Origin: a virus
Lineage: Duplodnaviria > Caudoviricetes
Virus record (IMG/VR): IMGVR_UViG_3300029318_000028
Span: 1-37,117 of that record
Reading direction: 5' to 3' (one strand)
DNA length: 37,117 nucleotides
Shown here one piece after another: positions 1 to 37,117 of the stretch. The notes below the pieces were generated by a model, which saw only the letters and a list, made by a program, of their open reading frames with translations, searched no databases and was not told the origin of the DNA. Every line of letters starts with the position of its first letter. Positions within the stretch are counted from its first letter, which is position 1. A program made the translations under genes and the position numbers.

Positions 1-173
1 GCAGTCTAAAAAACGTTGATAAATATAGAACTATTTGTTGCATAATATGTATTAGAGGACTTATATAAAAAAAATCTCAAAAATAATGAACAAAATACAA
101 ACAAAAAAAACTTTGATACCCCAAAAATGTGCGGTGCGTCTGAGTATATATAATACATGGGAGTTCAAGACAC

Positions 174-359
174 TTGCACGAAGATAAACAAGTTTTAGCA
201 AAAGTAGTCATAGACAACAAAACTAAAGAAGTTAAGATTATTCTAGGACAATTCAAAGATGAAAACAGCATGATTACAGCTGCACAGATTATTTGTGAAC
301 ATTTAGATATAGACTTCATACCAGAGCTGCCTAGTTTCATCAGTTATACAATTCATTGA
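174..359 (+). CDS. hypothetical protein
   Basis: 61-aa ORF with TTG start; stop overlaps the start of the methyltransferase; no recognisable motif. Confidence 0.55.
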   Translation: MHEDKQVLAKVVIDNKTKEVKIILGQFKDENSMITAAQIICEHLDIDFIPELPSFISYTIH

Positions 360-916
360 TGATTTCCTTCCCTAATAAAAAATATAATATTATATATGCT
401 GATCCAGCTTGGTCTTACAATGATAAAAGAGCAGGAAGTGGTTTTAAAAATCCTAATGGTGCTGGTGGTGCTGATAAACATTATAAAACATTATCTTTAG
501 AAGAAATTTGTTCTATTGATGTTAAATCAATATGTAGTGATAATAGTATGCTTTTTTTATGGTGTACTAGCAGTTTACTTGATTATGGATTTAAAGTTAT
601 TCAATCCTGGGGTTTTAACTTTAAAACTGTAGGTTTTGTTTGGGTAAAATTAACAAAAGATTTATCTAAAGCCTATTCTGGCATGGGTTATTATACAAAT
701 CAAAATGCAGAATTTTGTTTAATAGGATTAAAAGGTAAATATTGGAGAGAAGCAAAAAATATAAAACAAATAATACAAGAGCCTAGACGAGAACACAGTA
801 GAAAACCAGATTGTGTTAGAGATAGAATTGTTGAATTATGTGGTGATCTACCAAGAATAGAATTATTTGCTAGGAATAAAACACCAGGCTGGGATGTATG
901 GGGTAATGAGGTATGA
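356..916 (+). CDS. MT-A70 family DNA amino-methyltransferase
   Basis: IIYADPAW (DPPW-type catalytic motif), LFLW, HSRKP and IELFAR motifs typical of MT-A70; overlaps terL start (ATGA). Confidence 0.9.
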   Translation: MMISFPNKKYNIIYADPAWSYNDKRAGSGFKNPNGAGGADKHYKTLSLEEICSIDVKSICSDNSMLFLWCTSSLLDYGFKVIQSWGFNFKTVGFVWVKLTKDLSKAYSGMGYYTNQNAEFCLIGLKGKYWREAKNIKQIIQEPRREHSRKPDCVRDRIVELCGDLPRIELFARNKTPGWDVWGNEV

Positions 917-2199
917 AAACAATAGAGATACCTTATACCCCTAGACCGCAGCAAAAGACTCTGCACCAGGCATTAGACAAATACAGATTTGCAGTCTGCG
1001 TTATGCACAGGCGAGGAGGTAAGACCATCTTCTCTATCAACCACTTAATTAAATCGGCTCTGACGAGCAAAAAAAGAGCCTTTAGGGGTGCATTCTTCGC
1101 ACCAACAAGAGTCCAGGCTAAATTGATTGCCTGGGATTATATTAAACATTATTCCAGGAAGATACCTGGTATGAAGTATAATGAAACAGAATTAAGAGCT
1201 GACTTTCCAACAGGAGCTAGAGTTACATTGTTTGGTGCTGAAAATCCCGATAGTGCCAGAGGTCAATACTTTGACATGGTATTCTGTGATGAGTATGCAC
1301 AAATGGATGAAAGAATGTTTCCAGAGATTATTAGACCAGCGGTAGCAGACCGCCTAGGTAGTGTAGCCTTTATAGGAACTCCAGCGGGAATGAACAGTTT
1401 TTATGATTTGTATGAAAAAGCAAAAGGAGATCCCGCCTGGTACACTTGTATCTATAAGGCTAGTGAAACAAACCTAGTACCTAAGACCGAGCTAGAAGAA
1501 GCCAGGAAACTGATGACCGAGGATCAGTATCAACAAGAGTTTGAATGTTCTTGGACAGCCAATGTTAGCGGTGCGGTCTATGGTAAGATCATGGATAAGA
1601 TGGAACAAAAAAATCAGATAGGAAGATATCCTTATGATCCTGGGTTTCCTGTTGATGTTTATTTTGATTTAGGTATATCAGATGATACCAGTTTATTATT
1701 TATTCAACAAATTAACCGAGCCATCATGGTCTTTGACTGTTATTCCAATAATAACAAAAGCCTAGATCACTATGCGGATTATATAAAACAAACAGGATAT
1801 AATATTAGAAATTATATTTTTCCACACGATATAGAACATAGAGAGATGTCTACTGGACATTCCAGAAAAGAATATGCATTTAGTATGGGAATGCGACCTA
1901 TCAGAGTTTGTCCAAAGCTACCGATAGAGGATGGTATTCATGCTGGACAACTCTTGCTAAATCGTACATATATTGATAGAGATAATTGTAAACCATTCCT
2001 GGATGCGATGAGATGGTATCATCGTAAATGGTTAGACAAGTTAAAAACTTTTTCTAAACCAGTCCATGATTGGTCAAGTCATTATTGTGATGCCTGGAGA
2101 ACTGCAGCTATTGCAATAAGAGATTTAGATTTTGACAACACAGCTCCTCCGCAACAATATGCAGAGGGGTTAAATTACGATCCACTAGGGAGGGATTGA
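913..2199 (+). CDS. terL: terminase large subunit
   Basis: Walker A HRRGGKT, Walker B FCDEYA, coupling motif IGTP, C-terminal RNase H-like DLG..D and HDWSSHYCDA; SD GAGG upstream. Confidence 0.95.
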   Translation: MKTIEIPYTPRPQQKTLHQALDKYRFAVCVMHRRGGKTIFSINHLIKSALTSKKRAFRGAFFAPTRVQAKLIAWDYIKHYSRKIPGMKYNETELRADFPTGARVTLFGAENPDSARGQYFDMVFCDEYAQMDERMFPEIIRPAVADRLGSVAFIGTPAGMNSFYDLYEKAKGDPAWYTCIYKASETNLVPKTELEEARKLMTEDQYQQEFECSWTANVSGAVYGKIMDKMEQKNQIGRYPYDPGFPVDVYFDLGISDDTSLLFIQQINRAIMVFDCYSNNNKSLDHYADYIKQTGYNIRNYIFPHDIEHREMSTGHSRKEYAFSMGMRPIRVCPKLPIEDGIHAGQLLLNRTYIDRDNCKPFLDAMRWYHRKWLDKLKTFSKPVHDWSSHYCDAWRTAAIAIRDLDFDNTAPPQQYAEGLNYDPLGRD

Positions 2200-2200
2200 T

Positions 2201-2422
2201 ATGGGATTTTTAAGACCAAAGACACCACCGCCACCACCGCCTCCAGCTCCGCTGCCACCAGTACCAGCTGCGACTAGAGAAGAATTACCTGGCGAGTCTA
2301 CAGAAATGATTAATCAGACAATGAAAAGAAAAAGATCTGGTTATACAAAAACAATTCTTACATCCAAAAAAGGTGTAGAAGAAGATCCACAAGTTTATAC
2401 AAAAACTTTGTTAGGTGGCTAA
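2201..2422 (+). CDS. small Pro-rich head-module protein
   Basis: 73 aa, poly-Pro N-terminus, ends KTLLGG; SD GGAGG; typical position between terL and portal. Confidence 0.8.
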   Translation: MGFLRPKTPPPPPPPAPLPPVPAATREELPGESTEMINQTMKRKRSGYTKTILTSKKGVEEDPQVYTKTLLGG

Positions 2423-3040
2423 ATGAGTTCAGAAGGAGCAACACAAAAGAGAAACCAGGAAAGAGCTGCTAAGACGCAAGAGCTGATGGAAAATATTATG
2501 ACGGGTGGAGAGATCTCTAAAAAGAGAGAAGCTGAATTACAAAAAGCAGCAGATGCGGGTAGAGGTATACAGTTTATAGAAGGATCACCGACAGTAGGTA
2601 ATCTTTATCAAAGTGATGGTAAGGGTGGAAAAAAACCAGTAATGAGAACGGGAGCTTCTGCTGTTGATTACACAGGAAGAATAGCTGCGTCTGCACCAAC
2701 ATTTGGAGAACTAGCGGGTGATTTAGCAAGAGCAGTTTTTGGTGGTCAAGCAAAAGATCCAGCATATCTCAGAGAGCCTATTAGTTCTGCTCCAGGTACA
2801 ACTACAACAAACTATATGCAGTACACACCAAAACCACAAAAGGTAAAAGGGATTGTACCTAGTATGATAGAAAAAGGTGGTACACCAATAGGCATAGCGA
2901 TGAACTCAATCTTAGGTAAAGAAAATATTACTAAAGAAACACCAACAGAAAAAAGAAAAAGAATTTATGAACAGGGTGTTAAAGATTATTCCACACTATT
3001 AGGTGGACAGAGAAATAAGAAAGGTGGATTAATTAAATAA
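2423..3040 (+). CDS. hypothetical protein, possibly virion-associated
   Basis: 205-aa ORF abutting both neighbours; STLLGG near the C-terminus. Confidence 0.7.
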   Translation: MSSEGATQKRNQERAAKTQELMENIMTGGEISKKREAELQKAADAGRGIQFIEGSPTVGNLYQSDGKGGKKPVMRTGASAVDYTGRIAASAPTFGELAGDLARAVFGGQAKDPAYLREPISSAPGTTTTNYMQYTPKPQKVKGIVPSMIEKGGTPIGIAMNSILGKENITKETPTEKRKRIYEQGVKDYSTLLGGQRNKKGGLIK

Positions 3041-4626
3041 TGCATGGCAAGGATTTAAGAAGCCAGTTTGGTCAATTAAAAACGAAAAGACAAAACTGGG
3101 AAAGTCATTGGCAAGAAGTAGCAGACTACTGCCTACCAAGACGAGCTGATGTAACAACAGCAAGATCAAGAGGAGATAAAAGAACAGAAAGAATATTTGA
3201 TGGTACAGCTCTGCATAGCCTGGAGCTACTAGCTTCTTCTTTACATGGAATGCTGACTAACGCAGCTACTCCCTGGTTCTCTATGAGATTTAAAGATGAA
3301 ATGATCTCTAGTGTAGAAGAAAACAAAGAATGGTTAGAGTCATGTACTGCAACCATGTATATGGCATTAGATAGATCTAATTTTCAACAAGAAGTACACG
3401 AACTCTATACAGACATGGTAGCCTTTGGTACTGGCTGTATGATGATTGAGGATGATGAAAAAGATTTTGTAAGATTTTCAACCAGGCATATTAAAGAAAT
3501 ATATATCCAGGAAAATAACCAGGGTGTTGTTGATACAATCCATCGTGAGTTAAAGATGACAGCGAGAGCTGCATACCTACAGTTCGGAGATAAATTACCA
3601 AAAAGAATTGCAAAGATAGTAAAAGAATCACCGCATGATGATGTAACTCTATATCATTGTATTAAGCCTAATGATGAACTTAATCCTTATAAACTAGATA
3701 ATAAATCTATGGAGTATAGCTCCATCTATTACGATGATGATGGAACAATTATTAGTGTATCTGGTTTTAGAGAGTTTCCTTTTGTCGTACCAAGATGGTT
3801 AAAATCTAGTAATGAAGTGTATGGCAGATCTCCATCTATGACAGCTCTTGCTGATATTAAGATGATTAATAAGATGGCAGAAACAACAATTAAAGCAGCA
3901 CAAAAAATGGTAGATCCTCCGCTACTTGTACCAGATGACTCTTTTATGCTACCAGTAAGAACACAACCAGGCGGATTGAACTTTTATAGATCTGGTACTA
4001 GAGATACAATCACACCATTAAATATTGGTGCGAACACACCACTAGGTTTAAATATAGAAGAACAAAGAAGAACAGCTATTAAACAAGCCTATTATGTCGA
4101 TCAATTATTGATGTCGCAAAATATCCAAATGACAGCAACAGAGGTAATGCAACGTAATGAAGAAAAGATGAGATTGTTAGCTCCTGTATTGGGTAGATTA
4201 CAATCAGAAATGTTGCAGCCTTTAATTAATAGAACTTTCAATATTCTACTAAGGAAAGGAATATTACCAGCAGCTCCAGAAGAACTACAAGGTCAAACTA
4301 TTGATATTGAATATGTATCACCATTAGCAAGATCTCAAAAACAAGGAGATGTCCAGGCAATATTACGAACCTTAGAGATAGTTACACCGATGGCACAGAT
4401 GAGTCCAGTCATGGATTTCATTGACACCGATAAGATGGTTAAACACTTAGCAGATATTTTAGGTGTACCATCCAAGGTAGTAAGATCAGCTAATGAAGTA
4501 ATGCAGATCCGTAAGCAAAGAGCTGAAGCACAACAAGCACAAGCACAAGCTCAACAGGATATGCAAACAGCAGAAGCTGGTGGAAAAGTAGCTCCATTAG
4601 TGAGAGAACTAAATCGTGGACAGTAA
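3040..4626 (+). CDS. portal (head-to-tail connector)
   Basis: 528 aa; AFGTG, RW...EVYGRSP, MTATEV..R.EE...LAPVLGRL and EYVSPLA motifs of T7 gp8/BPP-1-like portals. Confidence 0.95.
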   Translation: MHGKDLRSQFGQLKTKRQNWESHWQEVADYCLPRRADVTTARSRGDKRTERIFDGTALHSLELLASSLHGMLTNAATPWFSMRFKDEMISSVEENKEWLESCTATMYMALDRSNFQQEVHELYTDMVAFGTGCMMIEDDEKDFVRFSTRHIKEIYIQENNQGVVDTIHRELKMTARAAYLQFGDKLPKRIAKIVKESPHDDVTLYHCIKPNDELNPYKLDNKSMEYSSIYYDDDGTIISVSGFREFPFVVPRWLKSSNEVYGRSPSMTALADIKMINKMAETTIKAAQKMVDPPLLVPDDSFMLPVRTQPGGLNFYRSGTRDTITPLNIGANTPLGLNIEEQRRTAIKQAYYVDQLLMSQNIQMTATEVMQRNEEKMRLLAPVLGRLQSEMLQPLINRTFNILLRKGILPAAPEELQGQTIDIEYVSPLARSQKQGDVQAILRTLEIVTPMAQMSPVMDFIDTDKMVKHLADILGVPSKVVRSANEVMQIRKQRAEAQQAQAQAQQDMQTAEAGGKVAPLVRELNRGQ

Positions 4627-4828
4627 AAAAGTAGAAGAACTACTTAAAGACTACAAAATTACTTTTGGAACTGTTCAAGGAGAAAAGGTGTTACAAGATC
4701 TTGAAAATAGATTTCATCACAATGTAACTACATTTTCCAAAGACGCATTAGAGATGGCATACCTGGAAGGACAGAGATCTGTCATCTTAATGATTAAAAA
4801 TATAATTAAGGAGAATAAGAAAAAATGA
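4616..4828 (+). CDS. small conserved head protein (Bbp19-like)
   Basis: Y..TF....GEKVL.DL...F and AYLEGQRSV pattern; lies between portal and scaffold. Confidence 0.75.
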   Translation: MDSKKVEELLKDYKITFGTVQGEKVLQDLENRFHHNVTTFSKDALEMAYLEGQRSVILMIKNIIKENKKK

Positions 4829-5655
4829 GTGAAGAACAGACAACTGTTGTCGGAGAACAACAATCTGAGCAGCCACAGGCGGAAGCACAAACAACAGACA
4901 CAGGAGCTACGTTCCTGGATACGTTACCAGAAGATATAAGAGGAGAACCATCCTTAAAGAATTTTACTAATTCTGGAGATCTAGCAAAAAGTTTTATTCA
5001 TGCACAACGTATGGTAGGCATGGATAAGATACCAGTACCAGGTAAACATTCGACAGAAGATGATTGGCAAGTTATTTATGACAGATTAGGTAGACCATCT
5101 GATCCTAATGAATATTCTTTTGAGAACTCATCATTCCAGGCAGACGATCCTGGTGTTGCAGAATTTAAAAAAGTAGCTCACGCAGCTGGATTAAATCCTA
5201 GCCAGGCTAATAAGATCATGCAATTTTATGATGGGTTACAACAATCATCTGCAGAAACAGTTACTGCTAATCAACAGAAAGTAAGAGAAGAATCAGAGCT
5301 AGAGCTGCGTAAAGATTTTGGTCTTGCTTTTGATAAAAAAGTACAACAAGCAGACGATGTATTTCAAAAATTTTTTCCGAATGAGATGAAAGATGTCAAA
5401 CTAGCAAATGGAAATTTGTTAGGCAACGAACCTATCTTTATAAAAGCACTTGCAAAGTTAGCTGATAACTTTTCTGAAGATAGTATGCAGTCTGAAAATG
5501 ACTTGACATTGACACCAGATGATGCTCAAAAAGAAATAGACAAGCTGGTGAGTCCAGGCACTCCCTATTGGGATAAGAAACATCCTGGTCATCAAGCAGC
5601 TGTTGAAGAAGTTGCCATGCTCCAGAATATGAAGCATGGGATCATTCCAGAATAA
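4825..5655 (+). CDS. capsid assembly scaffolding protein
   Basis: Acidic, helical; DLAKSF, LGRP..P.EY and C-terminal PYW...HP.H...V motif; directly upstream of the capsid gene; SD AAGGAG. Confidence 0.85.
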   Translation: MSEEQTTVVGEQQSEQPQAEAQTTDTGATFLDTLPEDIRGEPSLKNFTNSGDLAKSFIHAQRMVGMDKIPVPGKHSTEDDWQVIYDRLGRPSDPNEYSFENSSFQADDPGVAEFKKVAHAAGLNPSQANKIMQFYDGLQQSSAETVTANQQKVREESELELRKDFGLAFDKKVQQADDVFQKFFPNEMKDVKLANGNLLGNEPIFIKALAKLADNFSEDSMQSENDLTLTPDDAQKEIDKLVSPGTPYWDKKHPGHQAAVEEVAMLQNMKHGIIPE

Positions 5656-5746
5656 TCCGCAAGGACTCTGGCGACACTAGGAACAGACTGGCATCTATCA
5701 GATGTAAAATGAAGGTAAAACTCGAAAGGGATAATTTATCGACAGT
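5647..5746 (+). ncRNA. putative structured cis-regulatory RNA upstream of the major capsid gene
   Basis: Hairpin CCAGA-ATAA-TCC-GCAA-GGA-C-TCTGG; multistem ACTG/CAGT enclosing GCATCT-ATC-AGATGT and GGTAAA-A-CTC-GAAA-GGG-ATAA-TTTATC; two GNRA tetraloops. Confidence 0.55.
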
Positions 5747-5777
5747 ATATTAACAAACTAAGAAAGGAAATGACGAA

Positions 5778-6650
5778 ATGTCAAACCAAATAACCACTGC
5801 GTTTGTGGAACAGTATAGTAACAACGTAACTATGCTTTCACAACAAATGGGTTCTTTACTTAGAAATGCTGTTGATGTTGAAACTGTAAAAGGAAAAAAT
5901 GCTTTCTTTGAACAGATTGGAGAAGTTACAGCACAAGTAAGAACTTCAAGACATTCAGACACTCCTCAGTTAGACACACCCCACTCTCGTAGAAGGGTAA
6001 GTCTAGCGGATTACGAGTGGGCTGATCTTATAGACGACCAAGACAAAATCAGAATGTTAATTGATCCTACATCCTCATATGCTAAAGCAGCAGCTGCAGC
6101 GATGGGTAGATCTATGGATGATGTTATCATTACTGCTTTAGGCGGCACAGCTAATACAGGAGTATCTGGTGGTACTTCTACAGCTTTACCATCTTCACAG
6201 AAGCCTTTTTCTGCTTCACAATCAGATGGTTTAACAATCGCCAAACTATTAGAAGCTAAATTTCTTATGGATGATGCAAGTGTTGATCCTTCACTCAAGA
6301 GATTTTTTGTATGTTCACCAAAACAAATTCAAGATTTGTTGAACACTACTGAAGTGAAATCATCTGATTTCAACACAGTAAAAGCTCTTGCACAAGGACA
6401 GCTAAACTCATTCTTAGGTTTTGAGTTCATTATGTCTACAAGACTTAGCTTTGATTCTACTAACACTGACGACAGACTTTGTTATGCTTTCACAGAAGAT
6501 GCTATCAAACTTGCTATTGGTAAGGATGTAACAGCTCGTATTGATGAGAGATCAGATAAAGGCTATTCTACCCAGGTATACTATTGCATGAGCATTGGTG
6601 CTACCAGAATGGAAGAAGAAAAAGTCGTTGAAGTCGCTTGTGATGAATAG
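5778..6650 (+). CDS. major capsid protein
   Basis: 290 aa; TAFVEQY....LSQQ.GS.LR, DTPH.RR, D..R.L.DP.S.Y, G.FLGF.FI and GATR.EE motifs of T7-like/BPP-1-like capsids; SD AAGGA. Confidence 0.93.
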   Translation: MSNQITTAFVEQYSNNVTMLSQQMGSLLRNAVDVETVKGKNAFFEQIGEVTAQVRTSRHSDTPQLDTPHSRRRVSLADYEWADLIDDQDKIRMLIDPTSSYAKAAAAAMGRSMDDVIITALGGTANTGVSGGTSTALPSSQKPFSASQSDGLTIAKLLEAKFLMDDASVDPSLKRFFVCSPKQIQDLLNTTEVKSSDFNTVKALAQGQLNSFLGFEFIMSTRLSFDSTNTDDRLCYAFTEDAIKLAIGKDVTARIDERSDKGYSTQVYYCMSIGATRMEEEKVVEVACDE

Positions 6651-6659
6651 GAGTAAAAC

Positions 6660-7109
6660 ATGGCTAGTGTAAAAGGTGCAAACATAACCAACATGGACAG
6701 CACACCAGCTGTCAATGTATCATCAGAAAATGCGGGAGGTAAAATCAGAGTATTTCACGATACTTATGAAGCATCCTCTTTAGCTTCTGGTTCTGATATC
6801 ACTATCGCAAGAATACCAGCAAATGCCACAATTCACGATGTAGTCGTAAAATGTGATGCATTAGGTTCTGGTGTTACTCTTAAAGTCGGTGATTCTAGTG
6901 ATGATGATAGATTTATTACTGTTGTCGGAACTTGGAACGTAGCTGGACAATCTCAGTCTATGTTAGCGGGTTCTTCTACTGGTGCGCCAGTACCAGCAGT
7001 AACTGGTCTAGGCTATAGAACTACAGCATCCACAGATGTTCTAATTACTACTGGCGGTGCATCCGCTACTGGAACAATCTTTGCATGGGTAATGTACTCT
7101 GTAGAGTAA
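6660..7109 (+). CDS. capsid decoration/minor capsid protein (putative)
   Basis: 149 aa, beta-rich, Gly/Ser/Thr-rich; right after the capsid gene; SD AGGAG. Confidence 0.65.
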   Translation: MASVKGANITNMDSTPAVNVSSENAGGKIRVFHDTYEASSLASGSDITIARIPANATIHDVVVKCDALGSGVTLKVGDSSDDDRFITVVGTWNVAGQSQSMLAGSSTGAPVPAVTGLGYRTTASTDVLITTGGASATGTIFAWVMYSVE

Positions 7110-7114
7110 TTTAT

Positions 7115-7138
7115 TTGGGGGAGCATTTGCTCCCCTAA
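7115..7138 (+). terminator. hairpin after capsid genes (terminator or stabiliser)
   Basis: GGGGAGC-ATTT-GCTCCCC stem-loop; no clear U-tract. Confidence 0.55.
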
Positions 7139-7185
7139 TATGATATAAAATGGATGTATGGGAAATATTATTTAAGGAGAAACAA

Positions 7186-7296
7186 ATGCCAAAAGTAGGA
7201 AAAAAATCATATCCATATACTAAAGCTGGAATGGCAGCTGCTAAGAAAGATGCTAAGAAGTCTGGCAAAAAAATGTCATATGGGAAGAAAAAATAA
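7186..7296 (+). CDS. 36-aa Lys-rich protein (not in ORF track)
   Basis: SD TAAGGAG; MPKVGKKSYPYTKAGMAAAKKDAKKSGKKMSYGKKK; TAATG coupling to the next gene. Confidence 0.75.
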   Translation: MPKVGKKSYPYTKAGMAAAKKDAKKSGKKMSYGKKK

Positions 7297-7436
7297 TGTT
7301 AAAGGGTAATCAAAAAAAATTAGACGCAAATAAAGATGGTAAGATATCTGGTAAAGATTTTGCGATGTTAAGAAATAGACCAAGAACAAAAAGTATTAAA
7401 CGTAATGTAGGAATGGATCAGAAAAAGAATGGCTAA
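7296..7436 (+). CDS. 46-aa basic protein with an EF-hand-like loop (not in ORF track)
   Basis: MLKGNQKKLDANKDGKISGKDFAMLRNRPRTKSIKRNVGMDQKKNG; DxNxDGxIsxxD loop. Confidence 0.75.
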   Translation: MLKGNQKKLDANKDGKISGKDFAMLRNRPRTKSIKRNVGMDQKKNG

Positions 7437-7578
7437 AAAAGGATTATATTACAACATTAACCAAAGAAAAAAGAAGGGTATTTCAAGACCAAAATCAAAG
7501 TCTACTATTTCAGACTCAGCCTATGCTAACATGAAAGCTGGTTTTCCAAAGAAAAAGAAAAAAACCATGATTGGCTAA
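7429..7578 (+). CDS. 49-aa Lys-rich protein (not in ORF track)
   Basis: MAKKGLYYNINQRKKKGISRPKSKSTISDSAYANMKAGFPKKKKKTMIG; overlaps the previous stop. Confidence 0.75.
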   Translation: MAKKGLYYNINQRKKKGISRPKSKSTISDSAYANMKAGFPKKKKKTMIG

Positions 7579-7579
7579 G

Positions 7580-7870
7580 ATGGTAGCGAAGAAGTATCAA
7601 AATAAAAGTGGTGGATTAAACCAGGCTGGTAGAGATTATTTTAAACGTACAGAAGGATCTAATCTAAAAGCACCAGTCAAATCTGGAACTAATCCACGCA
7701 GAGTTTCTTTTGCAGCCAGGTTTGCTGGTATGAAAGGATCAATGAAAAAACCAGATGGCAGTCCGACCAGGAAAGCTCTTGCCTTAAAAAAATGGGGTTT
7801 TGGATCAGTAGAAGCAGCTCGTAACTTTGCTAACAGACATAAAAAGAAAAAAAGGACTATGGTAGGATGA
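7580..7870 (+). CDS. basic protein, DUF6321-like
   Basis: GGLN.AGR...NLKAPV...NPRR.SF.AR...ALKKW pattern; ATG 7580 preferred over the track's TTG 7571. Confidence 0.75.
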   Translation: MVAKKYQNKSGGLNQAGRDYFKRTEGSNLKAPVKSGTNPRRVSFAARFAGMKGSMKKPDGSPTRKALALKKWGFGSVEAARNFANRHKKKKRTMVG

Positions 7871-8454
7871 CATCAGTAGTAGAAATTTGTAACTCAGCAC
7901 TCAATATTTTAGGTGCAAATAATATTACAGCTCTGACAGAAGATAGTAAAAATGCCAGGCTGTGTAATCAACGATATGAACCATTACGAGATGCAGTATT
8001 TAGAGAACATACCTGGAACTGTTTAATCAAAAGAGTTGAATTAGCACAAGATACAGATACTCCAACACATGAATATAGTTATCAATATCAGCTGCCTAGT
8101 GATTGTATTAGGGTTTTGTCGCTAGGTGGTTATCATAATGGAACATCATCAAACCTAGATGGTGGACAAAAATTTAAAGTTGAAGGTAGAAAAATATTAA
8201 CAGACGAAGAAACTGTTTATTTAATCTATTCAGCCAGGATAACAGATCCTACACAATACGATACATTGTTAATTGAAAGTTTAGTATCCAGGTTAGCAGC
8301 AGAATTATGTTATGCTGTTACTAGCTCTACAAGTTTAGCAGTAGCTCTTAAAAGTGATTATCAAGAAAAGCTAAGATTAGCTAGACACGCAGATGCTACT
8401 GAAGGTACTGCAGATGTATTAGACTCCTCAACCTACATCAATGCGAGGTACTAA
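7867..8454 (+). CDS. tail tubular protein A (adaptor, T7 gp11-like)
   Basis: EICNSAL..LG, H.WN....R..L, Y.YQLP.DC.R motifs. Confidence 0.9.
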   Translation: MTSVVEICNSALNILGANNITALTEDSKNARLCNQRYEPLRDAVFREHTWNCLIKRVELAQDTDTPTHEYSYQYQLPSDCIRVLSLGGYHNGTSSNLDGGQKFKVEGRKILTDEETVYLIYSARITDPTQYDTLLIESLVSRLAAELCYAVTSSTSLAVALKSDYQEKLRLARHADATEGTADVLDSSTYINARY

Positions 8455-10715
8455 TGCCAAGACAAACTGTTGCTTATACTAATTTTACAGCTGGTCAATT
8501 ATCACCTAGATTAGACGGAAGAACAGATCTTACAAAATATTATAATGGTGCAAAAACATTAAATAATTTTACAATACAGCCACATGGAGGAGCTAGTCGT
8601 AGACCAGGCACAAGATTTATACACGAAGTTAAAGATAGCTCTAATGCAGCCAGGCTAATACCTTTTGAGTTTTCTACAGTACAAACCTATGTTTTAGAAT
8701 TAGGAAATCAATACATACGTTTTTTTAAAGACAAAGGAATTATCACTGAGTCTAATGTGTCAATATCGGGTATCACCAAAGCAAATCCAGCAGTTGTAAC
8801 TGCAACAGGACATGGTTATAACAATGGCGATCATGTTATTATTACTTCAGTTAGTGGGATGGTGGAAGTCAATGGTAAAACTTTTATTGTCGCTAACAAA
8901 ACCACCAACACATTTGAGCTTACAGATGTTGATGGGAACAATGTCAATTCTAGTAGTTTTACTACCTACACTTCTGGTGGTGTTGTTAATAGAATATATC
9001 AAATTACTTCCCCTTACGCAGCTGCCGATCTAAGTGCTATCAAATTTGCACAATCTGCTGATATTATGTATCTCGTACATCCAGATTACAGTGTCCGAAA
9101 ACTCACTAGGACTGGTCATACAAGTTGGTCTTTAACAGAAGTAGATTTTACTAATGGTGTTTATCTACCAGACAATGCAACCACAACAACATTAAATCCA
9201 TCTCATCATACTGTAGGCACAGGAAGAACAGTTGTTGCATCTGCAACCACAGGAATAAATGGAGGATCTGGTTTTCAATCAACAGATGTTGGTAGATTAT
9301 TACGATTTGGATCTGGTCATGGAAAGATAACAGCAGTCGCTGATACTCTTAATTTTACTATGGAAATTTTAGTAGATATGGGATCTGCTACAGCATCAAC
9401 AGATTTTGCTTTAGGTTCTTTTTCTGACACAACAGGACATCCATCTTGTGTTACTTTTTTTGAACAAAGATTAGTTTTTGCATCTACTACAGATGAACCT
9501 CAAACATTATTTTTCTCCAGGGTAAATAATTACGAAGATTTTGAAGATGATAGAAATGGCACAGTTACAGATTTATCTGCGATGACATATACGATTGCTT
9601 CTAATAGAGTTAATACGATTAGATATTTATCCGCACAAAGATCTTTGATAGCGGGTACTACGGGTGGTGAATTTGTTGTATCTGCATCGGGTACGACTCA
9701 GCCAATTACACCAACCAATATACAAATTCAAAGACAAACATCCTATGGAACAGCTAATGTAGATGCTATCCAGGTAGCGAATGTTACGATGTTTTTACAG
9801 AGAGCTAAAAGAAAAATTAGAGAACTAACCTATAGTTTTGACTTTGACTCTTATGTAGCTCCCGATATGACGATCCTGGCAGAGAATATTACAGAGTCTG
9901 GTGTTAAAGAATTATCTTATCAACAAGAACCAGAAAGTATTATCTGGGGAACAAGAGAAGATGGTAAGTTAATTGGTCTAACATATCAACGAGCAGAGGA
10001 TGTAGTCGGATGGCATATTCATGAAGTAGGTGGTTCTTTTGGTTCAGATAGTTTTGCTCATGTAGAAAATATTGCCACTATACCTGGAGATGCAGATGAA
10101 GATGATTTATACATGGTAGTAAAAAGAACTATTAATGGATCTACAAGAAGATATGTCGAATATTTAACAAACTATGATTATGGAGATAGTATTACAGATG
10201 CTTTCTTTGTTGATAGTGGTTTAGCTTATAATGGATCTGCTACAACAAGCATATCTGGATTAGATCATTTAGAAGGACAAACTGTATCTATCCTGGCTAA
10301 TGGTTCAACACATCCAGATAAAACAGTATCTAATGGAGCTGTTACCTTAGATAGAAGCTCTACCAAAGTACAAATAGGATTAGCTTATACCAGCTTATTA
10401 CAGACAATGAGAATAGAAGCGGGAGCTGCAGAGGGTGTAGCTCAAGGTCAAACAAAACGTATACACGAAGTTACAATAAGATTACTAAATTCTGTCGGTG
10501 TTGAAATAGGATCAGATTTAACCAATATGGAAAGAATACCATTTAGAAGTTCAGCAGATGCGATGGACACAGCAATAGCTCCATTTAGTGGAGATAAACA
10601 AGTAGAATTTAGAGGAGATTTTGAAACTGATGGATTTATCTATGTAAGGCAAACGCAGCCTTTACCAATAAATATTATTGGTATATATCCAAGAGTTACA
10701 ACAAATGAAGGGTAA
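8454..10715 (+). CDS. tail tubular protein B (nozzle, T7 gp12-like)
   Basis: NFTAG.LSP....R.D, GG..RRPG, RLIPFEFS, P..VTFFEQRL.F, GL.HLEG.TV, Q.QPLP motifs. Confidence 0.92.
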   Translation: MPRQTVAYTNFTAGQLSPRLDGRTDLTKYYNGAKTLNNFTIQPHGGASRRPGTRFIHEVKDSSNAARLIPFEFSTVQTYVLELGNQYIRFFKDKGIITESNVSISGITKANPAVVTATGHGYNNGDHVIITSVSGMVEVNGKTFIVANKTTNTFELTDVDGNNVNSSSFTTYTSGGVVNRIYQITSPYAAADLSAIKFAQSADIMYLVHPDYSVRKLTRTGHTSWSLTEVDFTNGVYLPDNATTTTLNPSHHTVGTGRTVVASATTGINGGSGFQSTDVGRLLRFGSGHGKITAVADTLNFTMEILVDMGSATASTDFALGSFSDTTGHPSCVTFFEQRLVFASTTDEPQTLFFSRVNNYEDFEDDRNGTVTDLSAMTYTIASNRVNTIRYLSAQRSLIAGTTGGEFVVSASGTTQPITPTNIQIQRQTSYGTANVDAIQVANVTMFLQRAKRKIRELTYSFDFDSYVAPDMTILAENITESGVKELSYQQEPESIIWGTREDGKLIGLTYQRAEDVVGWHIHEVGGSFGSDSFAHVENIATIPGDADEDDLYMVVKRTINGSTRRYVEYLTNYDYGDSITDAFFVDSGLAYNGSATTSISGLDHLEGQTVSILANGSTHPDKTVSNGAVTLDRSSTKVQIGLAYTSLLQTMRIEAGAAEGVAQGQTKRIHEVTIRLLNSVGVEIGSDLTNMERIPFRSSADAMDTAIAPFSGDKQVEFRGDFETDGFIYVRQTQPLPINIIGIYPRVTTNEG

Positions 10716-11172
10716 TTTAAATATCATTCCCTTCAAGACAGAACATGGTTTGACAATGACAAGAGGTATTATGAATGATCCAGCAGTAAAAATAGATAAA
10801 GCCTGGGAAAGTCATTTACATAACCTGGAACAACCTGGTCAAGCCTTCACTGCTGTCTATAATAATCAATACATCGTATCGGGTGGTATTTGTCATATGT
10901 GGGATAAAGTTTATGAAGGATGGGTACTAGCATCCGATAAAATATGGGATCATCCGAGAGCTGCAGCAAGAGCTGTGAAAAAAGGATTAGAACAGTTGAT
11001 TGCAGAAAATAAAGTTGTACGATTGCAAACAGCTGTTAAAAAAGACTTTGAACTTGGTCATCGTTTTGCAAAATGGCTTGGCTTAGAGAATGAAGGCACA
11101 ATGAAAAAATATATTTCAAATAACGATCATATAAGATATGCAAGGATAATAAAATGGGATTACCAGCAGTAA
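10705..11172 (+). CDS. GNAT-fold protein (T7 gp13-position)
   Basis: GG.....W..V.EGW, RLQT.V..DF..G.RFA.WLG...EG.M pattern; ATG 10705 preferred over the track's 10678. Confidence 0.75.
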   Translation: MKGNLNIIPFKTEHGLTMTRGIMNDPAVKIDKAWESHLHNLEQPGQAFTAVYNNQYIVSGGICHMWDKVYEGWVLASDKIWDHPRAAARAVKKGLEQLIAENKVVRLQTAVKKDFELGHRFAKWLGLENEGTMKKYISNNDHIRYARIIKWDYQQ

Positions 11173-11654
11173 TAGCAGCATCAACCGCAGTCGGTGCAGT
11201 AGCCAGTATCCAGGCTGGACAAGCAGCAGAAGCAGCGGGTAAATATCAACAAACAATAGCTGAACAAAATGCCAAAACATATGAACAAAAAGCAGAAAGA
11301 TCTGTTGAAATTGGTGAATACAATGTCAAAAGATTTAATAAAGATTTTGAAAAAACATTTGCTAGTGTTGAAAGAGCCTATGCTTTTTCTGGTGTAGATC
11401 CATCCAGGGGTACACCATTAGCAGTTATGGAAGATTATTTAACAGAAGCAGAAATAGAAAGAGCTAACATTAGATATAACTCATCTATTGAAGCAAACGA
11501 TTATAGAGAAGCAGCTGTGATATCCAGGATGGAAGGTAGTTTAGCCAGATACCAGGGTAGACAATTACGAACTGCATCATATTTCAAAGCTGGACAAACA
11601 TTACTTGGAGGAGCATCTGATATTATGTCAATAAACAGATATGCTGGATTATAA
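11154..11654 (+). CDS. internal virion protein (gp14-like)
   Basis: Ala/Gly-rich hydrophobic N-terminus, SGV....GTPL motif, position after nozzle and GNAT genes. Confidence 0.8.
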   Translation: MGLPAVIAASTAVGAVASIQAGQAAEAAGKYQQTIAEQNAKTYEQKAERSVEIGEYNVKRFNKDFEKTFASVERAYAFSGVDPSRGTPLAVMEDYLTEAEIERANIRYNSSIEANDYREAAVISRMEGSLARYQGRQLRTASYFKAGQTLLGGASDIMSINRYAGL

Positions 11655-13999
11655 TGGTACAGATACCAGAGTTTAAAGCTAAGACAGCTCCGACATCCCA
11701 GACGGGTACAAGACCAAGACCAGTTCCCGATATTACAGCAGCAGCTGCAGCTCCATTTGAAGCAGCTGCAGATTTAGCTGCAGATGTCCAGGCAGTGTCT
11801 ACAAGATTTTATGAAGCACAAAAATCATTACAAAGAAAAACAGAAGCAACAAAACAAATAGATTATTTAATTAAGGGTGATGAAAATAATCCTGGATTAA
11901 ATAAATTGATGTTTGATGCACAAAACAATCCAGATACAAACACTGCGTTACCACAATTTGAACAAGGATTTACAACACACAAGAATAATATTTTATCTGG
12001 AATAGAAGATAATGTAGTCAAGCAGCTTGTAGAACAAAAAGCAGATGAGTTATACACAACAAACTATGTTGATGTTCAAGCATCAGTTTGGAAAAACATT
12101 AGAGAAGATTCTATCAAAACATTAGAAGAAAATTTAAACAGAGAGTTTAATTCATACATAACAGCTGGTGGTAATACTGCAAAGAAAAATACAGCTATGA
12201 ATAGTATTGAGGGATATGTAGAAGATGCAGCTAACGATGGAATACTAAGTGTTAGTAAAGAAGAATATTTACAAACACAAATGCAAAATTTACACACACT
12301 AGAAGCAGAATTATTGGCATCAGAAAATCCAGAGGTATTTTTAAAAAATTATGAAGATGGATATTACAATGAAAAAGTAAGTCCAGAAAATTTAGTAACA
12401 TTAAAAAAACTTGCAGACACAAGAAAAGCTACAAATGATAAACAAACAGTGGCTGGTATCAAAACAGAAGGAACTGCGATTGCAGCACAAATTAGAGATT
12501 TTACTAGCATTACAAATGCGGACTATTTTAATATTAATACTTTTAATACTTTATTAGCTGCAGCTGTGCAGAATGATGCAGCACAAAGAGCAGTCGGATT
12601 ACCTGGATTACAAAAAGAGATTGAACAATTAGCAATCATTGAACAAAATTTTAACATAATACAAAAAGCTAAAAAAGCTAATCCCGATGAAGTAAAAGAA
12701 ACTTTGGATCAAGTAAGATTGGAAAACCAAAGATTATCAAAAGATCCAAATGCAGATCCATTCCAACAAAAATTATTAATTCAATTAGAAACAAGCCTGG
12801 AGAGCATTCATTCTACAATGCTAACAGAAATGCCTAACAATTTATTAAACATGGCAGAGGGTTTCGATGGTGAATTAAAATTTACAGAGTTAGATTTATT
12901 AGAACAAGATGCACAAACATTTTTACTAGCATCTGGTAATAGAAGAAAACAAGCATCAGAGGTAGCAGATTTTTATAATGTTCCATTACAGTTATTAAAA
13001 GAAGAAGAAAAAGAAAATATAAAACAAGTTTTAACAACAGGAAGCTATGATGAGAAAGTTACTGTTTTAACTAACTTAGCGATCCTGGGTAGAGAAGATT
13101 TAAAAAGTGTTTTTGTTCAATTAGGTATGGAAAAAGATGCATCCTATTACACTCATGTTGGATTAATGATTTTGGCAAATGGTGGTCGAATGGATAATAC
13201 AACCATGTCTATTTTAAAAGGTGCTGAGTTAATGGGTACAGACAGAGCTAAAGATCTTTATACCATTATTGGTGAGCATATGGATGCAGCTACAATACCA
13301 TTATTGCTAGTTGATTATATGCCTACATCTATGGTGAATAATTTAGAAAATTTAATGCCACAAATAGATCAATCAGCTCAGTTAATTTTTTTACACAAGT
13401 TAAGTTTGAACCAAAACAATATTTTAGGATCGAGTAGTGAAAAAGAAATACAAAAATTATATGAGCAATCTATACAAGAAGCTGCTGGTATGATGAAAAA
13501 AGGTGATGAATTTTATGGTGGTTTTCAAGATTTTAATGGTATGAAAATTTTATTACCACAAAATATGCCTAATAGTGAACCTTATCAATTTACAAAAAAT
13601 AGCTCTAATTATCCTACAGTACAAGAAATGTTAGAAGATGCATTAACACCAGAGCTATTAGAAAAAGCATTTACATATGAATTTGAAACTTACTCGACTG
13701 GACAAAATACAACCATTACTGAAACAAAAAAAGTTTTGCCTGTTACTGAAATAGATGGTGAATTATCTGTAACAGATTTATTTGAGAAAGAAGGTAAGAA
13801 TATATTTTTTGATGATGATGGTAAATTTTTAGATAGTATATTTTTAGAAACAGCTGACGATGGTATGTATTACATAGGGTTAGGAGATCCAAATTCTGGT
13901 ACTGCAGAATATTTTAGAGATGCAGATGGTAAAGAAATTTTGTTTAACTTAAAAAAAATTATACCAGATTTATTAGTATTGGCGATGCAGAATGAATAA
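11654..13999 (+). CDS. internal virion protein (gp15-like)
   Basis: 781 aa, helical, M..IP N-terminus; synteny within the ejectosome block. Confidence 0.7.
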   Translation: MVQIPEFKAKTAPTSQTGTRPRPVPDITAAAAAPFEAAADLAADVQAVSTRFYEAQKSLQRKTEATKQIDYLIKGDENNPGLNKLMFDAQNNPDTNTALPQFEQGFTTHKNNILSGIEDNVVKQLVEQKADELYTTNYVDVQASVWKNIREDSIKTLEENLNREFNSYITAGGNTAKKNTAMNSIEGYVEDAANDGILSVSKEEYLQTQMQNLHTLEAELLASENPEVFLKNYEDGYYNEKVSPENLVTLKKLADTRKATNDKQTVAGIKTEGTAIAAQIRDFTSITNADYFNINTFNTLLAAAVQNDAAQRAVGLPGLQKEIEQLAIIEQNFNIIQKAKKANPDEVKETLDQVRLENQRLSKDPNADPFQQKLLIQLETSLESIHSTMLTEMPNNLLNMAEGFDGELKFTELDLLEQDAQTFLLASGNRRKQASEVADFYNVPLQLLKEEEKENIKQVLTTGSYDEKVTVLTNLAILGREDLKSVFVQLGMEKDASYYTHVGLMILANGGRMDNTTMSILKGAELMGTDRAKDLYTIIGEHMDAATIPLLLVDYMPTSMVNNLENLMPQIDQSAQLIFLHKLSLNQNNILGSSSEKEIQKLYEQSIQEAAGMMKKGDEFYGGFQDFNGMKILLPQNMPNSEPYQFTKNSSNYPTVQEMLEDALTPELLEKAFTYEFETYSTGQNTTITETKKVLPVTEIDGELSVTDLFEKEGKNIFFDDDGKFLDSIFLETADDGMYYIGLGDPNSGTAEYFRDADGKEILFNLKKIIPDLLVLAMQNE

Positions 14000-14528
14000 T
14001 ATTGATTGGGATTTTATACATGAATTAGAAGGTGCTGGTCTTAGCCAGGGATACCAACCAACAAATAATTCTGGTGTAACAATAGCTAGTGGTTTTGATT
14101 TAAAAGAAAAAGATGAAGCATTTTGCCAGGCTATAGGAATAGATCAAAGAGTTATTAATAAATTAAAACCATATTTTGGTTTACATGGAGAACAAGCTAA
14201 AACATTTGCAAATTCATTAGTTTTAGAAAAAGAAGAAGTAGATCACATTGACGAATGCTCCAGGCATTTTTATGCAAAAGATCTACAAAGACAATATGAG
14301 TTATATGATCCTGTAGTTCCTTTTGAGGAGCTAGATCAAGGTCAAGCCACAGTTTTAATCTCTGTTGGTTTTCAATATGGTAGTTATAGAAGAACTCCAT
14401 CGTTTATAAAATATGCAACCGATGGAAACTGGGATGCAGTCTATGAAGAACTCCAGGAGTTTGGAGATGCTTTTCCTACCAGGAGAAAAAAAGAAGCAGA
14501 ATATTTAAAAAACTATGGCACAATTTAA
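13992..14528 (+). CDS. pesticin C-terminal-like muramidase
   Basis: IDWDFI.ELEG, SGVTIASGFDL, TV..SV.FQYG and F.D.FPTRR..EA.YL match the pesticin/T4-lysozyme-like family. Confidence 0.85.
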   Translation: MNNIDWDFIHELEGAGLSQGYQPTNNSGVTIASGFDLKEKDEAFCQAIGIDQRVINKLKPYFGLHGEQAKTFANSLVLEKEEVDHIDECSRHFYAKDLQRQYELYDPVVPFEELDQGQATVLISVGFQYGSYRRTPSFIKYATDGNWDAVYEELQEFGDAFPTRRKKEAEYLKNYGTI

Positions 14529-17500
14529 GATATCAGAAACAAACAAAACATCTTTTTTTACAGATAATGTTCACGATAGACCAAACAGAAATAATCAATT
14601 TGGTGATAAAACTGTCAAAGCTAGACCAAGACTAGACGATGAAATAGCAAAAACTCAATACGATTTACAATTAAATTTTAGAAACTCTAACTCTGAAATG
14701 ATTAATATCATGGAAGATATGGATAAAGTTACACAAGATTTTTTTAGTTTAACTGGCATTTATTACAACATGAATGATTATGTAGCAGAAGTAGACGAAC
14801 CATTTATGTATTCAAACAATATAGAGTTCGATCCAGGAGGATCTTATGTTGGGGAATATTTTGGTAGTGCTACATCTATGAACCATGTCCGAGCAAAACA
14901 ACAATACATTAATCGTAAAATTGAAGAATACTTTGAAAAAAATCCAGAACAAAGAGGTAGTAAATTAGGTGGTTTTAGAGATTATTCATACTATGAAAAT
15001 GCCAGGAGAAACGAATTAGCTGAATTAGAACAAGAAGCTGCTATTGGTCAAAAGTATAATGATGGCAGTACATTGTCTGCATCTATTTTTGGTGGTGGTT
15101 TAGCTATATTTCAAGATCCATTAATTATAGAAAGTTTACCAGTTATTGCTGCATCTGGTGGAAGTTTTGCAAGTATAATGGGTATTGTTAGAATGGCAGC
15201 TTCAGAAGCTGTTATATCGGGTACATATGAAGCTGTCATACAATCCAAAGTTGTTAGTTATAATCAAAGGCTAGGATCTGATTATGGATGGAAAGAGGCA
15301 TCTGCAGCTATAGCTCTTGCAGCTGGAGGTGGTGCATTAGCAACCGCTGCATTAGGCGGAACAATAAAAACTTTTTTTAATGGTTATTCTAAAATACTAA
15401 GAGCTACACCAAATGGTAAAGCAAAAGCAATAGCACAAGAAATAGATAAATTAATAGATGAAGCTCCTATCCTGGATGATGCTTATGCTACTAAGGTGAT
15501 GGATTATATTAATAAAAATATACAAACATTTAACACTGCAGAAAAAGCACAATTTTTAGAAACTATTATAGAAAATACACCAAGAGGAGTTACACCTACA
15601 GTTAAGACAGCACAACAAGTTTTAGAAGGTGATGAATTGATTGATACAACCAATCCGTTAGAAAGCACACCAAGAGGTAAACAAGAACATATTGAAAGAG
15701 TGCAAAATGCTGGTGAAGGATTGTTATCTGGTGAAAATAAACTGAATGACGAAACCAGAACACCAATAGATTATACAAAAAATTTTGACAACAATTCTAA
15801 TGTTATTAGAGAAGTAAGATTAGATCCAGATGAGATAGAAGTAGAGCCAGATGTATTTCAATTTAAAACAGAAGAAATAGATCCGCAAACAGGAGTATCA
15901 CCAAAACTTAAAGGTATAACAGAATGGGATCAAGATGCTGCTAATGTTGTGATGGTGTTTGAATATGCTGATGGTAGAAAAGTAATAGCAGATGGTCATC
16001 AAAGACTAGCTCTTGCAAAAAGAATAAAAGCGATGGGTAAACAAAAACCTTACCTATTAGCAACCATACGCAGAGAAGTTGATGGTCATACACCAGAAGA
16101 AACAATGGTAGCTGCGATGATGTTAAACGTACACCAGGGTACAGCTAGTGCTGCTGATGTGGCAAAGATCTTAAAAATCAAACCAGATTATGTCCAGGCT
16201 ATTAAGGGTAAAATATCACCTAGATCTGTATTATGGGAAAATGCCAGGGGTTTATCAAAGCTCAGTCCAGAAGCCTGGCAATATTATTTAAACAATAATG
16301 TACCAGATAAGATAGCTGCTATTGTTGGAGATCTTGTTGAAGATCCAGATTTACATATCCAGGTTATAGATTTTATTACAAAAAATAATTTTGCTAATGA
16401 ACAACAAATAAGATTAGCTATCCAGGATGTTATTAGCCAGGGTGTATCTACTAGAGAAGTCCAGGATCTTTTTGGTACACAAACAATCAAAGAATTATTA
16501 ATTAAAGAAAGAGCAGAGATCTTAGACAAAGCAATCAAAGAATTAAAGAAAGATAAAAATATTGCTGGATTTTTAGTTAATAATGAAGCAAAAATATTAA
16601 AAAAAGGTAAGAACAAACTAGATAGTGATTTTAATAAAAAAGCCTTAGAAGAAAGTGCTTTGGCTATAGAGAAGATTATTAAACTTGCTAATATGAAAGG
16701 AGCAATATCAGATGAGCTTAACATCGCAGCCAAACTTTTCAAAGATGGGAATAAGCAAGAAGCAGTCCAATCTTTTAAAGAAGCTATCACCACAGCAATT
16801 AAAAATGGCGATCTTGACAGGGTTACACCAGGCAGAGTTGAACGCACTGCGTTATCTGAAGGATATACACAAGAGCAACCAAATATCCCTAAAGAAACAG
16901 AAGCCAACAAAAACCTAAAAAATTCAGAGAATGTTCACGATGGTAAACAACAATACGATCAAGAATATGGATCTGTAGAAAACACGATTAATGACATTCG
17001 TGTTGCTAACAAATTAGATACACCAAAAGAACCAGCCAAAGTAGAAATACAAAGTAAAACATTAGCTGAAATATCAGAATTACCAGATGATGTATTAAAG
17101 AACCAGGCTGATGAATTAATAGATCATCCAGAAATAGTACGTCTAAGAGAGTTATCTCTTAGTAAAGAAACTACTATTAAAAGAGCTGGTGGTACTTTTG
17201 ACGAAAATTGGCAACAACAAAGAGGATGGCAGCAAGTTGTTGATGATTTGTATGGAGAAGGTGCAGCAGTACAAAACAAAGAACTTACTGTATTTATTGG
17301 ATTACCAGCATCTGGTAAATCAACACTAGCTGCAGCTCAACAAAAAGAATTAGGTGCTATTATTATTGACTCAGACTTTGTTAAAGAACATCCTAATTTT
17401 GCAAAAGATTACGATAAAGGTAATGGAGCTGGTGCTTTACACGAAGAAAGTAAAGCTATACAAGAGCTTATTATTGATAGAGCTTTTAATAATGGTGATA

Positions 17501-18027
17501 ATATTATAGTTCCCATTGTTGGAAGTGGTGGAAAATCTATTGAAAAATATATTGATTTAGCAAAGGCATATGGATATTCTTTAGTTGTCAAATATGTAGA
17601 GGTAGATGAAGCTACCGCTATTACCAGAAATGTAAAAAGAATTTATAACGATGGCAGATTTGTAGATCCTCAATATATTAAGGATGCCTATAAAGGTGCT
17701 TTACAAAATTACACAAAAGGAAAGGAGAAAGCCGATGGCTACGAAAAAATTAACCTTGAAGGAGCTAGACCAGTTACGAAAGAAATCGGTGGAAAGGCAC
17801 AAACAAATGGAGGAAGCAGACAACCAGATGGTGGACAGGCTTATTCAAAAAGCGAAACAGAAGAAATTGAAGGAATCTTCGCTAAATTAGATCCACAATA
17901 CCAGGTTATGACTGGTGTTGATGCTGATGGTAATGTTGTTATGCAATCAGCTAATGATGTTTTACTAGATCTAAATAAAGATAAAAAAGCAATAGACTTT
18001 TTAGAAGGATGTCCAGGTCTTAAATGA
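14515..18027 (+). CDS. large internal virion protein with ParB/Srx-like domain and C-terminal zeta-toxin-like P-loop kinase
   Basis: Hydrophobic Gly/Ala segments near aa 185-280; FQFK...GV...L.G...WD...VIADGHQRL (about 15810-16150); VFIGLPASGKST, IIDSD, LHEES and R......GRFV (about 17270-17720). Confidence 0.8.
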   Translation: MAQFKISETNKTSFFTDNVHDRPNRNNQFGDKTVKARPRLDDEIAKTQYDLQLNFRNSNSEMINIMEDMDKVTQDFFSLTGIYYNMNDYVAEVDEPFMYSNNIEFDPGGSYVGEYFGSATSMNHVRAKQQYINRKIEEYFEKNPEQRGSKLGGFRDYSYYENARRNELAELEQEAAIGQKYNDGSTLSASIFGGGLAIFQDPLIIESLPVIAASGGSFASIMGIVRMAASEAVISGTYEAVIQSKVVSYNQRLGSDYGWKEASAAIALAAGGGALATAALGGTIKTFFNGYSKILRATPNGKAKAIAQEIDKLIDEAPILDDAYATKVMDYINKNIQTFNTAEKAQFLETIIENTPRGVTPTVKTAQQVLEGDELIDTTNPLESTPRGKQEHIERVQNAGEGLLSGENKLNDETRTPIDYTKNFDNNSNVIREVRLDPDEIEVEPDVFQFKTEEIDPQTGVSPKLKGITEWDQDAANVVMVFEYADGRKVIADGHQRLALAKRIKAMGKQKPYLLATIRREVDGHTPEETMVAAMMLNVHQGTASAADVAKILKIKPDYVQAIKGKISPRSVLWENARGLSKLSPEAWQYYLNNNVPDKIAAIVGDLVEDPDLHIQVIDFITKNNFANEQQIRLAIQDVISQGVSTREVQDLFGTQTIKELLIKERAEILDKAIKELKKDKNIAGFLVNNEAKILKKGKNKLDSDFNKKALEESALAIEKIIKLANMKGAISDELNIAAKLFKDGNKQEAVQSFKEAITTAIKNGDLDRVTPGRVERTALSEGYTQEQPNIPKETEANKNLKNSENVHDGKQQYDQEYGSVENTINDIRVANKLDTPKEPAKVEIQSKTLAEISELPDDVLKNQADELIDHPEIVRLRELSLSKETTIKRAGGTFDENWQQQRGWQQVVDDLYGEGAAVQNKELTVFIGLPASGKSTLAAAQQKELGAIIIDSDFVKEHPNFAKDYDKGNGAGALHEESKAIQELIIDRAFNNGDNIIVPIVGSGGKSIEKYIDLAKAYGYSLVVKYVEVDEATAITRNVKRIYNDGRFVDPQYIKDAYKGALQNYTKGKEKADGYEKINLEGARPVTKEIGGKAQTNGGSRQPDGGQAYSKSETEEIEGIFAKLDPQYQVMTGVDADGNVVMQSANDVLLDLNKDKKAIDFLEGCPGLK
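16712..16918 (+). CDS. putative nested (+1 frame) small protein
   Basis: AAAGGAG at 16696-16702, 9 nt before ATG; host frame shifts to atypical C-ending codons over this span. Confidence 0.4.
   Translation: MSLTSQPNFSKMGISKKQSNLLKKLSPQQLKMAILTGLHQAELNALRYLKDIHKSNQISLKKQKPTKT
17735..17890 (+). CDS. putative nested (+1 frame) 51-aa helical protein, candidate antitoxin
   Basis: AAAGGAG at 17721-17727, 7 nt before ATG; MATKKLTLKELDQLRKKSVERHKQMEEADNQMVDRLIQKAKQKKLKESSLN; host frame is low-complexity Gly-rich here. Confidence 0.6.
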   Translation: MATKKLTLKELDQLRKKSVERHKQMEEADNQMVDRLIQKAKQKKLKESSLN

Positions 18028-20573
18028 GTTTTCGTGATTGTATTGTTAGTGCTAAAACGCAAGGATTATTAGACGATCAAAAACAATTAGATCTTCTCAA
18101 TGAGTATGATGAAACATACAAAAAATATATTGATGAAGGTATGGGATCAGAAGGAGCTGCAAAACAAGCTGGACTAGATACTTTCAATCAAATGAAAGTA
18201 GATGCTGCACAAAAAATCAAAGAAAGAAAACATATGATTAGGCGGCAAGAAAATTTTGAATTTCAATTAGCCAGGTATACAGATCAAAAAGGTGAGATTG
18301 ATTATGGATCTGTAATTAAGCAGCATATGATGAAATGGGAAAATCCAGAAGGTGTAAATCGTATTCAGTCTGTTGAAGAAGTTATAGAGGTAGTCCAGGG
18401 TAGATTAAATAGTATTAATTCAGAAGTCTTAAAAAAATTTAGACATGGTTTTTTAGGAGGGGTAAGAAACAAAGCTACCTTAGTAACAATGGGTAGAGAA
18501 ATATTTAATCCTGGATCTACAGGAAATAAAGCTGCAGAAGAATTAGCAAGAGCCTGGATAGAAACAGCTGAAACAGCCAGGAGAATGTTTAATGATGCTG
18601 GTGGTAGAATACCTAAATTAGAAAACTGGCATCTGCCACAATCACATAATGAATTAGTTATTAGAGATGCTGGGTATAAAGCCTGGAGAAATTTTTTATT
18701 AGAAAATGATTTGTTGGATTTAGACCAGATGATTGATTATCGCACTGGTAAAAAAATGAGTCCAGAACAGCTAGAGATAGCTCTTACTGATGTTTACAAT
18801 ACAATATCAACCTTTGGATATTCTAAAAAAACAAAGGTAAAAGCCTATAGTTCTAAATTATCTAATAGAAGATTAGATCATCGTTTTATAAAATTTAAAG
18901 ATTACGACTCCTGGGATGCCTACAATAAAAAATTTGGTAAGGGTAATGCCTTTGATGCGATGGTAGGTCATATCAAAAATATGTCCAGGGATATAGCGAT
19001 GATGCGTGTGCTAAGTCCAGATCCAGATAAATTTATAGCCTGGATGAAATTTACTGCAGAAAAAAAATTAGTAACTGATACTCCTAATTTAACAACGAAA
19101 CAATTAAAGAAAAAATTAGATAAACTTAAATCTGATATGGTTAAGGTAGATGACGCATATCGCACAATCAATGGTGATTTATTAGATCCAGGCAATCATC
19201 AGTTTGCAAGATCTATGGGTGGCTTACGAGATCTAACTACAGCTATGTATCTAGGAGCTGCATCTTTTATGGCACTAGGTGATTTTAACTTAACTAGAAT
19301 AACAGCTAGAGTTCATGGATTACCAGCTGCTAAAACCATGTTTAGAAATGCAAAAATTTTTATGAATGGATGGCGGCAAGATAAATCAACAGGAATTAAA
19401 GTAGCTGCATCATCGGGGATGGTAGCTGAACATTGGGGTACAATAGCATCTGGTTTAGCCAGGGTGTCATCTGATGATATTGAAAGACCAGAAGTTACCA
19501 GGAGAGTAGCTGATTTTATATTAAGAACATCTGGATTATCCTGGCTAACACAAGCGGGTAGATGGGGTGTTGGTATGGAAACAATGGCTTTCTTTGCCAG
19601 AAATGCAAATTTAACCTGGGATCAACTAGGTAAGAAGAATGCAAAATTTAAACAATTATTAGAAACAAATAATATTAACAGTGGAGAGTGGGATATTATT
19701 AGACGTATTCCTATCTACGATGCTGGTGTTGATGATGCACTTAACAAAGGTGCAGAGTTTTTACGACCATCAGATATTTTTAAATTAGAAGATTTAACAG
19801 AAGAACAGGCGATGGATGTCTTTTCTAAGTTCCAAGGAACAATTAATTATATTATAGATTTTGCTGTTCCCGCATCAACATTACGAGGATCTCTTGTTGC
19901 TGGAGGAGCTAGACCAGGCACTGTCCAGGGTGAATTTGTTAAAAGTTTTTTACAATTTAAACAGTTTCCACTAGCTTTTATGTTTGGTCATATAACCAAA
20001 GGTATGGGTAGAAAAGGAGCTTTTAAGAAAGCTGGGTATTTAACTGATTTAATTATATCTACAACAATCATGGGTGCATTAGCTTATGAAATGAAACAGA
20101 TCGCAAAAGGTAAAGAACCAACACCGATTACAGAACTAAACAAAGATCAATATGCATCATATGTACTAGGTAATTTATTAAGAGGTGGTGGTCTAGGATT
20201 TATGGGTGATTTCTTATTTTCTACACAATATGGTGGAGCAAAAGGTGGAGCTGGTACTATATTAGGATCTATACCAATGTTAGGATTAGAAATACTAGAT
20301 TTTACTTTTGGAAATGCACTGCGTACAATTAAAGGTAAAGATGTTAATTATGGCGGTGATTTAGCAGATTTAATAAAAAAGAACTTTCCTGGTGGATCAT
20401 TGTGGTATGCCAGGTTAGCATTAGAAAGATGGGTGTTTGATAATATTTCTAAATTTATAGATCCTAAGTATTACAAGAAAAGAAAAAGGTTAATCAAAAG
20501 GGTAAGAAAAGAAGAAGGTACAGAATTTTTCTGGAGTCCAGGAGATAATTTACCTAGCAAATATCCATTTTAA
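18024..20573 (+). CDS. internal virion protein (gp16-like)
   Basis: 849 aa; M...DCI start, W.LPQ.H, GE...SF.QFK.FP, GGGLG..GD and PG..LWY.R motifs of BPP-1-like large ejected proteins. Confidence 0.8.
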   Translation: MSFRDCIVSAKTQGLLDDQKQLDLLNEYDETYKKYIDEGMGSEGAAKQAGLDTFNQMKVDAAQKIKERKHMIRRQENFEFQLARYTDQKGEIDYGSVIKQHMMKWENPEGVNRIQSVEEVIEVVQGRLNSINSEVLKKFRHGFLGGVRNKATLVTMGREIFNPGSTGNKAAEELARAWIETAETARRMFNDAGGRIPKLENWHLPQSHNELVIRDAGYKAWRNFLLENDLLDLDQMIDYRTGKKMSPEQLEIALTDVYNTISTFGYSKKTKVKAYSSKLSNRRLDHRFIKFKDYDSWDAYNKKFGKGNAFDAMVGHIKNMSRDIAMMRVLSPDPDKFIAWMKFTAEKKLVTDTPNLTTKQLKKKLDKLKSDMVKVDDAYRTINGDLLDPGNHQFARSMGGLRDLTTAMYLGAASFMALGDFNLTRITARVHGLPAAKTMFRNAKIFMNGWRQDKSTGIKVAASSGMVAEHWGTIASGLARVSSDDIERPEVTRRVADFILRTSGLSWLTQAGRWGVGMETMAFFARNANLTWDQLGKKNAKFKQLLETNNINSGEWDIIRRIPIYDAGVDDALNKGAEFLRPSDIFKLEDLTEEQAMDVFSKFQGTINYIIDFAVPASTLRGSLVAGGARPGTVQGEFVKSFLQFKQFPLAFMFGHITKGMGRKGAFKKAGYLTDLIISTTIMGALAYEMKQIAKGKEPTPITELNKDQYASYVLGNLLRGGGLGFMGDFLFSTQYGGAKGGAGTILGSIPMLGLEILDFTFGNALRTIKGKDVNYGGDLADLIKKNFPGGSLWYARLALERWVFDNISKFIDPKYYKKRKRLIKRVRKEEGTEFFWSPGDNLPSKYPF

Positions 20574-20626
20574 TTAATGATAGACAAATAATATGATATA
20601 TTATAAGGAGTTAGTAAGCATAAGTT

Positions 20627-22003
20627 ATGACAATATCTAGCACAACAATTAAAAATTCGTACTCTGGTAATGGATCTACGACAGCTTTTGCTTTTTCATT
20701 CTATATTATTGCTGAAACTGATTTACAAGTAATCATTAGAGCAGCAAATGGTACAGAAACAGTCAAAAGTTTAACAACACATTATACAGTATCTGGTGTT
20801 CAAAATAATAGTGGTGGTACTGTAACGATGGGTTCAGCTCCAGCATCTGGAGAAACCTTAGTTATTCGCAGAAATACATCAAAGACACAATCTACTGATT
20901 ATGTAGCTAATGATCCTTTTCCAGCAGAAACACATGAAGCAGCTCTTGATAAAGGTATTTTAGTATCTCAAGAAATATCAGAAACTGTAGACAGATCTAT
21001 TAAACTATCCAGAACAAATACGATGACTTCTACAGAATTTACTGTAGGAGCTACAGACAGAGCTAATAAAATATTAGCTTTTGACAGCTCTGGTGAAATA
21101 GCTGTTACCCAGGAAATAGGTACATTTAGAGGTAATTGGTCTGCATCAACTTCATATGCACAAAGAGATTTAGTAAAAGACACATCAACAAATAATATCT
21201 TTCTGGCTAATACAGCTCATACGTCTAGTGGCTCACAACCATTGACAACAAATACAGATTCCGCTAAATGGGATCTGATTGTAGATGCGGCAACAGCAAC
21301 GACCTCCGCAACAAATGCAGCTTCCTCCGCAACCGCTGCTGCCTCATCTGCCACAGCTGCCGCAAGTTCTGCATCAGCTGCTGCTACATCAGAGTCCAAT
21401 GCAAATACCTCAAAAACTAATGCAGCTACATCAGCTTCTACAGCATCTACCCAGGCAACCAATGCGGCTTCATCTGCAACGTCTGCTGCGAGTTCAGCAA
21501 CTACAGCTACTACAAAAGCAAGTGAAGCTAGTACCAGTGCTACGAATGCAGCAACTTCTGCAACTTCTGCATCAAGCTCTGCTACGACTGCAACAACCAA
21601 AGCTAGTGAAGCGGCAACATCTGCTACTAATGCTGCTTCTTCAGCATCGACTGCATCTGGTCATGCCACGACAGCCACGACTAAGGCTTCTGAAGCTGCT
21701 ACATCAGCAACTAATGCTGCTACCAGTGCAACTGCTGCTGACACTGCAAAGACAGCTGCACAAGCTGCACAAACAGCTGCTGAAGCTGCGGCTGATAATT
21801 TTGATGATACATACCTGGGAGCTAAAGCATCTGATCCGACAGTAGATAATGACGGAGATGCACTAACTGCTGGAGATTTATATTTCAATACAAGCAGTAA
21901 TGAGTTAAAAGTTTATAACGGATCATCCTGGCAAGTAGCTGCCTCTGATGTATCTACACTAGCAACAAAAGGATTTGCGATAGCATTGGCTGTTGCTCTT
22001 TAA
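20627..22003 (+). CDS. tail fibre protein (T7 gp17-like N-terminal anchor, Ala/Ser/Thr coiled stalk)
   Basis: YSGNGSTT.F.F.F, FPAETHE.ALD; long Ala/Ser/Thr repeat; FDD.YLG.K...PT.DNDG.AL..G.LYF; ends AIALAVAL. Confidence 0.88.
   Translation: MTISSTTIKNSYSGNGSTTAFAFSFYIIAETDLQVIIRAANGTETVKSLTTHYTVSGVQNNSGGTVTMGSAPASGETLVIRRNTSKTQSTDYVANDPFPAETHEAALDKGILVSQEISETVDRSIKLSRTNTMTSTEFTVGATDRANKILAFDSSGEIAVTQEIGTFRGNWSASTSYAQRDLVKDTSTNNIFLANTAHTSSGSQPLTTNTDSAKWDLIVDAATATTSATNAASSATAAASSATAAASSASAAATSESNANTSKTNAATSASTASTQATNAASSATSAASSATTATTKASEASTSATNAATSATSASSSATTATTKASEAATSATNAASSASTASGHATTATTKASEAATSATNAATSATAADTAKTAAQAAQTAAEAAADNFDDTYLGAKASDPTVDNDGDALTAGDLYFNTSSNELKVYNGSSWQVAASDVSTLATKGFAIALAVAL
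21497..21748 (+). repeat. three 84-nt (28-aa) coding repeats
   Basis: ATTATTKASEA begins at 21497, 21581 and 21665. Confidence 0.85.
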
Positions 22004-22019
22004 TTAAGAAAGGAAAATA

Positions 22020-22343
22020 ATGGCTCAAGACTTTACAGAAATAAAAGCAAGAAATGTTGGTACTTCTGCTTCTACATTATTAACTGCTAACACCAACGAT
22101 TGTATTATTGGTCTTAGAGTTTGTAACGTAGCAACTAGTGCAATCAATGTTTCAGTATTCATATCAACTGGTGGTAATGATTATTACTTACAAAAAAATA
22201 CACCTTTACCAGTTGGTGGTTCTTTGGAGGTTACTGGTAACTCAAAGATAAATTTACAAAACGGAAGTGTCTTAAAAGTTCAATCCGATACAGCATCAAG
22301 TGTTGATGTATGGGGTAGCTATATAGACGCTATATCTGCATAG
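22020..22343 (+). CDS. tail-associated beta-rich protein
   Basis: 107 aa; SD AAGGA; P.G.SLE.....KI.L..G..L pattern; follows the fibre gene. Confidence 0.7.
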   Translation: MAQDFTEIKARNVGTSASTLLTANTNDCIIGLRVCNVATSAINVSVFISTGGNDYYLQKNTPLPVGGSLEVTGNSKINLQNGSVLKVQSDTASSVDVWGSYIDAISA

Positions 22344-22351
22344 GATTATAA

Positions 22352-23134
22352 ATGTACATAGGAAATATACCAGCAGATAAATTCCAAACTCTACAGAAAC
22401 AGAGTTTTACTACATCTGCTACTGATACCTATACACTAAGTTATGCAGTAACAAATCCTCAAGATTTAGCTTTGTTCATTAACAATGTAAGGCAAAATCC
22501 TAATGATGCTTATACTGTATCAGGCACAACACTAACTCTATCCTCTGCAATAACTGGTTCAGATACTATGTATGCAGTGTTTTTAGGTAGAGCAGTTGAA
22601 ACTATTGCTCCAGCTACAGGATCAGTAACTAATGATATGTTAGCTGGTTCTATTAATGAAAGTAAATTAGCTGGATCTATTCCTAATTCTAAACTATCTG
22701 GTCCAATAGGAAAAACTGGTCAAACGATTGCTAATCATATTACAACTCAAACTTCTTCTTCATCAAGTTCATTTGCAGATGTAGGCGGTAGTGAAACAAC
22801 TATTGTTACAACCGCATCATCTTCAAAGGTTTTACTTCATATATCTTTATCATGTAGAAAATTTAACAATATGTATTTGGCTTTAGATTTATACAGAAAA
22901 ATAGGTAGTGGTAGTTATTCTAAAATTAGAGATTTTGAAAATGGTTTTTTATTTACAAATAGCACAGCAACAAATACAGGAAGATTTGCAGTATCTTTTT
23001 TAGATGAACCAGCAAGTGCAGATACAATAAAATATAAAATGCAGTTTAATTCTGGACCAAATGGTGCATCGGTTGTAATTAATCCAGACGCACAAGAAAC
23101 TTCATCAATAATTTTACAGGAGGTGCTAGCCTAA
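22352..23134 (+). CDS. tail fibre/receptor-binding protein
   Basis: YIGN.P N-terminus, NNVRQ.P..YTVSG, C-terminal SSSKVL...D.P.....YK...QEVLA domain. Confidence 0.75.
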   Translation: MYIGNIPADKFQTLQKQSFTTSATDTYTLSYAVTNPQDLALFINNVRQNPNDAYTVSGTTLTLSSAITGSDTMYAVFLGRAVETIAPATGSVTNDMLAGSINESKLAGSIPNSKLSGPIGKTGQTIANHITTQTSSSSSSFADVGGSETTIVTTASSSKVLLHISLSCRKFNNMYLALDLYRKIGSGSYSKIRDFENGFLFTNSTATNTGRFAVSFLDEPASADTIKYKMQFNSGPNGASVVINPDAQETSSIILQEVLA

Positions 23135-24240
23135 TGCCATTAAACACGATCCCCAATACAGGTTTAACGAGTAGAGGTTATACAACCGATCGCCTCGTCA
23201 CACCTTTAATTATCAACGGAGATATGTCAGTGTCTCAGAGAGCAACCTCTACAGCAAGTGTGGGAGCAAGTTCAACTTACCCAACAATAGACAGGTTTGG
23301 TTATAGAAAGGGTGGAAGTCCATCTTTTAGAGCGACCATGTCTCAGAGTTCTACAGTACCAACAGCACAAGGATTTAAATATTCATTTAAGGTAGACTGC
23401 ACAACAGCAAACACATCTCTTGCGTCAAGCACCCGATTTGGAATTGACCAAAAAATAGAAGCACAAAATTTACAATTTTTAGAACAAGGTACATCGAATG
23501 CTAAAGCAACTACTCTTAGTTTTTGGGTAAGGTCTAATTTAACAGGCACCTATATTCTTTGGATTTATAAAGAAGACGGAACTGCAAGAGCAATCGCAAA
23601 ATCATATACAATAAATAGCTCTGACACTTGGGAGAAAAAAATTATAAATATACCTGGGGACACTAATGCAGCAGGTGCGATTGATAATAATAATGGTGAA
23701 GGTTGGAGAATAACATGGCATTTAGCGGCAGGCACTACTTTTAATTCTGGTACATTAGCCACATCTTGGGAAAATTACTCCGCAGCAAATATTGCAGTAG
23801 GTCAAGTTAACTTTGCCTCTAGCACAGATAACGAATGGTATCTTACAGGTGTTCAACTCGAAGTCGGTGAGTTCGATTCGACAACCCTACCTAGTTTTCC
23901 TTTCGAGAGTCATATTAGTAATTTATTAAAGTGTAAGAGATATTTTTGGCAAGACAATCACTTATGGGGTAGTGTTGCTAGTTCGACAGAAGTTCATGTT
24001 CGTGGAACTCACCCCGTAGAAATGAGAGCATTACCCTCTGTAAGTGTATCTGGTGCAATTACCATTTGGCAACTTTCGGTTGCTGGTTCAAAAACACAAA
24101 GTTCAGCAAATGTAAGTTTTGATAATCAAATAAATAATGAGCAGTTTTTTACCGCTGCTCTAAATAATTTTAGTAGTTTAACACAACATTATCCAATAGC
24201 AGTGAATAGTGGGTATGTCTTATTTGATGCGGAGTTATAA
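23134..24240 (+). CDS. tail fibre protein with carbohydrate-binding-like domain
   Basis: IINGDM.V.QR, Q.IE, TLSFWV.S, TWEKK, TGVQLEVG, C.RY and MRA.P motifs. Confidence 0.75.
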   Translation: MPLNTIPNTGLTSRGYTTDRLVTPLIINGDMSVSQRATSTASVGASSTYPTIDRFGYRKGGSPSFRATMSQSSTVPTAQGFKYSFKVDCTTANTSLASSTRFGIDQKIEAQNLQFLEQGTSNAKATTLSFWVRSNLTGTYILWIYKEDGTARAIAKSYTINSSDTWEKKIINIPGDTNAAGAIDNNNGEGWRITWHLAAGTTFNSGTLATSWENYSAANIAVGQVNFASSTDNEWYLTGVQLEVGEFDSTTLPSFPFESHISNLLKCKRYFWQDNHLWGSVASSTEVHVRGTHPVEMRALPSVSVSGAITIWQLSVAGSKTQSSANVSFDNQINNEQFFTAALNNFSSLTQHYPIAVNSGYVLFDAEL

Positions 24241-24419
24241 TGATTAGTACAGTAGAAAAAGAATATAATATAAATAATGAATTTAGTTCTTATAAAGTAA
24301 CATATCAAGACGGAACAGTATGGAAAGTTCCTCACAACGAAGCAAACCGACACTACCAAGAAATACTAAAATGGGTAGCAGAAGGAAACACAATTACAGA
24401 TAATGGGGGTGGTGAGTAA
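24240..24419 (+). CDS. 59-aa tail fibre assembly-like protein (not in ORF track)
   Basis: VPHNEANRHYQEILKWVAEGNTI; TAATG coupling at both ends. Confidence 0.75.
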   Translation: MISTVEKEYNINNEFSSYKVTYQDGTVWKVPHNEANRHYQEILKWVAEGNTITDNGGGE

Positions 24420-25198
24420 TGGCATACATAGGTAGAGATATATCAAACTTATCAGACAGAGTAGTCTTAGATAATATTACAGCAAGTGCTACAGCTACAT
24501 ATAACCTATTATTAAATAGCGTTGCCTATGTACCTAGTAGTGCAGAGAGTTTAACAGTTAGTTTGAATGGTGTTATTCAGAAACCTCAGTCAAGCTACAC
24601 AGTATCAGGTAGCACGATTGTATTTGCTTCAGCTTTAACTTCTTCAGACTCTATAGATTTTATTCTTGCAGAAAGAGCAATCACCTTAACGACAATAGGA
24701 TCTGGCACAGTCAATACTTCTAATATAGTTGATGATGCTGTAACTTATGCAAAGACTGATGGAAGTTTTGGTAAAATTGGTCAAGTGGTAACAACTAATT
24801 TTACATCAAACCAAACAACTACTAGCACAAGTTTTAGTGATAGTGGTGTTTCTGCTTCTATAACTCCAACATCTACATCTAGCAAAGTATTAATTCAAAT
24901 GTCTATCTATTGTCAAATCGAAAACGCATCTAATGACCATGCAGAAGGTGAATATAAAATATATAGAGATTCATCATCTTTAGATGGAACTGGTAGAAGA
25001 TTTGGTGGTAAGGCAGAAAGAGGTGCTGATAATGAAGTTATATATAAAGGATATCAAACATGGATTTTATTAGACTCACCCTCAAGCACAAGTTCTGTAA
25101 GCTATAAAATATTTTTTAGGTCTGTAAATAATACAAATGAAACTACTTTCTTTGGTTTCAACCCATGTTCAATTACACTAATGGAGGTACTAGCATGA
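24419..25198 (+). CDS. tail fibre/receptor-binding protein, paralog of 22352..23134
   Basis: AYIG, LNGVIQ.P..SYTVSG, SSKVL, LDSPS.TS...YK, ITLMEVLA. Confidence 0.75.
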   Translation: MAYIGRDISNLSDRVVLDNITASATATYNLLLNSVAYVPSSAESLTVSLNGVIQKPQSSYTVSGSTIVFASALTSSDSIDFILAERAITLTTIGSGTVNTSNIVDDAVTYAKTDGSFGKIGQVVTTNFTSNQTTTSTSFSDSGVSASITPTSTSSKVLIQMSIYCQIENASNDHAEGEYKIYRDSSSLDGTGRRFGGKAERGADNEVIYKGYQTWILLDSPSSTSSVSYKIFFRSVNNTNETTFFGFNPCSITLMEVLA

Positions 25199-25740
25199 GC
25201 TTAATTAAATTAAACAATCAATCAATTACTGCTATTACTGCTTTGCCTAGTGGTGTTGGTGGTAAAATATTAGCTGTTTATCAAGATGGTGGTACAACAC
25301 AGTATGCAACAACTACAGATAATTCAGCTTCTTTTACAGATGTTACAAACTCAGCCATTACATTAACACCAGCTAGTTCATCTTCAAAATTTTGGTTATC
25401 ATGGAACACTTGGGGTAATAATGTATCAGGAGCATCACAAGCATTAAATGTTGATTTAGATTTTAAAAGAGCAATAAGTGGTGGTACAACCACAGAAAAA
25501 ATTGTTCAAGCTACTATTGCAGAAGGTTCTGGTAGAAGATTTCAATATGATAACAGATCCAATACATTAGGTATAAATTATCTAAATTGTTGTATGGCTT
25601 TAACTTTCTTGGATAGTCCATCAACAGCATCAGCCATTACCTATACCCCTCAATTTTCTAAAAATCAGTGGGCTGGAACAAGTGGAACAAGTATAGGTGT
25701 ATATGAAGGTATGTTTCAAATAATGGAGTTAAGTTCGTAA
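25195..25740 (+). CDS. tail fibre-like protein (third copy of the C-terminal domain)
   Basis: GKIL.V, ITLTPASSSSK, LDSPSTASAITY, IMEL; ATG 25195 with GGAGG preferred over 25165. Confidence 0.75.
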   Translation: MSLIKLNNQSITAITALPSGVGGKILAVYQDGGTTQYATTTDNSASFTDVTNSAITLTPASSSSKFWLSWNTWGNNVSGASQALNVDLDFKRAISGGTTTEKIVQATIAEGSGRRFQYDNRSNTLGINYLNCCMALTFLDSPSTASAITYTPQFSKNQWAGTSGTSIGVYEGMFQIMELSS

Positions 25741-25913
25741 TGACAAATGAAAATCTAACACAGTTATTTCACAATGCTATCAGAGCATTAACAGATGAAC
25801 ACTATTCTATAGAAATAGTAGATACTAATACATTTACTGTTACATGGATTGACAATGATCCTAATATTACAAATCAACAAATATTAAACAAAAGATCAGA
25901 GTTAGAAACATAA
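25740..25913 (+). CDS. 57-aa tail-associated protein (not in ORF track)
   Basis: MTNENLTQLFHNAIRAL...ITNQQILNKRSELET; TAATG coupling; AIRAL resembles AIKAL of the next gene. Confidence 0.65.
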   Translation: MTNENLTQLFHNAIRALTDEHYSIEIVDTNTFTVTWIDNDPNITNQQILNKRSELET

Positions 25914-25927
25914 GAAAGGAAAATAAA

Positions 25928-26269
25928 ATGACCGACATAGCAAGTGCAATCAAAGCTCTCAAAGAGGATGCAGAGATTGTGGTATACGGAGAACCCAGCA
26001 ACGAAGCTGAGTACAAGGCTGATGTAAAATATATCTCTGGTGCAGATGAAAATGGTAATGCAATTTATGGAGATCAGTTATTTACATGGAGTCAAGTATC
26101 AGCCAAGAAAGCTGAGTTACAAACTGCATACGACAACAATGAGTATCAGAGAAAAAGAGCTGCTGAATATCCATCAATAGCAGATCAGCTAGATGACATA
26201 TATCACAATGGCATTGATGGTTGGAAATCAACTATAAAAGCTACAAAAGACAAATATCCAAAGGAGTAG
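25928..26269 (+). CDS. tail fibre assembly chaperone-like protein
   Basis: YQRKRA.EYPSI.DQLD..YH....W...I...KDKYPK motif; SD AAGGA. Confidence 0.75.
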   Translation: MTDIASAIKALKEDAEIVVYGEPSNEAEYKADVKYISGADENGNAIYGDQLFTWSQVSAKKAELQTAYDNNEYQRKRAAEYPSIADQLDDIYHNGIDGWKSTIKATKDKYPKE

Positions 26270-26272
26270 ACC

Positions 26273-26311
26273 ATGTGTGAATACTGTAATGGTGAATGTA
26301 TTTGTAGGTAA
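26273..26311 (+). CDS. 12-aa Cys-rich peptide MCEYCNGECICR
   Basis: AAGGAG 6 nt upstream; stop overlaps the next ATG (TAATG). Confidence 0.5.
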   Translation: MCEYCNGECICR

Positions 26312-26898
26312 TGAAACAAGATTGGTTATCTTGGTTTTGTTCTATAGTTATTATAACCTTAGTTTTATTTATTGGGTTTAGTAAAAAAACATATGCTGAA
26401 ACAAATACTGTAAGTACAGTAAGTTCTACAGTTTCATCCAATACAGTAGACAAAGCTCCTCCATCGGCAATATCACCAGGCATAAGCATAGTTAATAGCG
26501 ATGTCTGTGTTAGTGCCTATTCGGGATCTGTTACCACACAGATATTAGGTGTGAGTACAGGAGTAACTGTATCAGACGAAAATTGTGTTAGGATTAAATT
26601 ATCCAGGCAGATGATGGCATTAAACCTTAAAGTTCCAGCGGTAGCTATCCTGGCACAAGACAGCCAGGTGTTCGATGCGTTATGGATGTCTGGAGTTTAT
26701 CCGCCTATCGAGGGTAAAATTGCAGCAGATGCAAAAGAGATTTGGTTAGCCAATATAGATATGATGCCAGAAGGATCTAAGATCAAAGAGAAGTTACTAA
26801 ACAATAGAAAAAAAGAACCAAAGGAATTTAGTGATGCACAGAATGTGGCTTTGTTTAAAGGTCTGTTTCTTATTACTACTGGTCTGCTCTTATTCTAA
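26311..26898 (+). CDS. membrane/exported hypothetical protein
   Basis: N-terminal hydrophobic signal ending YA-E, PPSAI.P, Cys pair, hydrophobic C-terminus. Confidence 0.75.
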   Translation: MKQDWLSWFCSIVIITLVLFIGFSKKTYAETNTVSTVSSTVSSNTVDKAPPSAISPGISIVNSDVCVSAYSGSVTTQILGVSTGVTVSDENCVRIKLSRQMMALNLKVPAVAILAQDSQVFDALWMSGVYPPIEGKIAADAKEIWLANIDMMPEGSKIKEKLLNNRKKEPKEFSDAQNVALFKGLFLITTGLLLF

Positions 26899-28045
26899 AG
26901 CAGAAGATCTCACTACAGGAAACATATTAGATCCAGCTGATACCTGGACTACATACGACAGAGCTTCGACAGAGCAGTGCAGCTACTCTGGTGCATTAGA
27001 AGATGGTGAAGTATGTACGGGTAGAGCTAATCAAAGGGGAGAAATACCAGGGGGAGGTGGTATTATTAGTCAAGAATACTCCTTAAAAGACCAGGGATTA
27101 AGTGTTGCAGAAATGCAACAGGGTTTTGATTTTGAATATGGTGCATCTATAGAAAGCCATATATCTAATACTTCTGTTCCTAGCTGTCAAAATACTACGG
27201 GTGATTGTAAAGATTATTTTACCATTAAATTAAATGTAACTAAATCAGATGGCAGCTCCATCAACACCTATGAACACACTGTAGAAATGGATTATTCTGG
27301 TGTTAAAGACTACAAATATACACAAAGTATCGGTGCTAATAACTATACAGATGTTAATTTTAAGATGGATATCTGGTCTGTTGATGCTGGATATACTAGC
27401 GGTATGTTCGGAGGAATAATCTCAGATCCGTTCCTGGAGATACAATACAAAACTGTTGATATTGTTACTGAAATTATCCTGGATGTCGTAGAAGATATTG
27501 TCCAGGATAGTATTCAAATAGAGGATGTCCAGATGGAGATTGTTTTAGAAAATATATATACAGAAGATTTAGTTATTGAGATGGACTTTACCGATGTAGC
27601 TCCAGAAGAACCTATGATAGAAATGACAGAAACAATAGAAGAAGCACCAGAAATAATAGAGATTGAAGCAGAGATTGAAGAAGCGATTGAGATGGAATCC
27701 AGTAGCGAAGATGCTACAGAGTCCACTGTGGAGGATGCGGAAGAAACCGAACAAGAAGTTATACAACCGAAAGAAATTAAACAAAAAATTGCTAACAAGT
27801 TAATGGCAAAACAAGAAGATAAAGCATCTAACGAAGCACAAACTACACAACTAGCTCTGATGGTGGTATTGTCTGATATTAGTTTTACAGATCTAACAAG
27901 CACACAGATCCAGGATGTTAATTACTATGAGGATCTAACTTTCTATAATACCCAGGATGTGATACAAGATAATGGAGCAAATATAATAGGATATATGGAT
28001 TACCTGGCAATCAATGAAATGGTAGACAGTCAATGGCAGAACTAG
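26843..28045 (+). CDS. exported protein with beta-rich domain and acidic stalk
   Basis: Signal peptide MWLCLKVCFLLLLVCSYSKA, four Cys in the mature domain, long Glu/Ile-rich segment; start uncertain (26831/26843). Confidence 0.7.
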   Translation: MWLCLKVCFLLLLVCSYSKAEDLTTGNILDPADTWTTYDRASTEQCSYSGALEDGEVCTGRANQRGEIPGGGGIISQEYSLKDQGLSVAEMQQGFDFEYGASIESHISNTSVPSCQNTTGDCKDYFTIKLNVTKSDGSSINTYEHTVEMDYSGVKDYKYTQSIGANNYTDVNFKMDIWSVDAGYTSGMFGGIISDPFLEIQYKTVDIVTEIILDVVEDIVQDSIQIEDVQMEIVLENIYTEDLVIEMDFTDVAPEEPMIEMTETIEEAPEIIEIEAEIEEAIEMESSSEDATESTVEDAEETEQEVIQPKEIKQKIANKLMAKQEDKASNEAQTTQLALMVVLSDISFTDLTSTQIQDVNYYEDLTFYNTQDVIQDNGANIIGYMDYLAINEMVDSQWQN

Positions 28046-28503
28046 AATATCAAGGTATAAAATTTAAAGGTGGTAAATTATTTATAATTATTAGTTTACT
28101 ATCTACAGTAGCTGGTGGTATATGGGGAGCTGCGGAGCTGTGGTCAAGATGGCAGTCTATGGAATTACAGATCCAGGAATATACAGCTCCAGATCTTAGC
28201 GGGTTTGACAAACGAATTGACCTGGTGCAGCAGCAAGTAGATATGCTCCAAGGTGAAATATCTATGGTCTTAGAGGAAATACAGCTAGTAAGTTCTGTAG
28301 CAGAATCCCTTAAGACAGATCTTAAATCTGACATAACTCAACTTGAAAAAGATAGCCGATATACAGAGAGCCTAGTGAATGAAATCAAGAATACTTTAAG
28401 AGATGAGCTAAGAATATTTGAAGATGATATAAAAGATTTAGAAGAAGAATTAGACCTAAAAATAAAGAAAGCATTAGAAAATCCACTGTCTGGAATAAAA
28501 TAG
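28033..28503 (+). CDS. membrane-anchored coiled-coil protein
   Basis: G.KFKGGK then TM helix, APDLS.FD, heptad-rich body, ends ALENPL. Confidence 0.75.
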   Translation: MAELEYQGIKFKGGKLFIIISLLSTVAGGIWGAAELWSRWQSMELQIQEYTAPDLSGFDKRIDLVQQQVDMLQGEISMVLEEIQLVSSVAESLKTDLKSDITQLEKDSRYTESLVNEIKNTLRDELRIFEDDIKDLEEELDLKIKKALENPLSGIK

Positions 28504-28516
28504 GATTGACAAGAAA

Positions 28517-28732
28517 ATGGAATTTAATAATTTAGATCCTCATCAACATTACTTAAAGAGAGGAAAAGACATGACTGAAGCAGAAGCTCACACAATTAAA
28601 CAAGAATATAAAGAAATGAAAAAGACTTATCATATGGCACTAGATATGATAGAAGCAGAAAAAGAAAAGAATAGACAACTAAGAGCAGAGCTTCTGGAAG
28701 TTAAGTTCCAAAAAAATCCCCAAGCAGCATGA
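28517..28732 (+). CDS. hypothetical coiled-coil protein
   Basis: 71-aa ORF; alternative start 28571 has SD GAGGA; overlaps the next gene. Confidence 0.6.
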   Translation: MEFNNLDPHQHYLKRGKDMTEAEAHTIKQEYKEMKKTYHMALDMIEAEKEKNRQLRAELLEVKFQKNPQAA

Positions 28733-28923
28733 CCACACAAAAAGACAAACTTGCAGACCTAGATAAGAAAGTCGCTGTTATATCTGAAAAAATAAATACA
28801 ATCCAAAACAATCATTTAAAACATATTGAAAAAGATATATCAGACATTCGTAAAGTTATGTGGTCTGTAGGTTTCCTGGTCTTTACTAATTTAGTTATCT
28901 TATTAAGAGATTTATTTTTATAA
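28729..28923 (+). CDS. small coiled-coil plus TM protein (XhlA/holin-like)
   Basis: I..IQNNHLKHIE.DI followed by a C-terminal hydrophobic helix. Confidence 0.65.
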   Translation: MTTQKDKLADLDKKVAVISEKINTIQNNHLKHIEKDISDIRKVMWSVGFLVFTNLVILLRDLFL

Positions 28924-28969
28924 AATATTATATACTATATCTAGTAGGTAGCGAATATTCGCATACTAC

Positions 28970-29287
28970 ATGGATAAAAGGATATTAAAAGGTTTTCAAT
29001 CTGAAATTACAGCTGAATACTGGCTGACAAAACAAGGCTTTATTGTTTATAGCAAAAAAGCTGTACAATCTCCCATTGATTTTATGTGTTATAATCCAGA
29101 AGATCATGCTATATTGCTAGTCGATGTAAAATCTTCTAGTTATAGAAGATCTGGTCAAAGAGCTAATAAAGTAAATAATTTTATTTACAGATCTCCGACA
29201 CCAGTACAAAAGAAAATAGGAGTAAGATTGTTATATGTATCAGATGAGGGAGAGTGTAGTTTAGATACACCAATAAATAAATGTTAA
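28970..29287 (+). CDS. PD-(D/E)XK endonuclease/resolvase-like protein
   Basis: G...E..A..WL...G..V, PID and LVDVK motifs. Confidence 0.75.
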   Translation: MDKRILKGFQSEITAEYWLTKQGFIVYSKKAVQSPIDFMCYNPEDHAILLVDVKSSSYRRSGQRANKVNNFIYRSPTPVQKKIGVRLLYVSDEGECSLDTPINKC

Positions 29288-29670
29288 ATATGTTAATATC
29301 ACCAATCGCTAATATTGTAGGCGATGCAGTCAAAGGCTTCGTTGCAACTAAGAAAGCAAAAGCAGAATTAGCTGTAACAGAAATTAAAGCTAAAACAAAA
29401 TTAAAAGAAGATCAGATAGCGGGTAAGGTAGCCTGGGAAGCATCAGCTGTAAGTCAAATGGACTCCAGTATTAAAGATGAAATAGCACTAATAGTTCTAT
29501 TATTACCAGCAGTATTAGTTTTCATACCTTTTATGACACCACATATTAAAGCTGGTTTTGAAGCACTACATAGTTTACCCACTTATTATCAACATCTTTT
29601 ATATATTGCTATCAGTGCAAGTTTTGGTATTAAAGGAGCTAGTGGTGCGATGAAGCTACTAAAAAAATAG
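29281..29670 (+). CDS. holin-like membrane protein
   Basis: Amphipathic N-terminus, WE......S.KDE, two TM segments, A.FG.KG, basic tail. Confidence 0.65.
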   Translation: MLNMLISPIANIVGDAVKGFVATKKAKAELAVTEIKAKTKLKEDQIAGKVAWEASAVSQMDSSIKDEIALIVLLLPAVLVFIPFMTPHIKAGFEALHSLPTYYQHLLYIAISASFGIKGASGAMKLLKK

Positions 29671-29679
29671 GAGTACAGA

Positions 29680-29817
29680 ATGGGTAAACATTTCAACAAA
29701 GTCCTGGAAAGAATGGATAACCTTTTTGCTAAATGGAAAAACCTTAATAAAAAAGGTAAGTTCATAGTCTTAGCAATAGCCTTGGTTGTTCTAGGTTTAG
29801 TTACTGGTGTTATCTAA
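29680..29817 (+). CDS. 45-aa single-TM protein (not in ORF track)
   Basis: SD AGGAG; ...WKNLNKKGKFIVLAIALVVLGLVTGVI; TAATG coupling. Confidence 0.7.
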   Translation: MGKHFNKVLERMDNLFAKWKNLNKKGKFIVLAIALVVLGLVTGVI

Positions 29818-30023
29818 TGCACTGGTATGACTGGTTACGCAAGACCAGGCAGCAGCAAGAAGAATATAAAAAAAAATCTCAATTAGAACGATGTCCAGAA
29901 TGTAAGAAATATCCATGCCTGGGTGATAAACACCTGGAGTTTTGGAGCTGCATTGATTGTGGACATATAATCAAAAAAAAAGGGGTGGCTAATCATACTA
30001 GCCATCCCAAAAGTACCCCCTAG
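29817..30023 (+). CDS. small Zn-ribbon-like protein
   Basis: CPEC...CIDC. Confidence 0.55.
   Translation: MHWYDWLRKTRQQQEEYKKKSQLERCPECKKYPCLGDKHLEFWSCIDCGHIIKKKGVANHTSHPKSTP
29973..30008 (-). terminator. intrinsic terminator at the convergence of the two arms
   Basis: On - strand GGGATGGCTA-GTATGAT-TAGCCACCCC followed by T9. Confidence 0.8.
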
Positions 30024-30044
30024 AAACGTCTTAAAACCGATTTT

Positions 30045-30230
30045 TTAGGTATAAAATTGCTTGTTATAACACCGAATACAGTAGTTTTTAATTTTCTTAG
30101 ATTTAAATCCCCATTTGACCTGGATCATGTTTAGATGGATATACTGCCTGGAGCAGACCAAGCAGCTCAACTGCTCTGTACTGTATATACATTGTTGAGA
30201 TCTAATTTTATATGCTGCGTTTTTTTTCAC
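30045..30230 (-). CDS. small Zn-finger-like protein
   Basis: CLVC...CIRC; GTG start uncertain. Confidence 0.55.
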   Translation of the reverse strand: MKKNAAYKIRSQQCIYSTEQLSCLVCSRQYIHLNMIQVKWGFKSKKIKNYCIRCYNKQFYT

Positions 30231-30384
30231 AGATAATGATGAAATTTTCTACTCCATGTTTCTGCATGACTAATAGCAGATCAATGGATGCTTCCTGGCA
30301 TTTGTAGGATGTATCATAAATATTATGCATCTTGCTACAATGATTACCAATACACATTGTTACCCATAAAATAAATTTCACCAT
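30208..30384 (-). CDS. 58-aa Cys-containing protein (not in ORF track)
   Basis: MVKFILWVTMCIGNHC...YKCQ...IICEKKRSI; fills the gap and overlaps both neighbours. Confidence 0.6.
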   Translation of the reverse strand: MVKFILWVTMCIGNHCSKMHNIYDTSYKCQEASIDLLLVMQKHGVENFIIICEKKRSI

Positions 30385-30761
30385 TCAACATTTAAACTAC
30401 AGCTTTTACATTCCCCTTGCAAACTTCTTAACCAGGAGAGCCACAGCTCTGGAGCTGCTACCCTGTACGTCTTAGATACTTGTGGACTAACTCGTCTAAT
30501 TCTAAATTGTGTTATCTCCTCTTGTTCTACAGTATACAAAACAACAAAAGCTGGGAGCTGCATCTTATCTGCAATCTTTTTAATTAATGTATAGGCTTTG
30601 TCTTGACCTTTATCCATCGCTACCTCAATAATAGCCAGGGGTTCGTAACAAACCTTGCAGCATTCAACAGAGTCTACATCTATCATAGCAATACCATCAA
30701 ACTGACGATGCCATTTGCTATAGGCTTCTTGTTTCAGATTGGAATACCAATCTCTAGCCAT
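30378..30761 (-). CDS. hypothetical protein, possibly PD-(D/E)XK-like
   Basis: YS.WHR, IDVD.VE.C..C.EPLA.IE, LPAF.V.Y. Confidence 0.65.
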   Translation of the reverse strand: MARDWYSNLKQEAYSKWHRQFDGIAMIDVDSVECCKVCYEPLAIIEVAMDKGQDKAYTLIKKIADKMQLPAFVVLYTVEQEEITQFRIRRVSPQVSKTYRVAAPELWLSWLRSLQGECKSCSLNVEW

Positions 30762-31005
30762 CTATTTTATCTTTATGATCGTTAAGATATTGCATTAATT
30801 TACTTAAATACCAATCAGCTTTACCCGCATCCATCAGCATGGCATCCACACTGTCATTGTGTTTACTACCGAGCCGCATAATATATTTCATTATTTGACC
30901 TCGTAAAAAACCAATGACCTGGACTGGGGGTAGCTGACTGGTAATTGCATAGAATGTTTCTATGTTTTTATTTTTATAATGATCTGGATCTATTTGTTCA
31001 GACAT
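30754..31005 (-). CDS. DUF3310 family protein (T7 gp1.7/SaV-like)
   Basis: P.HY....IE....I, GF..G...KY..R.G.K, D..KA.WYL. Confidence 0.85.
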   Translation of the reverse strand: MSEQIDPDHYKNKNIETFYAITSQLPPVQVIGFLRGQIMKYIMRLGSKHNDSVDAMLMDAGKADWYLSKLMQYLNDHKDKIDG

Positions 31006-31145
31006 TCATCCTCTTTTTTATTTTTAAAATACCAGGGAGTTAATATATTTTTTTCAACAAACTTTTTATTTTTTTTTCTTTCTCGTTCTTGTTTGTTTAA
31101 TATTTCTCCCTGGGTGTAATGTTTTAATGTTCTAAGCTGCTTCAT
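30990..31145 (-). CDS. 51-aa basic protein (not in ORF track)
   Basis: MKQLRTLKHYTQGEILNKQER...PWYFKNKKEDECLNK; TAATG coupling. Confidence 0.55.
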   Translation of the reverse strand: MKQLRTLKHYTQGEILNKQERERKKNKKFVEKNILTPWYFKNKKEDECLNK

Positions 31146-31432
31146 TAAAATGGAGCATCATCGTTGCTCGGAGCTGCAGCTCCTTCTGCATTGTTAGAAC
31201 TACCGCCTGTAAATGGCTGCCAATCTTCTATCGCTAAACTAATACTAGGATGACCATTTTGTGTTGTACCACTCCATAGTGTTAATGAATAAGTTTGACC
31301 AGCTTTTAATACGATATCTTCTTTAGGTGTAAATCCCTGGCTATGAGATTTACCTAATGGTTTTTTACCAAAAGATGACATCGCATTTTTTAGATCATCT
31401 CCTGGAAACATATTAAGATATTTTTTATTCAT
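31145..31432 (-). CDS. putative ssDNA-binding protein
   Basis: Beta-rich core, flexible tail ending DDAPF; next to the annealing protein. Confidence 0.55.
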   Translation of the reverse strand: MNKKYLNMFPGDDLKNAMSSFGKKPLGKSHSQGFTPKEDIVLKAGQTYSLTLWSGTTQNGHPSISLAIEDWQPFTGGSSNNAEGAAAPSNDDAPF

Positions 31433-32054
31433 GTATTACTTTCCCTTCTTGTAATGAACTGATTTGTTCTTTTCGTTTTAACCAGATGTTCCTGGCTATA
31501 TCTTTATCTTCTTTATTTAAACCATCGAGCCACTGTTTATATTCAGCTGATGTTTTCTTTAGATGTCCAATATGTTTTGCATTTTGTATTGCTGCAGTAA
31601 ACTTATCAAACATTGTGCCAGAGCCATTGATAGCCTGGCTTTTAGCTTCCGCTATTTGTATCTCATCATAAGATGCAAACTCCTGTCCGCTAAAACCTAG
31701 ATTGGCAAGACTACGACCAATCGCACTGGTTTCGCAGTTTTCCCAAAAACTTGTAACATTAACGGGAGATGATCCTTCTCTAAATTCTTCCGCTATGCCT
31801 GTTGATATAACTTGACCATCCAGGCTGATAGTACATTTCATTACTACAACCTCGGTTTCCAGGTTCTTTACCTGGACTCTTTCATTTTTAATTACATCAG
31901 TCGTTATAGATGCATCTGGAAAGTAAGTTCTAAAGGCTTTCAGTCTTTGATTGACTGTGCCATATTTCTTACCACCTCGTACAGTTATGCCATTCTTATC
32001 AAAATCTTTTTCATAAGCAGCTACTGCTAGTTTAAGTTTTTCTTGTGTTTGCAT
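31425..32054 (-). CDS. single-strand annealing protein (Sak/Rad52-like)
   Basis: GK.Y..V..RL..FR, TG.AEE.R....VN.TS..ENCETSAIGR.LA.LG; SD AAGGAGG. Confidence 0.75.
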   Translation of the reverse strand: MQTQEKLKLAVAAYEKDFDKNGITVRGGKKYGTVNQRLKAFRTYFPDASITTDVIKNERVQVKNLETEVVVMKCTISLDGQVISTGIAEEFREGSSPVNVTSFWENCETSAIGRSLANLGFSGQEFASYDEIQIAEAKSQAINGSGTMFDKFTAAIQNAKHIGHLKKTSAEYKQWLDGLNKEDKDIARNIWLKRKEQISSLQEGKVIHE

Positions 32055-32169
32055 TTGTTACCTCCTTTATGTGCAACCATACCCATTTTACTTTTTGTTT
32101 TTTATTTAGTCGTTCACGACATTCAGCCTGGAACTTTTGCTCCTTGGCTTTTCTTTCCTCGTTAGACAT
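32032..32169 (-). CDS. 45-aa hypothetical protein (not in ORF track)
   Basis: MSNEERKAKEQKFQAECRERLNKKQKVKWVWLHIKEVTNANTRKT; fills the gap. Confidence 0.5.
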   Translation of the reverse strand: MSNEERKAKEQKFQAECRERLNKKQKVKWVWLHIKEVTNANTRKT

Positions 32170-32176
32170 TTGTACT

Positions 32177-33055
32177 TTATCGACCATAAAAATTTTTTAC
32201 CTCATCTAGTTCTGCATCAGAGTATCCAAAGTAATTTATATTTTTAAAATCTGGCTGGATAAAATTTTTAGCTACATATTCCGCATCATCAGATAGCTTA
32301 ATTAAATTTTGCCTAGTAAGAGCTGTACGATAAAAATCTTTCATACAGCTCTCCCTAGTTTCAGCGGTTAATGCGGAGGACTCGTCTGTGCTGAAAACTT
32401 TGTATTCATAGGGTGTTGCATAAATTAAATAGCCTGGCTTTTTTGTTGCTGCTGCATAGAAAGACACTTGGTCTACATGAGCTGCTTCTGGTTCTGCAGC
32501 TACTGCAACTTTTCCATAATTGTATGTGCCATCTTTCCTGGGTTTACCAGCTCTCTTTTGCCATTTAGTTTTTGCTTCTATAAAAAATTCTTTTGTTTCT
32601 AAATCTGTTCTACCAATCCAGGGTATTTCAATTCCATCCATTTGTAGATCTACATAATGTTCTGCATTAATCGTAGTATGTTTTTTTATATCCAGATCTT
32701 TTAATGCCTGGATATAATTTTTTACAACAGCTGGTATTGCTTCCAGGTTTACTTCCCACTGTTTCATTTCTTTTTCATCATCAATAAAAAAACCTTTTTG
32801 TTTTTGATAATCTTTTATTGCTAGATCTACAGACTGATCTTCTGATGTATCTTTTAAAACATAACTATCCCAGCCTATTTGTGCAGATATACCCGCCTTC
32901 ATTTTTGCACTAGGTTTCTTTTTTCTTCTCCATTCCTGGTCTTTAAAAACATATTCATACCACCAGGCACACAATGGTTTATTTTTTTGTGTCGGTGATA
33001 AATGGTCTAGTCCATGTTTTAACCAGTAATCCGCAACATATGATATTTGATCCAT
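32177..33055 (-). CDS. PD-(D/E)XK exonuclease (RecB/Cas4-like)
   Basis: HLSP, AE, G.TDL, IEAKT and Q..FY motifs; upstream of the annealing protein. Confidence 0.85.
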   Translation of the reverse strand: MDQISYVADYWLKHGLDHLSPTQKNKPLCAWWYEYVFKDQEWRRKKKPSAKMKAGISAQIGWDSYVLKDTSEDQSVDLAIKDYQKQKGFFIDDEKEMKQWEVNLEAIPAVVKNYIQALKDLDIKKHTTINAEHYVDLQMDGIEIPWIGRTDLETKEFFIEAKTKWQKRAGKPRKDGTYNYGKVAVAAEPEAAHVDQVSFYAAATKKPGYLIYATPYEYKVFSTDESSALTAETRESCMKDFYRTALTRQNLIKLSDDAEYVAKNFIQPDFKNINYFGYSDAELDEVKNFYGR

Positions 33056-33065
33056 ATTTTATCCC

Positions 33066-33093
33066 AATATAGCTGTAACTGCTATCATGTCAA
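33066..33093 (-). promoter_or_regulatory. sigma70-type promoter with palindromic spacer (copy 1)
   Basis: TTGACA-TG-ATAGC-AGTTACA-GCTAT-ATT. Confidence 0.75.
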
Positions 33094-33365
33094 ATTGTTT
33101 TGTACTTACCTTTTGCCAGGTATTTATCCAGGTTACCACAAGCAGCTGCATCATAGTGTTGAGTCCAGATAATACCCATAAGATATAAATCTGCTAATAG
33201 TTTGCCTAACTTAGCTTTATCATCGTAATATTTTAAATTTTTAAATGGACTCTCACCAGTTAAGTAAGCTGAAATTAAGTTTTTTTTATAATTACCAGGA
33301 GCTGCTGGATCTACCTTATCGAACCAGGCTCGATAGCTCTCTAGCTCTTTACCGACATCAATCAT
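33090..33365 (-). CDS. hypothetical protein
   Basis: ATG 33365 with GGAG preferred over the track's TTG 33377. Confidence 0.65.
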   Translation of the reverse strand: MIDVGKELESYRAWFDKVDPAAPGNYKKNLISAYLTGESPFKNLKYYDDKAKLGKLLADLYLMGIIWTQHYDAAACGNLDKYLAKGKYKTI

Positions 33366-33453
33366 TTTTATCTCCAAAAAATTCGTAGACTAACCAGAGG
33401 ATGACCGCAGCCATCCCCAGGTGTACAGTTAATGTTAAGATCTCGTTAAGCAT
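33358..33453 (-). CDS. 31-aa single-TM peptide (not in ORF track)
   Basis: MLNEILTLTVHLGMAAVILWLVYEFFGDKND; TAATG coupling. Confidence 0.6.
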   Translation of the reverse strand: MLNEILTLTVHLGMAAVILWLVYEFFGDKND

Positions 33454-33728
33454 TATTGTACCTTTACCTCTCTAATTAATACTTTTGGATAGTCGTCAAA
33501 ATATTTGTATGTAAAACCTTTTTTATGAGGTTCTAAATCACTATGGTTAATGTTAAGTTCTTTCAACACATCGTGTAAAAAGAAAGTATCTGTAATATCA
33601 TAGTGATCGTTTTTATTTATTTGTTCGTGTAACCAGTCTGTAAACAATCCATCCTGGTGTACGTCTTGACTCTTAAATAAATTATATGCAGTTTTAAGAG
33701 TTATTTTAAAGTTTGGTATATTAGTCAT
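33453..33728 (-). CDS. hypothetical early protein
   Basis: SD AAGGAGG, TAATG coupling. Confidence 0.7.
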   Translation of the reverse strand: MTNIPNFKITLKTAYNLFKSQDVHQDGLFTDWLHEQINKNDHYDITDTFFLHDVLKELNINHSDLEPHKKGFTYKYFDDYPKVLIREVKVQ

Positions 33729-33937
33729 TATTGTACCTCCTTGTATTTTGGTAAATCTTTTTTGGCTGCTTCTTCTGTTGCATAGTAACCAGAAGCTCTG
33801 TCGTAGGGAGCTGGGTATCTATCACCGCTAGAAGTTTCCTCGACAGAAGATCTGCCGATGTAGTAACCAGCTGCAGATTTTAGCACCTGGTAGTTTGATA
33901 TGGCTATTGTCTTAGTCCAGAATTTTTCGTTAAACAT
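33728..33937 (-). CDS. hypothetical early protein
   Basis: QVLKSAAGYYIG...PY.R.S.YY.T.E.A; SD AAGGAGG. Confidence 0.75.
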   Translation of the reverse strand: MFNEKFWTKTIAISNYQVLKSAAGYYIGRSSVEETSSGDRYPAPYDRASGYYATEEAAKKDLPKYKEVQ

Positions 33938-34287
33938 TATGCTACCTCCTTAAAACCTAAACTTGCTACAACAAATTTTTTACCTTTGTTGTCGATTATG
34001 ATATCACCGACAGAAGTAGAATACATCGGAGCTAATCTCTCGATGTGTTCCTCAGAGCCGATGTTGCCAATCTGGAAAACACCATCCAGACCTTGGTCTG
34101 TTTCGATGTTAGATACATGAGTGTAGTAACCTTTGTTCCAGGCTTCCTTGGCTAGAAGCTCTATCTGGTTTCTACGCACAGTCATGTCAATGTGTAATTT
34201 ATTTTTATCAACACTGTCATGACCTTCAGCATTTACCTTGTCGATTTCTGCGTCTGAGTAGTGTATTTGGTGTAGTTCGTATTTCAT
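33937..34287 (-). CDS. hypothetical early protein (YodL-like C-terminal motif)
   Basis: VF...N...S.SVGD.I...V...GF; SD GGAGG. Confidence 0.7.
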   Translation of the reverse strand: MKYELHQIHYSDAEIDKVNAEGHDSVDKNKLHIDMTVRRNQIELLAKEAWNKGYYTHVSNIETDQGLDGVFQIGNIGSEEHIERLAPMYSTSVGDIIIDNKGKKFVVASLGFKEVA

Positions 34288-34290
34288 TTG

Positions 34291-34482
34291 TTAGTCCTCC
34301 ATTCTTTCTATTTGTACTACCTGGTTGTTGTCATCTTCGTAGACCAGGTACTGGTTGCCTTCGTTATCTCTGTAGAACTTGGCAGTAGTACCGATACCAG
34401 TCTTAACCTCTTTGAATTGTTTGACCGCAGCTACCGCAGCTAGGATCTGTCCGTTTGGTTTCTTTGTGATTACTGTTTTCAT
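34291..34482 (-). CDS. hypothetical early protein
   Basis: SD AGGAGG; first gene after promoter copy 2. Confidence 0.7.
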   Translation of the reverse strand: MKTVITKKPNGQILAAVAAVKQFKEVKTGIGTTAKFYRDNEGNQYLVYEDDNNQVVQIERMED

Positions 34483-34500
34483 TGAGTACCTCCTACAATA

Positions 34501-34528
34501 TAAATAGCAACTAATGCTATAATGTCAA
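34501..34528 (-). promoter_or_regulatory. sigma70-type promoter with palindromic spacer (copy 2)
   Basis: TTGACA-TT-ATAGC-ATTAGTT-GCTAT-TTA. Confidence 0.7.
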
Positions 34529-34701
34529 GTCCTCTCGGGAATAAAATATTTTTTTCCATTCTGCATAGTGATTTCTTTAACTTTTACTTTCTTTAATTGT
34601 AGTAATGCTAACTGGACTCTGCTTAATCTTTTGCCACCATTCAGCCTGGTAAATCCTCCAGGCTTTAAGTATTCACCATCTTTATTTTGATATACGATCA
34701 T
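34525..34701 (-). CDS. 58-aa basic protein (not in ORF track)
   Basis: MIVYQNKDGEYLKPGGFTRLNGG...YFIPERT; ATGA overlap with the upstream stop. Confidence 0.55.
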   Translation of the reverse strand: MIVYQNKDGEYLKPGGFTRLNGGKRLSRVQLALLQLKKVKVKEITMQNGKKYFIPERT

Positions 34702-34922
34702 GCTACTCTTTTAAGACCTCCCATCATTTTGTTTGCTTCTTGTACTAATTGTTTAAAAGGGTTTGGTTTTCTTTTGTTACCAAACTCTCCCCAGAGCTGG
34801 TTGTACTTTACCCAGCTGCTGCTCCAGTATCCAAACATTTCAAATTTGTACCTGGCTAAACTGTCGATAGCCTTATTGTAGGCTTCGTTCATTTTTTGTT
34901 CTAAGATCTCGTTTTTATCCAT
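34698..34922 (-). CDS. hypothetical early protein
   Basis: A..SLARYKF.MFGYW...W...N......PNPF..LV; TAATG coupling. Confidence 0.75.
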   Translation of the reverse strand: MDKNEILEQKMNEAYNKAIDSLARYKFEMFGYWSSSWVKYNQLWGEFGNKRKPNPFKQLVQEANKMMGGLKRVA

Positions 34923-35155
34923 TAGTTTCTTATATGCTCCATCCAGTTAATTATGTCATGTGCTTTTTTCTTTTCGTCTTTCATTTGTCTGCCATAGTTT
35001 GTGAGCTTCATGTTCTCATCATAAATTAAACCTGGTCTTTCTTCTTCCAGCATATTTTTTATAGTTATGATGTATTCGTCTAAGGCTCTAATCATTGTTA
35101 AAACCTTACCATCTCCAATTTTTAGGATTTTGTTTCCGTAGTCTATTCTCATCAT
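34922..35155 (-). CDS. hypothetical early protein
   Basis: SD AAGGAGG, TAATG coupling. Confidence 0.7.
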   Translation of the reverse strand: MMRIDYGNKILKIGDGKVLTMIRALDEYIITIKNMLEEERPGLIYDENMKLTNYGRQMKDEKKKAHDIINWMEHIRN

Positions 35156-35394
35156 TATTGTTTTACCTCCTTTAAAACTCTTTTTCCGTTTGCATCTATT
35201 TCGTAAGTTTTGATGCTAATTACTGGATCTGGTTTGTTGTTGTAGACTACCTGGTTTTTTTTCTTTTTTAATTCTCTTTCCTCTTGTGCTAGTCTATCAA
35301 TTTCAGCTCTGATTATTTTTCTGACTCTTAAATCTGCAGATTTATTTAATCTCATGTGCAAAGTAAGAATTTTTTGATTATAGTTTTTTTTCAT
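35155..35394 (-). CDS. hypothetical early protein
   Basis: Basic 79 aa; SD AAGGAGG upstream. Confidence 0.65.
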   Translation of the reverse strand: MKKNYNQKILTLHMRLNKSADLRVRKIIRAEIDRLAQEERELKKKKNQVVYNNKPDPVISIKTYEIDANGKRVLKEVKQ

Positions 35395-35396
35395 GG

Positions 35397-35741
35397 TTAC
35401 TGTTGCACCTCCTTCTGGATCTCATCGAGAGTCTTTGGCTCAAACCATCTATCTCTCTCGATACCTAGTCCGAACTGACCTTTAAAGGCTGCTAGTTCGT
35501 TTAAGTCAATGTAGCCTAGCTCCCACTCTGTGATACCAGCAAGACCGAATGCTACGTTTGTATCTGGGTTTAACTCAGTAAGATACCAAGTACCAGCTCC
35601 TGTAGGATTAAACAGTTTGACAATGGCTTTGTCTTTCTGTTGTTTGTGTTCAAGATGGTCTACATTTGCGTTGCTTAACATCATATTTTTTTGATAAGCA
35701 TCGACCAGCTTTTCTCTTTGTTTTGCAGTTAGTAGTTTCAT
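35397..35741 (-). CDS. DUF2958 family protein
   Basis: KLFNP.GAGTWYLTE, AFGL, ELGYI.L.EL and GLGIERD..F motifs; SD AGGAGG. Confidence 0.85.
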   Translation of the reverse strand: MKLLTAKQREKLVDAYQKNMMLSNANVDHLEHKQQKDKAIVKLFNPTGAGTWYLTELNPDTNVAFGLAGITEWELGYIDLNELAAFKGQFGLGIERDRWFEPKTLDEIQKEVQQ

Positions 35742-35760
35742 TTTCGTACCTCCTATAATG

Positions 35761-35788
35761 AATATAGCGACTGATGCTATAATGTCAA
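35761..35788 (-). promoter_or_regulatory. sigma70-type promoter with palindromic spacer (copy 3)
   Basis: TTGACA-TT-ATAGC-ATCAGTC-GCTAT-ATT. Confidence 0.75.
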
Positions 35789-35851
35789 TACCCTGGGAAA
35801 AAAAAATATAAAAAAAGTTGAAATAAAAAAAATAATATAGATATTTATGCT

Positions 35852-36052
35852 ATGACATTAGAACAATACAGAACAAAATATAATTATACATATCAAAAAT
35901 TAGCAGAAGTATTAGGTTTTTCGGATCATTCTAATCCAGCCAGGTTGGTACAGCGATGGTGTCAAGGATTGATACCTAGCTCGACTAACATCAAAAAAAT
36001 TGTCCAGGCTACTGGCAATAAGGTTCGAGTAAATGATTTCTTCCAAGACTAA
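35852..36052 (+). CDS. Cro/XRE-like HTH regulator
   Basis: MTL..YR......Q.LA..LG......V.RW..G..P......I...T...V...DF; divergent from the early operon. Confidence 0.85.
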   Translation: MTLEQYRTKYNYTYQKLAEVLGFSDHSNPARLVQRWCQGLIPSSTNIKKIVQATGNKVRVNDFFQD

Positions 36053-36353
36053 TCCCGATCTTTTAATTTTTAATTGGAAAGATCCCCAGGAAGATGAAAC
36101 AGGCTGGAAAGAATTAAAGGTTAGTTCTATCGGTCTGGCTGATTGTTTCTCTGTGGGTTGGATTATTGACGAAACAGACGACTATTTTGTATTAGCAGCG
36201 GATTTGATTATCAGCAAAGGGAAGATAACAGATACAGGAAGGCGGCAGAGCATATACAAAAGCAGATTAAATATACACAAAAGGATTGATTTTAACATTT
36301 ATGATACAAAAATGGAAGCTGCTAAAACTGGTAAATTCAAGAAAAGAACTTAA
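36033..36353 (+). CDS. hypothetical protein
   Basis: W.D.....GW, C.SVGW......VL..D pattern. Confidence 0.7.
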   Translation: MISSKTNPDLLIFNWKDPQEDETGWKELKVSSIGLADCFSVGWIIDETDDYFVLAADLIISKGKITDTGRRQSIYKSRLNIHKRIDFNIYDTKMEAAKTGKFKKRT

Positions 36354-36954
36354 CGATGCCGCTAGGCGGGTTATGTTTTTTTTATTAGATAGAGAAAATA
36401 ATAAAACCAGAAAACTATATCCTAGTCATGCCAGGTTGGCTGAAGATACTGGATTGCATTCCAGGAGTGTAACCAGGGGTATAAATTGTTTAATTAAATA
36501 TGGTTTTTTACGCAAGGTACGCAGAGGAGCTACTGGCAGAGCTACTGAATATGAGATTAATTACAATGTAACAGTAGACACATTTGTCCAAAGTAGTAGA
36601 CAGATTTGTCCAAAACAGGCGACAGATTTGTCTGACCAATTAACTAATGAATTAACTAATAAATTAACTAAGATTGATAAGACAGATTTGTCTAGTGGTA
36701 TGAAAAAGAACGAAGTAAATAATATATTAAAAAATATAGCAAAGATAACTAATCCAAATTATAGAGCTGTCGTTGATGGTGCTAAAAAGAAATATTTAGA
36801 TCCAGAAGCAATTAGACAGCGATATGTACAAAAGACTGGTAATTACCAGGAGTCATTTAAATGGAAAGAACTGTATTTAAATCCTAAGACTAGCAAAGCT
36901 GCATGGGATTATGCAGTGCATTTAGGTATTGTAAAAGAATTTAAGAAGAAATAA
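36286..36954 (+). CDS. winged-HTH replication initiator (lambda O-like)
   Basis: YPS..RLA.DTG...RSV.R.I..L...G.L and internal iterons; start may be ATG 36301. Confidence 0.8.
   Translation: MILTFMIQKWKLLKLVNSRKELNDAARRVMFFLLDRENNKTRKLYPSHARLAEDTGLHSRSVTRGINCLIKYGFLRKVRRGATGRATEYEINYNVTVDTFVQSSRQICPKQATDLSDQLTNELTNKLTKIDKTDLSSGMKKNEVNNILKNIAKITNPNYRAVVDGAKKKYLDPEAIRQRYVQKTGNYQESFKWKELYLNPKTSKAAWDYAVHLGIVKEFKKK
36577..36692. repeat. putative replication origin: iterons plus AT-rich repeats
   Basis: GACA(C/G)ATTTGTC at 36577, 36599, 36621 and 36681; AATTAACTAA at 36638, 36650 and 36662. Confidence 0.85.
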
Positions 36955-36956
36955 TA

Positions 36957-37117
36957 ATGGTTGGTAGACCAAGTAAAAAAATATATTGTGAAGCCAAAAG
37001 GAAATACGATGGTAAACAATGCCAGGCTAAAGGTATCTTATGTAAGAATGGTCGGTATGTTTGTCGGTATCATGGTGGATTAAGTAATGGAGCTACAAGT
37101 CCAGAAGGGAAACTAAA
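36957..37117 (+). CDS. HGGxSTG-motif protein (often terminase-small-subunit associated), truncated by window end
   Basis: MVGRP...C.AK.....QC.......GR..C.YHGGLSNG..S.EGK; no stop before the end. Confidence 0.75.
   Translation, partial: MVGRPSKKIYCEAKRKYDGKQCQAKGILCKNGRYVCRYHGGLSNGATSPEGKL

Follow-up and report, generated by a model that had tools for sequence, protein, structure and literature searches.

Candidate partner genes nested in the +1 frame of a predicted internal virion protein with ParB/Noc-like and zeta-like kinase domains

The window analyzed here (37,117 nucleotides, positions 1 to 37,117 of the viral record IMGVR_UViG_3300029318_000028) comes from an HTVC010P-like marine podovirus, a relative of SAR11 phages. 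It encodes a 1,170-aa protein, referred to below as the carrier, whose gene contains two small open reading frames, n1 and n2, in the +1 frame. As a preliminary description of this DNA had stated, these start at 16712 and 17735 behind identical AAAGGAG strings. The features of the locus are as follows.

10678..13999, + strand: remaining internal-virion block, proteins of 164, 166, and 781 aa (phrog_308 and phrog_418, "internal virion protein")
13992..14528, + strand: upstream neighbor, pesticin-type lysozyme (PF16754, E = 1e-27)
14515..18027, + strand: carrier gene, 1,170 aa; predicted to be an internal, ejected virion protein in which an exchangeable enzyme cassette precedes a conserved C-terminal tail
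15073..15354, + strand: hydrophobic Gly/Ala-rich segments (aa ~187 to 280), a possible membrane-insertion region
15796..16824, + strand: ParB/Noc-like module (aa ~428 to 770), nucleotide-binding domain (NBD) with DGHQR, HTH-like helices, and a helical extension
16696..16702, + strand: Shine-Dalgarno (SD)-like AAAGGAG of n1, 9 nt ahead of its ATG; AAGG(AG) is kept in homologues
16712..16918, + strand: n1, nested in the +1 frame, 68 aa, containing an amphipathic helix conserved as LSxxQLxxAIxxG; putative ParB-module partner
17074..17772, + strand: zeta-like P-loop kinase (aa ~854 to 1086) with K935, D954, R1042, and R1048 intact; family motif GAGAxHxES
17721..17727, + strand: SD-like AAAGGAG of n2, 7 nt ahead of its ATG
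17735..17890, + strand: n2, nested in the +1 frame, 51 aa, with a helical sequence pattern; putative antitoxin against the zeta-like kinase
17890..18027, + strand: conserved C-terminal tail ending in CxG, also found in the cassette-less relatives P0010, P0012, P0017, and P0018
18024..20573, + strand: downstream neighbor, 849-aa virion structural protein (phrog_684, E = 2e-139), overlapping the carrier stop

The carrier contains the motifs IADGHQRL, GLPASGKST, IDSD, and HEES noted in it previously. Judging from gene order, which places it between internal-virion (phrog_308, phrog_418) and virion-structural genes, it is likely an internal virion protein that is packaged and injected with the DNA, in agreement with its earlier assignment to an ejected-protein block. 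The same structural-protein neighbor follows the carrier in 10 of the 11 loci inspected. The membrane-like segments described earlier do correspond to hydrophobic Gly/Ala-rich stretches, but their Kyte-Doolittle 19-mer peaks at aa 187, 207, and 262 (1.43, 1.57, and 1.64, respectively) are only borderline for transmembrane segments. No MuF domain was found in the carrier with Pfam or PHROGs, its aa 1 to 430 matched only unnamed viral clusters in the ESM Atlas, and the 781-aa protein of the internal-virion block had no match in PHROGs. In DNA runs from three studies, the region is covered without any main-contig indel across n1 or n2; the one RNA run gave two 151-base contigs at depth 2, with no sign of transcription or translation. 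ParB-like and zeta-like domains are combined in a single virion-region polypeptide, to which relatives add ART-PolyVal, LPD23, GNAT, and RelA domains.

The ParB-like domain with a helical extension, as previously proposed, is recovered in a predicted structure (pLDDT 83) that matches Noc (7nfu; E = 1.5e-4, TM 0.54 of the target) as well as PadC and pNOB8 ParB (Z = 8.1), all with modest scores. Its NBD, with a G-x-x-R motif and a conserved Asn, is followed by an HTH domain. A PDB sequence search with this module returned nothing, and Pfam ddrB-ParB was not matched at E = 0.01; the fold instead matches ParB/Noc. The module as modeled resembles a ParB/Noc-like clamp and is not clearly a toxin. 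Further, a branch of 23 homologues retains DGHQR and lacks n1, so that the module can exist without this partner, which counts against n1 being an inhibitor; among the 20 of these homologues examined, none showed an SD-led substitute. The carriers of the cultured phages 45A6 and SI2 have no n1 match either. Both the clamp-like model and the n1-less branch speak against the earlier view of the ParB module as a toxin with n1 as its partner.

For the kinase, the earlier assignment is confirmed by a match to Pfam Zeta_toxin (aa 925 to 1072, E = 7e-16) and by a structural model (pLDDT 93) that matches zeta (1gvn) with E = 1.3e-8 and TM 0.66. The equivalents of zeta K46, D67, R158, and R171 are all intact, and K935 and D954 are invariant in all 23 zeta-like kinases compared. 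However, the UDP-GlcNAc-binding motif GTxR is absent, with IVGS in its place, and the positions of zeta E116, T118, and R120 are occupied by P, V, and S. Among 40 clusters, the T118 position holds V or I in 35 and Thr in 5, and the R120 position holds Arg in 1. Because the GTxR motif is missing, the substrate is probably not UDP-GlcNAc, and the target proposed in the preliminary description, UDP-GlcNAc with a block of MurA, is no longer favored. Zeta and PezT are the best matches in both sequence and fold, with a polynucleotide kinase close behind by profile (4e-10 versus 1.5e-10). In the available part of PMC3062530, a Thr118-to-Val change abolished PezT toxicity; given the Val at this position, toxicity of the carrier kinase is not assured.

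Sequence comparisons indicate that n1 and n2 behave as real genes. When codons were redrawn with the carrier protein fixed, the probability of no stop was 0.0014 for n1 and 0.028 for n2; among 2,000 simulations, 0.2% produced one or more SD-led +1 ORFs of at least 50 aa and none produced two, and no such ORF was found in the 18 other late genes tested. Synonymous change, which the earlier description had suggested examining, is reduced to 0.06 in the n1 core versus 0.25 to 0.32 in the flanks and to 0.20 in n2 versus 0.32, but the suppression is significant in only two of six pairs for each ORF. This limited significance counts against reading the two products as inhibitors (see below), as do the partly forced co-inheritance of n1 and n2 with the carrier, which they physically overlap, and the finding that neither peptide resembles solved antitoxins. 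Neither had a meaningful match in Pfam or PHROGs, and PDB sequence searches returned nothing.

Among complete homologues, n1 is present in 68 of 91 (GC content 0.28 to 0.69), with every profile match in the +1 frame. The Mameliella sp. MMSF_3455 element (L230) is among those that carry n1. Its helix pattern is kept at 30 to 40% carrier identity, and n1 also occurs in free-standing proteins. An antisense ORF of 208 aa (16284 to 16910) was rejected as a shadow frame, as its length is only 136 to 149 aa in L067 and L072 and 41 aa in L070 and L009.

Of 82 complete zeta domains, carriers without a ParB match included, 81 have an n2-type ORF with the same start position, and an SD of at least 4 nt precedes 71 of these 81 ORFs, which bears out the suggested co-occurrence with zeta. 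By cluster (<70% identity), the ORF is found in 38 of 39; the five control windows give 3 to 10 of 40. The +1 ORF is also present in 55 of an additional 57 zeta carriers; the available sequence of 20 of the 57 shows no ParB-module match. A wobble-T probability was discarded because selection on ATG biases it. Upstream of 17735, the n2 frame stays open back to an ATG at 17684, which was rejected as the start since in close relatives a +1 stop immediately precedes the equivalent of 17735. Across clades, n2 is barely alignable (mean column identity 32%), which counts against the inhibitor reading; its profile, a weak one of 51 positions, found neither epsilon nor PezA chains at E = 10.

The cassettes (zeta, RelA-like, or none) switch among near-identical ParB backgrounds, and ART is found on the same scaffold. 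In RelA/SpoT-like relatives, n2 is replaced by a small antisense ORF, located behind GGAGGT or AGGAGG in 13 of 17 RelA-like carriers. The profile of this ORF matched no zeta-type carrier, and its family had no meaningful match in Pfam or PHROGs. Chance often suffices to keep these antisense frames open (P = 0.13 to 0.89), another point against the inhibitor reading. GNAT, ART, and second-ParB inserts in relatives have no SD-led nested ORF, so that the claim of a partner for every enzyme domain fails there. Where zeta is C-terminal, the +1 ORF extends beyond the carrier stop in L159 and L218 (with SD) and L209 (without SD), whereas L164 has a separate 58-aa gene downstream; these carriers appear to display an un-absorbed toxin-immunity layout, as in MuF pairs. 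The earlier idea of absorbed toxin-antitoxin cassettes gains from this layout, from the exchangeability of the cassettes, and from the tracking of zeta by n2 across unrelated carriers.

Taken together, we consider it probable (roughly 0.6) that the carrier is an injected core protein with an exchangeable cassette, that toxin-immunity cassettes were absorbed into it by read-through, and that n1 and n2 are candidate inhibitors silencing the ParB-like and zeta-like domains in the virion-building cell. Ordinary overlapping toxin-immunity pairs would have been inserted in frame ahead of the essential C-terminal tail, so that carrier translation continues through the immunity gene. The late mRNA would yield the carrier, plus n1 and n2 from the internal SD sites; n2 would bind the kinase and n1 the ParB/Noc-like module, leaving assembly undisturbed, and the carrier would be packaged without its partners and ejected along with the DNA. 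In the new host, the kinase substrate may be a metabolite or signal resembling a nucleotide (canonical phosphorylation of UDP-GlcNAc being improbable), and its phosphorylation would stall metabolism or weaken defence; the ParB module, anchored in the membrane, could meanwhile grip or shield the incoming DNA.

An unlikely but serious alternative takes n1 and n2 for real proteins that serve as chaperones in folding or packaging, as co-packaged structural partners, or as activators of the domains next to them. Such roles would suit short helical peptides whose expression accompanies that of the structural genes, and they would fit the structural-partner-like conservation of n1 over long distances and a ParB module that models as a clamp and not a toxin; set against this are a partner that changes, even in strand, with the enzyme cassette, the layout of the C-terminal zeta carriers, and the hypervariability of n2. 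We find it somewhat harder still to accept a canonical UDP-GlcNAc 3'-kinase that blocks MurA, with n2 as the epsilon equivalent and the partners also excluding superinfecting kin. The best sequence and fold matches and the four intact catalytic residues agree with it, and cell-wall weakening by zeta domains of polyvalent and MuF proteins is proposed in the available text of Iyer et al. (2017; PMC5512222), but the P/V/S substitutions, their prevalence among the clusters, and the nearly equal polynucleotide kinase profile all argue otherwise. Nothing was found in support of the exclusion of superinfecting kin, which the preliminary description had also considered, and no integrase was found.

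Very improbable is programmed +1 frameshifting that would give shorter carrier isoforms with alternative C termini. Both frames do start at domain ends, and an upstream SD-like sequence can stimulate +1 shifts, as in prfB; however, the conserved ATG lies at initiation spacing and arises from four different carrier codons (D, N, Y, or H), a +1 stop lies no more than 12 codons upstream of the n2-type ATG in 68 of 81 cases, antisense partners are impossible as frameshift products, and n1 is known in free-standing proteins. We give almost no credence to the nested ORFs being by-products of carrier amino acid constraints, even though the window shows no excess of AAAGGAG (8 versus 7.05 expected) and K-G/K-E and D-G/D-E codon pairs readily yield such strings, given the codon-shuffle nulls, the synonymous suppression, the control windows, and the helix pattern conserved in divergent carriers.

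Returning to absorbed toxin-immunity cassettes, the closest parallel, judging from the available parts of PMC5576092 and PMC11699363, is with MuF toxins and their immunity proteins (Apk2, Bxa/Bsi): a virion-associated carrier with a variable toxin module (RelA-like, ART), a small cognate ORF directly after the toxin domain, and proposed delivery with phage DNA. By contrast, our carrier lies in a podovirus internal-virion block and not in the head module, lacks a MuF domain, has two partner genes, and comes with no integrase seen. The candidate toxin domain does not end the protein but precedes a conserved tail, so that its small ORF comes to lie within the carrier gene, overprinted in the +1 or antisense frame, unlike the downstream MuF ORF. 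Polyvalent proteins, as far as covered by the accessible text of PMC5512222, are likewise multidomain virion-region proteins with ParB/Srx, zeta-like, RelA/SpoT, GNAT, and ART domains, and carrier relatives match ART-PolyVal and LPD23; however, "overlap" has no match in the main text, the passages covered do not describe nested partner genes, and the carrier has a ParB/Noc-like NBD plus HTH with no Pfam ddrB-ParB match. With epsilon/zeta and PezAT (1gvn, 3q8x, 2p5t; available parts of PMC3062530 and PMC6362051), the carrier shares the kinase fold, the Walker A Lys, the catalytic Asp, two Arg residues, and a small helical candidate antitoxin. It differs in the missing GTxR, in the downstream nested position of n2 (their antitoxins are upstream), in the kinase being a virion-protein domain, and in the lack of epsilon/PezA similarity of n2 in the weak profile search.

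The clamp formed by KorB is locked by its small partner KorA. The ParB/Noc/KorB CTP-dependent clamps (7nfu, 7bnr, 8qa9) show the same predicted order of NBD, HTH, and helical C terminus, with G-x-x-R and the conserved Asn; 8qa9 is, by its title, a KorB co-complex. The carrier module differs in its fusion to a hydrophobic virion domain, and the scores are modest (E = 1e-4, Z = 8). According to the part of 10.64898/2025.12.20.695498 at hand, the product of an internal out-of-frame ORF in Synechocystis Slr0489L/S was shown experimentally to bind and neutralize the toxic host-frame protein; that is a small chromosomal, non-phage membrane protein with one internal ORF and no enzyme cassettes, and homology is not expected. 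The same source covers lambda Rz/Rz1, where one gene lies in a different frame within a phage late gene and the two products work together, but as cooperating lysis subunits and not as enzyme and inhibitor. In the largely open-access main texts searched, no description turned up of partner genes nested within phage genes for virion or polyvalent proteins.

If the cassette reading holds, the carrier with n1 and n2 offers a concrete answer to how enzyme-laden virion proteins can be made without crippling the producer cell, and the n1/n2 family would comprise conserved genes of abundant marine phages overlooked by single-frame annotation. The nested partners could serve as signposts to new toxin activities, including the zeta-like kinase subfamily with a noncanonical GTxR site, and lend themselves to toxicity/rescue testing in Escherichia coli. 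We see about even odds for a broader view, in which the absorption of cassettes with overprinted (+1 or antisense) immunity genes has turned ejected core proteins and polyvalent proteins into polymorphic arrays of effectors, and hosts or rival phages gather such peptides into poly-inhibitors that disarm injected enzymes. "Low-complexity linkers" would then be shadows of unannotated genes marking toxic domains. No viral locus was found in the genomic context of P0093. The candidate poly-inhibitor is P0086, a free-standing protein that joins a segment resembling an NTase partner, n1, and a segment resembling n2, scoring 16, 49, and 15 bits, respectively, versus at most 4.1 bits for the best of 200 shuffles. 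This combination speaks for the inhibitor reading; that P0086 is known from one sequence, located on a 1-kb contig, counts against it.

The 1,170-aa carrier protein consists of an N-terminal region whose hydrophobic segments are borderline, a ParB-like module, an exchangeable enzyme module (cassette), here a zeta-like kinase, and a conserved tail with CxG at its end. Its gene contains two nested frames.

14515-18027 (+), carrier
16712-16918 (+), n1, +1-frame ORF, 68 aa, at the end of the ParB-like module
17735-17890 (+), n2, +1-frame ORF, 51 aa, at the end of the kinase

The Shine-Dalgarno-like (SD) heptamer AAAGGAG alone is not rare (8 in the window versus 7.05 expected), unlike its combination with an open +1 frame. 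When codons were redrawn according to genome usage while the carrier protein was kept unchanged, the probability of an open frame was 0.0014 for n1 and 0.028 for n2; one SD-led +1 ORF of at least 50 aa appeared in 0.2% of 2,000 simulations, and two never did. Such ORFs were found in none of 18 other late genes. The window has two other alternative-frame ORFs, both lacking AGGAG.

8812-9033, 73 aa, in a tail gene
21285-21845, 186 aa, in the tail-fibre gene (20627-22003)

Judged by its sequence record, n1 is a gene. A 41-sequence n1 profile matched 68 of 99 nonredundant carriers (from the first 142 loci and the window), in the +1 frame every time, a count that overstates independence because many rows are close kin. 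After exclusion of 8 truncated or broken rows, the 23 carriers without n1, out of 91, form one branch (SH-aLRT 99); all retain the ParB motif, which counts against n1 as a required partner. The n1 starts have AAGG/AGGAG-type SDs over GC contents of 0.28 to 0.69, the helix LSxxQLxxAIxxG is retained, and ~80 stops would be expected in this frame over 27 lineages, themselves chosen for having the ORF.

The n2 frame likewise appears to be a gene, one tied to the kinase. Among 84 distinct zeta domains, 82 of them complete, a +1 ATG ORF of at least 40 aa starts 128 to 165 codons past Walker A in 81 of the 82, with an SD in 71 and a +1 stop no more than 12 codons upstream in 68. At <70% identity, the ORF is found in 38 of 39 clusters, versus 3 to 10 of 40 in five control windows. 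The ATG is formed from carrier Asp, Asn, Tyr, or His codons, and sequence conservation between clades is low. The zeta profile recovered 57 carriers, of which 55 have the ORF; 20 of the 57 have no ParB-module match in the available sequence, some of it 5′-truncated. In the synonymous-site check that the preliminary description proposed, change over six pairs was 0.11 in n1 and 0.06 in its core, versus 0.25 for the ParB module and 0.27 for the linker that follows; for n2, suppression was weaker (0.20 versus 0.32). Just two of six pairs were significant for each frame, with three more near p 0.06 for n1.

The module after the N-terminal region is modeled as ParB/Noc-like (pLDDT 83; matches to Noc, E 1.5e-4, and to PadC and pNOB8 ParB, Z 8.1). 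The kinase model (pLDDT 93) best matches zeta (TM 0.66), and the Walker A Lys, catalytic Asp, and both Arg are invariant in 23 of 23 sequences. The initial assignment as a canonical UDP-GlcNAc kinase is nevertheless unsupported, and the substrate is probably a different one: the UDP-GlcNAc-binding motif GTxR (PMC6362051) reads IVGS, its region being lined instead by the family motif GAGAxHxES, and in 35 of 40 clusters V or I occupies the Thr118 position; in PezT, a Thr-to-Val change abolishes toxicity (PMC3062530). Stand-alone Bacteroidota-named proteins of this HxES subfamily (P0037, P0042, and P0049) have 300 to 313 aa.

Cassettes in 17 aligned close homologs are zeta (10), RelA/SpoT-like (3), or none (4); more distant homologs have ART, GNAT, or a second ParB/Srx-like domain. 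In a quick ParB-module tree, cassette type changes between near-identical backgrounds, which at the sequence level is a polymorphic-toxin pattern. The second ParB/Srx-like domain (DGNSTY) precedes an NTase in L088, L095, L110, L123, and P0023; GNAT is additionally present in L102/L104, and ART-PolyVal is carried by L131/L133/L141/L063. No nested partner was seen with GNAT, ART, or second-ParB inserts, so the suggestion that each enzyme domain has one fails in relatives.

RelA-like carriers have antisense ORFs of ~70 aa directly past the domain in 13 of 17 cases (SD GGAGGT/AGGAGG).

L028:7016-7225 (-)
L088:7790-7993 (-)
L124:6770-7015 (-)
10 more

One further carrier matches their profile; in the other three, another antisense frame lies ahead of the domain. 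Antisense openness alone is not significant in these carriers (P 0.13-0.89). The carrier's Ser/Thr-rich "linker" would be explained by this ORF family lying there. L231 and L234 are also listed with the family; in a second RelA-like cassette type (L075, L085, L018; P0009, P0011, P0013, P0019), the antisense frame that is conserved lies ahead of the domain, its SD weak or absent.

Where zeta is C-terminal, the +1 ORF extends beyond the carrier stop in L159 and L218 (and, doubtfully, without an SD, in L209); in L164, a separate 58-aa gene follows. This resembles MuF toxin-immunity pairs, with a small ORF overlapping or following the toxin domain (PMC5576092, PMC11699363), and is likely the pre-absorption state. 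An n1-profile search of 1.8 billion representatives gave 43 matches; P0086 is one of them, and in several others n1 is appended to the protein. Free-standing n1-motif proteins include P0086 (197 aa, 1,040-base contig), which joins an NTase-partner-like part, n1, and an n2-like part; P0093, n1 with a weak n2-like tail; and P0096/P0104/P0097/P0095/P0099 (P0104 from a Xanthobacteraceae MAG). These proteins, known from single short contigs, are possibly orphan or poly-immunity genes.

Beyond the observed frames, conservation, cassette exchange, and predicted folds, we infer that carrier and partners would be cotranslated late in infection, the partners inhibiting the enzyme-like domains in the producer cell; the carrier would be packaged without them and its domains become active after ejection. 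We give this overall model a probability of about 0.62. Inhibition of the kinase by n2 is rather probable; for n1 inhibiting or locking a DNA-gripping ParB-like module, the chances look even. Superinfection exclusion by the partners, raised earlier, found no support. Polyvalent virion proteins, MuF pairs, and one nested antidote are already known; in Synechocystis, an internal out-of-frame antidote was demonstrated experimentally (10.64898/2025.12.20.695498). In the literature searched, no account was found of cassette-specific partner genes overprinted, in either the +1 or an antisense frame, within phage core proteins; the word "overlap" is absent from the main text of Iyer 2017 (PMC5512222).

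The 37-kb record is near-complete, and marine DNA runs contain the virus. A SAR11-like host is suggested because its portal is 57 to 60% identical to those of HTVC010P-type pelagiphages; the carrier has no match in those cultured phages. The carrier gene comes after two genes that match PHROG "internal virion protein" families, one for a 781-aa protein with no match, and one for a pesticin-type lysozyme, and it overlaps a virion structural gene; from this gene order, the carrier would be ejected with phage DNA. Scanned window ORFs yielded no integrase and no DNA polymerase match.

356-916, MT-A70 family methyltransferase, immediately 5′ of the terminase large subunit
13992-14528, pesticin-type lysozyme as a stand-alone gene, within the internal-virion block
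32177-33055 (-), 292-aa protein, weak Cas4-like PHROG match (E 0.002)
36286-36954 (+), replication-initiator-like HTH protein

ParB-module relatives occur on 15 bacterial genome contigs, mostly from Alphaproteobacteria. A named isolate genome, Mameliella sp. MMSF_3455 (L230), has a ParB-module carrier and an n1 match (E 3.9e-7) around 6692-7050 and might serve as an experimental system.
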